A stretch of DNA of 64,000 bases from Anaerolineae bacterium (lineage in GTDB: Bacteria > Chloroflexota > Anaerolineae > VGOG01), in the NCBI GenBank assembly GCA_034431315.1, contig DAOUDK010000119.1:28873-92872 (forward strand), in the 5' to 3' direction. Shown piece by piece: positions 1-64,000 of the stretch. The translations under genes and the position numbers were made by a program. The notes beneath the pieces were generated by a model. That model was not told the DNA's origin and did not search any database. It worked only from the letters and a program-made list of their open reading frames with translations. Position 1 is the first letter of the stretch. Every line of letters starts with the position of its first letter.

Positions 1-1862
1 CCGGAGTCATCTATGGCGATGGCAGAGACAGAGTTAGACACTAACCCAGAATTCGAGGTGTCGTAGGTCGTCCAGGTACTCCCATCGAACTTGCTCAGCC
101 CGCCCCCAGTGCCGAACCACTTGTTCCCTTCCCCATCAATGGTGATGCACCGGACATAGTTACTCGCCAGACCAGAGTTTGAGGTGTTGTAGGTTGTCCA
201 GGTAGCACCATCGAACTTGCTCACGCCGTTGGAGGTACCGAACCACTTGTTCCCCTCCTGGTCTATGGCAATGGCGTTGATAGGATTGTACGCCAATCCT
301 AACTCTACAGCATAAACAGGTGTGCCCGCAAAGACATCCTGCCGTAAAGGTGGGGCGATTTTAATAGAGCCGGACTCATGCAACGAGCGGTAGCTGATGT
401 GTGGATACTCGCCCTCATCCAGGGCTAGGGAGGTGTAGCGGCGCTCAAAGCCGTCCAGCCCTGGTTCCACGGTCTCGATGTGCCAGCCAGAGGCGGCCTG
501 GTAGGCGTACTTCAGGTCGCTGTTGGTGTAGTCATAGTAGCTGATGTGCGGATACCCGCCCTCATCCAGGGCCAGGGAGGTGTCCCTGCCGACATTCCCT
601 TCGCTGTCCACGGTCTGGATGTGCCAGCCGGAGGCGTCCTGGTAGGCGTACCTCAGGTTGCCGTTGGTGCGGTCGTAGTAGCTGATGTGCGGATACCCGC
701 TCCCATCCAGGGCCAGAGAGGTGTACGTGCCTCCCTCGCTGTCCACGGTCTGGATGTGCCAGCCGGAGGCGTTCTGGTAGGCGTACTTCAGGTCCCGGTT
801 GGTGCTGTCGTAGTAGCTGATGTGCGGATACCCGTTCCCATCCAGGGCCAGGGAGGTGTACTCGCCGACAATTCCCCCGCTGTCCACAAACTCGATGTGC
901 CAGCCGGAGGCGTCCTGGTAGGCGTACTTCAGGCCCCCGCCGCTGCTCCCGCCGCGATAGCTGATGTGCGGATACCCGCCCCCATCCAGGGCCAGGGAGG
1001 TGTAGCTGCCCCCCTCGCTATCCACGGTCTCGATGTGCCAGCCGGAGGCATCCTGGTAGGCGTACTTCAGGTCGTAGTTGGTGCGGTCGCAGTAGCTGAT
1101 GTGCGGATACCCGCTCCCATCCAGGGCCAGGGAGGTGTACTTGCCGACATCCCCTCCGCTGTCCACGGTTTCGATGTGCCAGCCGGAGGCGTCCTGGTAG
1201 GCGTACCTCAGGTTGCCGTTGGTGCGGTCGTAGTAGCTGATGTGCGGATACCCGCTCCCATCCAGGGCCAGGGAGGTGAACAGGCCGACATCCTCCTCGC
1301 TGTCCACAATCTGGGTGCGCCAGCCAGTGGCGTCCTGGTAGGCATACTTCAGGTCGCGGTTGGCGCTATACGACCTGTAGCGATAGAAGGTGGGATCGTC
1401 CCCGAACATGAAGTAGCCGGATGCAAGGGCAGCATTAGCTTCCTCTCTGCTGGCGAAGCCTACGGGGACCCATTCACTCCCAACCGGGGTATCTTCGGTC
1501 ACAGTAGCGACCTGGTCTCCCCGCTGGCTGGTGTTTTCAACGGTGTAGGTCGTCCAGTTCTCCCCGTCGAAGACGCTGACGCCCTTGTTAGTACCGAACC
1601 ACATGTTGTCTCCGTCCGCAGCCATGGACAGGACGTTATCGGACACTAATCCTGAGTTTGAAGTGTCGTAGGTCGTCCAGGTGCCTTCGTCAGTGTGGTG
1701 GAGGTTAGCGGCCTGGGATGAAGAAGCCAGCTTGCTACGAAGAGCACGAGGGAGCCCACGCTCAAGGGTGGTCAGAAGGGCCACCAGAAGAACAGAGGCC
1801 ACCATGAAATACAGCAATCTGGTGAGTATGGCAGTGATCCACTTGATAGTCGGCTTAATCAT
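1..1862 (-). CDS. Partial (C-terminus runs off window start) membrane-anchored/secreted beta-propeller repeat protein; ~40-aa tandem repeats ([47 protein letters not shown]) flanked by Reg_prop-like motifs ([19 protein letters not shown]..W)
   Basis: Own reverse-strand translation from ATG (fwd cat 1860-1862) with GGGAGG 7 nt upstream; N-terminal TM/signal segment; 120-bp DNA tandem repeats 480-1400; no stop before window edge (hence absent from ORF track). Confidence 0.55.
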   Translation of the reverse strand, partial: [620 protein letters not shown]

Positions 1863-1876
1863 AGAAATCCTCCCTG

Positions 1877-3664
1877 TTATTCACCGCCTACCGGCGGCAG
1901 CTCTTGCTTCACCCACAAAACCAGGTTGTCGGTTTGCACCGGCGTTGGGGCCTGGCGATAGAACAGCCAGTCCATCAGGCCGGATCCTGAGAGGCCCTGA
2001 AATTTCCAGGAGGACGCCAGCGCAAAATCCTGCCCGCTGTACTGGGCTCCCAGGGTCGGTTCCTGCTCCCCAGCCGGAGCGATAACCACCGTTGTATCTA
2101 TGGAAGGGCTGAGCTGGGCCACGAATTCGACATCCTCGAAATCGCGCAGGTACCAGGCCAAAGCAGGCCCCGCACCCTGATGCACGGTCACAGCAACAGA
2201 CCTGGAATCACCTTCCCTGCTGGATACCATCTCCACGGTCTCCACCAGGTCGAATAGCTCACGAGAGGTGGGGGAAGCAAGCATGATCTCGTGGGGGTCA
2301 CTGCTGCGCTGATAGTTCAAGTAACAACTGATGCTCACGGTCAGGAAAACTAAACTGAGCAGCAAGACCAGTCCTCCCGCCCGCAAGGCTGGCCCCGGCC
2401 CGAAGGAGATCCAATAGAGCACGAACAAACCAACCAGAATAAGCACGGCTACCAGGGCCAACCACAGGTAATTGCGCCCGCCCCTGGAGGCATAGCCACC
2501 CAATTCCAGACCCAAGTACACGACCATGGGGAACGCCAGAGCCACGAACAGACCTTCCCGCACCCAGGAAGCTCGCGCCACCAGCTCATCGAGCAGACGA
2601 CCGATGAACGCGCCCGCCAGCAAAGCCAGCGGCAACACGATCAGCAAGACATCGCCCGGCCCTCGACCGCCGGCGACGAGGTAGACCAAAAACGCCACCA
2701 TCGTCCAATAGGCCAGGAAAAGGGAGAAGAAGTCGCGCCGCTTCAGCAGGTAGACCACCGCTGCCAGGCCGAAGACGAGGATCAACGGTTCGTAGACGAT
2801 CAGCAACTGGAGGTGGTAGTACCACGGCTGGCCCCCAGCCTGCGGCTGGAAAGCAGACAGCCAGGCAGTGAACAGGTCTATGCCATCCTGCAAGCCTGAG
2901 AGGTGAAGCAAGAAGCCTGTGCAAACCAGGACAAAGATGAGGACGAATAAGGCTGCGCAATCTCTCAACAAGCCGTTTGTCCCGCGCGCTGCCTGCCAGG
3001 CGTCGGAAATCCTCTGCCAATACTCGCTGGTGCCTGAGAACCTGTTGGCCAGAGCGAGCACCAGCCCGACGGTGGCGACGATGAGGATGAAGGTATAGGC
3101 CCCTGCCCCCGCGCTCAAGGCCAGGCCCAGAGCAGTTGCCACCAGGTACAGATGTTTTGGCTGCCTCTGGTCGAGATAGCCAAACAGCCCCCAGGTTATG
3201 GCCAGGGCGCAGGCCGCCACGACGATCTCGCCCCCTAGATAGCGGGAGAAGAAGAGGGTCGAGGGTGAAATTGCCAGGAGAAACGAGGCCGCCAGAGCGC
3301 CCATCCGCCCCAGACGATGGCGCAGGAAGTAAGGCCCGATCACCAGCAGCGCTCCGCTTAGGGCCGGCGCCAGTCGAGCCAGGAAATCATTGGCCCCAAA
3401 CAAGGCAAAGAGGAACATGTTGCTGGTGAAGAGAATAGGGCTGGATTGTGCCAGGGCCGAGCCCTGAGGTAAGCCTTGCGCGGAGTGCCAGGCGGCCAAC
3501 GCCTGGGCCGCTTCGGGGGCCTGCATGGGCCGATCGCCCAGTCCGTAGAATCGCAGGCCCACCGCCACCAGCGCGATGATGAGATAGAGAGCCACCTCCA
3601 CCGTCAGCGACGACGGCTTGACGATTTGCCTCGTTGTTTCTCTAGTACGTTTCGCTACCGTCAT
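1877..3664 (-). CDS. Polytopic GT-C fold glycosyltransferase-like membrane protein (family 39 / ArnT-PMT-like; TIGR03663-like)
   Basis: 595 aa, many TM helices, N-terminal YGLGDRPMQ..PEAAQALAA motif region typical of phospholipid-carrier-dependent glycosyltransferases; homologous to N-terminal half of the 1504-aa protein at 11388-15902. Confidence 0.55.
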   Translation of the reverse strand: MTVAKRTRETTRQIVKPSSLTVEVALYLIIALVAVGLRFYGLGDRPMQAPEAAQALAAWHSAQGLPQGSALAQSSPILFTSNMFLFALFGANDFLARLAPALSGALLVIGPYFLRHRLGRMGALAASFLLAISPSTLFFSRYLGGEIVVAACALAITWGLFGYLDQRQPKHLYLVATALGLALSAGAGAYTFILIVATVGLVLALANRFSGTSEYWQRISDAWQAARGTNGLLRDCAALFVLIFVLVCTGFLLHLSGLQDGIDLFTAWLSAFQPQAGGQPWYYHLQLLIVYEPLILVFGLAAVVYLLKRRDFFSLFLAYWTMVAFLVYLVAGGRGPGDVLLIVLPLALLAGAFIGRLLDELVARASWVREGLFVALAFPMVVYLGLELGGYASRGGRNYLWLALVAVLILVGLFVLYWISFGPGPALRAGGLVLLLSLVFLTVSISCYLNYQRSSDPHEIMLASPTSRELFDLVETVEMVSSREGDSRSVAVTVHQGAGPALAWYLRDFEDVEFVAQLSPSIDTTVVIAPAGEQEPTLGAQYSGQDFALASSWKFQGLSGSGLMDWLFYRQAPTPVQTDNLVLWVKQELPPVGGE

Positions 3665-3680
3665 ATCTTTGTTCCTTCCA

Positions 3681-3927
3681 TCACTACAACGAATTGAGAA
3701 AGGAACGAATTTCCTACGGAGAAACCAGGTTTTTCCCCTACTTGAATGGGCGCACTATTGCTTTTGAGGCTCTCCACGGTGCGGAAAGTCATATCTTCTT
3801 CAGCCAAAAACCTGGTTTCTGAACCCCGTCGCCGAAGTCGCCAGTCCAGCGTCCGCTTGGAGCTTGCAGGAAAGCGATTCCACTGCCAAGTTGCTCTCAA
3901 TTCGTTTGTTTCTAAATTCGCTGTAGT
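3681..3927. repeat. MITE-like palindromic intergenic element, full copy 1 (end A CACTACAACGAATTGAGAAAGGAACGAAT at left, inverted end B at right; internal GAAACCAGGTTTTT / AAAAACCTGGTTTC inverted module)
   Basis: Ends match copies at 24779-25012 (opposite orientation), 27233-27300 (minimal), 32847-32895 (solo end B); fills entire intergenic gap between 3664 and 3938. Confidence 0.7.
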
Positions 3928-3937
3928 TTCGGCTCAC

Positions 3938-6514
3938 CTACGGCCGCCGTTTATAAATGGTCACATTCCCCTGCTGGAAAGCCACGTCCATGAAGCGGTC
4001 GAATTTGGCCAGGGCCGCCGGGTTGTACTTGCCTCGCTCCAATGAGCCCACATAGACATAGGTTATACCATATTTTTCAAATAGCGTCAAGATACGCTGG
4101 ACGTCCGTGCTGCTGTAGATCGCGTTTATGTCAGGCTCGCGGCGGCCTGGCTCGTCGTAGTTTCCCCGCCACTGCAACTCGTGGCCGCCCCAACCCAACA
4201 CCGTGGGCAGTCCCGTGCGGCTGGAGACCCGCGCGTACTCGGTGAAGGAGCCGCCCGTGACCTCCAGGATGACCGGCGTGCCCGACACGTTTTCGTTGAG
4301 CCATTGGACGGCGGCATACTCGTCGGGGGAATGTTGGCGCACCCAGGCCAGGCCATCCAGGGTCGGCTGGGGAGCAAAGCCACCGGCCTTGTCGAACCCC
4401 GCGGCCAGGGGGTAGACCATGCCCAGGACGACGAGCACCGCCACGCCCACCAGGAACAGCGAGCGGCCCAATCCTTTCGCCTTTTCGATGACGTAATACA
4501 CCCCGTAGGCACTGGCCAGAGCCAGCAGCACCCAGGCCTGATAATAGAACTTGAACACGGTGTTCATGCGAGTGCCGAAGGTGTCCCGCAGGTAGACGAA
4601 CTCCACGCTGAGGGTGAGCACCAGGCCGGTGGCGATAATGAGCAACACGAAGAGGGTGCTCGGCTCGGCGATTCTCCCCTCACCTTTCCCCGCTCGCAAT
4701 CTCCGCCAGAGCAGGGCCACGACCCAGGCGATCAGCAGGGCCAGGAAGAGCCAGGTCCAGGGGTTGCCAAGCCGGATGGTGATGAGCTTTCTGATCAGCG
4801 AGGCCCAATCGGCCCCGCCGATCTGCTGCCGCACCATCTCGTTCGCCAGGATGCCTCGCAGAAAGGCCTGCCCCCCGGCGGTGAGCGTGACGAGGGCGAT
4901 GGATCCCAGGATGGCCAAAGGTGGCAAGAGTATGGTCCAAAACAGAGTCTTCAGGCCGCTACTCACCAGCTTCTTGCTCTCGACCTCGACTCTCAGCCGT
5001 TTCGTCGCCAACGCTACAAAGCCAATGACCACGAACACGAACGGCCCGAAAAAGATCAAGTACTGGTGCAACCTGGTAGGGTTGAACAGGTTGGGCAGGA
5101 TGCCCCCGGCCTGCGACTGGAAGCCAACGTAGAAGGGCAGGTAGAGGAGGCCGCCGAGGAGCGCCAGGCCCACGACTGTGTAAACGACGTCCCTCACCAA
5201 AGCCCAGTTGATTTTGCCATAGTACCCATAGCGGTGCAGTCCGTAGGTCACCGCCACCAGGAGCAGGTAGATGGGGAAGTCCCAGGTGTTGAGGAAGGCC
5301 AGTGCTCCCAGGCAGAGGGCGTGGAGGAGGGGATGTTGGAGGTTGGAAAATGGAGATTGGATATTGGAGATTAGAGCTTGGATATTGGATATTGGAAGTT
5401 GGAGGTTGGAGGTTGGAGTTTGGAGTTTGGAGTTTAGTATATTTAGCGCCAGGGCCAGGGCCAGCAGGACGAAGGGCAGGGCTAACACGTGGGGGTGCAT
5501 GTCGCCTAGCATGAAGCTGAAGAAGGGGAACTCGTCAATGACCTCCACGCTGTTGCCCAGCAGGTCCTTGTCGTGGATGACGCGGGAGGCGCGCCACCAC
5601 CACCATCCGCTGCCGAGATCGAACCACTTCCCAGTGACCTGCCCCTTGGTCACCAGCTCTTTTATGTCGAGCCAACTCCAAAACCCGGCCGAGCCGAGCC
5701 CTTTGGAGTACAGCACCTCGAAGATGCCTTCCAGGTTGCCGACGATGGCGACGAAAAGGGGACCCAGGAGGGGAACGAGGTAACGAGTTGACGAGTTAAT
5801 GAGTTTTCCTCGTTGCCTCGTTACCTCGTTGCCTCGTTGCCTCGTTACCTCGTTGCCTCGTTGCCTCATTGCCTCGTTGCCTCGTCCCTCAATGAGATTG
5901 TACACCAGCCCGTAGGCCCCCGTCACGGTCAGGGCAAACAGGAGCGTGATGCCCAGGTTGAAGGCGACGGCGGAAGCCACGCCCGACAGCTTGGTGAGCA
6001 GGGCCATCATCAGGTAGCCGAAGTAGTAGTAACTGATGCCGAAGCCGGAGAGCCAGGGGTCGTGGGGAGGGAAGGTGTCGCTGCGCAGGATGGCGTTGAG
6101 GAAGGCGAACTCCATGGGCTTCTCGGTAAGCATGATCTCAGGGCTGTAGGCTCGGAAGAGGGCGAAGAGGAGGAAGGCCAGGGCGAAGAGGGCTTCGTTG
6201 GCGATGACCAGGCGCCTGTTCCCACGCAAGAAGCTGGCTATCCCCGCCTCTCGCTTTCCCCTGGAGTAGAACCACCAGGAGCAGACGGCCACCACCAGGA
6301 TCGAGAAGACGATGCCGCCCCAACTATTGCGCAGGAAGCCGAAACTGGCCCCGATCCAAAGGACATAGCTGGTCAGGAGGATGCCCAGCGGCTTGGCGAA
6401 GGCGTAGCCCCTATCGGGCAGGTTCTTGAACAGCCGATAGGTAAGGGGCAAGGCCGCCAGGCCAAGTATCTCAATTATGAACCACCAAATCAAAACAGGA
6501 ATCAAAATTGCCAC
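3938..6514 (-). CDS. DUF2298-type large polytopic membrane protein (paralog of C-terminal half of 11388-15902 protein)
   Basis: 858 aa, >15 predicted TM helices, conserved C-terminal YVYVGSLERGKYNPAALAKFDRFM shared with 1504-aa paralog (YIYVGQLERTVYDAAGLAKFDEMV). Confidence 0.55.
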   Translation of the reverse strand: MAILIPVLIWWFIIEILGLAALPLTYRLFKNLPDRGYAFAKPLGILLTSYVLWIGASFGFLRNSWGGIVFSILVVAVCSWWFYSRGKREAGIASFLRGNRRLVIANEALFALAFLLFALFRAYSPEIMLTEKPMEFAFLNAILRSDTFPPHDPWLSGFGISYYYFGYLMMALLTKLSGVASAVAFNLGITLLFALTVTGAYGLVYNLIEGRGNEAMRQRGNEVTRQRGNEVTRQRGKLINSSTRYLVPLLGPLFVAIVGNLEGIFEVLYSKGLGSAGFWSWLDIKELVTKGQVTGKWFDLGSGWWWWRASRVIHDKDLLGNSVEVIDEFPFFSFMLGDMHPHVLALPFVLLALALALNILNSKLQTPTSNLQLPISNIQALISNIQSPFSNLQHPLLHALCLGALAFLNTWDFPIYLLLVAVTYGLHRYGYYGKINWALVRDVVYTVVGLALLGGLLYLPFYVGFQSQAGGILPNLFNPTRLHQYLIFFGPFVFVVIGFVALATKRLRVEVESKKLVSSGLKTLFWTILLPPLAILGSIALVTLTAGGQAFLRGILANEMVRQQIGGADWASLIRKLITIRLGNPWTWLFLALLIAWVVALLWRRLRAGKGEGRIAEPSTLFVLLIIATGLVLTLSVEFVYLRDTFGTRMNTVFKFYYQAWVLLALASAYGVYYVIEKAKGLGRSLFLVGVAVLVVLGMVYPLAAGFDKAGGFAPQPTLDGLAWVRQHSPDEYAAVQWLNENVSGTPVILEVTGGSFTEYARVSSRTGLPTVLGWGGHELQWRGNYDEPGRREPDINAIYSSTDVQRILTLFEKYGITYVYVGSLERGKYNPAALAKFDRFMDVAFQQGNVTIYKRRP
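5325..5437. repeat. Hexanucleotide (TTGGAG/TTGGAT)n microsatellite-like repeat inside CDS, in-frame (encodes SNLQ/SNIQ repeats on minus strand)
   Basis: Direct reading: ggaggttggaaaatggagattggatattggagattagagcttggatattggatattggaagttggaggttggaggttggagtttggagtttggagtttag; paralog at the same protein position has a short unrelated loop. Confidence 0.7.
5774..5888. repeat. Tandem 9/24-bp repeat (cctcgttgc / cctcgttac) with an inverted arm, in-frame inside DUF2298 CDS (encodes GNEVTRQR x4)
   Basis: Direct reading; left arm gaacgaggtaacgagttgacgagttaatgag is reverse complement of the tandem units; 40-aa insertion relative to the 1504-aa paralog. Confidence 0.7.
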
Positions 6515-6637
6515 TTTCGTCTCCTACTCCGCATAGGGATGAAAATCTCCTTGCTCAAAGCTCAAGTGCGTCAAGGCGCACTCCCAAGAGTCAGCTTTCT
6601 AGCCGACTTGGGCTTTCAGCCGTAGCTGCCCTACGAC

Positions 6638-7834
6638 TCAGTCTGTGTATTCTGGTTCGTTGATGAATTTCACTAATGGATGAAACGCTTGCATGATACG
6701 GACCACCTCATCAACCAAAGAGCGTCCTTGGTCTTTCCGAGACAGTTCGAGAGCTGAGTCTCTGTCAATTCGTCGTGTCACGGTCAGGTCGGGCAAGGGT
6801 ACTTGTTCCAAGAGCGTCTCGATGTAGCCAAATCCATGCGGCCCTAATTCGGGATCTTTGAGGTAGTCTACTTCCAGTCTAGCAATGCGATGGAAGTCAT
6901 AGAGCGATGCTTGTCTCTGTTTTCGTTCTCCCACTTGGATGAATAGTTCATCAAATAGTTCATCAGGCAGTAGCCTTGAAATAATCTCTCTAAACACTTG
7001 TTTGTCCTGGCGTATTTTCTTTCTCAGTCTAACAATCGCAGGTTTCAGTTCCACGTTGACAAAAACGTCAAGCGCGTAGGCTTTTAGCGATACAGTCTGG
7101 TGAGCCCACTGTCGGTATTTTCGCTTTCCAGGACCAAAGGCGACCCAGCACTCTTCACCTTTGGAACGAAGAGTGCCCACGTCATAGTCTTGGTAGAACG
7201 AATCGAAGTCCCACAGCCGGGCCTGGATCTTTTCGGCAAAAGACTGCACCGTGTCACGCACCCATCGCCTGGTGTCCTGGTCATCGTGAGTGACAAAAAA
7301 GTTGAACATCCCCTCCTCAAGACCAGTAAACTCTGCCAGTATCCGTTTAGGGCCTTTCTCTGGTGTTGCTATCTCCGTACCAGGGGGTGGTAGCTCTTCC
7401 CGATCAGGGGGTAGCTCTTCCCGACGTTCCATCCCCACCTGGATAGCCTTCACTAGCCGTGTCCAACCATCCTCTTCAAACAGGTTCACCCACTGGAATT
7501 TACGCAGCCTTTCTGGCACCTCACAATCTTCCAGCCGTACTGGAATCAGATAGATATCGTCCTCCAACTTCTCCAGCCAGATATTCAGCGCATCCTCGAT
7601 TTCCTTCTGAAGGAAACCTCTTTTCTTGACCGACTTTGCCGACAGACACGCCAGAAAGAAATCAGATCGCTGGATAGCTTTCTGGATACAAGACTGCCAT
7701 ATTTCTCCCGGTAGGATGTCCTTTTTGTCCATCCAGGGTTTGAACCTCGCATCGGATAACTTTTGGTGAAGATTCTTTACCTTTTCTTCATCCTCTCGCG
7801 CATAGCTGAGAAAAATCTGAGTCATTGCTTTCAC
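6638..7834 (-). CDS. TIR-domain protein (N-terminal ~135 aa TIR, C-terminal ~260 aa domain of unknown function)
   Basis: N-terminus MTQIFLSYAREDEEKVKNLHQKL...WMD...I..G..W...I..AI..S..FLACLS..S..K..F..EI fits bacterial TIR hallmarks; GTG start overlaps TGA stop of upstream gene (GTGA) with GGAGG 7 nt upstream; GC visibly lower than flanks. Confidence 0.65.
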   Translation of the reverse strand: MKAMTQIFLSYAREDEEKVKNLHQKLSDARFKPWMDKKDILPGEIWQSCIQKAIQRSDFFLACLSAKSVKKRGFLQKEIEDALNIWLEKLEDDIYLIPVRLEDCEVPERLRKFQWVNLFEEDGWTRLVKAIQVGMERREELPPDREELPPPGTEIATPEKGPKRILAEFTGLEEGMFNFFVTHDDQDTRRWVRDTVQSFAEKIQARLWDFDSFYQDYDVGTLRSKGEECWVAFGPGKRKYRQWAHQTVSLKAYALDVFVNVELKPAIVRLRKKIRQDKQVFREIISRLLPDELFDELFIQVGERKQRQASLYDFHRIARLEVDYLKDPELGPHGFGYIETLLEQVPLPDLTVTRRIDRDSALELSRKDQGRSLVDEVVRIMQAFHPLVKFINEPEYTD

Positions 7835-9081
7835 TTGAGATCCTCCCGTCCAGATGTCTCAGAGAATCCTTTTCCGTGTCTCTTCAGGGACGAAGATGAA
7901 AAGGCCTGAGCGCTTACTATTTCTTTATGGATAACGGGCAAATAGATTCTATAGGGGGCCTGACACGCAAAAAGCAGGTATAGACCTTGACCCCAGAATT
8001 GAATTGTGTCATGAGGGATCAGGTTGTACTGCTCCACATCGTCGTAAAACCCTGTCCCCACAGAAACATCCAAGACAGTGCCATCTCCATCCACCTTCGC
8101 CTTAGCACCCTGGGCAATCTTGCTTGCCATGCCCAGGTACTCGGAGCTACAGTATTCCTCTTGAATGGCCTTCCTGATCCCATAGCCGATGGCCAGGGCG
8201 CCGGAGGTCTCCAGATAGAAGTCCGTCCGGTCAACGACGGTGTGCCAGAGACCGGATTCGTCTTGGTAGGGAGCTAATCCTCCAGCCAAGCTCTCCAGAG
8301 TCTCGATCAGCTCCCCGCGCTTGAGATGGTCGGGCGGGAGGAAGGTGAGGACCTCGGATATGCTCAGGGCCGCCCAGCCGTTTCCCCTCTGCCAGAAGGC
8401 GTTATCAAAGTGGCTGCCCGTGCTGGGCTGGTAGGCATGGTAAAAGAGGCCGCTCTCGTGCTGGAGGTGATCGGTGTAGACCGTGATCTGATGCACCGCC
8501 TCCTCAATGTAGGTGGGATCTCCCGTGACGGAGCTGAGCCTGGCGAGGAAGGGGCAAACGGCCAAGAGGCCATCCACGATTATAAAATCTCCCTTCTCCG
8601 GGTCTATGCCGATGAACTCCCCCTCGGGCCCCCGAGTGTGGTTTTCGATGAGCCAATCGGCCAGCCTGACCGCCTTGTCCAGGTACCCCTGCTTGCCAGT
8701 CTGTTCATAGACTATCAACAATGGCGCGCCAGATGTGAGGTCCACATAGCGGTCCTCTGGGACCTGGTCCAGAGTTCTATCGAGCCAATCCTTAACGAAA
8801 TCAAAGTATCTTTCGTCGTCGGTGACGCTCCATGCGGACAGGAGTCCGTAAGCCGCCAGCCCTTCCCCCCAGTTGAACTCAGGTAGCCCCATCTGCATCG
8901 TCCTCTCCGCCACCTTGATGATGGTGGGGTCGATGCAGGGCGTAGCTGTAGGGGCATCGGTTTTTACTATCGGCTCGAGGATGATCGGTTCGCTGGCCTG
9001 GCTACCTGCTGTCCTTACCCCAGTGCCAAGCAGAGCTGTCAATACAACTATTGTCGTAATTAGTAATGCTACTCTCTTCAT
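7831..9081 (-). CDS. Secreted glycoside hydrolase family 88/105-like (unsaturated glucuronyl/rhamnogalacturonyl hydrolase, YteR-like)
   Basis: 416 aa, N-terminal signal peptide, motifs DWLIENHTRGPEGEF, NAFWQRGNGWAALSISEVL typical of GH88/GH105 (alpha/alpha)6 barrel hydrolases. Confidence 0.55.
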   Translation of the reverse strand: MKRVALLITTIVVLTALLGTGVRTAGSQASEPIILEPIVKTDAPTATPCIDPTIIKVAERTMQMGLPEFNWGEGLAAYGLLSAWSVTDDERYFDFVKDWLDRTLDQVPEDRYVDLTSGAPLLIVYEQTGKQGYLDKAVRLADWLIENHTRGPEGEFIGIDPEKGDFIIVDGLLAVCPFLARLSSVTGDPTYIEEAVHQITVYTDHLQHESGLFYHAYQPSTGSHFDNAFWQRGNGWAALSISEVLTFLPPDHLKRGELIETLESLAGGLAPYQDESGLWHTVVDRTDFYLETSGALAIGYGIRKAIQEEYCSSEYLGMASKIAQGAKAKVDGDGTVLDVSVGTGFYDDVEQYNLIPHDTIQFWGQGLYLLFACQAPYRIYLPVIHKEIVSAQAFSSSSLKRHGKGFSETSGREDLK

Positions 9082-9327
9082 GGCTTTTTCACTCTAATCT
9101 CATAGGATTTATCTCTTGCGCACTCAACCATCGCTCGCCACTTGTCGTCCTCTTTTGTGTCTGATCATGCGCCTAATCGGACGCTAGCTTTGTAGCCCTA
9201 CGACCTCCTGATCCGATTGCCTGCCACGAAGATCAAACACCTCAAGCCCGCCGTTCTCCTCGATTAGTTTTAGGATTTCTTCCCTGGTGTACTCGCTCAA
9301 GGGTGCCTCCTTTCGGAAACGACGAAG

Positions 9328-9795
9328 TCATTTCCACAGCTTGCCGAGCACCCAGCAAGCAAACCACAACACGCCAAAAAATAGAGCGGCATAAAAGCCA
9401 GCTATGGCGAGGTACCCAAGAATGTCGGCATCGATCAATATCCCAAGGGGGAGCAGCAGTACAAACAGAAGGCCACCTATCACGGCCAGTGTGCCAAACA
9501 ACCTGGCAAGTCGTTTGATCATTTCCTGGAACCGCTGCGTTGGTGGTTCGGCCTTTTGCTCTGTCGGCTGTATTTCTGGCTTTGGCGGTGGCTCGACAGG
9601 TTCGCCCTGTATCACCTCAACACCCACAGCCTCCCTGCGACTCAATATCTCATTGAGCCGTGCAAGGGCATCTATAGCCTCTCGATTGGTGGCATCCAGC
9701 GCCAGCACTTTCTCAAAGTATTCACGAGCGTACTCAGGATAGCCCGCTTCTAAGTCCTTGTGGCCAAGTTCAAGCAACCGCTCAATTTCGTCCAT
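9328..9795 (-). CDS. Hypothetical protein, N-terminal TPR-like helical motif plus C-terminal transmembrane helices
   Basis: 155 aa; N-term EIERLLELGHKDLEAGYPEYAREYFEKVLALDATNREAIDALARL; tandem paralog of 9814-10356. Confidence 0.4.
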   Translation of the reverse strand: MDEIERLLELGHKDLEAGYPEYAREYFEKVLALDATNREAIDALARLNEILSRREAVGVEVIQGEPVEPPPKPEIQPTEQKAEPPTQRFQEMIKRLARLFGTLAVIGGLLFVLLLPLGILIDADILGYLAIAGFYAALFFGVLWFACWVLGKLWK

Positions 9796-9813
9796 CGTTA
9801 GCTTCTCCTGCTC

Positions 9814-10356
9814 TCACTCTCCACTAGGCCGATGTAGGCCGCCGTCGTCTTGGGGTCGCTGTGGCCCAGCATCCGCTGCACCTGCAGGAGCGTCGCGCCG
9901 TTGTCGTGTTGCATAGAATAAGCCAAAACCAACACCAAGGCACAACACAAACCCGACTCCTGCAATGAGTAATCCTGTTAGGACATCGGATGTTAAAGGT
10001 TCGCCAGGAGTAAAGAAAAGCTCGAACATTATCCCTGTACCAGAACACAGTACCCCGATAAACAGGATTGCTCCTAGACCAAAAAAGATACCCCCGAGTA
10101 TCCGCAGCAGTAGTTTAGTCACGTTCACCTCACTTTCCCGCCCACGTTTATTTACATCTGGTTCGCCCCGTACCGGCCTAACAGGCACCGCTGCCCTGCG
10201 GCGCAATTCATCAATCCGTGCAAGGGCATCTATGGCCTCTCGATTGGTGGCATCCAGCGCCAGCACTTTCTCAAAGTCCTCACGGGCCTGCTCATACTGA
10301 CCTGTTTCAAGTCCCATGCAGCCATAATCAAGTAGTCGCTCAATGTCGTCTGTCAT
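9814..10356 (-). CDS. Hypothetical protein, paralog of 9328-9795 (TPR-like N-terminus + TM helices)
   Basis: 180 aa; N-term DIERLLDYGCMGLETGQYEQAREDFEKVLALDATNREAIDALARI nearly identical motif to neighbour. Confidence 0.4.
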   Translation of the reverse strand: MTDDIERLLDYGCMGLETGQYEQAREDFEKVLALDATNREAIDALARIDELRRRAAVPVRPVRGEPDVNKRGRESEVNVTKLLLRILGGIFFGLGAILFIGVLCSGTGIMFELFFTPGEPLTSDVLTGLLIAGVGFVLCLGVGFGLFYATRQRRDAPAGAADAGPQRPQDDGGLHRPSGE

Positions 10357-10374
10357 CTTGCACTCCTTTATCCT

Positions 10375-10470
10375 CTCACCCTGTAAATCCTCGTCCTCTC
10401 ATTCTCATAAACCACTTCCAACTCCCCTCGCCGCACCATCTCATCGAACTTGGCCAAGCCGGCGGGGTCG
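10375..10470. repeat. Direct repeat copy 1: degenerate duplicate of the 3' end (last ~30 codons) of the 1504-aa GT-C/DUF2298 gene
   Basis: 10397-10470 matches 11417-11490 with 3 mismatches in 74 bp; looser similarity extends ~20 bp further left. Confidence 0.75.
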
Positions 10471-10733
10471 AACCACTGATGCCGCTGAGAGAATACTGAA
10501 GGCACTGAGGGGAGCACCACGTTCAGTGGCCTCAGTGCTGTTCAGTGCGGTCAGTGATTCCAGCTTGGCTGGCGTCAGGCCAGTCCGCTGAAAGCACCAA
10601 AGCGGGACGCTGTTTGATCATCGTCAGATCGGTGAACCTGCGTCATTATATCATACGCCAGGTGAAATCGCAATATCCAGCCCAGTTGTTCTCAGGCCAG
10701 ACACCCATTTTCCCAAAATCCTCGAACTATGCT

Positions 10734-10739
10734 ATAATC
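10734..10739 (+). promoter_or_regulatory. -10 box TATAAT upstream of hicB, followed by AGGAGG RBS
   Basis: gctataatcttcttcAGGAGGtgaacgaaATG. Confidence 0.4.
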
Positions 10740-10759
10740 TTCTTCAGGAGGTGAACGAA

Positions 10760-11095
10760 ATGACCGACAAAACCCCGTCTTTCCGCTGTTACGCCTACCG
10801 CCGAGACCCAGACCACTATATCGCTTATTGTTTAGACCTCACTCTGATAGGAGAAGGAACAACGATGCGGGAGGCCATTGGCGACTTGGAAGAGGCAATG
10901 TTAGGCTACCTCGAATCCGTCTCCGATTTAGGCTGGGAGAAAGACCTCATTCCACGTCGAGCGCGTCCCGGCAGGTGGGTGGAGTTCTATAAGCTCTTCC
11001 TGATCCACATCCTCAGAGCCCTTTTCACCGGCGAACTCGGCAACTTCCAGACCTTCCAAGAGTATTTTGAGGATAGGGGCCTGGTCTATGCCTAA
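10760..11095 (+). CDS. hicB: HicB-family antitoxin (UPF0150-like)
   Basis: FRCYAYRRDPDHYIAYCLDLTLIGEGTTMREAIGDLEEAM matches HicB N-terminal fold pattern; stop overlaps ATG of hicA (ATGCCTAA). Confidence 0.55.
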   Translation: MTDKTPSFRCYAYRRDPDHYIAYCLDLTLIGEGTTMREAIGDLEEAMLGYLESVSDLGWEKDLIPRRARPGRWVEFYKLFLIHILRALFTGELGNFQTFQEYFEDRGLVYA

Positions 11096-11380
11096 AAAGT
11101 ACCCTCCTCTTACCCCCGCCGAAGTCATTGCTATTCTCCTCGCCAGGGGGTTCGTCCTCCATCGCACCAGTGGAAGCCATGCCCACTATCGAGGCACTAT
11201 ATCAAAGGCGTCAAATGCCTGGTGACCGTAGATGTGCACTACAAAGACTTCGACGTGGAACGCATCAAAGACATGATTCAACAAGCCAATCTGTCCCGCG
11301 AGGAATTCTACGGCAGCACCAAAAGGACCGCTAAAAAGATCAACCTCATCGCCCCAAAATATCCGATTCCTCTCAAGTAG
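11088..11380 (+). pseudogene. hicA: hicA toxin gene disrupted by an 11-bp duplication (cactat-CGAGGCACTAT-atc near 11190) causing frameshift and premature stop at 11223-11225
   Basis: Frame 1: MPKKYPPLTPAEVIAILLARGFVLHRTSGSHAHYRG..*; C-terminal HicA motif (HYIKGVKCLVTVDVHYKDFDVERIKDMIQQANLSREEF) continues in another frame to 11380. Confidence 0.6.
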
Positions 11381-11387
11381 TCCCCCC

Positions 11388-14300
11388 TTACCCCCTCACC
11401 TGATAGATTCTCACCATCTCATTCTCATAAACCACCTCCAACTCCCCTCGCCGCACCATCTCATCGAACTTGGCCAGGCCGGCGGCGTCGTAGACGGTGC
11501 GCTCTAACTGGCCCACGTAGATGTAGGAGACGTGCAGCTCGCCGATGAGCTGGAGGGCGCGGGAGATGTCGGGGGTGTTGAAGAAATCGCGCGCCTTTCC
11601 ATCGCGCTCCCCTACCTGCGAAGCGTAGCGCTGCTCGTTCTGGTGAGCGCCCAAGAAAGTAGGCAGCCCCGTGTAAGTGGCTACGCGCAAGCCTCCCTCG
11701 CGATAGTAAGGTATAGCAGCCTCGGCGACGACGGGGGTGCCCTTGACGTTGGCTATCAGCCACTGGAGGGCCTGGTAATCGTACTTCAGCTCGATGCGGT
11801 TGTTGTCAGGCCAGGTGTAAGAGCCGACGGTCATGAAGGCCATCCCATCCAGGGTGCCCACGGGCGGCCTATCGCCAGGGAAGCGATCGTTCACCCGCGC
11901 CGGGGTGAAGACGAGGGGATAGAGCAGGCTGGCGAAGGACAACAAGACCAGGCCAGCAGCCCAGACTCGCCGCTGGCCCGCTGACTGCCAACGCCTCATC
12001 CTGGCCCATAGACTGGGCACGGCCACCGCCGCAGCGATGCCCAGCATCACCCAGACCTGGATGTAGAACTTGAAGATGGTGTTCATGCGCCACCAGGTCT
12101 GGTCCCCGCCCAGGTGATCCTTCAGATAGACCACCTCGCAGCCCGCCGCCACCAGCAGCCCGGTGAAGACCAGCAGGGAGACGAAAAGCTCCTCAGGCGA
12201 GGCATCGTCGCGCAACAGGAGCAGCACAGCTCCAACGACCAGGGGCAATGCAAAGGCCAGCACCCAGAACTTCAGGACAGCCAACACCACCGCCAGCAGC
12301 AACACTCCTCCCAGGCTGTAAATGGACAGGGTATAGTTCGACGTCTGCCGATGCACGAGAGCCTGGTAGATCTCAGCCAGGTGGGGCAGCACCTCCCACC
12401 GTGCTAATAGCACCCGCACAAAGCGCAGCACCCCCAGCCTGGCCCGCTGTCGCACCAACTCCACCAACAAGAAGGTGATGACGATGAACAGGAAAAAGCC
12501 CCAGACGGTGAGGAAAGCCGCCAGGTCCGTCCGTCCTCTGGTGATGGCCAGGCCCAGGCCAACGTCGAGGGTCTGGTAATGGGCGAAGAAGGGCCGGTAG
12601 AGCAGCAGGCTCAGGCCGCCAACAGCGATGGTCGAAATCGCGGGCCAGGCGAGCTTCCATTTACCCTGAGCCAACCTCTCTCGAAGGACGAAGGCGATAG
12701 CGATGAGACCTAAATAGGTCGGGAGGTCCCAGGTGTTGGTCACCGCCAAGGCCCCCAGGCAGATGGGGAGCGAGAGATAGCGAACCGCAGTCGCCAGAGG
12801 TTCGCAGCCTGCCGCCTCTCGCCGCTTCCCGTCCAAGACGATCTCTAGCGCCAGGGCCAACACCAGGATGGTGAACGGTATCCCTATCATGTGGGGGTGC
12901 AAATCGGCGAAGAGGAAGCTGAAATAGGGGAACTCGCTGATGGTGCCGGGGATGACCCGCGTGCGGCCGAAGTAATCCAAAGGAGGCATGGCCTGGCCCC
13001 GGATGACCTTCAACAGCCCCGGCCAGGCCCGCACCAGCCCCTCCAGGCCGGGGATGCTGCTCCTGAAGCCAGAGCCGCCTATCCCACCCAGCCGGTCGGC
13101 CAGGTGCACCATCCCGTCCAGGTTGCCCAACACGGCCACGAAAACCGCCGCCAGCACTCCGGTGAGGACGGGCCTCCGCGCCCGCGCCAGATTGTACCCC
13201 ATACAGAACACGTTCCCCACCGTCAGGGCAAACAGCATCGGGATGGCCAGGTTGAAGGCCAGCGAGGGCATGATGCCCGTCAGCTTGATCACCAGGCCCA
13301 CGATGAACTGGCCGTAGTAGTAATAGTTGATATACCCACCGGCGAAGTAGGGATCGTAGGGCGGAAAGTGGGGGCTCTTGAGGATGGCGTTCAGGAAGGC
13401 GAACTCCATAGGCTTCTCGCCGCCCAGCCAGGGCTGCCACAGATCAGGATTGAACATCCGAATGACGACGAAAAACAGGAAGGCCGCAGCGAAGAGAGCT
13501 TCGTTGAGCAAGATCAAACGCTTGTTATCGCGCCAGAAAGCAACCATCGTCTCTCTGTGGCGTCGGAAGAAATAGAAGGAGAGGACGGCCAGAAGGGCCA
13601 GGGCCAGTATGATAGTGGGCAGACTGTTTCGCAGCAGGCGGAGGCTGGCCGAGATCCACACCAGGTAGGCCACGATTATCAGGCCCAGGCTCTTGGCCAG
13701 GATGTAGCCCCGGTCCGAGAGATGACGGAAGACGACGAAGGTCACTGGCCAGGCAGCCAGTCCCACCAGCACCACCGCCAGCCACCAGAAGATGACGGCG
13801 AACAGATGATAGCGATTGGCCAGGCCGTTCCAGCGGAAGTCGTCAATGACGGGAAGCTCATCCACTGGCCCATCGAGGAGCAGCGTCTTGCCCTCTTCGG
13901 ATTCGCTGGGGGGCGACGCAGGTCGAGAAGTAGCGCCCCAGAAGCGAGCCAAGAGCGTCGGCGCGCCCACGTAGCCGCGGATGGCCCCCTCCCAGCTATC
14001 GCCCAGCAGGGAGTCCCATTCCGCCCCGCTCAGCTCCCGCACCTTCTGGAAGATGATGGGCTTGGGGTGATCGTAGACCGTGAAGCTCTCGTCGCTGGCA
14101 TCGTCATTGAAGACGAAGGGGCCCAGGCGAGGGTAGGTAGTGAACTCAGCCACCTTCTCGAATCCCAGTTCTCCGGCGAAGAGAAGCTGATAGTACCTGG
14201 TGCTCATGGGATAGCGCTCCGGCAGGTTGGGGACGGCCCCGTACAGGCGGTTGGTGGACAGGATGACGTAGTCCGCCTCGCTCAGGCGAGAGCGTATCTG

Positions 14301-15902
14301 GTGGTACTTCTGCTCGTTATCATCCTCATACATGGGCAGCTCGACCAGCCGATACCTGTGCGCCCCGATGTTCGCCCCCGGCTCAGGCAGCCCCAGAGGC
14401 AAGTCATCGTCCCAGTGCTCAGAGGCCAGCACCGAGCCATCGGGCACGTTGTCATAGATCCAGCGCGAGGCGATGATCCAGGAGTGTTCCGTGCCGTAGA
14501 CGCCGCCAACGAAGGCCAGCGCCCAGAAAACCGTCGCCAGCAACACAATGGCTGTTATCAGATATTGGATATTGGATATTGGCCATTGGGTTTTGGGTAT
14601 TCGTCGAGAATATCTAGTATCCAATACCCGATATCCAGCGAAAAGCATCCCTACTCCCATAACCGTGAACAGCGGCACCACCGGCACCATATACCGCACG
14701 AACTTGGCCAGGAAGAGCCCGGTTATGCCGAAGTAGGGAACGATCCAGGAGAGCAGGATCAGCTCGCCCGGCCTGGCTCGCCGCAGGAGGGTGCGCAGCA
14801 GCACCCAGCCCAAACCCAGAAAAGCGACGATGCCCAGCGGCCAACCCATCCCCCAGCGTATTTGCTGCTCGATGTGATAGAGGTAAGGAACCGTGCCTCG
14901 GTACTGGCGGGTGAAGGGCATGTCCGCCCGGCCGCTGGCCATGGCTCCCTGCTCCACAATCACCGCCTGCTTAAAGCTGTCCCAATCTAGAAAGACAAAG
15001 GGTGAGGTGAGGGCGAAAACCAGGAAGGCAACGACGAAGACTAGCAGCAACTGCCGCACAACCTGGATCCGGTCGGTTGGGCCGTCCTGTCTCGACCGCC
15101 ACGCCACGATCATAACGGCCACCACCGGCGCGGCCAGGATCGGCAACGCGCTGAACTTGGAAGCGATGGCCAGACCAGCGCCCAGGCCGGTTAGGGCTGC
15201 TGCGCCTCGCGTGCGGCGTTCCACCATCAGTATGGCGCCATACAGCGCCAGCAAGGTGAAAGTAGTGGAGATGGGATCAACGGCGAAGAAGTGGGCGAGC
15301 TGGATCTGGGTGACGGTGAAAGCGGAGAGAGCCGCCGCCAGCAACCCCGCCGCCTGCCCGTAGATGCGGCGGCCAATCAGGTAGACCAGGTAGACGGTGA
15401 AGGTGTCAGCCAGGGCCATGAGGAAGCGGCCCACGTAGGCGAAGCCCGGCGAGCCGTTGGCCGTGGCCAGGGACTGCACGATCTCAGGAGAAGCGCCGAC
15501 GCGCTCAGCCAGCGGCGCCAGGTTGTGCACCGCGTTGGCAGTGATGGTCAACAAGTAGAGCGGGAAGTGGCCATAGGTGTAGCTTCGGCGATGCTGGCCG
15601 TTGAGGTCCCAGAGGGGGTTGAAGGTAGACTTCTTGGGGTCCAAGGCCGTTGACCAATCCTTTGGCAAATGCATCGTCGGGGCGTAGAAGGCCACCGTCG
15701 AGCGCTCATCCGGGTGGGTCAGCTTGCCGTCATCCCAGGTGATGTTGTAGCAGCGCAAGGCAGCGGCGGCCAACAGCACGGCCAGCAGCGCCAGCTGAGT
15801 CCAATTTCTCTTTAATCTAATCATTGCCTTCTGCATAGTCCTGATTCCTTGTGAAGATGGGGTTATTTTATCACTATTGGGGCTGGATGACAAATGGAAC
15901 AA
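11388..15902 (-). CDS. Giant fused polytopic membrane protein: N-terminal GT-C (family 39/ArnT-like) glycosyltransferase-like half + C-terminal DUF2298 half
   Basis: 1504 aa; N-half homologous to 1877-3664 product, C-half to 3938-6514 product; AGGAGG-like RBS context; dozens of TM helices. Confidence 0.6.
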   Translation of the reverse strand: MFHLSSSPNSDKITPSSQGIRTMQKAMIRLKRNWTQLALLAVLLAAAALRCYNITWDDGKLTHPDERSTVAFYAPTMHLPKDWSTALDPKKSTFNPLWDLNGQHRRSYTYGHFPLYLLTITANAVHNLAPLAERVGASPEIVQSLATANGSPGFAYVGRFLMALADTFTVYLVYLIGRRIYGQAAGLLAAALSAFTVTQIQLAHFFAVDPISTTFTLLALYGAILMVERRTRGAAALTGLGAGLAIASKFSALPILAAPVVAVMIVAWRSRQDGPTDRIQVVRQLLLVFVVAFLVFALTSPFVFLDWDSFKQAVIVEQGAMASGRADMPFTRQYRGTVPYLYHIEQQIRWGMGWPLGIVAFLGLGWVLLRTLLRRARPGELILLSWIVPYFGITGLFLAKFVRYMVPVVPLFTVMGVGMLFAGYRVLDTRYSRRIPKTQWPISNIQYLITAIVLLATVFWALAFVGGVYGTEHSWIIASRWIYDNVPDGSVLASEHWDDDLPLGLPEPGANIGAHRYRLVELPMYEDDNEQKYHQIRSRLSEADYVILSTNRLYGAVPNLPERYPMSTRYYQLLFAGELGFEKVAEFTTYPRLGPFVFNDDASDESFTVYDHPKPIIFQKVRELSGAEWDSLLGDSWEGAIRGYVGAPTLLARFWGATSRPASPPSESEEGKTLLLDGPVDELPVIDDFRWNGLANRYHLFAVIFWWLAVVLVGLAAWPVTFVVFRHLSDRGYILAKSLGLIIVAYLVWISASLRLLRNSLPTIILALALLAVLSFYFFRRHRETMVAFWRDNKRLILLNEALFAAAFLFFVVIRMFNPDLWQPWLGGEKPMEFAFLNAILKSPHFPPYDPYFAGGYINYYYYGQFIVGLVIKLTGIMPSLAFNLAIPMLFALTVGNVFCMGYNLARARRPVLTGVLAAVFVAVLGNLDGMVHLADRLGGIGGSGFRSSIPGLEGLVRAWPGLLKVIRGQAMPPLDYFGRTRVIPGTISEFPYFSFLFADLHPHMIGIPFTILVLALALEIVLDGKRREAAGCEPLATAVRYLSLPICLGALAVTNTWDLPTYLGLIAIAFVLRERLAQGKWKLAWPAISTIAVGGLSLLLYRPFFAHYQTLDVGLGLAITRGRTDLAAFLTVWGFFLFIVITFLLVELVRQRARLGVLRFVRVLLARWEVLPHLAEIYQALVHRQTSNYTLSIYSLGGVLLLAVVLAVLKFWVLAFALPLVVGAVLLLLRDDASPEELFVSLLVFTGLLVAAGCEVVYLKDHLGGDQTWWRMNTIFKFYIQVWVMLGIAAAVAVPSLWARMRRWQSAGQRRVWAAGLVLLSFASLLYPLVFTPARVNDRFPGDRPPVGTLDGMAFMTVGSYTWPDNNRIELKYDYQALQWLIANVKGTPVVAEAAIPYYREGGLRVATYTGLPTFLGAHQNEQRYASQVGERDGKARDFFNTPDISRALQLIGELHVSYIYVGQLERTVYDAAGLAKFDEMVRRGELEVVYENEMVRIYQVRG
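11395..11490. repeat. Direct repeat copy 2 (authentic 3' end of 1504-aa gene) matching 10375-10470
   Basis: See copy 1; spacing of cores exactly 1020 bp, enclosing hicB-hicA. Confidence 0.75.
14560..14600. repeat. (GATATTGG)n / TTGGAT hexamer-type repeat in-frame within 1504-aa CDS (encodes WPISNIQYL)
   Basis: cagatattggatattggatattggccattgggttttgggtattcg; same motif family as 5325-5437 and 43168-43228. Confidence 0.6.
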
Positions 15903-15926
15903 CGGAGACGCCGAATGGAATTCGAC

Positions 15927-15992
15927 GTCTGAAACTGAGAAGCGCCCTCAGGCGCTAGACCGAGGCCCTGAGGGGCCTTCTCAGTTTCAGAC
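15927..15992 (-). promoter_or_regulatory. Compound hairpin: 16-bp outer stem (GTCTGAAACTGAGAAG / CTTCTCAGTTTCAGAC) enclosing two small palindromes (GCGCC-TCAG-GCGC, GGCCC-TGAG-GGGCC); terminator/attenuator between yqeB-like gene and 1504-aa gene
   Basis: Direct reading of perfect inverted repeats. Confidence 0.5.
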
Positions 15993-16907
15993 GGGGATTT
16001 CTAATCCTCGGCCTCTCAACAAATACAGAACAGCCTCCAACACTCCCCCACCGATGGCCCGCGCCTTGTCGGAGATGGTGAAGCAATGCTCGCGCACGCC
16101 CCGCGGGTCTACGTCGCCCACTTTCAGGCCGGCCTTCACCGGTAGCCCGTCGGCCAGCAGCCCCCTGAGCACGCCTGATATTTTTGCCACGACGGGCTGG
16201 CCAGCGACGGAGGCCACTACCTGGCCTGCTTCCACTGGATCGCCGATGCGCCGCTGGCCCGTGAAAGCGCCCTCGCAGGGGGCGCGGAGCACTCGCTCAG
16301 CGGTGAAGCCTGCCGTCGGGCCGGGCACGCCGGTGTGCGGCTCCGCGCTGCCCGACAGGATGACCCGCCCCAGATGGTGCCCGCGATTGGTCTCGATCAC
16401 CGCGTGGACGTCCACGCCAGCGGTGAAGCCCGGTCCCAGGCCGATGACGATGGGAGCGTCGGTGATGGCGGTGGCGCCAGTGTTGCGCTTGGCCATGATG
16501 GCATCAACGACCGCGGTGGGGCGCAGCCGAGTAATCACCTCCCCGCGCGGATCTAGAACCACGGGAACCTGACCTCCAGCCAGGGCGGCGCGTATCTCTT
16601 GATCGCCTTCGGCCAGCCGGGCCACCAATCCCTCCACCTCTACCTGCCCTTCGTAGACGGCAGAGGCCACGGCCACCGCCCGGCGGATGACCGTAGGCTG
16701 GGCCAGTTCCGTGACCACCACCCGCATCCCAGCCCGATGCAAGCGATGCACCACGCCAGTGGCCAGGTCACCCCCACCTTTGATCACCACCAGGATGTCT
16801 TCAAGCATTGGTTTGTCTCCTGTGAGCTCCCTCAGCAAGTGCTCGGAGCCCCGTCCGCGGGGCGGATCTTGCGGCTCGACTTCGCCAGCGACGATATCCT
16901 CAAGCAT
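15987..16907 (-). CDS. YqeB/EF2563-family selenium-dependent molybdenum hydroxylase system protein
   Basis: Rossmann-like motif ILVVIKGGGDLATGVVHRLHRAGMRVVVTELAQP...RRAV..A.AVYEG typical of TIGR03309 family; adjacent to xdhC; true start may be internal Met. Confidence 0.5.
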   Translation of the reverse strand: MLEDIVAGEVEPQDPPRGRGSEHLLRELTGDKPMLEDILVVIKGGGDLATGVVHRLHRAGMRVVVTELAQPTVIRRAVAVASAVYEGQVEVEGLVARLAEGDQEIRAALAGGQVPVVLDPRGEVITRLRPTAVVDAIMAKRNTGATAITDAPIVIGLGPGFTAGVDVHAVIETNRGHHLGRVILSGSAEPHTGVPGPTAGFTAERVLRAPCEGAFTGQRRIGDPVEAGQVVASVAGQPVVAKISGVLRGLLADGLPVKAGLKVGDVDPRGVREHCFTISDKARAIGGGVLEAVLYLLRGRGLEIPV

Positions 16908-16950
16908 CTCTTTCTCTCCTATCTACCACTAAGACACCAAGGCACCAAGA

Positions 16951-18270
16951 TTACGACATATTTACTTCGTGTCTTTGTGTCTTAGTGGTTATCAACCTCG
17001 GCTCTTGCAACCTCAAAGCCAAGAAAAAGGCCACGGCATAAAAGGCCAGGGCCAACGAGAAAAGCACGGTAAAGCCTGTTATATCAACGATCAGGCCTCC
17101 CACCGACGAGGCCAACAGAGCTATCCCCATGGTGGTGTTGGTGAAGCCGATGTAGAGGGGCCGACTATCGGCCGGGGCAATCTCCAGCAGGAAATTCATG
17201 TTGCCGATCATGGCTCCCGATTTGTAGCCGCCAGATAGGACGAAAACCAGGGCGAAAAGGCTCGGAGCTAACTCCCTCAGCCCAGGCCACATATCGGCCA
17301 GCGGCCCGATGGATAGAGCCGTTAGAGGTATCAACAGCCCCAGCGCGCTGGACAAGATGAGGAGCAATTTGTTGCCCCGCCGGTCGCTGATGCGGCCCCA
17401 CAGCAAGTTGGAGGCGAAACTGGCCAGGGTGGCCCCAGTCAGGTAGACCCCCACCATGCCCACCGACACGGAGAGAGCCCGTTTGGCGTAAACGATGTAG
17501 AAAGGAGTGGCTATCTCCGCCGCCATCAGCAGCAGGCGCATGGTCAAGAAGCGGCGGTAGTTTGCGTCTCGACGCGGCAGATCCAAAGCCCGCCTGAATT
17601 GCCTGCCCAGGGACACTCTCTCCTCATTAACCGGCTCAACAGGTTCCACCACCAGGGTAAAGCTGCCCAGACCCACGCAGAGGGCAAAGAAGGAGAGCAA
17701 GAAGAGAATGGCATAGTTATCGGGGAAAGTCAGGCCGCGCCCTTCGTCGAGGATGTACTTAACCAACAGACTACCGCCCAGGGCCAAGAATCCCCCAGAA
17801 AAGCGACGCCAGCCGAAGAATGCCCCGCGTCGGGTGGCTGGGATGGCTTTAGCCACGATGTCTATGAAGCTGATGCCAGCCAGGCCCGCCGTCAGGCTAT
17901 AAGCAGCCAGCAGGGTGAAAAAGACGACGAGAAGCAAAGCGGGGTCCTCAATGAGGAAGACGGCCAGGGTCATCAGTCCCCAGATTGCCACCCTTGCCCC
18001 AGCCACGCGAGCGTAGAAGGGCAGTTTTCGCTGGCGCCTCTGTAGATAGCTGGAGATCACGAGCTGGGGTAGAAACCAGCCACCACCCTGAATGGGCGTG
18101 ATCAGGCCAATGAGGAAGTTGGAGGTCGTCAGTTGGCTGACGAACCAGCTCAGCACCAAAGAGGGGTCCAGCAGCGCGCTGTAGAAATTGGAGAAAGCGC
18201 CATTGAGCACCCCAAAGATGAAATTGCGCTTCAGGTGGCGTTGGGCCGTAGCATTGATGGTATGGGCCAA
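16951..18270 (-). CDS. MFS transporter
   Basis: 439 aa, 12 predicted TM helices, MFS-type loop motifs. Confidence 0.6.
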   Translation of the reverse strand: MAHTINATAQRHLKRNFIFGVLNGAFSNFYSALLDPSLVLSWFVSQLTTSNFLIGLITPIQGGGWFLPQLVISSYLQRRQRKLPFYARVAGARVAIWGLMTLAVFLIEDPALLLVVFFTLLAAYSLTAGLAGISFIDIVAKAIPATRRGAFFGWRRFSGGFLALGGSLLVKYILDEGRGLTFPDNYAILFLLSFFALCVGLGSFTLVVEPVEPVNEERVSLGRQFRRALDLPRRDANYRRFLTMRLLLMAAEIATPFYIVYAKRALSVSVGMVGVYLTGATLASFASNLLWGRISDRRGNKLLLILSSALGLLIPLTALSIGPLADMWPGLRELAPSLFALVFVLSGGYKSGAMIGNMNFLLEIAPADSRPLYIGFTNTTMGIALLASSVGGLIVDITGFTVLFSLALAFYAVAFFLALRLQEPRLITTKTQRHEVNMS

Positions 18271-18286
18271 GGGAAGCTATTCCTTT

Positions 18287-19195
18287 TCAGTTGCCAGGCA
18301 CTTTCACCGAGGATTTCACAGCAAAAGCGCTTTTCGAATTGCCTTTGGCGTTCGGACAGACAGCCTTTTCGGAAGTGCCTGGCAACTTGGATGTGCCCCT
18401 CCCGGCGCTCAGCGACCGGCCCTCACGCCCCTGGCGCAACATGAGCATCTCGGCCATGATGCTGAGAGCGATCTCCGCAGGCGAGTCCGCCCCCAGGTCC
18501 AGGCCCACTGGAGCATACACCCGCACCAACTGCTCCTCACCTACCCCCGCCTCCCGCAGGACCTTGAAGACGAGGCTCACCTTGCGGCGGCTGCCCAGCA
18601 GCCCGATGTAGGCCGCTGGGGACTCGATGACCGCCCGCAACGCAGCCGCGTCACTTTCGTGGCTGCGGGAAGCGATGACTATCCAGGTACTTGGGGTTAT
18701 ATCGAGCGCGCTCAAACCGGCTTCGAAATCCTCGACCAGTATCTCTTCGGCCTGGGGGAAGCGATCGCGGTTGGCGTATTCGGCGCGGTCGTCGAACACC
18801 GAAGTGCGGAATCCCAGCAACGGTGCCAGTTCGGCCAGGGGGATGGCCACGTGGCCTGCCCCGATGAGCAGCAGGGTGAGCTGCGGGGAGATCACGTCAA
18901 CGAAGACGTCCAGGTCTCCTCCACAAACGCCCAGGTCTTGCTCGTGCTTATCGGCGCGCAAACCGTAGTGAACCAGGCGCGACCTCCCTTCGTCCAAAGC
19001 TTCCTGGGCGGCCTCAATGATGGCAGCCTCCAGCGCTCCTCCTCCGACGGTGCCTATGCTGGTGCCGTCGGGGCGAATCAGCATTTTGGTTCCCACCTGG
19101 CGGGGCGTTGAGCCACGGGTCTGGACAATGACAGCCACAGCCACAGATTCCCGCCGACGCACAGCCTCAGTGATAGCCTCGTAGATCGTGTTCAT
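18287..19195 (-). CDS. xdhC: XdhC/CoxI family molybdenum hydroxylase accessory protein
   Basis: 302 aa; N-terminal XdhC_CoxI domain and C-terminal Rossmann domain (LLLIGAGHVAIPLAELA). Confidence 0.7.
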   Translation of the reverse strand: MNTIYEAITEAVRRRESVAVAVIVQTRGSTPRQVGTKMLIRPDGTSIGTVGGGALEAAIIEAAQEALDEGRSRLVHYGLRADKHEQDLGVCGGDLDVFVDVISPQLTLLLIGAGHVAIPLAELAPLLGFRTSVFDDRAEYANRDRFPQAEEILVEDFEAGLSALDITPSTWIVIASRSHESDAAALRAVIESPAAYIGLLGSRRKVSLVFKVLREAGVGEEQLVRVYAPVGLDLGADSPAEIALSIMAEMLMLRQGREGRSLSAGRGTSKLPGTSEKAVCPNAKGNSKSAFAVKSSVKVPGN

Positions 19196-19258
19196 TCACC
19201 TACCTCCTTCTGAGCAGGTCTTTATTATACCATCTTCCAGTGTTCGGAGCAATAAAAC

Positions 19259-19312
19259 GTGATTCGTGTTGCGTGGTCCGTCAAATCCAACGCACCACGC
19301 AACACGAATCAC
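19259..19312 (-). terminator. Perfect 19-bp inverted repeat hairpin (GTGATTCGTGTTGCGTGGT ... ACCACGCAACACGAATCAC) overlapping stop of activase gene
   Basis: Direct reading; 16-nt loop. Confidence 0.5.
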
Positions 19313-20085
19313 TTCGCTTTCTCTCTAGCCAGCAGTGCCGCCCCTAACGCACCAACAAGTTGGGGTTCCGGTGGCAGGAGGATGGCCAAGCCTATCTGCT
19401 TCTCCAGGGCTCTCACCACGCCGATGTTCACGGCTACTCCGCCGCTCATGACCACCGCCTCCTCCAGGCCCACCTGCCCTGCCAGCCCTGCCACCCGGTT
19501 GGCGATGGCCACGTGGATGCCAGCCACGATGTCGGCCTTGGGCGCTCCCCTGCTCATCTGACCTATGACCTCCGACTCGGCGAAGACGGTGCAGGTGCTG
19601 GAGATGCTTACCGGGTGCCGGGACTGCTGGGAAAGAGGCCCCAGCTCCTCGACTTCCAGCTCCAGAGCCTCGGCCATCACCTCCAGGAAGCGGCCCGTGC
19701 CAGCGGCGCACTTGTCGTTCATGGCGAAGTCGGTGACGTATCCACGGGGATGCACCCTGATCACCTTGCTGTCCTGCCCGCCGATGTCTATCACGGTGCG
19801 CGTGGTGGGGAAAAGATGTGTCGCGCCCCGGGCGTGACACGTTATCTCCGAGACCTCCTCGTTGGCCGCGTCGTACGTCACCCGCCCGTAGCCGGTGACC
19901 ACTGTGTAACCCACATCATCGGCAGCGACGCCCTCCCGCTCCAGCAACCCTTCCACCAACCGCGCCGCCACCTGGCAGCTATCGTGTCTGGATCTGGCCA
20001 GATCGCTGGCGACCACGGCACCAGCCCCATCCAATACCACCGCTTTGACCGTCAGCGCGCCGATGTCTATCCCCACAAAGTACAT
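19309..20085 (-). CDS. BadF/BadG/BcrA/BcrD-type ATPase (CoA-substrate-specific enzyme activase, HgdC-like)
   Basis: MYFVGIDIGALTVKAVV... acetate/sugar-kinase fold ATPase with Cys residues for [4Fe-4S] bridging; start chosen at ATG 20083-20085 preceded by CCAGGAGG. Confidence 0.65.
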   Translation of the reverse strand: MYFVGIDIGALTVKAVVLDGAGAVVASDLARSRHDSCQVAARLVEGLLEREGVAADDVGYTVVTGYGRVTYDAANEEVSEITCHARGATHLFPTTRTVIDIGGQDSKVIRVHPRGYVTDFAMNDKCAAGTGRFLEVMAEALELEVEELGPLSQQSRHPVSISSTCTVFAESEVIGQMSRGAPKADIVAGIHVAIANRVAGLAGQVGLEEAVVMSGGVAVNIGVVRALEKQIGLAILLPPEPQLVGALGAALLAREKAK

Positions 20086-20178
20086 GGCATCCTCCTGGTA
20101 AGCGAGACCCCAGGTTTTTCCCCGTCTGAGCAAGCAGATCGTTTCATAGCACGTCAAAGCGGGGGGGTGAGGGTAACT

Positions 20179-20263
20179 GTCAACGGATTCCGGGAACGAA
20201 TTGAACGGATTGGAGTTCCGCACGTGACTTTTTCCGTTCAATCCGTTCAAAGAATCCGTTGAC
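20179..20263. repeat. Large imperfect palindrome built from AACGGATT / AATCCGTT motifs (GTCAACGGATTC ... GAATCCGTTGAC); related to AACGGATT variant of the MITE family
   Basis: Direct reading. Confidence 0.55.
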
Positions 20264-20425
20264 AGCAATCCATGCTTTCTATCCCCCTACTTTGGGGTGC
20301 TATGGATCATTTTGGGGGGACTTCTGGGATACGAAAAAATGTCTCTCATTAACCAAAAAACCCTGGTTTCTGATTCCTACCTCCGGTAGCGTATTATACC
20401 AGGAATCCCCCACAGTTCAAGGAGA

Positions 20426-20454
20426 TTGACAATTTCTCCCCCGAGTAGTATGAT
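20426..20454 (+). promoter_or_regulatory. Sigma70-like promoter TTGACA-17-TATGAT for response regulator gene
   Basis: ggagaTTGACAatttctcccccgagtagTATGATaagg. Confidence 0.5.
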
Positions 20455-20486
20455 AAGGGCACCGACTTCAAAGAGAGGACCGCAAC

Positions 20487-21218
20487 ATGGTTTCGACTGA
20501 AAACAAGCTTATCCTGATAGTGGACGATGAGCCACGGATGATCAAGTTCATTCGCTTGAACCTGGATCTGGAGGGATATCGAGTTAGCGAGGCGTCCAAC
20601 GGCCTGGAGGCCCTGGATAAAGTTCGCCAGGAGCTGCCCGATCTCGTCTTGCTGGACGTGATGATGCCTGAGATGGACGGGTTCGAGACCCTGGAGCGCG
20701 TCCGCGAGATCTCGAACGTGCCGGTCATCATGCTCACCGTCAAGGCCGAGGAGGAGGACAAAGTGCGGGGCCTGGAGCTGGGGGCCGATGACTACGTCAC
20801 CAAGCCCTTCAGTCCCAGGGAGCTCTCCAGCCGCATCAAAGCCGTGCTGCGCCGGACGGCGATGCCGTCGCCGGTCGAGAAGACTATCCTGAAAATTGAC
20901 GACGATGGCTTCGGCTTATCCATTGACTTCAATCGGCGGGAGGTCTTAGTGCGAGGCGAGAGGATCAAGCTGCGCCCGACCGAGTACCGCTTGCTCTATC
21001 ACCTGGTCAACAACGCCGGCTGGGTGATGACCCACGAGATGCTGCTTTCCAAAGTCTGGGGCTACGCCTATCGGGACGACACCCACCTTTTGCGCGTCTA
21101 CATCACCTACCTGCGCCAGAAGATCGAGCCGGATCCTTCCAATCCCAGGTACATTTTCACCGAGCGGGGCATAGGCTACCGCTTCGTGGATTTCAAGCAA
21201 AAAACCCAGGGTGGCTGA
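20487..21218 (+). CDS. OmpR-family winged-helix response regulator (orphan; no adjacent histidine kinase)
   Basis: 243 aa; receiver domain (LIVDDEP...D...MP.MDG) + trans_reg_C (LT..E..LL..L). Confidence 0.8.
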
Positions 21219-21222
21219 ACGA

Positions 21223-21270
21223 ACACACAAGCCCCGGCGATTCAGATCCTCGCCGGGGCTTGTGTGTTTA
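21223..21270. terminator. Rho-independent terminator hairpin (CACACAAGCCCCGGCGA ... TCGCCGGGGCTTGTGTG + TTTAT); homolog at 23987-24029
   Basis: Direct reading. Confidence 0.7.
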
Positions 21271-21293
21271 TTACTACGATTCTCTTAAAAGGC

Positions 21294-21503
21294 TTAGAGC
21301 TTCACTACGTTGGCGGCCTGAGGACCTTTGTCGCTGTCCTCGATGGTGAACTCCACCTGCTCGCCTTCTTCCAGATTGCGGAAACCTTCGCCCTGGAGAG
21401 CTGAAAAGTGGACGAAGACGTCCTCGCCACCCTCGCGCTCAATGAAGCCGTAACCCTTGGCACGGCTAAACCACTTCACCGTGCCTGTAATTCTCTCGCT
21501 CAC
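21294..21503 (-). CDS. csp: Cold-shock protein (CspA family)
   Basis: 69 aa; GTVKWF..KGYGFI...[12 protein letters not shown] motifs. Confidence 0.85.
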
Positions 21504-21696
21504 TGACTGGCATACCTCCTTCCCTTGTGATATACTGTAGGGCGGAGTTAGTTTGTTCTTGGTTCTGCCTGTCAGCCTGTGCCGATGACGGCCCTAGCTA
21601 TACCACGTTAGAACTACGAAACAAGAGCTTACTGCGTCCTACGTGCTATATCATATCATACTTTCACTTTTCTGTCAAATCTCGATCTCCAAGAGC

Positions 21697-21725
21697 TTGA
21701 CTTTTTAGGGTATTTATGATACAAT
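21697..21725 (+). promoter_or_regulatory. Sigma70-like promoter TTGACT-17-TACAAT
   Basis: agcTTGACTttttagggtatttatgaTACAATac. Confidence 0.45.
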
Positions 21726-21731
21726 ACAAAC

Positions 21732-21860
21732 GAGTAACTTCATAAACTGAGGATTGGTAACGGGGGCGACGATGCTCAGCCTGTGGGCATGGATGCTTGG
21801 GCTAGGTGGAGCCAATAGCATAACCGACCGTTGACGTGATATCTGTAACGGTCGGTTTTT
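21732..21860 (+). ncRNA. Candidate small RNA or leader/attenuator: ~130-nt unit from promoter to intrinsic terminator (ACCGACCGTT..AACGGTCGGT + TTTTT at 21823-21860)
   Basis: Promoter and terminator read directly; no ORF with RBS inside; lies upstream of beta-helix protein gene. Confidence 0.3.
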
Positions 21861-22040
21861 GTGTTTTACCACACTTTGCCCCGCCTGCAAAGTCAAAGGA
21901 GGGTAGCCTATGGAAGATGTCGTCTTATCAGCCGAACGCTTATGAAATTCTGCAAAGGAGGCAGAGAAATGGCAAGCCAATCGTTGTTCGATTCGCTGAG
22001 TAACAATACACAAAAATCCGCAAAGGAGGGAAAAGGTAAG

Positions 22041-23897
22041 ATGAGGACGAATACAAGGAAGTTCAGACTGGCGCTGAGCGCGCTGACGTTGGTAGCACTG
22101 CTGCTTTCGGTCTTTGGAGCGGTTCCGGTGTGGGCACAGACGACTTGGTATGTGGATGATGACAATTGCCCCGGCCCTGGTGCTGGTACGCAGGTTGATC
22201 CCTTCTGCAGCATCCAGGACGCCATTGATGCTGCCACTGCTGGCGACACCATCAACGTGGCGGCGGGGACGTACACCGAGCACGTTACTATCGACAAGTC
22301 ATTAGCCCTTCAGGGGGCTGGCGCATCACAAACTACTATTGATGTCTCCGGTTTGCTGATACAGAATCCGCATGTCGCGGTCGAGGTTCAAAATGGTGTC
22401 AACAACGTTGTTGTAGATGGATTCACGATAATTGGAGTTCCAGCGTTCCATCACTCTGACGACTCGGTTATACGATGTGGCGGGAGCAGTGGCACCAATA
22501 ATGACATAACTATAAGCAACAACGTTATAGACGGATATGTAGGCATCCTGTTTAAGAATGGCGACAGTTTTACAGTGCAACAGAACGATATTACCTTCAA
22601 TAAAAATGCTATCGTCATTCAAAGTGGATGCACCAACGTCGACATTTCAGATAATACGATGACTGGCGGAACCAGTATGCAAACAGACCCCTATGGGATT
22701 TACATCACTTCCACCACTGGTTCTATCACAGGAAACACTATAGAGAATGTCATTGGACCTGATGACGGGGGTAAAGGTATTGGCGGAAGCAGTAACCATG
22801 ATCTGGTTATTGACGACAACGTCATCAATAACACGGGATATGATGGCATTTCCTTCTGGAGTAACACCCACCATGTCACCATCAGCAACAACACCCTGAG
22901 CAATAACGCACAGACGTATTACAAAGGTGGTGGAATAACCATCAAAGGCGACGACATCACCATCATAAACAACGACATTACCGGCAGCGGACATGACGGT
23001 GTCATCATTGACACCCATGTGCTCGACAGCGTACGTATTGACATCAATTACAACAATATATGGGGAAATGCTGATTATGGTGTCAATGTGAAGAATGCGG
23101 GTGAGACTGTCGATGCCGAGAACAACTGGTGGGGTCATGCCAGTGGGCCTGATGATGATGCAGGAGTTATTAATGGCACTGGTGATAAGATCAGCACCAA
23201 TGTTGATGCCGACCCCTGGATTGGGAAGACAGGTGAGCCGTCGGGGCACGGGGATGCCACCAATGGAGGCACAGCCACGGTCAGCGCGGGCAACAGTTCT
23301 GTGTACGTGGATGCAGACCCTGGGAAAAGCGGCGGGGTGAGTGTGGTCGAAGAAACAGCAGCTCCGCCGCAGGGCTTTGCCGGCATGGGCAGCGGCGCAA
23401 AGCTTAACAAATACCTTGTGATCACCAGCGACTTCGCCGACGGCGACTTCTTCGCCACCGTCAAGCTCCACTACACCCAGGCTGAGTATGAGGCCATGGG
23501 TAACCCCAGCAACCTGGCGCTGTTCTGGTGGGACGCGGCCAACAGTACGTGGATGCTGGCCGTGGACGCCAATACGACCGGCGGCAAAAGCTACAAAGGC
23601 AATAGTAACCCCGCGGACCATGCCACCCTCGGCGACTATGGCTTTTACGACCAGGGCGCGGCCGGGGGAATCATCTGGGCCAACGTTGACCACTTCAGTG
23701 ACTTCGGCGGCGCGGAAGTCGGTTCTGGAGGCGGCCCCACCGCCATCACCCTCTCCTCCTTCGCCGCCAGGTCAAGCGCAGGTCTGGGAACTCCCCTCGT
23801 TTGGTCGTGGCCGGTCGGGGTAGCAATGCTGGCCATGGGCGGCGTCCTCTGGGTGAGGCGGCGGCGGTCGAATAGGCCTAGAAGTGACCCCAACTGA
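22041..23897 (+). CDS. Secreted right-handed parallel beta-helix repeat protein with C-terminal hydrophobic helix + poly-Arg tail (sorting signal or anchor)
   Basis: Start at ATG 22041 after AAGGAGGG; signal peptide MRTNTRKFRLALSALTLVALLLSVFGAVPVWAQ; repeated N..I..N beta-helix rungs; C-term VWSWPVGVAMLAMGGVLWVRRRRSNR. Confidence 0.55.
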   Translation: MRTNTRKFRLALSALTLVALLLSVFGAVPVWAQTTWYVDDDNCPGPGAGTQVDPFCSIQDAIDAATAGDTINVAAGTYTEHVTIDKSLALQGAGASQTTIDVSGLLIQNPHVAVEVQNGVNNVVVDGFTIIGVPAFHHSDDSVIRCGGSSGTNNDITISNNVIDGYVGILFKNGDSFTVQQNDITFNKNAIVIQSGCTNVDISDNTMTGGTSMQTDPYGIYITSTTGSITGNTIENVIGPDDGGKGIGGSSNHDLVIDDNVINNTGYDGISFWSNTHHVTISNNTLSNNAQTYYKGGGITIKGDDITIINNDITGSGHDGVIIDTHVLDSVRIDINYNNIWGNADYGVNVKNAGETVDAENNWWGHASGPDDDAGVINGTGDKISTNVDADPWIGKTGEPSGHGDATNGGTATVSAGNSSVYVDADPGKSGGVSVVEETAAPPQGFAGMGSGAKLNKYLVITSDFADGDFFATVKLHYTQAEYEAMGNPSNLALFWWDAANSTWMLAVDANTTGGKSYKGNSNPADHATLGDYGFYDQGAAGGIIWANVDHFSDFGGAEVGSGGGPTAITLSSFAARSSAGLGTPLVWSWPVGVAMLAMGGVLWVRRRRSNRPRSDPN

Positions 23898-23986
23898 TCA
23901 CCATCCCCTGTCCCGGACTTCAGGGTCAGGAATAACGAGAAGCCACCTGTGCGCTCGCACAGACGGCTTCTCTTTTTCACCAAAAA

Positions 23987-24029
23987 CGCAAGCCCCGGCG
24001 ATCACGATCATCGCCGGGGCTGGTGTGTT
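23987..24029. terminator. Terminator hairpin (GCAAGCCCCGGCGAT ... ATCGCCGGGGCTGGTG), ~85% identical to 21223-21270
   Basis: Direct reading. Confidence 0.65.
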
Positions 24030-24097
24030 ATGGCAATTCTCTCTTAAGCTCAGAGCCTCACTTCGTCATTGCTAGCCCACGAAAGCCGCAATAGGCT

Positions 24098-24760
24098 CTA
24101 CAGACTCGGACTTTGGGAAAGCATCAGGAGCCGCTCCCGTCGAACAACGTAAGGCTTTTCGGCCAGGCCCAGGGCGTCCAGCACCTCGTCGGGCCGCCCG
24201 GCGCCCTGACTACCGGCCCGAAGGCGCATTCCCAAGACCCAACCGTCAGTCTCTTTCCCCTCAACCCACAAGTCCTCGATCAAAGGGCGCAAATCGTAAT
24301 CCTTGCCCCGACGCTGGCGCGGCAGTTGCTCGGTCGAAAGCAACTCCTCCAGTTTCCCCTCCATCTCCTCCTGCGACCCATCCCAGAACACCGTCACCCG
24401 ATACTCCGCCGCGCGCACCTGAGACTGCAGGGAGGGTAACTTGGGATAAACCTCCTCCACGGAGAGCACCTCCAGCCCCGGCGGCAGATGGGGCACTAAT
24501 CCCTTAACGAAGTTGTAGGGAGAGATGTGGCGCTCCAGGACGACGTCCATCACCTCGCCGCGACTGGTGAAGCCCACGGGCAAGGGGGCAGCGACGGCTA
24601 TTTTGGGCCGGGGGTTGAAGCCGTGGGAGTAAGCCAGAGGCACTCGCGCCCGGCGCAAAGTCCTCTCCCACAGCCGCATCAGATCCAGGTGAGAGATGTA
24701 TTTTATCTCCTCGCCCTTGGCGAAGGTTATGCGCAAGCGCTGCTGTATTGTTGGCCTCAT
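24098..24760 (-). CDS. TIGR03936-family (DUF2344) protein, partner of TIGR03960 radical SAM
   Basis: 220 aa; ITFAKGEEIKYISHLDLMRLWERTLRRA... characteristic family N-terminus; adjacent to radical SAM gene. Confidence 0.55.
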   Translation of the reverse strand: MRPTIQQRLRITFAKGEEIKYISHLDLMRLWERTLRRARVPLAYSHGFNPRPKIAVAAPLPVGFTSRGEVMDVVLERHISPYNFVKGLVPHLPPGLEVLSVEEVYPKLPSLQSQVRAAEYRVTVFWDGSQEEMEGKLEELLSTEQLPRQRRGKDYDLRPLIEDLWVEGKETDGWVLGMRLRAGSQGAGRPDEVLDALGLAEKPYVVRRERLLMLSQSPSL

Positions 24761-24778
24761 TAAACTAAACTCCGTCGC

Positions 24779-25012
24779 ATCACTACAACGAATTCAGAAA
24801 TCAACGAATTGAGAGCAAGCAACTTGTACTAAGCGCAACTGCTCACCTCGCTCGGCCCGGATTGCCAAATCCGGGCCAGACGGGCCCCGACCAGTCGAAT
24901 TCAGCTCGTTAAGCCGCCGGATCTGGCGATCCGGCGGGAACAGGTGAGTAATCACCGCTAAGCTTGTCGAGGCATTCGTTCCTTTCTCAATTCGTTGTAG
25001 TGTCATAGTAAC
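24779..25012. repeat. MITE-like element copy 2 (end B at left, inverted end A at right); internal hairpins GGCCCGGAT..ATCCGGGCC and CCGCCGGATC..GATCCGGCGG
   Basis: Right end cattcgttcctttctcaattcgttgtagtg is the reverse complement of copy-1 left end; supplies last 5 codons + stop (DTTTN*) of radical SAM gene. Confidence 0.7.
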
Positions 25013-26825
25013 AACAAAACTCGTCAGAAACCCCGCAGTAAATGCAGCCTTCCCGACAATCAATGGTCGTCTCGCCGCGGAGGCTGCGCTGGTACTCTTC
25101 AATCAGGAATTCCTTCCTGACCCCCACGTCAATGTGATCCCAGGGGAGCACCTCATTGAGGGCGCGCTCCCTCCGAGCGTAGAAGTTGGGATCGAGGCCG
25201 GCGTCGGCGAAGGCCCGCCACCAAAGGTCCTCGTCGAGGAGCTCGTCCCAGGCATCGAATTTGGCTCCCCATTGCCAGGCACGGTGGATGACCTGGCCTA
25301 GCTGCCGGTCGCCGCGGGAGAGGGCGGCTTCCAGCAAGGTGGTGCGGGGGTCGTGCCAACTGAAGCTGATGCCAGGCCCCCTGAGCCCCCGCCGCAGCAA
25401 CGCCTGTCTCTCCTCCAAAGTTGCCTCATCAACCAGGGGCAGCCACTGGAACGGCGTGAAAGGCTTGGGCACGAAAGTGCCGAGGCTGACATTCACCTGA
25501 GTCCTCTTCCGCTGGTGACGCCGGCCGATGGCCCGCACCTTCTTCACCAAATCCACGATGGCCGCCACGTCCTCCAGGGTCTCCGTGGGCAGGCCCACCA
25601 TGAAGTACAGCTTGATCCGCCGCCAGCCGCTGGAATAGGCCGCCTCGGCCGTGCGCAGCAGGTCCTCTTCGGTGACGTTCTTGTTGATCACGTCCCGCAG
25701 GCGCTGGCTGCCCGCCTCCGGGGCGAAGGTCAGGCCCGTTTTGCGCCGCCCCTGAAACATCTCCGCTAGCTCAACTGAGAAAGAATCAGTGCGCAAGGAG
25801 GGCAGGGAAACGGCCAACGGCGGATGCTGATAGTCCGTGGTAAGCCGTCGCACCAGAGGCTCGATCTGGCTGTGATCACTGGAGCTCAGGGAGACCAGGG
25901 CCACCTCCTCGTAGCCCGTCTCCTTAACGATGTCCTCCACCGTTAGCAGCACCTCATCCAGAGGCCGCTCGCGCAGGGGGCGATAGATGAAACCCGCCTG
26001 GCAGAAGCGGCAGCCCTGGGTACAGCCCCGCTGGATCTCGATCATGGCCCGATCATGGATCACGTCAATGTAGGGCATGACAAATTTGGTCGGCGCCGGA
26101 GGCAGAGTCTCCACGACGCGCTTTCGGATCATGGCCCTGGCTTCGGGAACCAGCGGCTCCACGGCAGCCACCGTGCCATCGTCGTGGTAGCGAACATCGT
26201 AGAGACTGGGCACGTAGATGCCCTCTATCTTCGCCGCCTCTCGCAGGAAATCCGCCTTCGAAGCTCGAAACTCCCGATAAGCCAGCACCAACTCCAGCAG
26301 CACCTCTTCCCCCTCTCCGATCACGAACAGGTCGAAGAAGTCGGCCAGAGGCTCGGCGTTGTAGGTGCCACTCCCGCCTCCGATGATCAGCGGATCGGCG
26401 TCGCCTCGCTCCGCCGCCAGGGGTGAGAGGCCGGCCAGATCCAGCATGTTCAGCACGTTGGTGTAGTTCAGCTCGTACTGCAACGAGAAGCCAATTATAT
26501 CAAAATCGGCCAGGGGGCGCCGCGACTCCAGACTGTAGAGGGGGATGCCCACGCCTCGCATGGCCTCTTCCATGTCTATCCAGGGCGCATAGACCCGCTC
26601 GGCAAGGACGCCCTCCTCCCTGTTGAGGATGTCGTAGAGGATCATCAGACCCAGGTTGGACATGCCCACTTCGTAGGTGTCGGGATAGGCCAGGGCTACT
26701 TTGACCTCAACCTGGTCCCAATCCTTGACCACGCTGTTCCACTCGTGACCAGTGTACCGGGCGGGTTTGGCTACCTTGGGCAAAATGCGATCCAAAACTC
26801 GCTGCGTTATATCCATCCTAGTCAC
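24987..26825 (-). CDS. TIGR03960-family B12-binding-domain radical SAM protein
   Basis: 612 aa; CxxxCxxC (QRGCTQGCRFCQAG) radical SAM core, N-terminal B12-binding-like domain; conserved pairing with TIGR03936. Confidence 0.65.
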   Translation of the reverse strand: MTRMDITQRVLDRILPKVAKPARYTGHEWNSVVKDWDQVEVKVALAYPDTYEVGMSNLGLMILYDILNREEGVLAERVYAPWIDMEEAMRGVGIPLYSLESRRPLADFDIIGFSLQYELNYTNVLNMLDLAGLSPLAAERGDADPLIIGGGSGTYNAEPLADFFDLFVIGEGEEVLLELVLAYREFRASKADFLREAAKIEGIYVPSLYDVRYHDDGTVAAVEPLVPEARAMIRKRVVETLPPAPTKFVMPYIDVIHDRAMIEIQRGCTQGCRFCQAGFIYRPLRERPLDEVLLTVEDIVKETGYEEVALVSLSSSDHSQIEPLVRRLTTDYQHPPLAVSLPSLRTDSFSVELAEMFQGRRKTGLTFAPEAGSQRLRDVINKNVTEEDLLRTAEAAYSSGWRRIKLYFMVGLPTETLEDVAAIVDLVKKVRAIGRRHQRKRTQVNVSLGTFVPKPFTPFQWLPLVDEATLEERQALLRRGLRGPGISFSWHDPRTTLLEAALSRGDRQLGQVIHRAWQWGAKFDAWDELLDEDLWWRAFADAGLDPNFYARRERALNEVLPWDHIDVGVRKEFLIEEYQRSLRGETTIDCREGCIYCGVSDEFCCYYDTTTN

Positions 26826-27216
26826 CCACCAATTTCACCAACACGCGGCGGCGGCGCGGCCCGTCGAACTCGGCCAGGTAAATCCCCTGCCAGGCGCCCA
26901 GCACCAGGCGGCCATCCTCCACCAGGATGGTTTGGGAAGCTCCCATCAGGCTAGCTTTGATGTGGGCGGCAGAGTTGCCCTCCCCATGACGGTAGTTGTC
27001 ATTCCAGGGCACGATCTTGCCCAGCTCCATCAGCATATCCGCCCGCACGCTGGGGTCCCAATTCTCGTTGAGGGTCAGGCCAGCCGTGGTGTGCGGCACG
27101 AAGACGTGGCAGACGCCGCTCTGCATTCCCTTTTCCTTCACGGTTTGCTGCACTTCGGTTGTTATGTCCACCAGCTCCGCCACCGACTTGGTGGCTATCT
27201 CCAGTTGAGCGATCAT
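26818..27216 (-). CDS. YjbQ/UPF0047 family secondary thiamine-phosphate synthase-like protein
   Basis: 132 aa; ...CHVFVPHTTAGLTLNEN...NSAAHIKASLMG... family signature. Confidence 0.7.
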   Translation of the reverse strand: MIAQLEIATKSVAELVDITTEVQQTVKEKGMQSGVCHVFVPHTTAGLTLNENWDPSVRADMLMELGKIVPWNDNYRHGEGNSAAHIKASLMGASQTILVEDGRLVLGAWQGIYLAEFDGPRRRRVLVKLVGD

Positions 27217-27232
27217 CTTTATCTCCCCCCAA

Positions 27233-27300
27233 CACTACAACGGATTGAGAAAGGAACAGATTTCTTGCTCTCAATCCGTTATATTCTAAATCCGTTGTTG
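27233..27300. repeat. Minimal 68-bp MITE copy (end A and inverted end B directly abutting; AACGGATT variant)
   Basis: cactacaacggattgagaaaggaacagatttcttgctctcaatccgttatattctaaatccgttgttg; encodes last residues (NNGFRI*) of ROK gene. Confidence 0.7.
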
Positions 27301-28256
27301 TCTTCCTGCAGTAGTACCAGTGCAACCGCGCCCAGGAGAGCCACGTCGTCGCCGAGAGTAGCGGGCACAATGGGAGTGTTCTCCCAATAATAGCTGACCA
27401 TAGCCCGTTGGCGCACCGTGGCCCGGATAGGCTCGAAGAGGAGGTCGCCGGCTTTGGTCACGCTGCCTCCGATGACGATCAGGCTGGGGTTGAGGATGTG
27501 CAGCAGGTTGACGATGCCGACCCCGATGTAGAACCCGGCCTGGCGGAAAATCTCGATGGCTATGGGATCACCCGCCTGGGCAGCCTGGTTGACGTCTTTG
27601 GCGGTGATCTTGTCCAGGTCGCCGCCAACCAAGTCGGTGATGGCTGTCTCGGCTCCATCTCTGATGAGTTCCCTGGCGCGGCGAGCGATGGCCGGGCCCG
27701 CCGCCAGAGCCTCCAGGCAGCCTATGTTGCCGCACTTGCAGCGGGGGCCATGAGCCTCGACGGTCTGATGGCCTACCTCCCCCGCCAGACCATGAGCTCC
27801 CAGCAGCAGCCTGTTATCAACGATGACGCCGCCGCCAATGCCGGTGCTGACAGTGATGTAGATCAGATCAGCGACGCCCTGGCCGGCCCCGAAGCGCTGC
27901 TCCGCCAAAGCGGCCAGGTTAGCGTCGTTGCCCACCACGACGGGCAAATCGAACTCCGCTTCCATGAGATCCTTCAGGGGGACATTCTTCCAGCCGGGCA
28001 GGTTGGGGGCGTCCCTGACGATCCCTCGCCAGGGATCCAAAGGCCCAGGCGCAGCGATGCCGATGGCGCTCACCTGGCCGATGTCGGCAGGCAACACCTG
28101 GCGGATGGACTCCTCGATGCGCTCCAGCACTGCCCCTAGCCCCTCGTCGGCCATAGTCGGCCGGCTCACCCGCTGGATGATTTCGCCCTGAGCATCGGCC
28201 AGCGCGGCCCGAATCTGGGTACCGCCCAGGTCTACGCCAACGATCAGCTTTTCCAC
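27279..28256 (-). CDS. ROK-family sugar kinase (glucokinase-like)
   Basis: IVGVDLGGTQIRAAL...; zinc motif GPRCKCGNIGCLE; 325 aa. Confidence 0.7.
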   Translation of the reverse strand: MEKLIVGVDLGGTQIRAALADAQGEIIQRVSRPTMADEGLGAVLERIEESIRQVLPADIGQVSAIGIAAPGPLDPWRGIVRDAPNLPGWKNVPLKDLMEAEFDLPVVVGNDANLAALAEQRFGAGQGVADLIYITVSTGIGGGVIVDNRLLLGAHGLAGEVGHQTVEAHGPRCKCGNIGCLEALAAGPAIARRARELIRDGAETAITDLVGGDLDKITAKDVNQAAQAGDPIAIEIFRQAGFYIGVGIVNLLHILNPSLIVIGGSVTKAGDLLFEPIRATVRQRAMVSYYWENTPIVPATLGDDVALLGAVALVLLQEDNNGFRI

Positions 28257-28332
28257 TGTAGCTCCTCCTCGTTCGATTGCGCCTCAAGTATACCACGATT
28301 TCGCGCCTTGCGCCAACTCGTTTGGCAACAGC

Positions 28333-28366
28333 AAAAAGCCACCCCTCGGAAACGGGGTGGCTTCGC
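28333..28366 (-). terminator. Rho-independent terminator downstream of glnA (GCCACCCCG..CGAGGGGTGGC + T-run on minus strand)
   Basis: Direct reading. Confidence 0.6.
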
Positions 28367-28402
28367 TTTACGAAGTCGGCAACCTGTTGATGAAAACTCC
28401 TA

Positions 28403-29743
28403 TCACAGCGTCTCCAGATAGCGATTGAGCTCCCAGTCGGTTACCTGGATGCGGTACTCGTCCCACTCCGCCTTTTTGGCCCGCACAAAAGCCCGATAGG
28501 CGTGCTCCCCTAGCGCCTGCTGCAAGACCTCATCTTTCTCCAGCTCGTCAATGGCCTCCCTCAGAGTGCTCGGCAAAGTGGCGATGTCAAGCTCCCGCAA
28601 TTTGGCGTCGTCGAAATCATATACGTTTTCCTCTACCGGGGGAGGTGGTTCCAGCTCCCGCTCGATGCCATCCAGACCTGCCCACAGCATGGCGGCGAAG
28701 GCCAGGTAAGGGTTGCAGCTCGGGTCAGGGCAGCGTAGCTCAAGGCGAGTGGACTGCTCCCGGCCAGGCGAGTATCTCGGAACGCGGATCAGCGCGGAGC
28801 GGTTGATCTGGCCCCAGCAAACGTAGACCGGGGCCTCATAGCCGGGCGTCAGTCGCTTGTAAGAGTTGACAGTCGGCGATGCGATGGCGGATAAGGCTCT
28901 AGCATGCTTTATCTGGCCGGCCATGAAAGCATAGGCTGTCCTGGTGAGATTGTACTTATCGCTCAGGTCAAAGAAAGCGTTTTCACCATTGAGAGTATAG
29001 AGGCTTTGATTGGTGTGCATGCCCGAACCGTTGATGCCGAAGATGGGCTTGGGCATAAAGGTGGCATAGAGGCCAAAGGTCTGCGAGACAGCCTTGACGG
29101 TGTAGCGCAGAGTCATGACGTTGTCGGCGCTGGTCAAGGCATCGGCGTAGCGGATATCAATCTCGTGCTGACCCGTCGCCACCTCGTGATGCGCCATCTC
29201 TACCTCCATCCCCAGGCTTTCTAAGGTCACAGCAATATCCCCCCGCACCTGAGAAGCCAGATCTCGGGGCGAGAAATCGAAATAACCGCCCACATCGTGG
29301 GGAACGGGCTTCATCCTGGGTTCGGTGTTCATCTTGAACAGGAAGAACTCCAGCTCGGGACCTACGTTGTAAAGATAGCCCCTCTCCCTTGCCGCCCTGA
29401 TGGCCCGTTTTAGGATGTAGCGCGGGTCGCCTTCAAAAGGCTCGCCATCGGGCCGATGGACATCGCAGATGATGCGAGCTACCTTCCTGGCCTGGGGTTC
29501 CCAGGGGAGAAGGCGATAGGTGTTGACATCGGGCCTCAAAACCATATCGCTCTCGTAGATGCGAGCAAAACCCTCGACGGAGGAGCCGTCAAACCAGATC
29601 CCCTTCTCAATGACCTCCTCCAGCCGGCCCACGGGGATGGCAACGTTTTTGATGGTGCCCACGACGTCAGTAAACTGCAAACTGACGAACCTCACGTTAT
29701 CTGCTTTTACCCTGTCCAAAACCTCCTGCTTATCTGAAAACAT
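28403..29743 (-). CDS. glnA: Glutamine synthetase type I
   Basis: 446 aa; N-terminal beta-grasp and catalytic domain motifs (FDGSS, NPYLAFAAML). Confidence 0.85.
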   Translation of the reverse strand: MFSDKQEVLDRVKADNVRFVSLQFTDVVGTIKNVAIPVGRLEEVIEKGIWFDGSSVEGFARIYESDMVLRPDVNTYRLLPWEPQARKVARIICDVHRPDGEPFEGDPRYILKRAIRAARERGYLYNVGPELEFFLFKMNTEPRMKPVPHDVGGYFDFSPRDLASQVRGDIAVTLESLGMEVEMAHHEVATGQHEIDIRYADALTSADNVMTLRYTVKAVSQTFGLYATFMPKPIFGINGSGMHTNQSLYTLNGENAFFDLSDKYNLTRTAYAFMAGQIKHARALSAIASPTVNSYKRLTPGYEAPVYVCWGQINRSALIRVPRYSPGREQSTRLELRCPDPSCNPYLAFAAMLWAGLDGIERELEPPPPVEENVYDFDDAKLRELDIATLPSTLREAIDELEKDEVLQQALGEHAYRAFVRAKKAEWDEYRIQVTDWELNRYLETL

Positions 29744-29761
29744 TTTGTCCTCCTTTCATAA

Positions 29762-29934
29762 TTGTAATCTTAACTGCTCAGGCTACCCTTTGCCGCGATT
29801 GAAATCGCCTCTCCAGGGCTTTCAGCCGGGCGTCCACCTGCGTGGACGTCGCTGTCCACATAGGTGGACAGTCAGCTTTAGCTCTCCAGGCGCGGTTTCA
29901 ACCGCCAGCCTGAGTAGTAACTTGTAATCTTAAC
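29762..29934 (-). promoter_or_regulatory. glnA leader/upstream region: 13-mer TTGTAATCTTAAC duplicated (29762-29774, 29922-29934) flanking two tandem palindromes GTCCACCTGCGTGGAC (29832-29847) and TGTCCACATAGGTGGACA (29854-29870)
   Basis: Direct reading; located between glnA start and nadE stop, upstream of ANTAR regulator pair. Confidence 0.35.
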
Positions 29935-30017
29935 CGAGAGAGGCCCCCTCAACGAAATGAGGCAGCCTCGGCTCATTGCTCTCTCTCGCGGCCAAAACCT
30001 GTCAGGTCTGGCTTCTT

Positions 30018-30737
30018 TCAAAGCTCACAGATCGGTATCGGCTCCCTCTTGTGCTGGGAGGCAGCCATCATGGCCCTCACGCGAGCCAATGCTTCCTGGT
30101 TGCACTCGCCGGTATCACCGGACTCGATGGCCACGAGGATACTGTCCAATTCATCATAGCTGATACCCATTTCCCCTTCGTCCGTCTGCCCCTCCCACAG
30201 GCCCGCGCTGGGGGGCTTGACGATAATCTCCTCCGGGATGCCCAGCTCGCGGGCTAACTCTCGCACCTGTTTTTTGAGCAGGCTCCCCAGGGGCAGGATG
30301 TCAGCGCCGGAGTCGCCATACTTGGTCGTATAACCTACCATGATTTCACTCTTGTTTCCCGACCCCACCACCAGGTAGTTGCGACTATTGGCGAAGTAGT
30401 ACCATACGGCCATCCGCAGCCGAGCTTTCAGATTACCCGCCGCCACCCTGTCCCCAGGAGGCAAAGCCCCCAAAAGGCGGTCGAAGACGGGGGTCAAGTC
30501 CACGTATTCGGTCTCGATGCCGAATTTGGCGGCCACCAGTCGGGCGTATTCCATGTCGGTCGAGTCGCTATGGCAGGGCATGATCACGCCCAACACCCCA
30601 TCGCCCAACGCCTTTTTGGCCAGGACGGCCGTCAAGGACGAATCAATCCCGCCGCTCATCCCCAACACCACGCCCTCGGCTCCCGCCTCCTCGACCCTTT
30701 CCCTGATCCAACTGCTGATCCGTTCAGCGGTTTTCAT
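30018..30737 (-). CDS. nadE: NH3-dependent NAD+ synthetase
   Basis: 239 aa; PP-loop SGGIDSS. Confidence 0.8.
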   Translation of the reverse strand: MKTAERISSWIRERVEEAGAEGVVLGMSGGIDSSLTAVLAKKALGDGVLGVIMPCHSDSTDMEYARLVAAKFGIETEYVDLTPVFDRLLGALPPGDRVAAGNLKARLRMAVWYYFANSRNYLVVGSGNKSEIMVGYTTKYGDSGADILPLGSLLKKQVRELARELGIPEEIIVKPPSAGLWEGQTDEGEMGISYDELDSILVAIESGDTGECNQEALARVRAMMAASQHKREPIPICEL

Positions 30738-30744
30738 TTTCCCC

Positions 30745-31338
30745 TCACTCGTTACTGGCTAGTGATGCCTGTTGGGCCAGGATGATCGCTTCCGCAACCT
30801 CTTTCATAGGCTTGCGGGTGTTCATGCTCATCTTCTGGATCTTGCGGAAGGCCTCGGCCTCGGTTATGCCCTGCGTGTCCATCAAGATACCCTTGGCCCG
30901 GTCAACCAGCTTCCTGGTCTCCAGCGCCAGCTTGAGGTCGCCAACTTCTTTTTCCAGGGCCCGGAACTCGGCAAAACGGGCCACAGCCACTTCGATAGCC
31001 GGCGACAGATCAGACTCCCGGAAGGGCTTGACGATGTAGCCTACCACGCCCGCATCCTTGGCCCGCTCAATGAGCTCCTGTTGGCTATAGGCAGTGAGCA
31101 GCAAGACAGGGGAGACCCTCTCCTCCGTCAGGATCTTGGCTGCATCAATGCCATCCATGTCTGGCATCTTGATGTCCATAATCACCACATCGGGCCTCAG
31201 CTCCCGCGCCAAATTCACCGCGCTGCGTCCATCGCCCACCTCGCCGATGACGAGATAACCCAGGTTGGTCAACATCTCCCTGAGATCCATGCGGATAATA
31301 GATTCATCGTCGGCGATGATCACTCTCGTTCGTTCCAC
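30745..31338 (-). CDS. ANTAR-domain response regulator (AmiR/NasT family)
   Basis: Receiver domain + C-terminal ANTAR (LETRKLVDRAKGILMDTQGITEAEAFRKIQKMSMNTRKPMKEVAEAII). Confidence 0.75.
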   Translation of the reverse strand: MERTRVIIADDESIIRMDLREMLTNLGYLVIGEVGDGRSAVNLARELRPDVVIMDIKMPDMDGIDAAKILTEERVSPVLLLTAYSQQELIERAKDAGVVGYIVKPFRESDLSPAIEVAVARFAEFRALEKEVGDLKLALETRKLVDRAKGILMDTQGITEAEAFRKIQKMSMNTRKPMKEVAEAIILAQQASLASNE

Positions 31339-32822
31339 GCTTCTTCACCTCCCAGTGTTTGTTTGGGGAAGGTCACGATGGCCGACACCCCATCCCCCTC
31401 CCTCAGTTCGAATTGTCCTTTGAGATCGTCCTGGACCAAGGTTTGGACTATCTGCAAGCCCAGACTGTCGGCTTGCTCCAGGCTGAAATCCTCTGGCAAT
31501 CCCTGCCCGTCGTCCACCACGGTGATGACCACCCTGTCGCCATCGTCCCGCAGGTTGACCGAGATGGTGCCGCCGGGCTTGCGCTCGTAGCCATGCTCCA
31601 CCGCGTTCTGCAGCAGCTCGTTAATGATCAGGGCGCAAGTCGTCGCTTGTTGGGCAGGCAGATAAATGCCAGGCCCACTTAAGCTCAGGCGAATCCGCTT
31701 ATCTGGCTGCAGAATCCCCTGCCGGGTGTGGTTCACGATACGCTGACTCACATCTGTGATGTTGATAATCTTTGCTTCCTGCTGCGCGAAGAACTCGTGC
31801 ACGACGGCCACGCTGAGGATACGCGCCACGCTATCGTTCAGAGCGCGTCTGACCTCCTCCGACTCGCTGCGCCTACTTTGCATCCGTAACAAGGCAGCTA
31901 TGACTTGCAGGTTATTCTTCACTCGATGATGAATCTCCTGGATCATGGCCGACTTGACCTTCAGCTCCCGCTCCTTACGTCGCACCTCGGTCTCATCGTG
32001 AACCGTTAGCAGCACTCCCACCAGACGGGGCTCGAGGGAAGGCGAGCCCAGAAAGCGGCGTAAACCGACCAACCGCTCCCCATGAGAGATCAGAGGAATG
32101 GCCTTCTTGATCCAGACGCGATGGCCCTCCTGGGTTTCCTCTTCGAGGCAACGCTTTTCCTGCCAAGCCCTGACCACCAGAGCTTCGTCCTCTGTCTCCA
32201 GATCGAAGGTGCGTTTCCCCAGGAGGCTATCCAGATAGCCCAGCCGGCGATAGAGGCTGGTAGCGATACCGCTGGCATATCGAATCTGCCCCTGGCTATC
32301 CACGACCATGATGCCGTCGTGCTCGCCGAAAGGAGAAAGCTGCTGCGCGCCTTCGATCTCCCCCCGCAGCAGCATCTCCTGCAATTGCCTCACCGCCCGC
32401 TGGAAGACCTTGCTGCGCCGATGATGCCGCTCGTGCTCGATGAGGTTGGTCTCAATGATTAGAACCCCAAGCAACTTCCCCTCCTCGTTGCGGATGGGGC
32501 GAACTTCTTGTAGTACTGGAGCACCATCAGGGATCAGCGTCCTGTTGCCGTGCACCGAGCGCCCCCTGCCCAGGGCCTGGCAAACGAGAGGCTCCTCAGC
32601 CGCCGTCATCGTCCGTCCGACGATGGGCTCTGGGTGAATCGGGGCAATGGAGTGAGGCCGCGCCTGGGCTACCACTGCTGCACGATTGAGCGAGAGCAGG
32701 CAATAGATCAACAGGTCGGCGCGGCTAACGTCGGCCACGATGGGCATATCGTTTTCTATTTTTTGTAGAAATGCGATGTCCTCCTCGGTCAGGTCACCGC
32801 ATTTGTAGACCACTTCGTCCAT
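31320..32822 (-). CDS. Sensor histidine kinase (PAS/GAF + HisKA_2/HWE-type H-box HHRVKNNLQVIAALLRMQ + HATPase)
   Basis: 500 aa; overlaps ANTAR RR start by 19 bp. Confidence 0.7.
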   Translation of the reverse strand: MDEVVYKCGDLTEEDIAFLQKIENDMPIVADVSRADLLIYCLLSLNRAAVVAQARPHSIAPIHPEPIVGRTMTAAEEPLVCQALGRGRSVHGNRTLIPDGAPVLQEVRPIRNEEGKLLGVLIIETNLIEHERHHRRSKVFQRAVRQLQEMLLRGEIEGAQQLSPFGEHDGIMVVDSQGQIRYASGIATSLYRRLGYLDSLLGKRTFDLETEDEALVVRAWQEKRCLEEETQEGHRVWIKKAIPLISHGERLVGLRRFLGSPSLEPRLVGVLLTVHDETEVRRKERELKVKSAMIQEIHHRVKNNLQVIAALLRMQSRRSESEEVRRALNDSVARILSVAVVHEFFAQQEAKIINITDVSQRIVNHTRQGILQPDKRIRLSLSGPGIYLPAQQATTCALIINELLQNAVEHGYERKPGGTISVNLRDDGDRVVITVVDDGQGLPEDFSLEQADSLGLQIVQTLVQDDLKGQFELREGDGVSAIVTFPKQTLGGEEAWNERE

Positions 32823-32846
32823 GGCTAGCTCGACTTTGAAGCTGAG

Positions 32847-32895
32847 AGACTACAACGAATTGGGAATAAAACGAATTGAGAGCAAGAAACTTGTG
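32847..32895. repeat. Solo end-B-type MITE arm (ACTACAACGAATTGGGAATAAAACGAATTGAGAGCAAGAAACTTGT)
   Basis: ~80% identical to left arm of copy 2. Confidence 0.55.
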
Positions 32896-32976
32896 CTGAT
32901 CCCTCAGCCTGAGGACCTCGACTCATACTTCGACGGTGAGCTCAGCCCTGGCCTGCCTTGGTCGGTCAGGCCAGAA

Positions 32977-33288
32977 TCAGGCGGGAAGGCGTTGCGGATA
33001 TGCGCTTACAGGTATCTTGCTGCTGAAGATCGGCTCGCTCACAGGTTCTTCCTCAGCCTCTAACTCATACAGTGCCTCTGGTGCAAAATCGGCTTCGTTG
33101 GGCCAGACCACTGTACCTGCCACAGGGTCTATAACCACACGGGCAAAATAGGTCGGGTCATGCAACGGCTCAAAAATAGGGCCGTCTAGCAACGATAGTA
33201 GGTTCACCCGTTTGCGCGTGCCATCACTGAACGTCAACCGCAGTGAGTGGGGCCCACAGACTTTAGCCTCAAGGATATGCAAAATCAT
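32977..33288 (-). CDS. DUF2442-domain protein
   Basis: 103 aa; typical partner of DUF4160; ILHILEAKVCGPHSLRLTFSDG. Confidence 0.5.
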   Translation of the reverse strand: MILHILEAKVCGPHSLRLTFSDGTRKRVNLLSLLDGPIFEPLHDPTYFARVVIDPVAGTVVWPNEADFAPEALYELEAEEEPVSEPIFSSKIPVSAYPQRLPA

Positions 33289-33305
33289 CGCTCATCCTCC
33301 CGTTT

Positions 33306-33566
33306 TCATTCAAGCGGCGGGATGCGCTGCAGTGGTTGGCCCGCTCGCGCCAGCTCCCAATTGACCTGCAACTCATCCTGATACATGGATGCCCATTCAA
33401 AGACCAGTGACTGTACCCGCCGGGGTAAAATCCCCTTTAGCACCTCCACTGGGTCAATGCCAATCGCGGCGTCATATTGAGCGTAGATGGCATGGAAATG
33501 CGGTGGCACGTGATCCTTGTAGTACATGTAGACTGCAATCCCGAAGAACTCAGAGATTCTCGGCAT
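33306..33566 (-). CDS. DUF4160-domain protein
   Basis: 86 aa; MPRISEFFGIAVYMYYKDHVPPHFHA signature. Confidence 0.5.
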   Translation of the reverse strand: MPRISEFFGIAVYMYYKDHVPPHFHAIYAQYDAAIGIDPVEVLKGILPRRVQSLVFEWASMYQDELQVNWELARAGQPLQRIPPLE

Positions 33567-33656
33567 CGTTGCTCCTCAGCACCTTGTTACTCGTTGACTT
33601 GTTCCTCAATATGAACAATGGCCGACAGCGTGAGGCCATCGGCCATCTAGTCACAG

Positions 33657-33730
33657 TCGGGGCGGCCGGATTTGAACCGGCGGCCACTTGAACCCCATTC
33701 AAGTGCGCTACCTGGCTGCGCTACGCCCCG
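33657..33730 (-). tRNA. tRNA-Pro (anticodon GGG), no encoded CCA
   Basis: Cloverleaf folded by hand: acceptor CGGGGCG/CGCCCCG, D-stem GCGC, anticodon stem CTTGA/TCAAG loop ATGGGGT, T-stem GCCGG/CCGGC loop TTCAAAT. Confidence 0.8.
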
Positions 33731-33738
33731 TCAGAGTA

Positions 33739-33767
33739 ATTATAACAGATAGCTATGAATTTGGCAA
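33739..33767 (-). promoter_or_regulatory. Sigma70-like promoter TTGCCA-17-TATAAT for tRNA-Pro
   Basis: Minus strand: TTGCCAaattcatagctatctgtTATAATtactctgaCGGGG. Confidence 0.55.
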
Positions 33768-34149
33768 ATTAACCGGGGTGGCGCCGCTGGTTGCCGAAGC
33801 CCACGCTGAACAACGTGCCCAACGTCCGCGTCGGAGAGGTCGTCCCAAGGGAGTGCCCTTCGCCAGCAGAATCGACATGGCTTACGAAGAGGCCACCACC
33901 TTCGGGCCACCACCGGATACCCATACCCATCTGCTGATTGATACCTGGTACATGGCCAAGCGCATCTGGCGGGCTGCTCGCCGACGGAATTGGGATGTCA
34001 GCGGTGGGTTGAAGGGCAATCGGGCGATGCGCGTGATCGACACTACTGATCTTCTATAACGACGCAGAATTAACCAAAATAGCCGTTTTGCAACCCCAAT
34101 TGCCCAGTTTCGCCTACAGGTTGTCCCTAACTCGAAACGCTCTCGCCCC

Positions 34150-35430
34150 TCACGGTTCGCGGGCCGGGGATTGGCCAGTCCGGGGCGACCACAAGGCCAT
34201 CAACACCGCTGCCATGAGTGCTAACACCCCGCCAAAGAGAAACGGCGCCGACGGGCCAAAGCCGTCCCATCCCCACGACGGCATGCCCGACCACAGCAGC
34301 CCGGCGATGAGCGAGGCCGGGAAGTCCAAGATGCCCAGCACGGCATTGTACGTCCCGTAGGCTGTGCCCCGCAGCTCGGCCGGCACGATGTCGGCCACCA
34401 TCGCTTTGGTCGTGCCGTAGGCCAGGCCGTAGTAGGCTCCGTAAACAGCGTACAGCGCCCACACGTGCCAGCCTGTCCCCGCCACCGCGAAGCCGAAGTA
34501 GATCAGCGCGTAGATCAGCCAGCCGCCGATGATGAGCTTGCGCCGCCCGATGCGGTCGGACAGCGACCCGGCGGGGGTGGAAAGCAGGGTGTACACCAGG
34601 TTGAAAGTGACGAGCATCCCCAGCACCTGCACCACGTTCAGTCCCCGCTCGTTCGCCCGCAGTATCAGGAACGCATCCGACGAGTTGCCCAGGTCGAAGA
34701 CGCCGACGATGACCATGAAGATAGCAAAGCGACGGCCCAGTCCTCGGAAGGAAACTTTCGGGGCCTCGCGCTCTCCTTTCACCGACACGTCCCGCGCACC
34801 TATGGCCAACGAGAGCACGGCCAGGAAAGCCGGCACCAGGCTGATGAGCACTATTGTCTGAAAGGTAGCGCGCCCCAAAACCATGTTGCTGCGCTGCGCC
34901 ATCCACACCACGATCAGGGCGATGATCAGCCCCAGCATCGCCCCACCGGTGTCGGCGGCGCGGTGCAGGCCAAAGGCCAGACCCCGATGCCGCTCGTCAA
35001 TGCTATCGGCCACCAGCGCGTCGCGGGGCGCGGTGCGGATGCCCTTGCCCACCCGGTCGGCCCAGCGCACGCTCGCCACCACCAGCCACGAGTTGGCGAC
35101 GTAGAAGAATGGCTTGACCAGCGCGGACAGTCCGTACCCGGTCACCGCCAGCCACTTGCGCGCCCGCAGCTTATCCGAAAGCCAGCCGGAGAACACCTTG
35201 AGCAGGCTGGCCGTGGCCTCGGCGACGCCTTCGATCAGGCCGATGACGTTGGTCTTCACCCCCAGCACGTTGGACAGGAACAGCGGCAGGATGTTGATCA
35301 CCATCTCGCTGGAGATGTCCATGAAGAAGCTGGTCAGGCTGACGGCCCAGACGTTGCGCGGCAGCGACCGCCAGGCGGGTTTATGGTTTCCAGGTTCAGG
35401 GTTTGGAGTTTCAAGTTGCTTGTCGGTCAT
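34150..35430 (-). CDS. MFS transporter
   Basis: 426 aa, 12 TM helices. Confidence 0.65.
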   Translation of the reverse strand: MTDKQLETPNPEPGNHKPAWRSLPRNVWAVSLTSFFMDISSEMVINILPLFLSNVLGVKTNVIGLIEGVAEATASLLKVFSGWLSDKLRARKWLAVTGYGLSALVKPFFYVANSWLVVASVRWADRVGKGIRTAPRDALVADSIDERHRGLAFGLHRAADTGGAMLGLIIALIVVWMAQRSNMVLGRATFQTIVLISLVPAFLAVLSLAIGARDVSVKGEREAPKVSFRGLGRRFAIFMVIVGVFDLGNSSDAFLILRANERGLNVVQVLGMLVTFNLVYTLLSTPAGSLSDRIGRRKLIIGGWLIYALIYFGFAVAGTGWHVWALYAVYGAYYGLAYGTTKAMVADIVPAELRGTAYGTYNAVLGILDFPASLIAGLLWSGMPSWGWDGFGPSAPFLFGGVLALMAAVLMALWSPRTGQSPAREP

Positions 35431-35498
35431 GTTGACTCCTCAATGAAGTGGCCCCCGATGCTAAAGACATCGGGCTGAGAGAGCAAAGCCCTTCGGGC

Positions 35499-37388
35499 TC
35501 ATGATCCATCCGTATTCAAGATAGTGAGCAGCCGCTCTATCCGCCCCACGCTGTCGGCCAGTCCGCCCGGACGATTGCGGGCCAGCCACAGCCGCCGATA
35601 TTCGGCCACGATTCCCTCCAGCTCGCTGGCCAGAGCCCGCCGCATCTCCATCGCGATGGAGGCGATCTCGCCGCTCTCTGTTTGCAGGCGGGCGATTCCC
35701 AGGCGACAGGCGTGCCGCAGCAAAGCGGCGGCGTTGCGGAACTCGTCAGCGATCAGCTCCGCGTCGGGACGGGCCATGCGCGCCTGGGAAAGAGGAGCCA
35801 TCGTTCGATCCACGTACTTCAGCGTTCGCTCCAGCCCCTCAGCTAGCTCCCCCCCTTCCCCCCAACTTTGGGGGGCCAGGGGGGCAAAGTCGGGATGAAG
35901 CAGCAGCAAGGCCAGCAGGGAGGCGTTGGGGACGAGCACGCCGGCCTCCTGGTAGGCATTGCCTAAATCGTAGGCCAGGCGGCCCATCACGCCAGCCCCA
36001 TCCTGAAAGGCGTGGAGATCGAGAGCGCGCGGCAGGTCGAGGTCCCGATTGGCCTGCGCTGCCCAACTCACCGCCGCACCGTAGGCGTAGCCCAGAAAGG
36101 AGATGGGCAAATGCTGCCAATGGCCGTTGTCGCCCCAGTCGGTGATCAGGTAGCCGATGGCGTCGTGGGCTTGGCCGCTCTCGGCAGCGTTCCACAGATT
36201 GCCCAGCGCGTTGGCCGTGCGGCCAGCGATGGAGTTCCAACTGGAGGTGCCGGGACAGACGTAGTAGGGCACGCCCGCCTGCTCGAACTTCCGGCCATTC
36301 CTGGCGAAGGGGTGGTCGGCCTCGTAGCCCCATTCCAGAGCGATGATGTCTTTCGGCAATTCGGAAATGATGTCGGGATAATGTAGGACGATGTCGCCCC
36401 AGAACTGCATCGTCCGCCCGTGCCGCTGCACCAACTGGTGAATCTTCAGCAGGAACTCCAGGTACACCCGCCCCACGCCCCTCTCCTCGCAAGCCGCCCG
36501 ACTCCTCCCCTGCCCCAGCTCGAAGGTCTCATCGCAGCCCACGTTGAATTGACGGCTGGAGAAGTGGGGGAGAAGCTCATCGTAGAGCTCGGCCAGCAGC
36601 TCCAGGGAGCCGGGCTCCAGTGGACATAAGCTGAAGGGATCGTCGCCCCAGGGACTCTGGAAGCCGTCGGGGGTTTCAGCCAGGCGCCGATAGCGGGCAT
36701 GCTTCAGCCAGCGGTGCAGGTGGCCGAAGGAGTTCTGATTGGGCACCAGCTCAATGAAGCGCTGGCGGCAGTAGGCATCCAGGGCCATGACCTGCTCCCC
36801 GGTCATGGGCGAGGCGTTTTTCCACACCTCCCGATGCTGGCGATAGGCAAAGGTGTGCTCGGTGTAGAGTTGAAACTGATTGATTCTCCATTCCGCCAGC
36901 AGATCCACCAGCGCGTACAGGGTCTCCATGGTGGGGACCTTGTCGCGGCTGATGTCCAGCATGACGCCTCGGTGGGGAAAGTCGGGCCAGTCCTCGATGC
37001 GCAAGCAGGGCAGTTCCCCCGCGCCGACGCACTGGCGAGCGAGCTGCCTCATCGCCATGGCGGCGTAGAACGCGCCTGCCGCGTCGTGGGCCGCGACGTG
37101 GATGCTATCGGCGCTGATGTTCAGGCGATACCCTTCGGGCTGGGGAACCTGCGCTGGGTCCACGTGGACGATGGCCCCCAGGCGGCTCACATCATCGCCT
37201 GGAGCCGCCGTCAACTCGCATCGAGGCCCGATGGAGGCTAACGCTTCCTGAAGGACCCGCCCCGTGCGCAGAAAGGCATCGGAGATGTCCCCTCGCAGCC
37301 AGATGAAACGCTCAGATTGAAGGCGATGGCTTCCCTCCCGGCGGTGGAGACGTTGGGGCATTGGTAGAAGAATGAGTTCGTCGGTCAT
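35499..37388 (-). CDS. GH20 beta-N-acetylhexosaminidase
   Basis: 629 aa; catalytic pair in FNVGCDETFELG; HRGVMLDISRDKVP TIM-barrel motif. Confidence 0.75.
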   Translation of the reverse strand: MTDELILLPMPQRLHRREGSHRLQSERFIWLRGDISDAFLRTGRVLQEALASIGPRCELTAAPGDDVSRLGAIVHVDPAQVPQPEGYRLNISADSIHVAAHDAAGAFYAAMAMRQLARQCVGAGELPCLRIEDWPDFPHRGVMLDISRDKVPTMETLYALVDLLAEWRINQFQLYTEHTFAYRQHREVWKNASPMTGEQVMALDAYCRQRFIELVPNQNSFGHLHRWLKHARYRRLAETPDGFQSPWGDDPFSLCPLEPGSLELLAELYDELLPHFSSRQFNVGCDETFELGQGRSRAACEERGVGRVYLEFLLKIHQLVQRHGRTMQFWGDIVLHYPDIISELPKDIIALEWGYEADHPFARNGRKFEQAGVPYYVCPGTSSWNSIAGRTANALGNLWNAAESGQAHDAIGYLITDWGDNGHWQHLPISFLGYAYGAAVSWAAQANRDLDLPRALDLHAFQDGAGVMGRLAYDLGNAYQEAGVLVPNASLLALLLLHPDFAPLAPQSWGEGGELAEGLERTLKYVDRTMAPLSQARMARPDAELIADEFRNAAALLRHACRLGIARLQTESGEIASIAMEMRRALASELEGIVAEYRRLWLARNRPGGLADSVGRIERLLTILNTDGS

Positions 37389-37413
37389 GTCATTACCTCA
37401 TTGGCGAACTTCT

Positions 37414-37490
37414 GAAACACGGAAGCACGGAAAAGCGGAATACACGGAATCCCTTTCCGTGCTTCCGTGCCCTCCGCACTTCCGTGTTCC
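37414..37490. repeat. Long imperfect inverted repeat with CACGGAAG/CTTCCGTG repeated three times per arm
   Basis: gaaacacggaagcacggaaaagcggaatacacggaat-ccc-tttccgtgcttccgtgccctccgcacttccgtgttcc. Confidence 0.5.
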
Positions 37491-37514
37491 AGGGGGAGAG
37501 CCGGGGCAGCCACC

Positions 37515-40500
37515 TTATTCGATAGGCCAAGCAGATATCAGCTCGTCAATCTCACTCATCAACCGCATGGTCTCTTTCAGGGCCACGACGATCTTCTGGT
37601 AGTGGAAGAAGTCGTCGAAGATGAGCTTGCGGCCTTTGCGGTCTTTGAGCCACTTGTGCAAGACCTGGTAGCCGCCGATCTGGAACTCCCAGACCTCTGG
37701 CTCGATTCCCTCGAAGTACTGGGTTTTGTTGATGTAGACACGGCCCGTGGGCCTCGGCTTGGGCTTGGGTCGGATCTTTACCTGCGTTTGGTGCTCGAAG
37801 ACAAGCGGCAATCTACGGTTGGACACTCTCACTGACGCGGGAGAAGTACCAGTGGGGACTTTCTTTTCCTCCGTGACCTTCTCCACATAGCGGACTTTCT
37901 CCACCCTGTCGGAGCCGGACACGCCAAAGTTGGTGATGAGGTGGTTCAGCTCTGGTGACTCCATCAGGTGCAGGCTCACCAGTTCCTCGCCCCTCTCGGC
38001 CAGGGCCTTGAACAGCGCCCGGTCGGAGGTGAGGGGCAGGCGGGGGAAGTCAATCTTGAGGAGTTCGGCGTAGCGCTCGCGGTAGGTGGGGGAGTGGAAG
38101 ACGGCGTAGGCGTAGTGGAGGATGTCCTCCGGGCCGAAGGTGGTTTCCAGGTCCCCCTTGCCTTCCGTCACGAATTCCAGACCCAGCTTCTCCTCGACGG
38201 CGGCGATGAACTCGGGCGAGAGGTTGGGATCGCGGGTCTTGTACTCCGCTTTGGGCTCAAACAGCGTGAGGGCGATGACGCTTCCGCCCGCCTTCGTGGG
38301 TTTCTTTTCAGGGGTGGTGTAGAGGTAGAGGGGGAAAACATTATACGGAGCAAAAGGCTGCGAACTAATTTCGGTTATAAGCTGAGTTACAAACAACACA
38401 AAATGTTTACGAGCCGCAAGCTGCCTTGCTGCAACTAACGCCATATTCTTGTGCGTCATATGGTGCATTACTTCAAACCGTGGCCACTCGACAACATTGT
38501 GGCTGTAATAGATGGAACGAATATCGAAGGGGCGATAGAGGCATTTTGTAAACCTATCTTCCCATTTCTTGTCCCCTTGGATTCCCTTTCTTGCTTCCGA
38601 AAGCTTCCAATCACGAGTGTCCCTTAGCCCGAATCGCTCCCTCACCTCATAATCGGAAAATGTCTTGTCTCGGAAGGTGGCAATGCGTGACCGCAGACGC
38701 TTTTCCTCGAAGTCAATGACGAAGCGGTCACGGTGAGTTTTGATACCGCTGCTGTTCACTGGGAAAATATCTGGCACCCTCCATCCCCGCTCGTACTCAC
38801 TCAGCAAGTCAAAGTCCTTGGGCACGAAAAAGAAATATGGCGACACTGGCTCAAGCGCCTGCCAATCCGTAGTGCTGACGTCGTTCTCCCACAGGTGGCG
38901 GTATTTGCCCTCCCGCAGGCCCCACAAATCGGTGTAGTAGACCTTTGAGGTTTCGGAAACCTCAAAGGTCTGGGCGGGCCGCTTCACAAAGAGGGAAATC
39001 GCCACTCCCTGCCTGATGTCGAAGACGTTCTCATCTGGACCGCCATCGGGCGTGGTCTCCCCCATCAAGGCGTTGCCGTGCAGGTTCAGCACGTAGATCT
39101 CATCGAAGGACTTCATCAACTCCTCCCTCATCCCCCGGTGGATCAGGCCGGAGAGGTAGGAGTGGTTGGTGATCATACCGATGACGCCGTAGCCGGTGCG
39201 CTCGATGCGGTCGTGGGCGAAACGGATGAACTTGATGTAGTCGTCGGAGAGGGGCTGGATGTTGCGCTCATCACGGACGGCGGTTTTGTAGCGTTCCATC
39301 AGTCCCTCGATGTGCTCTCCCTTGTTGGCCGAACTGACCGAATAGGGGGGATTGCCCAGCACCACCATGATGGGCTTGTCCCGCTTGATCTCCGCAGCGG
39401 CGTTGGCCTCCTCGGTGATGAACCTGGCAAAGCCAAGAGTCTGGGCCTGGGTGATCGCCTCCTCCAGCGAATTGGTCAGGTAGATGCCCAGCCGCTGGTC
39501 GCCCGTGAAGTCGTAGCCGGTCTCCTGCAACAGAATGCCCAGCTTTATATGGGCCACGGCGTAGGGAGCCATCAGCAGCTCGAAGCCAAAGACGCGGGGC
39601 AGGAGATGGGTTTCGACGTAGTCGTTCCAGGCGCCGGCCTGGCCCATCGCTATCAAGGTCTCGTGGATCTGCTGGATGACGAAGTAGAGGAAGGTCGCCG
39701 TGCCAACGGCCGGGTCGAGGATGAGGGTGTTGGTGTCGGCCAGGCCCAGGGGGCGGTCGAAGCGGGTCTTGACGATGTGATCGAGAGAACGAACGATGTA
39801 TGAAACCACCGGCTCAGGGGTGTAGTAGACGCCACGGGCTTTGCGCGTCTGGGGGGCGTAGGCGCGGAGGAATGTCTCGTAGAAGTGGACCACTGGGTCC
39901 TCCTGCCGCGTCCGCCTGCCGAAGTCGCGCAGGATCTCCGCCATGTCCGCCCGTGCCAGCAGGTGAGCCAGGTCGTCCACCAGCCAGGCAATGCGGTCGT
40001 CCAGTCCCGGCCCAGCGATCTGGTTGAAGAGCCTGCGCAAGAAGGGGTTGGTCTTGGGCAGGTTCCAGGCCGCCTTCTCACGGGTGAAATCCTGCCCGGT
40101 CGGGACACGGACGCGGGCGGCAAAGAGGCCGTAGGTGATGGTCTGGGCGTACATATCGGCGAATTCAGCCGGGGTGAGGAAGGGGATCAGCGTCTCTCGG
40201 AAGGCTTTCAATTGGGCGTGCAGTGCGCCCTCTTCGCTCTCCCGCTTGAAGGTCTCCTCGATGAGATCGCGGGTCATGCGAGCCAGAGCGGCCATGCGTT
40301 GGGCCAGCTCTTTGGGAGTGCCCACCGTGGGCACCACCTGGGCCAAGAACTTCTGCAACAGCCCCGAAACGGCCTGGATGCCGCCCCTTCGTATCCTGAT
40401 CCTCCCATCAATGGTCAGCGTAGCCAGGCGTGCCGTCTCCCGGTGCTCGCCCTCCACGTACCAGCGGAACTCCAGGTAGTCGGTGAGGATCAGGTTGTTG

Positions 40501-40784
40501 AGCGATTCGCGGTAGCGGCGCAGTTGCTCGGACCGCTCCGCCGCGTCCAGGCTCCTTCCCACGTCCTTGGCCTCGACGTAGCCGACGGGCGTACCGGCGC
40601 GGGTGATGATGTAATCGGGCGCGCCGCACTCGATGCGCTTGGGCTCGTTGATGGCGGTGATGTTCTCGCCGACGGCCTCCAGGAGGGCTTTGAGGGCCGG
40701 GCGGTGGGTGTGTTCGGTAGCGCTCCCCGTCGCCAGGCTCTTCTCTATATTTCTCAGGTAATCTCGGAAAACATCGGGGGACAT
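37515..40784 (-). CDS. Single-chain Type IIG/IIL restriction-modification enzyme (N-terminal PD-(D/E)XK nuclease, gamma-class N6-adenine methyltransferase NPPY, C-terminal specificity domain)
   Basis: 1089 aa; PDYII...VEAKD nuclease motif; VVLGNPPYSVSS; C-terminal YFEGIEPEVWEFQIGGYQVLHKWLKDRKGR motif typical of MmeI/type ISP-like C-termini. Confidence 0.65.
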   Translation of the reverse strand: MSPDVFRDYLRNIEKSLATGSATEHTHRPALKALLEAVGENITAINEPKRIECGAPDYIITRAGTPVGYVEAKDVGRSLDAAERSEQLRRYRESLNNLILTDYLEFRWYVEGEHRETARLATLTIDGRIRIRRGGIQAVSGLLQKFLAQVVPTVGTPKELAQRMAALARMTRDLIEETFKRESEEGALHAQLKAFRETLIPFLTPAEFADMYAQTITYGLFAARVRVPTGQDFTREKAAWNLPKTNPFLRRLFNQIAGPGLDDRIAWLVDDLAHLLARADMAEILRDFGRRTRQEDPVVHFYETFLRAYAPQTRKARGVYYTPEPVVSYIVRSLDHIVKTRFDRPLGLADTNTLILDPAVGTATFLYFVIQQIHETLIAMGQAGAWNDYVETHLLPRVFGFELLMAPYAVAHIKLGILLQETGYDFTGDQRLGIYLTNSLEEAITQAQTLGFARFITEEANAAAEIKRDKPIMVVLGNPPYSVSSANKGEHIEGLMERYKTAVRDERNIQPLSDDYIKFIRFAHDRIERTGYGVIGMITNHSYLSGLIHRGMREELMKSFDEIYVLNLHGNALMGETTPDGGPDENVFDIRQGVAISLFVKRPAQTFEVSETSKVYYTDLWGLREGKYRHLWENDVSTTDWQALEPVSPYFFFVPKDFDLLSEYERGWRVPDIFPVNSSGIKTHRDRFVIDFEEKRLRSRIATFRDKTFSDYEVRERFGLRDTRDWKLSEARKGIQGDKKWEDRFTKCLYRPFDIRSIYYSHNVVEWPRFEVMHHMTHKNMALVAARQLAARKHFVLFVTQLITEISSQPFAPYNVFPLYLYTTPEKKPTKAGGSVIALTLFEPKAEYKTRDPNLSPEFIAAVEEKLGLEFVTEGKGDLETTFGPEDILHYAYAVFHSPTYRERYAELLKIDFPRLPLTSDRALFKALAERGEELVSLHLMESPELNHLITNFGVSGSDRVEKVRYVEKVTEEKKVPTGTSPASVRVSNRRLPLVFEHQTQVKIRPKPKPRPTGRVYINKTQYFEGIEPEVWEFQIGGYQVLHKWLKDRKGRKLIFDDFFHYQKIVVALKETMRLMSEIDELISAWPIE

Positions 40785-40888
40785 AGACTCGTCTCCTTTT
40801 TTAAGAACACTGATGCGCGGGATTTACGGATTCCGCTTCAGCCCAAGTCACTTGATCCGTTAATCCTGCCCACCCGCTGTTCTACACC

Positions 40889-42064
40889 TCACTCCCCCGC
40901 CCTGACCGCCACGGCAACCGGCTCCGGCGGCGTGCGCATGAACTGCGTCAGCACCAGCGAGACCAGCACAATGCCGACTCCCGCCAGAAACGGGGCCCGC
41001 GAGCCGAACAGTTGCCACACCGCGCCGCCAAGCACTGGCACCACAATGGCCGCGACGTGATTGATGGTCTGCTCCACTGACAGGTTGCTGGTGATCTCCC
41101 CGGTCGTGACGGCGATCTTTTGAAAATAGGTTACCAGCGCCAGGTTGAAGCCGAACAAGACGTTGTCAATCACGTACAGGACAAACAGTGCTGGCAGGTA
41201 GGTCACGTAGGCGTAACCCAGGAAGACAAAGGTCAGGGTACCGAAGGCGACGCTCAGCATCAGTCGCTCGCCCAGCCTGCTCACTAATTTGCCCACCAAT
41301 TGCAAAGCGTAGATATTGATCAAGCTGTTGACCAGGAACAGCATCGCCGTCGTCTGGACGCTGATCCTATATTCGCGCACCAGCAGGAAAATGGCGAAGG
41401 TGGTAAAGATGTGGCGGCGACTGCCCATCAAAAACGCCAGCGCATAGTAGAGCCAGTATCGTCGCCGCAGGACGACCCGGCGACGCGGCGGTAGACCCTC
41501 CTTGGCGCCGCTCAGCGGCAACAGCAGCAGTCCCCCCGCAGCAACCAGCACTCCCACGACCATGAACAATCGCCGATAGCCCCACGACTCTGCCAGCAGA
41601 TAGACCGCGCCGGTGGCCGCGAGCGAGGCTATCGCCGCCAGGCTTCTCAGTTGACCCAGCGCCTTGGGCGTGTGCCGCTTATCCACGGCCATCAGCACCA
41701 CGGCGTTGTTGGTGGGATAGAAGAAGTGGAAGCCAAAGCTCATCACCACCGTGCTGAGCAGCAGGAAAGGAATGTTGGCTGCCTGTCCGGTCATAAACAT
41801 GCCCACGCCCAGCAGGATGACGCTCAAGGCCATGATGCGGACTTCGGACAGAAAGAGGGCCAGGAAGCCGACCAGAAAGCCCATCAGCCCTGGCAGCTCG
41901 CGCACCGCCTGTATCCAGCCGATGCTCCCTGGCCCAACGCCCATCTCTTCCACGGCGAAGTTGTTGAACATCGCCTGCCAGACGCGGAAGCCAAAGAAGA
42001 GCATGAAGTTGGAGACGACGAGGTAGACCAGCATCCGCCGGTTTTCTTTCCACATTTCGCTCAT
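40889..42064 (-). CDS. MFS transporter
   Basis: 391 aa, 12 TM helices. Confidence 0.6.
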   Translation of the reverse strand: MSEMWKENRRMLVYLVVSNFMLFFGFRVWQAMFNNFAVEEMGVGPGSIGWIQAVRELPGLMGFLVGFLALFLSEVRIMALSVILLGVGMFMTGQAANIPFLLLSTVVMSFGFHFFYPTNNAVVLMAVDKRHTPKALGQLRSLAAIASLAATGAVYLLAESWGYRRLFMVVGVLVAAGGLLLLPLSGAKEGLPPRRRVVLRRRYWLYYALAFLMGSRRHIFTTFAIFLLVREYRISVQTTAMLFLVNSLINIYALQLVGKLVSRLGERLMLSVAFGTLTFVFLGYAYVTYLPALFVLYVIDNVLFGFNLALVTYFQKIAVTTGEITSNLSVEQTINHVAAIVVPVLGGAVWQLFGSRAPFLAGVGIVLVSLVLTQFMRTPPEPVAVAVRAGE

Positions 42065-43137
42065 GTGGCTGGCTTCAACCCCAGGTCAGTGTACAGGGCA
42101 TCGAAGTCGAAACGCTCGTCGAGCATCTCCTGGAAACGCTGCACCTTCTTCTCTTGATGGAGGCGGGTCTTGCCGAAGAATTGCTCGATGATCTCCACCG
42201 TGGTCAGGGTGTCCTGCTTGGTCAGGATCACCGGCACTCCCACCTCCTCAGCCCGGCCGAGGATGAGGGGGCTGGGGTAGAGGTTGCCCGTCAGGATGAG
42301 GCACTTGGTCGAGGTCTCCAGAGCCGCCAGTTGGATGTCGGAGCGGTCGCCGCCGGTGATGACGGCCTTGTTGGGTTTGCGGCGGAAGTAGGTCAAAGCC
42401 GAATCCACGTTCATAGCTCCAACCATCAGGTACTCCACCAGTTCCTCGTTTGCTTCGGGACAGCAGAGGATTTCAGCGCCCAGGCACTCGGCCAGTTGAC
42501 CCACGCTGATGGACATGAGCAGCCTCTCCTGGGGCAAGATGGCGAAGACCTTGACGCCCCGCTCCTCCAGATAAGGCTTGACTATCTCCTGGACAAAGCG
42601 CATCCGCTGGCGCGGCACGGCGTTGACGACGATTCCGAGCATGGAATCCCCGAACAACATTTTGGCTCCCAGGGCATCGTCCACCACCAGGTCGCTGGTG
42701 TACTTGATCACCACCAGCTCTCTAGCCTTCAGGAGGTCAGCCACCAGGGGTGCGGACAGGCCAACCAGAGAACCCTCCATACAGTGCGCCCCCCCTTCCA
42801 GGATGACCACATCTTTCCCCTGGGCGACCTTGGCGTAGGCCTCTCCGAGGCGAGCCACGAAGTCGGTCTCCTCTTCGCCCGTTAATATGCCCTCCACCAC
42901 CTTAGGCGTCAAGGCAATGGGAGCGATGGCATCCAGGGGTTCGGCCAGATCGAAAGCCTGCCGCATGAACTGGGCGTCCTCGTCAACCACCCGGCCAGCC
43001 ACCTTTCTGGCTGTGGTGCTCAACGGCTTCATGTAGCCGATGGTGAAGCCGTCGCGTCTGAACTTGTTTCCCAGGCCAATGCAAAGAGCCGTCTTGCCCG
43101 AGAAAGTCGCCGTTGAAGTTATGTATAGCGTGTTCAT
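42061..43137 (-). CDS. DRTGG/P-loop (phosphotransacetylase N-terminal-like, CobQ/MinD-type NTPase) protein
   Basis: 358 aa; Walker-A-like TSTATFSGKTALCIGL; co-operonic with ADP-forming acetyl-CoA synthetase. Confidence 0.5.
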   Translation of the reverse strand: MNTLYITSTATFSGKTALCIGLGNKFRRDGFTIGYMKPLSTTARKVAGRVVDEDAQFMRQAFDLAEPLDAIAPIALTPKVVEGILTGEEETDFVARLGEAYAKVAQGKDVVILEGGAHCMEGSLVGLSAPLVADLLKARELVVIKYTSDLVVDDALGAKMLFGDSMLGIVVNAVPRQRMRFVQEIVKPYLEERGVKVFAILPQERLLMSISVGQLAECLGAEILCCPEANEELVEYLMVGAMNVDSALTYFRRKPNKAVITGGDRSDIQLAALETSTKCLILTGNLYPSPLILGRAEEVGVPVILTKQDTLTTVEIIEQFFGKTRLHQEKKVQRFQEMLDERFDFDALYTDLGLKPAT

Positions 43138-43167
43138 ACTCCCTCCTTATTAGTCTGATGGTCAGCC

Positions 43168-43228
43168 TTTGGAGGTTAGAGGTTGGATGTTGGAACACCT
43201 TCCAACTTCCACCTTCCAACTTCCACTT
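43168..43228. repeat. Intergenic hairpin built from GGAGGTTGGA/TTCCAACTTCC hexamer-type repeats
   Basis: ggaggttagaggttggatgttggaacaccttccaacttccaccttccaacttcc; same motif as coding repeats at 5325 and 14560. Confidence 0.6.
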
Positions 43229-43231
43229 TCC

Positions 43232-45325
43232 TTACGCCGCTAACACCAGCCGCATGTCAACGCCCACCACTCCCCGCCCGGCCTCGAACACGATGAGCGG
43301 GTTGATGTCCATCTCCATGATCTCGGGGAAATCGGTCACCAACTGCGAAAGCCGCAGCAGTGTGTCCACGATGGCTTCGATGTCCGAGGGCCGCTCACCG
43401 CGGACTCCCTTGAGCAGGCTGTAAGCGCGGATCTCCGTGATCATCTCCTGGGCCTCCTGCCGCGAGAAGGGCGCTATGCGAAAGGCCACGTCTTTGAGAG
43501 CCTCGACGTAGATCCCACCCAGGCCGAACATCATCAGCGGGCCGAACTGGGGGTCGCAGTTCATGCCCACGATGACCTCTTTGCCCCCCCGCACCATCTC
43601 CTGCACCAGACAGCCCCAGATCTCGGCGTCGGGCATGTAGCGGGTGGCCCGGTAGACTAACAGGTCGAAGGCATCCCGCACATCGGTGGCGCTGGCAATG
43701 CCCAGCTTGATGCCGCCGATGTCGGTCTTGTGGAGGATGTCCGGAGAAGTGATCTTCATCACCACCGGATAGCCGATCTCCTCGGCGATCTCCACCGCCT
43801 CATCGGCCGAGGTGGCCAGCTTGGACGCGGGGATGCGGATGCCGTAGGCTTCCATTATGTCCCGCGCCTCGGCGTCGCCGATGGTCTGCCGTCTGTCGGC
43901 CTTCACCCGCTCAAAGATGCCCCTCACCCTCTCCCGATCAACGTCAAACTCCTCGATCTCCAGGGGAGGGCGATCCAACCAGCGCCGGTATTCCAGCATG
44001 GCCCTCAGCGCCCCCACCGCCCGCTCAGGAAAGGAGTAGTTGGGTATCCTATGTTCGTTGAGCACCTTGATCCCCGCGCGGACCCTGGCCTCCCCCATGA
44101 AGCAGCCCAGGACAGGCTTATCGTAGCCAGCGGCGATCCGACCCACCGCCTCGGCTGTCTCCTCAATCCTGGTCATCACCTGGGGGGTGAGGATGACGAT
44201 GACGCCGTTCACGCCTTCGTCCTCAAGGGCAGCCTCCAGGGCCAGGGCGTAGCGGTCGGTCGGAGCATCTCCCAGGACGTCTATCGGATTGTAGATGTTG
44301 GCGGCGGCGGGGAGATTGTCCCGCAGGACATCAATCGTCTCCCGACTCAGCGAGGCCAGCGAGAGGCCCTCCCGCTCCAGGGCGTCGGTGGCCATCACGC
44401 CCGGCCCGCCGGCGTTGGTGACGATAGCGATGCGACCCCCTCGGAGCACTGGCTGGTAAGCGAAAGCTAGCGAATAGTCGAACAGGTGTTGGATGGACTC
44501 GGCCCTGAGCACCCCGCTCTGGCGGAAGGCCGACTCGTAAGCCCGCGCCGACCCCGCCAGAGAGCCAGTGTGAGAGGAGACGGCCCGTGAACCGGCGTCG
44601 GTAGAGCCGGACTTCACGGCGATGACCGGGATGCGGCGAGTGACCCTGCGGGCGACCTCCATAAACTCCTTGCCTTCGGAGAGGCCCTCGATGTAAGTGA
44701 GAATCACTTTGGAATGGGGATCGTCCTCCCAGGCCGCCAGCAAGTCAACCTCGTCCACGTCGGCCTTGTTGCCCAGGCTCACGAAGCGAGAGAAGCCGAT
44801 CCCAACGGCGAGGGCCCAGTCGAGGATGGCGGTGCAGAGAGCCCCCGACTGGGACATGAAGGCGATCTCTCCCTGGGGAGGCATCCCGGCGGCGAAGGAA
44901 GCGTCGAGCGGGCATAAGGTGTCTATGACCCCCAGGCAGTTGGGGCCGATGAGCCGCATCCCATGCCGTCTGGCGATGGCGACCAGCTCCCGCTCCATCC
45001 TCACCCCCTCCAGCCCGGCCTCGCGGAAGCCCGCGCTGATGATTATGACCCCTTCGACGCCTTTCTGGCCACATTCTTCCAGCGCCGTAGCAACGTACTT
45101 GTTGGGGATAACCATGACCGCCAAATCTATGGGCCCCGGGGCATCCAGGACGCTGGGGTAACACTTGAGCCCCAGGATCTCATCGGCCTTAGGGTTGATG
45201 GGGTAGACCTGGCCTGGGTAGCCATGTTCGATGATATTCGACAGCACCCCGTGACCCAGTTTCTCCTTGTCGCGAGAGGCGCCGATCACAGCCACCGCCT
45301 GGGGGCAGGAAAACATTTCAAGCAT
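43232..45325 (-). CDS. Acetate--CoA ligase (ADP-forming), fused alpha/beta
   Basis: 697 aa; CoA-binding N-term (AVIGAS), succinyl-CoA-synthetase-like flavodoxin domain, ATP-grasp C-term. Confidence 0.75.
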   Translation of the reverse strand: MLEMFSCPQAVAVIGASRDKEKLGHGVLSNIIEHGYPGQVYPINPKADEILGLKCYPSVLDAPGPIDLAVMVIPNKYVATALEECGQKGVEGVIIISAGFREAGLEGVRMERELVAIARRHGMRLIGPNCLGVIDTLCPLDASFAAGMPPQGEIAFMSQSGALCTAILDWALAVGIGFSRFVSLGNKADVDEVDLLAAWEDDPHSKVILTYIEGLSEGKEFMEVARRVTRRIPVIAVKSGSTDAGSRAVSSHTGSLAGSARAYESAFRQSGVLRAESIQHLFDYSLAFAYQPVLRGGRIAIVTNAGGPGVMATDALEREGLSLASLSRETIDVLRDNLPAAANIYNPIDVLGDAPTDRYALALEAALEDEGVNGVIVILTPQVMTRIEETAEAVGRIAAGYDKPVLGCFMGEARVRAGIKVLNEHRIPNYSFPERAVGALRAMLEYRRWLDRPPLEIEEFDVDRERVRGIFERVKADRRQTIGDAEARDIMEAYGIRIPASKLATSADEAVEIAEEIGYPVVMKITSPDILHKTDIGGIKLGIASATDVRDAFDLLVYRATRYMPDAEIWGCLVQEMVRGGKEVIVGMNCDPQFGPLMMFGLGGIYVEALKDVAFRIAPFSRQEAQEMITEIRAYSLLKGVRGERPSDIEAIVDTLLRLSQLVTDFPEIMEMDINPLIVFEAGRGVVGVDMRLVLAA

Positions 45326-45642
45326 ATTTATCTCCTACACGTTTGACAATGATATAACACAACCTCAAAAATGGCAAATCCGAACAGCAACCAAGGATTT
45401 CGATATGCCTGAAAACTACTCAATCGGCGCTCGCCAGTCTCCCGCCTGAGAACCGAATAGCCCTGCAATGCAACGGCTACGACTTGACCTCTGGTTGAAA
45501 ATAGGTTATACTTCCAGAAGACGTTGCACCAAACCGAGAGCAACTGACGGTTAGTGGCAAGAGGTGACTGAAACGATAGGCATTGAGTATACCAGCATTA
45601 AGGTGAGAAATCCTTTGAAAGACGGAGCAGAGGAGTTGTGCT

Positions 45643-46065
45643 ATGTCTCAGACTATCACGATCAGCTTATCTGACACTTTGTACAAGCAATTGAAACGGG
45701 CAGCCCAGTTGTCTCGCCAGCCGACCGAGACCATTATCATACAAAGCCTGACCCACACTCTGCCTGCCTTGTTGGAGGAGATTCCTGCTCGTTACCAATC
45801 GGACGTCTATCCGCTCTTACAAATGAGTGATGCTAACTTGCAACGAGAAGCAAACCGCACCTTCTCTTCGCAGCGTTGGGCCGAGTATGAAGCGTTGCTC
45901 GACAGGAAAAAGACGAAGCCATTGACACCTGAGGAAGAAACGCGTCTTGATACCCTCCGTCGTGAAGCTGATGTGCTCATGTTTCGCCGGGGCTACGCGG
46001 CGGTTCTTCTCAAAAGGCGTGGCCATCGTCTGCCGACACTACATGAACTGGCGCAGTCGAGATGA
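45643..46065 (+). CDS. Hypothetical protein with RHH-like N-terminus (ITISLSDTLYKQLKRAA), possible antitoxin/partner of HNH nuclease
   Basis: 140 aa; stop overlaps start of HNH gene (ATGA). Confidence 0.35.
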   Translation: MSQTITISLSDTLYKQLKRAAQLSRQPTETIIIQSLTHTLPALLEEIPARYQSDVYPLLQMSDANLQREANRTFSSQRWAEYEALLDRKKTKPLTPEEETRLDTLRREADVLMFRRGYAAVLLKRRGHRLPTLHELAQSR

Positions 46066-46481
46066 CCCCCTCTGCCCAAGCATTGCGCCAACGCATCGCA
46101 GAACAGGCACACCACCGGTGCGGTTATTGCCAGACACAGGAGGTCATTAGCGGAATACCGCTGACCCTGGAGCACATCGTCCCCAAAGCAAAAGGTGGGC
46201 AGGACGCAGAAGAGAACCTATGGCTTTCTTGCCGCTTATGCAACGAGGCCAAAAGTGTTTCGACTGAAGCCATTGATCCAGAGACCGGTGTCACAGCGCC
46301 GCTTTTCAACCCTAGAACACAAACTTGGCTAGAGCATTTTACCTGGAGCGAGGACGGTACACGTATCACAGGTCAGACGCCAACAGGCCGGGCCACGGTC
46401 GCCGCATTGTCTCTCAACAGCGAGTTGCGGGTGCGTGCTCGAGCCATCTGGGTTGAAGCTGGCTGGCACCCGCCGGAGTAG
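46062..46481 (+). CDS. HNH endonuclease
   Basis: 139 aa; HHRCGYC...LEHIVPKAKGG..NLWLSCRLCN HNH/zinc-finger motif. Confidence 0.7.
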   Translation: MTPSAQALRQRIAEQAHHRCGYCQTQEVISGIPLTLEHIVPKAKGGQDAEENLWLSCRLCNEAKSVSTEAIDPETGVTAPLFNPRTQTWLEHFTWSEDGTRITGQTPTGRATVAALSLNSELRVRARAIWVEAGWHPPE

Positions 46482-46861
46482 GCTGCCAGATGCAGGAAAA
46501 TGGCGGCCCACCCCATGTCTACATCGTAATCCATTGCGTAGTGGCGACCTCCTGTTCCACCGTCTTTAATTTGACGTTGCCCCGCTTCTGGGCTGATTCG
46601 CCAAATCAACCGCATTCACAGTAGCCTCGACCTTTGCGAAGTAACACTCACCCCATTCGAGTTGACCCTGTAGCGATGCCCAGACCGTCTGATTTGATCA
46701 TTGGTGAGTTGTGCACCGCCCTGGCGCAGTTATCGTATCTGCCCAGGGCCTTTGTTTTGGTGTGGGCTGCTGCGCGGCGTGGGCCAGGCTGCTGTAGGTG
46801 TAGGGCCTTCAGCCTGAGCTCAGGCCGGCCGGCTTTGTCGTGAAATCCCGCCCAACCATCC

Positions 46862-46890
46862 TTGACAGAAACCAGTGGACGTGCTAGAAT
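46862..46890 (+). promoter_or_regulatory. Consensus sigma70 promoter TTGACA-17-TAGAAT for cysteine desulfurase gene
   Basis: cTTGACAgaaaccagtggacgtgcTAGAATaaccc. Confidence 0.6.
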
Positions 46891-46917
46891 AACCCAGACG
46901 ATTGGCGGAGGAAGAAA

Positions 46918-48099
46918 ATGCAAAAACCATCGAGAACGATTTACCTGGACCACGCCGCCACCACCGCCGTTGATCCGCGAGTGGTGGAGGCCATGCTCCC
47001 CTATTTCAACCCCCAGTACGGCAACGCCTCCAGCATCTACAGGCTGGGGCAAGAAGCTGGCAAAGCTATTGACGACGCCCGGCGCATGGTGGCCGATATC
47101 CTGGGCTGCCAGCCCAGGGAGGTGATTTTCACCAGTTGTGGGACCGAGAGCGATAACCTGGCTCTGCGCGGCGTGGGTTGGGCGCGGCGCAACCTGGGAA
47201 AAGGAAACCACATCATCACCTCCCCCATCGAGCACCACGCCGTGAGCCACACCTGCGAGCAATTGGAGAAACACTTCGGCTTCGAGATCACCTACCTGCC
47301 GGTTGATAAGTATGGGATGGTTGATCCCGATGACGTCCGCCGAGCTATCAAGGACGACACCATCCTCATCAGCATCATATACGCCAACAACGAGGTGGGC
47401 ACCATTGAGCCCCTCGCCGAAATCGGCAGAATCGCCAAAGAAAAGGGCGTGCCTTTCCACACCGATGCCGTGCAGGCTGGCGGCTCTCTGAGCCTGGACG
47501 TGAACGAGCTGAACGTTGACCTCCTTTCCCTCTCGGCGCACAAGTTCTACGGCCCCAAGGGAGTCGGCGTGCTCTATGCGCGCCAGGGCGTGTCCCTGCT
47601 GCCCACCCAAACTGGCGGCGGCCACGAGCGCAATCGCAGGGCCGGCACCGAGAACGTGCCCTACATCGTCGGGTTAGCCACAGCACTAAGGATAGCCTAC
47701 GATGAACTGGAGGCCAACAACCAGCGCATATCCGCCCTGCGGGATCGCCTGATCGCAGGCGTTCTGGAGAGCATAGATGAGGTGGAACTTACCGGCCACC
47801 CCACCAGCCGCCTGCCCACCAGCGCCAGCTTCGCCTTCAAGTACATCGAGGGGGAGTCCGTGCTGCTCAATCTAGACCTGGCAGGGATCTCCGCCTCCAG
47901 CGGCTCGGCCTGTACCTCGGCCTCCCTGGAGGCCTCCCACGTGCTGCTGGCCATGGGCATCCCCCCCGAACTAGCCCAGGGCAGCTTGCGCCTGACCCCG
48001 GGCAGGGAGAACACCACAGAGGACATTGACTACGTGCTGGGCATACTGCCCAGCATCGTTCAAAAGCTGCGGGACATGAGCCCACTCTACTCAAACTAG
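46918..48099 (+). CDS. Cysteine desulfurase (NifS/IscS family, class V aminotransferase)
   Basis: 393 aa; PLP lysine motif [10 protein letters not shown]; C-terminal active-site Cys SSGSACTS. Confidence 0.8.
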
Positions 48100-48153
48100 C
48101 CCTTCTCAGAGTTTTGTGCTATAATCTCCAGCGAGAAAGGAGAGTACTGATAA

Positions 48154-49419
48154 TTGAAAGTAGAGACCGAGAGACTAGAAAATTGTCAAATGGCCTTGAC
48201 CATCGAGGTTGATGAGAAGCGGGCTAAGCGGGCCTTGCGCAGCGTTGCCCGGCGCATCTCGCGACGGGCCAAGATTCCGGGCTTTCGCCCCGGCAAAGCA
48301 CCCTACAACGTCGTGGCGCGCTATTTTGGCAAGGAGGCTTTATACGAGGAAGTACTGGACGAGCTGGGAGACGCTGTCTACAAAGAGGCCTTAGACAAAG
48401 CAGGCCTCGAGCCCTTCGGCCAGGCACAGCTTACGGATTACGAAACCAACCCCCTGGTGTTAAAGATGGTGGTGCCCCTGGCTCCGGTGGTTGAACTAGG
48501 CGATTACCGACAGATGCGATTAGAGCCTGAGGAGGAGGCACCCGGAGAGGAGGAGGTCAATGAGACCCTCAGAAGAATCCAAGAGCAGAATACCTTCTGG
48601 GAGCCTGTGAAACGACCTGCTCAATGGGACGATCTGGCGATAGTGGACATCGAGGGCACAGTCGAAGGAGAAACAGTTGTCGAAAACACAGCGACGGAGA
48701 TGATCCTGGAGGCCGATTCCCCTGATCCACTACCGCCTGACTTCAGCGCCGAACTCTTGGGCATGACCTTCAACGAGCAAAAGGAATTCACGTTGACTTA
48801 CCCTGAAGAGTACGAGGACAGGGAACTCGCTGGCCAGCAAGTTCACTTCAAGGTCCAACTCCAGGATCTGAAAGAAAAGGGGGTGCCCGACATTGACGAC
48901 GACCTGGCTCGCACCGTCGGCAGCTATGAAACCCTGGAGGATCTCAAAGCCGAATTGCGCCGCAACTTGCAAGCCAAAGCCAAACAGGAATTCGCCAACC
49001 AGGTTTTGGCAGCCCTGGTCGAGAGATCCCAGATAGAGTTCCCGCCCATGATGCTGGAACGAGAAATTGATGACTGGCTCAAAGAACTCGACCGGAGCCT
49101 CAGGCGGCAGAGTTTGAACCTCGAAAACTACCTGAAGATGGAAAAAAAGACCGAAGAAGAGTTTCGCCAAGAGGTCTCCCCCCAGGTCGAGGAGAGGCTA
49201 AAGCGTTCCCTTGCCCTGGGCAAGCTCGTCGAGCTAGAAGACCTGGATATCGAATCTGACGGAGTGGAGAAAGCCCTGGAGCGACTGGCGGCCATTGCCA
49301 GGGGTGAACTGGAGGAAGAAGAACCTTCGCCTGATGAGGAGGCTCCCCCCGAAGAAGAGACGGAAAGCACAGAGCAACAAGCTGTAGAGAACGAGAGCGA
49401 AAGGAGTGAAATAGAATGA
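48154..49419 (+). CDS. tig: Trigger factor
   Basis: 421 aa; ribosome-binding GFRPGKAP motif. Confidence 0.85.
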
Positions 49420-50036
49420 AATCCCTGATCCCCTATGTCATCGAGAGCACAGGCCGCGGCGAGCGGATGTACGATATCTATTCCTTGCTTCTCAAGGAGC
49501 GTATCATTTTCCTCGGCACGCCTATCAACGGTCAGGTAGCTAACGTGATCGTGGCCCAACTGCTTTTCCTGGATCGAGAGGACCCGGAGAAAGAGATCTC
49601 CATCTATGTCAATTGCCCCGGCGGCGAGATATATCCTGGCCTGGCCATCTACGACACCATGCAACAGGTGCAGGCTCCTATCTCCACCATCGCCGTGGGC
49701 TGGACGGCCAGCCTGGGCACTGTTCTCTTGGCCGCTGGCATGAAGGGCCGTCGCTACGCCCTACCCCATGCTACCATCCACATGCACCCCGCCGGCGGCG
49801 GAGCACGGGGTTACGCCCCCGACGTGGAGATCCAGGTCCGCGAGCTGCTGCGCATGCAAGACCTGCTCAAAAACCTCCTCTCCAGCCACACAGGGCAGTC
49901 GGTGGAGCGAATCACCAAGGACTTCGACCGAGATTACTTCATGAACGCTCAAGAAGCTGTCGAGTACGGCATCATTGACGAGGTGTTGACCCCTCGCAAG
50001 GAAAAAGTCGAACGTGAAACTGATACTGAAACGTAA
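49416..50036 (+). CDS. clpP: ATP-dependent Clp protease proteolytic subunit
   Basis: 206 aa; Ser/His/Asp triad context conserved. Confidence 0.9.
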
Positions 50037-50076
50037 AACGTGAAACGTAAATCACGTTAAAGAAAGGTAGGCCAGG

Positions 50077-51363
50077 ATGGCCAGAATGCGACAGGAAGAA
50101 CGATACTGCTCTTTTTGCCGGCGAGGTCAGGATGAAGTCAATCGCCTGATAGCCGGCCCCGACTCGATCCATATCTGCGATGAGTGCATCTACTTGTGCC
50201 TGGAGATTTTGAAAGAGGAAGTCCCAGACTCACCCGAAGAGGGATTCTTCTTGGACACGATTCCCTCGCCCAAGGAGATCTACGATCGCCTCAATGAATA
50301 CGTGGTCGGCCAGGATGACGCCAAGAGGGTGCTCTCGGTGGCGGTGTATAACCACTACAAGCGCATCAACGCCAAAGCCGAAGCCAACGACGTGGAGCTG
50401 GAGAAGAGCAACATCCTGCTCATCGGGCCTACCGGCTGCGGCAAGACGCTGCTGGCTCAAACCCTGGCCAAAATCCTGGACGTCCCCTTCACCATCGCCG
50501 ATGCCACCGCCCTGACCGAGGCTGGGTACGTGGGCGAGGATGTAGAGAACATCCTGCTGCGCCTGATACAAGCCGCCGATTACAACCTGCCCCGCGCCGA
50601 GAAGGGCATCATCTACATTGACGAGCTCGACAAGAAGGCTCGCAAGACAGCAGACAACCCCTCCATCACCCGTGACGTGTCAGGCGAGGGAGTGCAGCAA
50701 GCCCTCCTGAAGATCATCGAGGGCACAATAGCCAACGTCCCTCCCCAGGGCGGTCGGAAGCATCCCCACCAGGAGTTCATCCATCTTGACACCACCAACA
50801 TCCTTTTCATCTGCGGCGGCACCTTTGACGGCCTGGAAAAGATCGTGGGCGAGCGCGTCGGGACGAAGGGGCAGCTAGGCTTTTTGAGAGGAGAGGCAGC
50901 CGAGTTGCAGAAGGAAGAGCGAGAAAAGAGAATCGCCAGGCTCCTCAAGCAAGTCGTTCCGGATGACTTGATGAAATACGGCATGATCCCGGAGATGGTG
51001 GGGCGCTTGCCGGTGATAACCAGCGTTGAACCTCTGAGCAAGGAGGACATGATGGGGATCCTGACCCGGCCCAGGAACGCCATCACCAAGCAATTTCAGC
51101 GGCTCCTGGCCCTGGATAACGTGGAGTTGATCTTCACCAAAGAGGCGTTGGCTACGGCAGCCGAGGAGGCCATGAAGCACGAAGCTGGCGCTCGTGGCCT
51201 GAGGACCATCATGGAGAGAGCTTTGCTGGACGTGATGTACGAGATACCCTCACGGCGCGACGTCAAGAAGTGCATCATCAGCGCGGAGGCCATCTTAGGC
51301 AAGACCTCCCCTTTGCTCCTCACCCAGTCGGAGCGCCCCATTAACTTGAAAGAGACGGCCTGA
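50077..51363 (+). CDS. clpX: ATP-dependent Clp protease ATP-binding subunit ClpX
   Basis: 428 aa; N-terminal zinc-binding C4 (CSFC...CDEC), Walker A GPTGCGKT. Confidence 0.9.
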
Positions 51364-51464
51364 TGCCCTAAAACCGCTATCAAGGGGCGTCCCCGCCCCG
51401 GCCAAGAGCAGAATCGGGGCGAGACGCCCCTCCGTAGCAGGAGCATCGCGCCGACCCGGACGAG

Positions 51465-51503
51465 AAAAGGGAGCAGATCCAGGCTTCGATCTGCTCCCTT
51501 TTT
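51465..51503. terminator. Bidirectional rho-independent terminator (GGGAGCAGATC..GATCTGCTCCC flanked by A-run/T-run)
   Basis: Direct reading. Confidence 0.75.
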
Positions 51504-51567
51504 GCGTTGTCAATAGATCACGACTCTGTCAGCAGAGCCACCCAGCGAGGATTTGCTGCTTTGATCG

Positions 51568-52947
51568 TTACTCGACGGTCACCCAGGCGGAACCGAAGAG
51601 ATGGGTCTTACTCTCGTCCCAGACCTCCACGTGGTAGGTGCCCGGGGGCAGATCGGGGATCCGGGCGCTGAGGTCGAAAGGGCACAAGCAGTAGCAAGGG
51701 CCACCCTGAGAATAGGTCTCCCGCTCGATGAGCTGTAGCAGGGGCCGCTGGTCAACGAGGTCCACGACCATAGTAGCGCAGCAGTTGTAGATGGCCCCGC
51801 GGTGCTCCATCACGATGTCGTGTCCCTCCACCCAGATCTCGACCTGATCTCCGTCGTCAGCCCTTTTCAATGCCTCAAGACAATCGCTAGCCTCGTAGCT
51901 GAAACCCACTCCTGAGTAGCCCTTCAAGACCAGGGGCAACAAGACCTTATACTCCCTCACCCAGATGCGGACGCGCACTTGGTCAGCAACTCCGTCGTTC
52001 GGACGGCGGAAGAAGTTGATAGTCGTATCGGTCAGGTTCTCCCAGTTGGCTCCAAAGAAGCTGCCACCCGCCTCAAAACCGCCCGCAAAGCGGTGGTTGA
52101 TGCCAATGCCGCCTTGCGAGGTATCCCTCTGCCATCCACGGACGAGGTAGAGACCCGGATTTCCGCCCAGGTTGTGGGTGAATATCTGCGCCGTGTTTGT
52201 GGCAACGCTCGTCCAGCCGCTGTCCCAATCGGGCGGGTCGGGGGCGAAGATGCGGACGCGCACCTGATCGGCCCAGTCGTCATTGGGATAGCGCCAGACG
52301 TCTATCGTGATGTTCGTCAAGTTCTGCCAGGCCGCACCCTGACGCTGGCCATCCGCTTCCAGCCCGCCGTAACACCGCGTATTGATGCCTATGCCGTCCG
52401 GCGTCGTGTCCTTGAACCACAGGCCGACGACGTAGTCGTCCACGTTTCCGCCTCGATCGTGGGTCAGCGACTTCAATTCGTCTGTGGCAATGCTCACCCA
52501 GTCGCTGTCCCAGACGGGGGGATCGGGAATCCAGACCCGCACGCGCACCTGATCGGCAAAGATGTCGTCCTCGCGACGGACTACCTCGATAGTCGTGTCG
52601 GTCAGGTTCTGCCAATGTGCCCCCCGGAAGTTGCCCCCAGCTTCGAACCCGCCAATACCCCAACTGTTGATGCCTTTGCCGCCTGTTGCCGTGTCCCTGA
52701 GCCACAGCTCAACGGCGTAGTCATCTGGGTCTCCGCCCAAATCGTGGGTGAACACCGTCGCCGTGTCCGTGGCGATGTCCACCCAGCCGCTGCTCCAGCC
52801 TGAGGTGGTCTGGAAAGCAACGGCGTCAGGGTAGACATCGGGGCCAGCGGCCCGGTTGCCGGCTACGGCACTGCCAGCCAGGAGGAGCAAGGCCATCAGT
52901 GCCAAGCCTCCCACCGTTATCCAAATGTACATTCGACTCTCGTTCAT
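51568..52947 (-). CDS. Secreted hypothetical protein with three ~100-aa tandem repeats and Cys-rich C-terminal domain
   Basis: 459 aa; signal peptide; repeats DW.S.W..IAT.....FTH.LGG..DDY.V.LW..DT..GG.GIN....GG.EAGG...GA.WQNLT.TTI...R...D..ADQVRVR.W. Confidence 0.4.
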   Translation of the reverse strand: MNESRMYIWITVGGLALMALLLLAGSAVAGNRAAGPDVYPDAVAFQTTSGWSSGWVDIATDTATVFTHDLGGDPDDYAVELWLRDTATGGKGINSWGIGGFEAGGNFRGAHWQNLTDTTIEVVRREDDIFADQVRVRVWIPDPPVWDSDWVSIATDELKSLTHDRGGNVDDYVVGLWFKDTTPDGIGINTRCYGGLEADGQRQGAAWQNLTNITIDVWRYPNDDWADQVRVRIFAPDPPDWDSGWTSVATNTAQIFTHNLGGNPGLYLVRGWQRDTSQGGIGINHRFAGGFEAGGSFFGANWENLTDTTINFFRRPNDGVADQVRVRIWVREYKVLLPLVLKGYSGVGFSYEASDCLEALKRADDGDQVEIWVEGHDIVMEHRGAIYNCCATMVVDLVDQRPLLQLIERETYSQGGPCYCLCPFDLSARIPDLPPGTYHVEVWDESKTHLFGSAWVTVE

Positions 52948-52996
52948 TTTTTCCTCCTTTTTGTATTATGTTTCAGCTACCTTCCCGCAGGATGAT

Positions 52997-53629
52997 TCAT
53001 CCCTCCTGGGTGAGGATAGCCACTTCCACTTCGCACAGGTCGCTGAAGCGCTGGGCGTCCTCGGCGGACCCCACGATAGCGCCCCAGTGCATGGGGATGG
53101 CTACCTGGGGCTGGATCCTGTTCGCCACCTCGGCAGCCTCGTCAGCGGTCATGGTGTAAGTCCCCCCCACGGGCAATAGCGCGACGTCGGTCTCGATGTC
53201 ATCCATCTCAGGAATGACGTCGGTGTCGCCAGCATGATAGATGCGCACCCCTCCCACGGTGATGATGAAGCCCACGTGGCCGCTCTCTTTCGGATGAAAG
53301 GGCACGCCGGGACTGCGGAACTTGCTCACGTTGTAGGCGGGGACCGTCTCGATGGGGATGCCCTGCACAACGAGGCTCTCACCCGGCTTCACCACCCGCA
53401 CGTCGCCCTTCAGATTCTGGGCCGCCGCAGCGATGGTTACGATCACGGTGTCGCCTTTGACTAGCTTGGCCACGTCGTCCGGAGAACAATGGTCGAAGTG
53501 GTCGTGAGTAATGAGGATCAGGTCAGCCTTTAGCGGCCTGCCCGTCAGTTTAATGGGATCAATGTAGATGGTCTTGTCGTTCTCAATTCTGAAAGTGTCG
53601 TGCCCTAGCCAATGGATGTTCTCTATCAT
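52997..53629 (-). CDS. MBL-fold metallo-hydrolase
   Basis: 210 aa; ITHDHFDHC metal-binding motif. Confidence 0.7.
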   Translation of the reverse strand: MIENIHWLGHDTFRIENDKTIYIDPIKLTGRPLKADLILITHDHFDHCSPDDVAKLVKGDTVIVTIAAAAQNLKGDVRVVKPGESLVVQGIPIETVPAYNVSKFRSPGVPFHPKESGHVGFIITVGGVRIYHAGDTDVIPEMDDIETDVALLPVGGTYTMTADEAAEVANRIQPQVAIPMHWGAIVGSAEDAQRFSDLCEVEVAILTQEG

Positions 53630-53728
53630 TTTGCACCTCCAGTTAGTTGTTTGATTCCCAGCTTAATAGTGATGCCGGGTGTCTTGATACTTCACAGTAT
53701 ATCACCTTTCTCGTCCTTAGTCAACAGC

Positions 53729-53757
53729 TTGTCCTTTGGGCCAGGGTGTGTTATAAT
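53729..53757 (+). promoter_or_regulatory. Sigma70-like promoter TTGTCC-17-TATAAT
   Basis: cTTGTCCtttgggccagggtgtgtTATAATgct. Confidence 0.5.
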
Positions 53758-53793
53758 GCTGTTCGCAAAAAACAAAATCAGGAAAGGTTCACT

Positions 53794-54915
53794 ATGATGA
53801 AACTCGAAGAGCTCAGACAAGAGTTCCCTCTGACGGAGGAACTCGCCTATCTAGACCATGCGGCTACCTCACCCCTGCCTGGCCGGACGCGGGCGGCTAT
53901 GACCAGCTTCGTAGAGGCGCGCCGTTTCGTTCGCCGAGCCTGGGAGGAGTATGAAACGTTGGACCAGGATTTGCGCCAGTCCCTGGGCCAACTGATCAAC
54001 GCCTCCCCCGAAGAGATCGCCCTGGTGCAGAACACAGCGGAGGGCATCAACATCGCCGCCCACGCCATCCCCTTCCAGCCCGGCGACAACGTGGTCTTTT
54101 GCGACATGGAGTATCCGGCCAACGTCTACCCCTGGCTGAATCTGGAGCGACGCGGAGTGGAGGCCCGCATCGTCCCCCACCGCGAGGGAGGGCTGGCTTT
54201 GGATGACCTCGAAGAATACCTTGACCAGCGGACCAGGGTGGTGGCAGCAAGCTCGGTGGAGTTTATTACCGGCTTCCGAAACGACCTCCAGAGCATCGGG
54301 GAGCTATGCAAAGCCAGGGGCATCTACTTCGTGGTGGACGGCATTCAGTCCCTGGGGGCGATCCCGCTCGACGTGAGGGAATGTCACATTGACATGCTCT
54401 CTTGCGGCGGCCCCAAGTGGCTGCTGGGGCCTTGCGGCCAGGGCTTCCTCTTCTGCCGTCGGGAGATACTCGAAGAGATGAAGCCGGCTTATGCCGGTGC
54501 CACGAGTGTGGTGGACTTTCTGAACTTTCGCGATTACGACCTCACCTTCCTGCCCGACGCCAAGCGCTTCGAGTTGGGGACACCGAACCTGGTGGGCATA
54601 GTGGGGCTGTTGGCTTCTGTTAACCTGCTACAGGAAGTGGGCATTGAAGAGATCCGGCGCTGGACGCTGCACCTCACCGATGTCCTCATTGACGACCTGC
54701 AAGAGCGGGGCTACCAGATCGCCAGTTGCCTGCGACCCAAGCACCGCTCGGCCATCGTCTCTTTCCCCACACCCGACGTCGAGGCCGACTACGAAAAACT
54801 CATCGCCCACAAGATCATCGTCTCCCTGCGCGAGAACTACATCCGCGTCTCCCCCCACTGCTACAATACCGAGGAGGAAGTGCTGCGGGTGGGCCAGGTT
54901 CTTGATGGAATTTAG
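53794..54915 (+). CDS. Class V aminotransferase (cysteine desulfurase/SufS-like)
   Basis: Start at ATGATG after AGGAAAGG; AYLDHAATSPLP N-terminus typical of class V PLP enzymes. Confidence 0.65.
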   Translation: MMKLEELRQEFPLTEELAYLDHAATSPLPGRTRAAMTSFVEARRFVRRAWEEYETLDQDLRQSLGQLINASPEEIALVQNTAEGINIAAHAIPFQPGDNVVFCDMEYPANVYPWLNLERRGVEARIVPHREGGLALDDLEEYLDQRTRVVAASSVEFITGFRNDLQSIGELCKARGIYFVVDGIQSLGAIPLDVRECHIDMLSCGGPKWLLGPCGQGFLFCRREILEEMKPAYAGATSVVDFLNFRDYDLTFLPDAKRFELGTPNLVGIVGLLASVNLLQEVGIEEIRRWTLHLTDVLIDDLQERGYQIASCLRPKHRSAIVSFPTPDVEADYEKLIAHKIIVSLRENYIRVSPHCYNTEEEVLRVGQVLDGI

Positions 54916-55011
54916 AAACCAGGTTTTTGACTCAAAAGATGTGAGTTCTCGCATCGTGGAGAGTTCTAAAAGCGGCGGTCTGTCCATTCAATTGAGGAAA
55001 AACCTGGTTTC
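54915..55011. repeat. Intergenic palindromic element carrying GAAACCAGGTTTTT ... AAAAACCTGGTTTC module (shared with MITE copy 1 interior)
   Basis: Direct reading. Confidence 0.55.
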
Positions 55012-55031
55012 TTAAAAAGGAGTTGTTACCA

Positions 55032-55928
55032 ATGGGCAAGAGCAAACTAGATGATCTCTACCAGGATAGGGTGTTGAACTTCGCCCACCGGGGGGCCAGC
55101 CACGACGCTCCGCAGAACACTCTGGCCGCCTTTCGCCTGGCCGTGGAGATGGGAGCCGATGGCGTGGAGTTGGACGTGCAGGTTTCCAAGGACGGCGAGG
55201 CCGTGGTCATCCACAACTTCACGGTAGACGCCACCACCGACGGCCAGGGGCGAGTCGCAGACAAGACCCTGGCCGAGCTGAAGGAGCTGGATGCCGGGTC
55301 TTGGTTCGATGCCAGGTTCACCAGCCAGCGCATCCCCACCCTGCAGGAGGTCATCGTCGAGGTCGGCCACCAACTGCTCCTGAACATCGAATTGAAGACC
55401 AGGGTGTTTGGCAGCGCTAGCCTGACAGCCGAGGTGGTGCGGCTCATCGAGGATCACAACCTCACCCATCGGACCATAGTTTCCTCGTTCAACCCCTTCG
55501 CCCTGCGTCGGGTCAAGAGGCTCAACCCTCGCATCAACACTGGCCTCATCTATTCCTTCGACCTGCCGGCTCACCTGGCTCGGAGCGTGCTTTTGTCCCT
55601 GGCTGGCTCCGGCGCCCTGCACCCAGAGAAGCACCTGATCAATCAGAAATACATGGCTTGGGCAAAAGAACGAGGCTATCGCGTGAACGCCTGGACGGTG
55701 GACGAACCCGCCGAGATGAAGCGCCTCATCGCCCTGGGCGTGGACGGCATCATCACCAACCGTCCCGACGTGCTGAGAGAGGTGTTAGATGAGGAGAGAG
55801 TAGAATGTCCCACCTGCGAAACGAAATCTTCGAGCAGCCGGAGGTGCTGGAGAGGTTCATCGTCGGCCAATGGGAAACGGCAGTGGCCATCGCTCAGGCC
55901 ATTCAGAGAAGCGAAGTGGAGTTCGTGA
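55032..55928 (+). CDS. Glycerophosphodiester phosphodiesterase
   Basis: FAHRGAS...ELDV...GxWF...E.K GDPD motifs; C-terminal ~45 aa extension overlaps next gene. Confidence 0.7.
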   Translation: MGKSKLDDLYQDRVLNFAHRGASHDAPQNTLAAFRLAVEMGADGVELDVQVSKDGEAVVIHNFTVDATTDGQGRVADKTLAELKELDAGSWFDARFTSQRIPTLQEVIVEVGHQLLLNIELKTRVFGSASLTAEVVRLIEDHNLTHRTIVSSFNPFALRRVKRLNPRINTGLIYSFDLPAHLARSVLLSLAGSGALHPEKHLINQKYMAWAKERGYRVNAWTVDEPAEMKRLIALGVDGIITNRPDVLREVLDEERVECPTCETKSSSSRRCWRGSSSANGKRQWPSLRPFREAKWSS

Positions 55929-56842
55929 TCATCGCCGCTCGCGGCACCTCGGACAACGCAGCCACCTACGGCAAATACATCCTGGCGCAGGCCAACGGTC
56001 TGCCCGTCGCCCTGGCTACGCCCTCCCTGTTCACTATTTACCAGGCTCCGCCACGGCTGACCAGGGCCTTGGTGATGGGAATCTCCCAATCGGGGGAATC
56101 AACGGACATCGTCGAGGTGGTGGCCGAGGGACGGCGCCAGGGAGCTTTGACCCTGGCTATCACCAACCAGGCCCACTCACCTCTGACCCAGGCAGCAGAG
56201 CACGTCCTCCTCTGCCAGGCCGGGCGGGAGCGAAGCATCGCCGCCACCAAGACCTACACGGCCCAGTTGGCCGCCCTGGCCCTGCTCTCGGTAGCCCTCG
56301 ATGGAGATGGGGAACGGCTGGCAGCTCTGAGGAAGCTGCCCACGGCGGTGGAGAGGACACTGGCTTTGGAGGAGAGAGTGCAAAGAGCCGTGGAGCGCTA
56401 TCGTTACATGGAATCGTGCGTGGTCATCGGGCGGGGCTACAACTACGCCACGGCCTACGAGATCGCCCTCAAGCTCAAGGAGCTGACCTACATCATGGCC
56501 GAGCCGTATTCGCCGGCCGACTTCCTGCACGGCCCCATCGCCATGGTCGAGGGGGGCTTCCCAGCCATCGTGGTAGCCCCTGATGGAACGATCTTCGAGA
56601 ACGTGCGCACCTTCACCGAGGAGCTGCAAGGGCGAGGAGCAGAACTGGTGGTCGTCTCCGACCGCGACGAAGTCCTCTCCCTGGCCACCACGCCATTGCC
56701 CCTCCCCGTTTCCGTTCCTGAGTGGCTCTCGCCCATCACCAGCGTAGTGCCTGGCCAGCTCTTCGCCCTCTACCTCACCCTGGCCAAGGGATACGACCCC
56801 GATCATCCCAGGGGTCTGAAAAAGGTGACAAGAACAAGCTGA
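55805..56842 (+). CDS. Two-SIS-domain sugar-phosphate isomerase/deaminase (GlmS C-terminal / AgaS / NagB-II like)
   Basis: 345 aa; SIS motifs IIAARGTSDNAA, GISQSGES. Confidence 0.65.
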   Translation: MSHLRNEIFEQPEVLERFIVGQWETAVAIAQAIQRSEVEFVIIAARGTSDNAATYGKYILAQANGLPVALATPSLFTIYQAPPRLTRALVMGISQSGESTDIVEVVAEGRRQGALTLAITNQAHSPLTQAAEHVLLCQAGRERSIAATKTYTAQLAALALLSVALDGDGERLAALRKLPTAVERTLALEERVQRAVERYRYMESCVVIGRGYNYATAYEIALKLKELTYIMAEPYSPADFLHGPIAMVEGGFPAIVVAPDGTIFENVRTFTEELQGRGAELVVVSDRDEVLSLATTPLPLPVSVPEWLSPITSVVPGQLFALYLTLAKGYDPDHPRGLKKVTRTS

Positions 56843-56895
56843 ACCCATTCAGCTACCCTCCCGAAAGTCTTAACCCTGAAAAGAGGCAGACAACT

Positions 56896-59136
56896 ATGAA
56901 CGAGACCGGTTGGACTATCATCGAAACTGAATTTGACCCCGCTCGTCTGCACCACCAGGAGACGGTGTTCACCCTGGGCAACGGCTACCTGGGAACGCGA
57001 GGGGCTTTAGAGGAGGGGTATCCTGGCACCAGACCGGCCACGCTGATCCACGGCGTCTTCGACGATATCCCCATCGTGCATACCGAACTGGCCAACGCGC
57101 CCGACTGGCTACCCTTTGTCCTCCTCGTGAACGGCGAGCGCTTTGGCCTGGATCGCGGAGATGTACTGGCCTACGAGCGGACGCTGGATTTGCGTCGCGG
57201 CCTGTTGACTCGCAAGGTGCGATGGCGCAGCCCGGCTGGGCGCACTGTGGACATCCACATCGAGCGCTTCGCCAGCCTGGCCGACCCGCACGTGCTGGCC
57301 ATCCGCTACCAGGTGACGCCTTTGGATTTCGATGGTCGGATCGAGTTTCGGGCCGGAATCAACGGCCATGTGGATAACGACGGTCTGGTGCACTGGGATT
57401 GGGTGGATCAAGGGAACGAGGCGGGTCTGGTCTGGCTGCACAGCCTCACGCGACACTCAGGCCTTGAGCTGGGCCAGGCAGCGGGGCTGTTGATCCGTGG
57501 CAGCTCTAGGGTGCGAAAGCAGGTAATGGATTGCCACAACAACCCCACCATCGTGGCCAACTGTCAGGTTAAGCAAGGCTGCGCGATTACGGCCGAAAAA
57601 CTGGTCACGGTCTTCACCTCACGGGATCTGGAGCCGGAACGCCAGGTCGTTGACGCAGCTTTGAACAAATGGGGGGGATTCTCTGAGACCCGGTCGCATT
57701 ATGAAGAGCTCCGCGCCGCGCACGAGACGGCCTGGGCCGAGGTGTGGGACGCCTCAGACGTCATCATCGAGGGAGATGATGCCACGCAGCAAGCCGTGCG
57801 CTACAACCTCTTCCAGCTTATCATCGCGGCGCCCCGCCACGACGACCGGGTCAGCATCCCGGCCAAGACGCTCTCCGGCTTTGGCTACCGGGGCCACGTT
57901 TTCTGGGACACCGAAATCTTCATCGTCCCCTTCTTTACGCACACGCAGCCGGAGATTGCCCGCAACCTGCTGATGTACCGTTACCACACGCTGCCCGGCG
58001 CACGAAGGAAAGCGAAGGAGAACGGCTACGAAGGCGCACAGTACGCCTGGGAGAGCGCGGCCACTGGCGACGAGACGACACCCCGTTGGGTGCCTGGCCC
58101 TGCCGGGGAATTGATTCGCATCTGGACCGGCGATATTCAGATTCACATCAGCGCTGACATAGCTTACGCTGTCTGGCATTACTGGCAGGTCACGGGCGAC
58201 AACGAGTTCATGCGCGACTATGGTACGGAGATCATCCTCGACACCGCCGCCTTCTGGGGCAGCCGCGCAGAATACAACGCCGAGTGGGATCGCTACGAGT
58301 TCAACGACGTCATTGGCCCCGACGAAAACCACGAACACGTGAATAACAACGTCTTCACCAACCGCATGGTGCAATGGCATCTGGAGACGGCGCTGGAGAC
58401 GCTGGCCTGGCTGCGGCGCGAACATTCCAGCCAAGCGGCCGAGCTGGAGGAGCGGCTGGCTCTGAGCCCAGAGCGGCTGGCTCATTGGGCCGACGTCATC
58501 GGCCGCTTGCACATCTTGCACGACCCGGAGACGGGGCTGATGGAGCAGTTCGAGGGGTTTTTCGAGTTGGAAGACATTGACTGGCAGGCTTTGGAGCCTA
58601 GAAGGCGGTCTGTCCAGTCACTATTGGGGATCGAACGTACCAATCAGGTGCAGGCGCTCAAGCAGGGGGATGCATTGATGCTCCTGTACCTGCTGGGCGA
58701 CCGCTACGACCTGGAGACCAAACGGGTCAACTGGGACTACTACAGCCCGCGCACCGACCACACCTATGGCTCATCGCTCGGCCCGGCCATCCAGGCCATC
58801 CTGGCCTGCGAGCTGGGCATGCCTGAAGTAGCCTACGAGCATTTCATGCGCGCCGCGCTGGTGGACCTGGATGACGTGCGGGGGAACGCCGCCGAAGGCA
58901 TTCACGCCGCCTCCGCCGGCGGACTGTGGCAGGCGGTCATCTTTGGCTTTGGCGGCCTCCGCCTCACCGACGCCGGCCCGGTCGCCAACCCGCGCCTGCC
59001 CTCCCACTGGACCCGCCTCCAATTCCGCATCCAGCACAAAGGCCAATGGTACGATTTTGACTTGCGGCAAGAATCAGCAAAGGGCTTTGCTACCGAACAC
59101 TTTTCCAGTAAGTCGGTTTTGCCAATCGCTACCTGA
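56896..59136 (+). CDS. GH65-family glycoside phosphorylase (maltose/trehalose/kojibiose phosphorylase-like)
   Basis: 747 aa from ATG 56896; N-terminal beta-sandwich, (alpha/alpha)6 catalytic domain with conserved acid E and Ser-x-Ser phosphate site context. Confidence 0.7.
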   Translation: MNETGWTIIETEFDPARLHHQETVFTLGNGYLGTRGALEEGYPGTRPATLIHGVFDDIPIVHTELANAPDWLPFVLLVNGERFGLDRGDVLAYERTLDLRRGLLTRKVRWRSPAGRTVDIHIERFASLADPHVLAIRYQVTPLDFDGRIEFRAGINGHVDNDGLVHWDWVDQGNEAGLVWLHSLTRHSGLELGQAAGLLIRGSSRVRKQVMDCHNNPTIVANCQVKQGCAITAEKLVTVFTSRDLEPERQVVDAALNKWGGFSETRSHYEELRAAHETAWAEVWDASDVIIEGDDATQQAVRYNLFQLIIAAPRHDDRVSIPAKTLSGFGYRGHVFWDTEIFIVPFFTHTQPEIARNLLMYRYHTLPGARRKAKENGYEGAQYAWESAATGDETTPRWVPGPAGELIRIWTGDIQIHISADIAYAVWHYWQVTGDNEFMRDYGTEIILDTAAFWGSRAEYNAEWDRYEFNDVIGPDENHEHVNNNVFTNRMVQWHLETALETLAWLRREHSSQAAELEERLALSPERLAHWADVIGRLHILHDPETGLMEQFEGFFELEDIDWQALEPRRRSVQSLLGIERTNQVQALKQGDALMLLYLLGDRYDLETKRVNWDYYSPRTDHTYGSSLGPAIQAILACELGMPEVAYEHFMRAALVDLDDVRGNAAEGIHAASAGGLWQAVIFGFGGLRLTDAGPVANPRLPSHWTRLQFRIQHKGQWYDFDLRQESAKGFATEHFSSKSVLPIAT

Positions 59137-59272
59137 GTTTTTCGCCACAAATTGCACGAACTCGGAAGTGGATACGGCTTTCACTAATTCTTGTCCCCCC
59201 CTGAAGTTGGGCGAGACGTTTGTAACAAGTGAATAGCTCAGGGCAATCGCGTCGCAATTCAAAAGGGGCAAA

Positions 59273-60436
59273 ATGACGGTGTCTACCACTCGTTCACAAC
59301 TCCTCAGCTTCCGAGCCCGCCGACAGTATCTCACTCCTGACGCTCGCGGTCGCACGCCTGAAGATGTCTTTGCCATCCTGAGGGCGCTTCAGCCATTTCC
59401 ACCGATTGCCGGCGCGATGCCTGGGTCAGCCCCCCACCCGCGCAGCCGGGTCGTGGGATACCAGGATGAATGGTCTCAGCGATGGCGGGCTGGTGGCCGG
59501 CTGGTCAAGGGTCGTTTCATGAAGGGCAATGTTGCCTATGTCACTGACGCTGATCTCACTCTCTACGCCGCTGCTTTCCGTCGTCCGCTGCGTCGTCCCA
59601 TTCCGCGGCCCGCACGCCGCATCCTGGATCTGTTGGAGCAACATGGCCCGATGCCCAAATACATGCTGAGGGAGATGACAGGTATCGAACGCGGCCGTTT
59701 TGATCGCGCGCTGCTCTCCCTGAATCGGGCTTTCGAGGTGATGGAAATCCAGCGCGAAGTGGATTGGGACAGTCCGTGGGATCTTCTTTGGCGCGCTTTT
59801 CCCAACGCTGACCCTGATGCCTGGGAGCAGACTGATGCGCGGGATGAAGTGCTGCGTCGTTTCACAAGGGCCTTCGGCCCGGCCACCGTCGTCGAGATAT
59901 CTGATTGGTCGGGTTGGAACCAGCGGACGATCACCAAACTGGTTGATCGTCTGGTTGCACATCACACTTTCGTCCGTGTCGGGATCGAGGGAGAGACTGA
60001 AGAGGCATATCTTGCTAGCGAAGACGCTGAGGAACTACAGGCATGTGTACCGGTCAACAGGTTCATCGTCGTTCTGCCGACCAACGATCCCTTTGTGATG
60101 CCGCAGTGGTCGCACCTGAATCTGCAGTACCGGCCTTATCCTCTGCCCTACTGCTACGGTGTGATCGTGGTGGACGGTGAGATTGCTGGCGCCGCCTGGG
60201 GGCACTACAAACGACGTTACATTCATATCGAGGAGCTAAGCCTGGCGCCAGCCATCGTCCACGACCCACCACGGATGGACGAGGTGCTGGCAACACTCGA
60301 ATCCCAGGTGGGCGCTGGTCAGGCGCCGATCCACATCTACGGCATCAACGAAGTCGCCGAAGCACCTTGGATCGGCGAAATTTTGACGCGCAATGGCTTC
60401 GTGTGGCAAGCTGGATACTACGTCAAAGAGAGATAA
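59273..60436 (+). CDS. Winged-helix protein, possibly YcaQ/AlkZ-like (HTH_42) DNA glycosylase family
   Basis: 387 aa; weak motif-level resemblance only. Confidence 0.3.
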   Translation: MTVSTTRSQLLSFRARRQYLTPDARGRTPEDVFAILRALQPFPPIAGAMPGSAPHPRSRVVGYQDEWSQRWRAGGRLVKGRFMKGNVAYVTDADLTLYAAAFRRPLRRPIPRPARRILDLLEQHGPMPKYMLREMTGIERGRFDRALLSLNRAFEVMEIQREVDWDSPWDLLWRAFPNADPDAWEQTDARDEVLRRFTRAFGPATVVEISDWSGWNQRTITKLVDRLVAHHTFVRVGIEGETEEAYLASEDAEELQACVPVNRFIVVLPTNDPFVMPQWSHLNLQYRPYPLPYCYGVIVVDGEIAGAAWGHYKRRYIHIEELSLAPAIVHDPPRMDEVLATLESQVGAGQAPIHIYGINEVAEAPWIGEILTRNGFVWQAGYYVKER

Positions 60437-60540
60437 ACGCCCAGAGACATTGTCGAGCGTTTCCAGGGCAACTCCATCCTCACAGCAGTTTGTTATCCAT
60501 GCCGAATGAGGCGTGGTAAACACTTGCTGCCTCCAGCCCC

Positions 60541-60576
60541 AAAACTCCCCGGTTGGCCGTTGCGCCGGGGAGTTTT
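60541..60576. terminator. Hairpin AAAACTCCCCGG..CCGGGGAGTTTT (terminator/attenuator) upstream of lipoprotein gene
   Basis: Direct reading; near-identical copy at 62917-62952. Confidence 0.6.
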
Positions 60577-60729
60577 CTGTGTTATACTGTGGGCGGAACT
60601 TTTTCAGCCTTCGATGCGTCTAAAACACGGAAAGGCCAAACCGAGGACCACCAAGAACAAAAATCGGGAGGCGAGAACTGGAAAATTGCATCGGTCAACA
60701 GCTTCGCCAACTATGAGGAGGTAACAGCA

Positions 60730-62889
60730 ATGAAACACACAAGAACACTTGGATTACTCGTACTGTTGATGGGGTTCACTCTGTCAGTTGTGGGGTGCGC
60801 CGTATCAGAGAAAACACCTGAGAATGAGCCAACGCCTATGCCTGCGCCGATGGTGGTGGTCACAAGAATGACCGCGCTGCGCACTGAGCCACTGACGATG
60901 GTTGACAGCTGCCTGCGCATTGGCGATAGCGAGGCCAGCAATCTAGTCGTGTGGCCGCCCGACTTTGAGGTCAGCATCGAGAATGACACCATCTGGGTTC
61001 TTTACGACGACCATGAAGTTGAGGTGCAGCTTGGACAGGTGGTCCGCCTCGGCGGCGGTGAAGTCAAGTCGCTCGAGGCCTTTGACGAGCGCACTCGGCA
61101 GGGAGTCCCTGCTGACTGCCCGGGCCCCTATTGGCTGGTCGGCAGCATCAGTCCAGGCGAGGAGACCGAACGGCCTGAAGCTCCAGCAGACCTTGACGGC
61201 GCCGAGTGGGTGCTCACCTCGCTGAACGGCGAGAGCCTCATAGAGGACACTGAAATCACGCTGTACTTTGAAGAAGCGCTTCTCGGCGGGTCTATGACCT
61301 GCAACGGCTACGGCGGCGGACGCGATAGCGGCAAATACATCGCCACAGACGATGGTAGCCTGACGATCCCCATGATCGCTGTGACCTTGCAGCTCTGTTC
61401 GGAGCCCAAGGGCCTCATGGAGCAGGAGGCGGCCTACATTGAGGCTCTCCAAGACGCCGCTTCCTACCGGGTGACGGGTGACCGCCTGGAGATCGCCAAT
61501 GCTGCTGGCGAAACAACTCTCGTTTTCGCCAGGGAAGCGGACGCAGCCGTGCAGGCCCCCGACGACATCCGGGCCGCCCGCGACTCGGCCCTGGCTTACG
61601 TCAGCAAACACCACGGCGAGCAGGCCCCTCCACCAGGCCTCACCTGGACGGCGGAAGACGCAACACCAGAAGGGCTAATCGGCGGGGTAACCTACCAGTT
61701 CAGGGCCGAGGACTGGGTAGTCGCGATAGGTCATGCAGTGGTACCGCCCGAAATGCGGGTGTATCAGGTCTCGGTGAGCAACCCAACTACCGGGTTCTGG
61801 TGGGAGGGCCGGATAGATGCAGAGGAGTTCGCGACGGAGGGGACTGAGATCGTGCTGACCGCCCGCGACGCAGGCCTGAGCTACATCAGTGAACACTACG
61901 GCGAGCAAGCTCCCCCGTCAGACCTCGCCTGGGAGGGGGGGCGCGCTACACCAGAAGGGCTGGTCGGCGGTGAGACCTTCCAGTACACCGCCGACGACTG
62001 GGTGGTCACGATCACCTATCCGGTAGTGGCCCCAGAAAACGTCGTCTACCACATCGTTGTGGCCAACCCCAGCACGGGCTTCCAGTGGGAGGGAGAGCTA
62101 GACGCGGAGCGATACCTGACCGAGACGGCCGCCCCAGAAGCCAGCGTCCCGCAGGTCATGCTCGATAGAATCGGCGCTCGTGACGCCGCGCTGAGCTACA
62201 TCTTTGAACAGTACCAGTACCCGCCCGTGGAATCGCTGGCCTGGGAAGAGGAGCTAGTCACGTCTGAGGGACTGGTAGGCGCGGAGACATATCGGTACAC
62301 GGCGTTCGATTGGGTCGCGGAAATCTCCTACAACGTTGTGGCTCCGGCGGCGATGATCTACCAGGTGAAGGTGACAAATCCCACCCTCGGTCTCAACTGG
62401 CAGGGAGAGGTGGACGCAGTGGGGCAGGTGACGGAAACGGGTGGTGTCCCAACCGGGGGCGACTTCCAACCGTTGAGCCCCGCCGCGTGCAGCGATCTGG
62501 CCAACGCGATGGCGCAGACGCTGGGCGTCGAGGTGGCAATGATGGCGGAAACGCCTTTCCAGGACTACATCAGTCGGGAGACAGGCTCGGGTTGCCAGGC
62601 GACGGCCACCGGCACCGGCCTGGATTTCGAGGATTTCTGGTCTGTCGCCGAGGATCTGAAGGAAATGCTCAATGCCCAGGGATGGCAAGAAGACATCAGT
62701 TACATGGCCGGTGGCCCCACCGGTGCCGGCAGCGGTTTCCGCAAGGACAACGGCTTGTGCCTATTGCTGGCGGGTTGGGAGCCGTCAGAGGACGCCGATT
62801 GCCCCACCGACAAGCCGATTGGGCTGTGCGAGCTGTCGACTGAGCAGCAGTTGTACACCATCACGCTCAACTGCGCTCAGGATTCATAA
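60730..62889 (+). CDS. Lipoprotein with META (HslJ-like) domain followed by four ~93-aa tandem repeats and Cys-rich C-terminus
   Basis: Start ATG 60730 after GAGGAGG; lipobox LSVVGC; repeats RDAALSY.SEHYGEQAPP..LAWE...ATPEGLVGG.T.QY.A.DWVV.I.YPVVAPE...Y.V.V.NP.TGF.WEG..DAE. Confidence 0.5.
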   Translation: MKHTRTLGLLVLLMGFTLSVVGCAVSEKTPENEPTPMPAPMVVVTRMTALRTEPLTMVDSCLRIGDSEASNLVVWPPDFEVSIENDTIWVLYDDHEVEVQLGQVVRLGGGEVKSLEAFDERTRQGVPADCPGPYWLVGSISPGEETERPEAPADLDGAEWVLTSLNGESLIEDTEITLYFEEALLGGSMTCNGYGGGRDSGKYIATDDGSLTIPMIAVTLQLCSEPKGLMEQEAAYIEALQDAASYRVTGDRLEIANAAGETTLVFAREADAAVQAPDDIRAARDSALAYVSKHHGEQAPPPGLTWTAEDATPEGLIGGVTYQFRAEDWVVAIGHAVVPPEMRVYQVSVSNPTTGFWWEGRIDAEEFATEGTEIVLTARDAGLSYISEHYGEQAPPSDLAWEGGRATPEGLVGGETFQYTADDWVVTITYPVVAPENVVYHIVVANPSTGFQWEGELDAERYLTETAAPEASVPQVMLDRIGARDAALSYIFEQYQYPPVESLAWEEELVTSEGLVGAETYRYTAFDWVAEISYNVVAPAAMIYQVKVTNPTLGLNWQGEVDAVGQVTETGGVPTGGDFQPLSPAACSDLANAMAQTLGVEVAMMAETPFQDYISRETGSGCQATATGTGLDFEDFWSVAEDLKEMLNAQGWQEDISYMAGGPTGAGSGFRKDNGLCLLLAGWEPSEDADCPTDKPIGLCELSTEQQLYTITLNCAQDS

Positions 62890-62916
62890 GTCTTCACTGC
62901 GAAGAAGACACCCCTC

Positions 62917-62952
62917 AAAACTCCCTGGCTGGCCACTGCGCCGGGGAGTTTC
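62917..62952. terminator. Hairpin AAAACTCCCTGG..CCGGGGAGTTT downstream of lipoprotein gene
   Basis: Direct reading. Confidence 0.6.
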
Positions 62953-63129
62953 TTCGTGTGTATGCACTCAGGCAAGTTGCCGTGTTGCAAGAGTGGACAA
63001 AACGTGATAAGATTATGTCATCGGCCCGACTGGCCCCGAAGCTCTGGGGTCGTGTTTTCGGCGCATGATTTTCAAAAGGGTGAAAGAGAGAAAGCCACCT
63101 GCGTTAACCGCACGGTGGCTTTTTCGCTA

Positions 63130-63158
63130 TTGCCAAACGAGCTGAAATATGATATAAT
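63130..63158 (+). promoter_or_regulatory. Sigma70-like promoter TTGCCA-17-TATAAT preceding a ~310-nt leader
   Basis: aTTGCCAaacgagctgaaatatgaTATAATacc. Confidence 0.5.
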
Positions 63159-63476
63159 ACCTAGTAATCCCCCAGAAAAGGGGTGAAGAGTGGCAGCTCT
63201 AGTAATCATAGAATGTTAGCCTGAATTCGCCCGCCCCTTTTGAGAGGAGGTCGAAAATGCGCAAGGGTTGAAGATCATGTTTCTTATCCACGCAACTGTG
63301 GCCCTTGTCTCCGGCATCGAGATGTATCTTACCTAGGGACGTGGGCCACACAGGTCGACTCCGTGCCTTTCGATTGATGATCCTCAATGCTTACCGTTAG
63401 GTCCCTCCCTTCACTTCGCCGGACGGGATGCGGACCTTAATCCCTGATTTTTATCGGGGGAAAGGAGATCAGAAAA

Positions 63477-64000
63477 TGACGAGGCCCAGAATCATAATGG
63501 TAATAGTAGCGGTCGCCGTGGGTCTTCTCTGCGCCTGGCCGGCAATGGGGGCGGTGTATCTTGGGGAGTTGGAGTTCGTGGGCTTCCCCAGCGAGATAGC
63601 CGTCACGGGCGAGGAGGTACAACTCGAAGGATCGCTGAAGTTCATTGACAAAGGCAACCTTTATGCCGAGAATATTCGATTATGGGTGAGTGGGCATGAG
63701 GGGCGAATTGAGCCGAACTTCATAGCCGGCCCTCTGTACGATGGGGAGACTGCTCCGATCATGGTCTATCTCGAAGGGGTCCCAGGGGCCGCAATCCTGA
63801 ACGCCGACGAGGCTCGGTGTCCACGCGGCTATTTTTCGATCCAGCTCTCACAGGCAACCCCGACGAGCACGCCCCCCCCCACGAGCACGCCTACTCCGAC
63901 GAGCACCTCCACACCTACTCCAACACCCCCCACGAGTACGCCTACTCCAACAAGCACACCTACACCGACGAGTACCTCCACACCTACCCCAACACCCACA
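63477..64000 (+). CDS. Partial (runs off window end) secreted hypothetical protein with Pro/Thr/Ser-rich linker (TPTSTP repeats)
   Basis: ATG 63477 after AAAGGAGAT; signal peptide MTRPRIIMVIVAVAVGLLCAWPAMGA; no stop before window end. Confidence 0.5.

What the first reader, a model, noticed from the sequence alone, without database searches (positions are those of the whole stretch)
45643..46481. Overlapping RHH-like protein + small HNH endonuclease cassette in a low-complexity intergenic island
A 140-aa protein with an RHH-like N-terminus is start/stop-coupled (ATGA) to a 139-aa HNH nuclease (HHRCGYC...NLWLSCRLCN). The pair is flanked by ~310 bp and ~435 bp non-coding stretches of lower GC, between the ACS operon and the iscS-tig-clpPX block. 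The architecture resembles toxin-antitoxin or abortive-infection modules. I do not recognise the first gene's family.
Basis: partly seen in the sequence, partly recalled or inferred. Interest (0 to 1): 0.5.

Follow-up and report, generated by a model that had tools for sequence, protein, structure and literature searches.

The report
Mobile RHH-partner plus HNH nuclease gene pair
Two small overlapping genes, one for a DNA-binding protein of an uncatalogued family and one for an HNH nuclease, form a horizontally mobile pair found in many bacterial phyla; it most likely works as a toxin-antitoxin (addiction or defence) module, but this has not been tested experimentally.

Summary
ORF-A (45643-46065, 140 aa) and ORF-B (46062-46481, 139 aa) overlap by ATGA. 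B is a catalytically intact HNH nuclease.

A has no Pfam, NCBIfam, PADLOC or PDB sequence match. It belongs to a large family of ~140-aa proteins (931 clusters at 50% identity). At family level the N-terminus is ribbon-helix-helix. The C-terminal half is a confidently predicted helical hairpin.

The pairing is strongly conserved:
- 39 of 57 non-redundant A-seeded loci carry an intact HNH directly downstream.
- 49 of 60 full-length pairs keep the 4-nt NTGA overlap.
- All 16 HNH-seeded loci, including 13 cyanobacterial plasmids, have an A-related partner upstream.

The HNH is often deleted or pseudogenised while A survives (18 of 57). The reverse was not seen. Both genes are under purifying selection (dN/dS ~0.12-0.14) and diverge together (r=0.81).

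DNA homology to other copies covers only the two genes, and no flanks are shared. No copy was found in phage collections. A-like modules are also found fused to known antitoxin domains (MNT, AF2212-like).

Best reading: a previously undescribed type II toxin-antitoxin-like module with a PtuB-like HNH toxin. Toxicity and neutralisation are inferred, not shown.

The parts
45484..45512 (+). Candidate sigma-70-type promoter, TTGACC-17 nt-TATACT, 130 nt upstream of the A start codon
   Evidence: Consensus scan, 10 of 12 matches. The closest relatives carry the same TTGAC-N17-TATACT type 35-48 nt upstream of their ATG, with a short inverted repeat between the hexamers. Function is inferred only.
45630..45635 (+). 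Ribosome-binding site GAGGAG, 7 nt before the ATG. DNA homology to other copies of the cassette begins at ~45629.
   Evidence: Sequence. blastn boundaries are shared by L019, L002, L001, L020 and L021.
45643..46065 (+). Gene A: 140-aa partner protein, the putative antitoxin/repressor. It belongs to an uncatalogued family.
   Evidence: ORF. No Pfam, NCBIfam, PADLOC or PDB sequence match. 215 or more close homologues and 931 clusters at 50% identity with E<=1e-3. dN/dS ~0.12.
45649..45756 (+). N-terminal ribbon-helix-helix-like region of A (residues ~3-38: strand QTITISL, then helices 11-24 and 28-37)
   Evidence: Family-level Pfam RHH_5, RHH_1 and FitA-like RHH hits. Weak PDB profile hits to CopG, EndoAI, VapB26 and HP0222 at positions 2-42. 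The AF2 helices match RHH topology, but pLDDT is low, as expected for a monomer model of an obligate dimer.
45868..46017 (+). Helical hairpin of A (residues ~76-125; LLxKKxxxxLTxxExxxL...FRxGYAAVLLKRRG). This is the only part shared by all HNH partner proteins and is the putative HNH-binding element.
46062..46065 (+). ATGA overlap of the A stop codon and the B start codon (translational coupling)
   Evidence: Sequence. The NTGA overlap is conserved in 49 of 60 full-length pairs, with ATG, GTG or TTG starts.
46062..46481 (+). Gene B: 139-aa HNH nuclease, the putative toxin/effector
   Evidence: Pfam HNH 6.7e-11. PADLOC PtuB profiles reach 1.7e-12 over residues 6-127. dN/dS ~0.14.
46119..46256 (+). 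HNH core of B (residues 20-65): zinc-binding CxxC...CxxC (C20, C23, C57, C60) and catalytic E37-H38, N52, N61
   Evidence: C23, E37, H38, N52, C57, C60 and N61 are invariant in 43 homologues, and C20 is conserved in 90% or more. The core aligns to IscB and Cas9 HNH domains and to PDB 4h9d.
46257..46478 (+). C-terminal extension of B (NPRxxxWxxHFxW...GRAT...W...GxHPP), of the type seen in PtuB
   Evidence: AF2 pLDDT is 74-96 over residues 61-130 (one search is A; this is). The best Foldseek PDB hits are PtuB chains of retron Ec78/Eco7 complexes, and they are weak (E 0.2-0.5, probability up to 0.89).
45326..45642 (.). Upstream flank, 317 bp, GC 0.46. It is not shared with any other copy of the cassette.
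   Evidence: No Rfam match.
46482..46917 (.). Downstream flank, 436 bp, GC 0.56. It is shared only with the 96%-identical copy L019, up to 46745 where that contig ends. The promoter of the downstream aminotransferase gene is at 46862-46890.

Best explanation
The pair is a horizontally mobile, self-contained type II toxin-antitoxin-like module.

Gene B encodes a small, catalytically intact HNH nuclease of the PtuB-like branch. It would damage the cell's own nucleic acid, either DNA or, as shown for PtuB, a tRNA.

Gene A encodes its partner. A's N-terminal ribbon-helix-helix would dimerise and bind an operator at the pair's own promoter, giving autoregulation. A's C-terminal helical hairpin would bind and silence the nuclease. 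The ATGA overlap couples translation, so B is not made without A.

The nuclease would be released if A is lost or titrated. That could happen through loss of the element, proteolysis, or shut-off of host expression by a phage. The result would be post-segregational killing or abortive infection.

Shown here:
- the two genes are real and under purifying selection;
- the pairing is conserved, and so is the overlap;
- the catalytic residues of B are intact;
- A is RHH-like at family level;
- the unit is mobile;
- the two genes decay asymmetrically.

Inferred, not shown: toxicity of B, neutralisation and direct binding by A, autoregulation, the substrate, and the trigger.
For: 1. Conserved bicistronic pairing.
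- 39 of 57 non-redundant A-seeded loci with enough downstream sequence have an intact HNH directly after A.
- All 16 HNH-seeded loci have an A-related small gene directly upstream. These are Thiothrix, two metagenome lineages and 13 cyanobacterial plasmids.
- A distant A member (37% identity) also has the HNH downstream.

2. Translational coupling. The NTGA overlap is kept in 49 of 60 full-length pairs.

3. Asymmetric decay. The HNH is absent in 9 loci and degraded in 9 (stops, frameshifts, internal deletions) while the A ORF survives. No intact HNH was found without a partner (Fisher p=0.008).

4. Real, co-evolving genes. dN/dS is 0.12 for A and 0.14 for B, and dN(A) correlates with dN(B) at r=0.81.

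5. Antitoxin-like architecture of A. It combines an RHH with a helical hairpin. The hairpin is the only part kept in the short cyanobacterial partners.

6. Fusions to bona fide antitoxin domains. P0383 is an A-like module fused to an MNT nucleotidyltransferase, followed by a HEPN gene that overlaps it by 4 nt. P0281 is an A-like module fused to an AF2212-like domain.

7. Mobility.
- DNA homology covers only 45629 to ~46490.
- None of the 90 loci tested shares the window's flanking genes.
- The unit has lower GC than its neighbours.
- It occurs in Chloroflexota, Bipolaricaulia, Desulfobacterales, Thiothrix, Entotheonellia and cyanobacterial plasmids.
- Its neighbours are often TA or defence genes: DUF433, DUF433 plus a PIN-like protein, MNT/HEPN, Uma2, TIR, SIR2_2.

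8. The closest characterised HNH relatives are PtuB effectors of Septu and retron Eco7, which arrest growth.
Against: - No toxicity, binding or autoregulation data exist.
- PtuB alone is not toxic and needs its upstream partner PtuA. The upstream partner of a PtuB-like HNH can therefore be an activator rather than an inhibitor.
- The HNH-seeded sample is small (16 loci) and mostly cyanobacterial. The asymmetry weakens to p=0.054 if the frameshifted L009 copy is counted as an HNH without a partner.
- The window's own A gives no RHH hit; the assignment rests on relatives.
- In the MNT fusion the whole A-like module is present, so the hairpin may serve dimerisation rather than toxin binding.
- The AF2 model of the HNH core has low confidence.
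- The supposed operator repeats are only 3-5 bp per arm.
Confidence: 0.6

Rival explanations
1. Two-subunit nuclease, a minimal Septu-like effector. A is a required positive partner that brings DNA binding or oligomerisation to the HNH, much as PtuA is needed for PtuB activity. The pair would act as a restriction-like or defence nuclease, or as some other regulated nuclease. It would not be a toxin held in check by A.
For: B is most similar to PtuB among characterised systems. The gene order, partner then HNH, is the same as ptuA-ptuB. PtuA or PtuB alone is non-toxic, while the pair is toxic. Strict co-occurrence, co-evolution and translational coupling fit an obligate heteromer equally well.
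Against: A is 140 aa and has no ATPase. It matches no PtuA profile, and B is far below the NCBIfam PtuB cut-off (12.7 bits against 150). An obligate heteromer predicts symmetric loss, but only the HNH is seen lost or degraded (18 of 57 against 0 of 16). A-like modules are fused to antitoxin domains. RHH plus a toxin-binding tail is the classical antitoxin layout.
Confidence: 0.22
2. Free-standing homing-endonuclease cassette. The HNH cuts empty target sites, A supplies site recognition, and the two-gene unit copies itself into intergenic regions by repair of the break.
For: The boundaries are sharp: DNA homology covers exactly the two genes. Insertion contexts differ at every locus. The HNH is frequently degraded, as in the homing cycle. 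There are tandem and decayed copies in one Ardenticatenaceae genome.
Against: No relatives were found in phage records or IMG/VR. No intron or intein context is present. No conserved target or flank sequence is shared between loci. A is retained when the HNH is lost, and retention is not expected for a mere targeting subunit. Both genes are under purifying selection across phyla. Many copies sit among TA or defence genes and on plasmids, not at one recurrent site.
Confidence: 0.08
3. Host housekeeping function. A is a transcription factor and B is a repair or processing nuclease serving the neighbouring metabolic genes (acyl-CoA synthetase, cysteine desulfurase).
For: In this window the pair sits between housekeeping genes.
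Against: None of the 90 related loci tested keeps these neighbours. The distribution is patchy and crosses phyla, and copies are plasmid-borne in cyanobacteria. The HNH is often pseudogenised. GC differs from the neighbours.
Confidence: 0.03

Closest known systems
Type II toxin-antitoxin modules with RHH antitoxins (e.g. ParD/ParE, RelB/RelE, FitA/FitB, CcdA/CcdB)
   Same: Two small genes with overlapping stop and start, the partner gene first. The partner has an N-terminal ribbon-helix-helix and a C-terminal helical segment. The pair has its own promoter, is horizontally mobile, sits next to other TA genes, and leaves orphan 'antitoxins' after toxin loss.
   Different: The putative toxin is an HNH (beta-beta-alpha-metal) nuclease, not a RelE/ParE, PIN, CcdB or MazF fold. 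The partner family has no model in Pfam, NCBIfam or PADLOC. My full-text searches found no description of it. Toxicity and neutralisation are untested.
PtuB, the HNH effector of Septu and of retron Ec78/Eco7 (type I-A retrons)
   Same: It gives the best profile matches (PADLOC PtuB, E 1.7e-12 over residues 6-127) and the best, though weak, structural matches to B, including the C-terminal extension. It is encoded downstream of its partner. It is a growth-arresting effector kept in check by other components.
   Different: PtuB is ~205-225 aa and works with the PtuA ATPase, and in retrons also with RT-msDNA. Here B is 139 aa, and its partner is a 140-aa RHH/hairpin protein with no ATPase. B scores 12.7 bits against the NCBIfam PtuB cut-off of 150. 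PtuB alone is not toxic.
Colicin E7/E9 DNase with Im7/Im9, and polymorphic-toxin HNH domains with their immunity proteins
   Same: An HNH nuclease is paired with a small all-helical protein that would block it by direct binding.
   Different: In those systems the HNH is the C-terminal domain of a large secreted toxin and the immunity gene lies downstream. Here both proteins are small, cytoplasmic and stand-alone, the partner is upstream, and it carries a DNA-binding RHH. No sequence similarity to Im proteins was detected.
HNH domains of IscB and Cas9 (OMEGA / type II CRISPR)
   Same: These are the best sequence matches to the HNH core (NCBIfam IscB E 9.8e-12; PDB TbaIscB, YnpsCas9, Cas9).
   Different: The similarity covers only the ~50-residue HNH core. 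There is no RuvC domain, no guide RNA (no Rfam match) and no IS200/605 context. The score is 44.6 bits against a cut-off of 175.
Gmet_0936-type small stand-alone HNH endonucleases (PDB 4h9d)
   Same: A small stand-alone HNH with a zinc-binding CxxC...CxxC core (E 8e-5 with the family profile).
   Different: That protein has 112 residues, and the match (family-profile positions 15-67) covers only the HNH core, not the C-terminal extension. Whether it has an A-type partner was not examined.

Membership tests
HNH endonuclease superfamily (Pfam PF01844) | Profile match above the curated cut-off | tested here: met
   42.6 bits against a cut-off of 21.4, E 6.7e-11, residues 20-65.
HNH endonuclease superfamily (Pfam PF01844) | Catalytic His (general base), structural Asn, metal-binding Asn/His, and the zinc-binding Cys pairs | tested here: met
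   C23, E37, H38, N52, C57, C60 and N61 are invariant in 43 homologues, and C20 is conserved in 90% or more.
Ribbon-helix-helix (CopG/Arc/MetJ) DNA-binding domain, N-terminus of A | Profile similarity to RHH families with strand-helix-helix topology | tested here: inconclusive
   The window protein has no Pfam hit at E<=1. Of 108 family members, 17 hit RHH_5 (best 1.4e-6), 11 hit RHH_1 and 8 hit FitA-like RHH. PDB profile hits to CopG, EndoAI, VapB26 and HP0222 at positions 2-42 reach only E 0.4-0.7. AF2 helices 11-24 and 28-37 fit the topology, but confidence is low.
Type II toxin-antitoxin system | Two small adjacent co-oriented genes in one operon, conserved as a pair | tested here: met
   The 4-nt overlap is kept in 49 of 60 pairs. 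The pair is conserved across phyla.
Type II toxin-antitoxin system | One product is toxic to the producing cell | not testable with these tools
   Support is indirect only: an intact nuclease active site, frequent pseudogenisation of B, and relatedness to the growth-arresting PtuB.
Type II toxin-antitoxin system | The partner protein neutralises the toxin by direct binding | not testable with these tools
Correlated divergence (r=0.81) and the shared hairpin in all partners are only suggestive.
Type II toxin-antitoxin system | The antitoxin (or the complex) represses its own promoter | not testable with these tools
   Promoter-like sites with short inverted repeats between the hexamers occur in the closest relatives, and a candidate promoter lies at 45484-45512. 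No binding data exist.
Type II toxin-antitoxin system | The toxin is never kept without its antitoxin, whereas orphan antitoxins occur | tested here: met
   18 of 57 A-seeded loci lack an intact HNH, and 0 of 16 HNH-seeded loci lack a partner. The HNH-seeded sample is small.
Septu (PtuA-PtuB) | PtuA ABC-type/AAA ATPase encoded next to the HNH | tested here: not met
   A has 140 aa, no ATPase domain and no PADLOC PtuA hit. No ATPase gene is adjacent in the window.
Septu (PtuA-PtuB) | HNH protein matches PtuB above the curated threshold | tested here: not met
   NCBIfam PtuB scores 12.7 bits against a cut-off of 150. PADLOC PtuB profiles do match at 1.7e-12, so B is related to PtuB but is not a member.
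IscB / OMEGA RNA-guided nuclease | RuvC plus HNH architecture, an associated omega RNA, and a score above the cut-off | tested here: not met
   44.6 bits against a cut-off of 175, covering the HNH core only. The protein has 139 aa. There is no Rfam match in 45000-47200.
Integron gene cassette | attC-type imperfect inverted repeat after the last gene | tested here: not met
   No inverted repeat of 14 nt or more lies downstream of B. Homology between copies ends at the stop codon of B.
Phage-borne HNH (homing or terminase-associated) | Location in phage genomes, next to terminase or within introns/inteins | tested here: not met
   A has no match in 50,697 phage records. The B family has no confirmed relative in IMG/VR.

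The most novel reading that the evidence does not exclude
This is the founding example of a widespread, uncatalogued type II toxin-antitoxin family. Its toxin is a minimal PtuB-like HNH nuclease, possibly targeting tRNA like PtuB rather than DNA. Its antitoxin is a new RHH-plus-helical-hairpin protein that takes over the restraining role played by the PtuA ATPase and the retron RT in Septu and retron systems. On this view the hairpin is a portable HNH-silencing module. It is shared by hundreds of partner proteins in Chloroflexota, Cyanobacteria and Proteobacteria, and A-like modules also occur fused to other antitoxin domains such as MNT and AF2212-like.
Probability: 0.45. Interest if true: 0.6.

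Novelty: new variant of a known kind. Interest (0 to 1): 0.45.

Why it matters
HNH nucleases are well known as effectors of restriction, CRISPR, Septu/retron and secreted-toxin systems. I found no described classical two-gene toxin-antitoxin family built on one.

The partner family is large: 931 clusters at 50% identity. It is present on plasmids of model cyanobacteria such as Nostoc PCC 7120 and Synechocystis PCC 6714. Yet it is annotated only as 'hypothetical protein' and has no Pfam or NCBIfam model.

If the module is confirmed, four things would follow:
- a new toxin fold would be added to the type II TA repertoire;
- a small protein inhibitor of PtuB-like HNH nucleases would be available, useful for studying Septu and retron effectors;
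- thousands of genes would gain an annotation;
- an evolutionary link would appear between simple TA pairs and the more elaborate HNH-based defence systems.

For this window specifically, it marks a small horizontally acquired insertion between housekeeping genes.

Tried and rejected
- Structure of the complex. I built an alignment of A-(GGGGS)6-B fusions from 29 natural pairs.
- Fold of B. The AF2 model has a low-confidence HNH core (pLDDT<50 for residues 18-55). Foldseek hits are therefore weak and rest on the C-terminal domain.
- Non-coding features. There is no Rfam match, no tandem repeats, no significant inverted or direct repeats and no terminator after B. ORFs in the flanks have no Pfam match. 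Integron-cassette and guide-RNA ideas were dropped.
- Phage origin. No match to A was found in the phage collection, and no confirmed relative of the B family in IMG/VR.
- Synteny. None of the 90 related loci tested contains homologues of the window's flanking genes, so an empty-site comparison could not be made.
- Search logistics. The single-protein scan of genome contigs found only 7 loci. The broad alignment A2 was too diverse for the locus scan, and the first metagenome scan failed. The 'TASmania' literature search returned only zoology papers. The first dN/dS script timed out and was rewritten.
- Terminase-small-subunit idea for A. This was rejected for lack of any phage context.
Full report
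**1. The observation**

A is at 45643-46065 (140 aa) and B is at 46062-46481 (139 aa). They share ATGA, so A's stop codon overlaps B's start codon. A GAGGAG ribosome-binding site lies 7 nt before A's ATG.

The flanks are 317 bp and 436 bp.
- They contain no Pfam-matching ORF, no Rfam family, no tandem repeat and only trivial short repeats. 'Low complexity' is therefore not an apt description.
- GC is 0.46 upstream, 0.52 in A, 0.58 in B and 0.56 downstream. The window mean is 0.59, and the two adjacent genes are 0.64 and 0.62. The lower-GC island is real, but it is clear mainly on the left side.

- an ADP-forming acyl-CoA-synthetase-type protein (CoA_binding_2, Succ_CoA_lig, ATP-grasp_5) and a DRTGG protein on the minus strand;
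- a class-V aminotransferase of the cysteine-desulfurase type, trigger factor and ClpP downstream.

**2. What the two proteins are**

*Protein B.* B is an HNH nuclease (PF01844, 42.6 bits against a cut-off of 21.4). In 43 homologues, C23, E37, H38, N52, C57, C60 and N61 are invariant, and C20 is conserved in 90% or more. The enzyme therefore looks active.
- By sequence, the core resembles the HNH domains of IscB and Cas9 and the small HNH of PDB 4h9d.
- Over its whole length, including the C-terminal extension, it matches PADLOC PtuB profiles (E 1.7e-12 over residues 6-127).
- The best Foldseek hits of its AF2 model are PtuB chains of retron Ec78/Eco7 complexes, though these are weak.
- It is not a PtuB by NCBI's curated model (12.7 bits against 150).

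*Protein A.* A has no hit in Pfam, NCBIfam, PADLOC or PDB sequences. It is nevertheless a member of a large family:
- 215 or more close relatives, all about 140 aa and all unnamed or 'hypothetical';
- 931 clusters at 50% identity with E<=1e-3 in an exhaustive profile search.

At family level the N-terminus is ribbon-helix-helix. Of 108 diverse members, 17 hit RHH_5 (best 1.4e-6), 11 hit RHH_1 and 8 hit FitA-like RHH. The family profile places CopG, EndoAI, VapB26 and HP0222 on positions 2-42, but only weakly (E 0.4-0.7).

**3. Is the pairing conserved?**

Yes, and strongly.

*Loci found by searching with A*. After removing redundancy and loci too short to judge:
- 39 of 57 have an intact HNH directly downstream;
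- 9 have a degraded HNH, with in-frame stops, frameshifts or internal deletions that leave only the 3' end;
- 9 have no HNH.

*Loci found by searching with the HNH.*
- Thiothrix fructosivorans and two metagenomic lineages all carry an A homologue upstream with the same 4-nt overlap.
- All 13 cyanobacterial plasmid HNH genes I inspected have a small upstream gene that matches the A profile. E-values run from 4e-53 down to 5e-6 in a 13-sequence search.
- In the shortest partners (79-92 aa) only the hairpin motif LLxKxxxxxLTxxExxEL is retained.
- In Rippkaea PCC 8801 an IS4 element has inserted between the two genes.

A distant A member (37% identity) is also followed by an HNH that the gene caller had missed.

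The NTGA overlap is kept in 49 of 60 full-length pairs, while the start codon varies among ATG, GTG and TTG.

Both genes are under purifying selection: median dN/dS is 0.12 for A and 0.14 for B. Their non-synonymous divergences are correlated (r=0.81). They are real genes that evolve as a unit.

**4. Mobility**

- blastn of the whole intergenic-to-intergenic region against 90 related loci finds homology only from about 45629 (the RBS) to about 46482-46490 (B's stop codon).
- No locus shares the window's flanking genes.
- Even the 96%-identical copy L019 diverges abruptly to the left of 45629, although it shares the right flank up to its contig end at 46745.
- Hosts named by the sources include Anaerolineae, Ardenticatenaceae, Bipolaricaulia, Desulfobacterales, Entotheonellia, Thiothrix and many cyanobacterial plasmids.
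- Neighbours are often TA or defence genes:
  - Uma2 and a TIR protein, inside an island that splits scpA from scpB in Thiothrix;
  - DUF433;
  - DUF433 plus a PIN-like protein;
  - MNT/HEPN and RelE-like genes;
  - SIR2_2.
- No copy was found in phage genomes or IMG/VR.
- Most copies have their own promoter-like element 35-60 nt upstream.
  - In the window's closest relatives this is TTGAC-N17-TATACT, with a short inverted repeat between the hexamers whose arms differ between loci (CCTA/TAGG, CCTC/GAGG, CCTG/CAGG).
  - The window has TTGACC-17-TATACT at 45484-45512.

**5. Mechanism**

The best-supported model is a type II toxin-antitoxin-like module, with A as the antitoxin/repressor and B as the nuclease toxin.

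Arguments for:
- The layout is classical. The antitoxin gene comes first, translation is coupled, and the partner has an RHH followed by a C-terminal helical element.
- Decay is asymmetric. The HNH is lost or broken in 18 of 57 loci while A persists, and 0 of 16 HNH-seeded loci lack a partner (Fisher p=0.008).
- A-like modules occur as N-terminal fusions on recognised antitoxin domains. P0383 is A-like plus an MNT nucleotidyltransferase, followed by a HEPN gene overlapping it by 4 nt. P0281 is A-like plus an AF2212-like domain.
- The HNH is related to PtuB, a growth-arresting effector that degrades tRNA-Tyr in Septu and retron Eco7.

What is not shown:
- that B is toxic;
- that A binds or inhibits it;
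- that A autoregulates;
- what B cuts.

The main caveat is that PtuB alone is not toxic and needs its upstream partner PtuA. A could therefore be an activating or targeting subunit rather than an inhibitor. I rank this rival second, because loss is asymmetric and A has an antitoxin-like domain context. A homing-endonuclease cassette and a housekeeping role are less likely; the reasons are given under the rival explanations.

**6. Comparison with what is known**

- It works like an RHH-antitoxin type II TA module, but with an HNH toxin and an uncatalogued antitoxin family.
- It is related to PtuB of Septu but is not a member: there is no PtuA ATPase and the score is below the curated cut-off.
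- It resembles colicin DNase/Im pairs only in concept.
- It shares only the HNH core with IscB and Cas9.

Full-text searches for HNH toxins in type II TA systems returned nothing describing this pair. In the NetFlax TA network paper, HNH is mentioned only once, as the PtuB-like node linked to an ATPase. RefSeq and GenBank label all the cyanobacterial partner proteins I inspected as 'hypothetical protein'.

**7. Verdict**

The finding is a new variant of a known kind. It is moderately interesting: a sizeable, unannotated partner family for a PtuB-like HNH nuclease, and it is readily testable. Confidence in the TA mechanism is about 0.6.

Noticed in passing
L096 2092-2348, 5001-5842, 6110-6752 (Ardenticatenaceae genome JAOSJS010000001.1): Three cassettes of this type are clustered within about 5 kb. 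One is an intact A+HNH pair. One is a diverged pair with a hairpin-only partner and a truncated HNH. The third is a frameshifted HNH remnant. DUF2283 genes lie among them.
   Followed up: partly
L090 and L056, aligned to window 45821-46051 + 46407-46482 and 45640-46067 + 46413-46465; also L001, L020, L021, L088 and L089, whose homology ends at window 46035-46051: Orphan A genes show recurrent deletion breakpoints near the 3' end of A. In two loci a short remnant of the HNH 3' end survives. This indicates internal deletion of the nuclease gene rather than an ancestrally single gene.
   Followed up: partly
window 45629 compared with L019 position 247: The 96%-identical copy L019 shares the right flank with the window up to its contig end, but nothing to the left of 45629. 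L019, L020 and L021 share a different left flank and a promoter 48 nt upstream. In the window lineage the original promoter region therefore seems to have been replaced by a rearrangement.
   Followed up: partly
L094 (Rippkaea orientalis PCC 8801 plasmid pP880101) 473-2926: An IS4-family transposase gene is inserted between the partner gene and the HNH gene, separating the pair.
   Followed up: no
L008 2881-7891 (Thiothrix fructosivorans): The conserved scpA-scpB pair is split by an island of about 5 kb. The island carries a Uma2 endonuclease, the A+HNH pair, a TIR/Sel1 protein and a 715-aa protein with no domain hits.
   Followed up: no
L027-L034 (e.g. L027 4237-5072): In one metagenomic lineage A has lost its usual stop codon. 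It runs to 162 aa and overlaps the HNH gene by 70 nt instead of 4.
   Followed up: no
L018 642-1064; L099 5402-5833: Intact HNH genes directly after A are missing from the stored gene calls of these contigs. Surveys based on gene calls would therefore underestimate how often the two genes co-occur.
   Followed up: yes
L109 3001-4151 (protein P0383); protein P0281: A-like modules (RHH plus hairpin) are fused to an MNT nucleotidyltransferase, followed by an overlapping HEPN gene, and in another protein to an AF2212-like domain. The module appears to be reused in other toxin-antitoxin families.
   Followed up: partly
window 46648-47625 (- strand): A 325-aa ORF lies antisense to the aminotransferase gene and extends into the downstream flank of the pair. 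It is most likely a spurious antisense ORF of a GC-rich gene.
   Followed up: no
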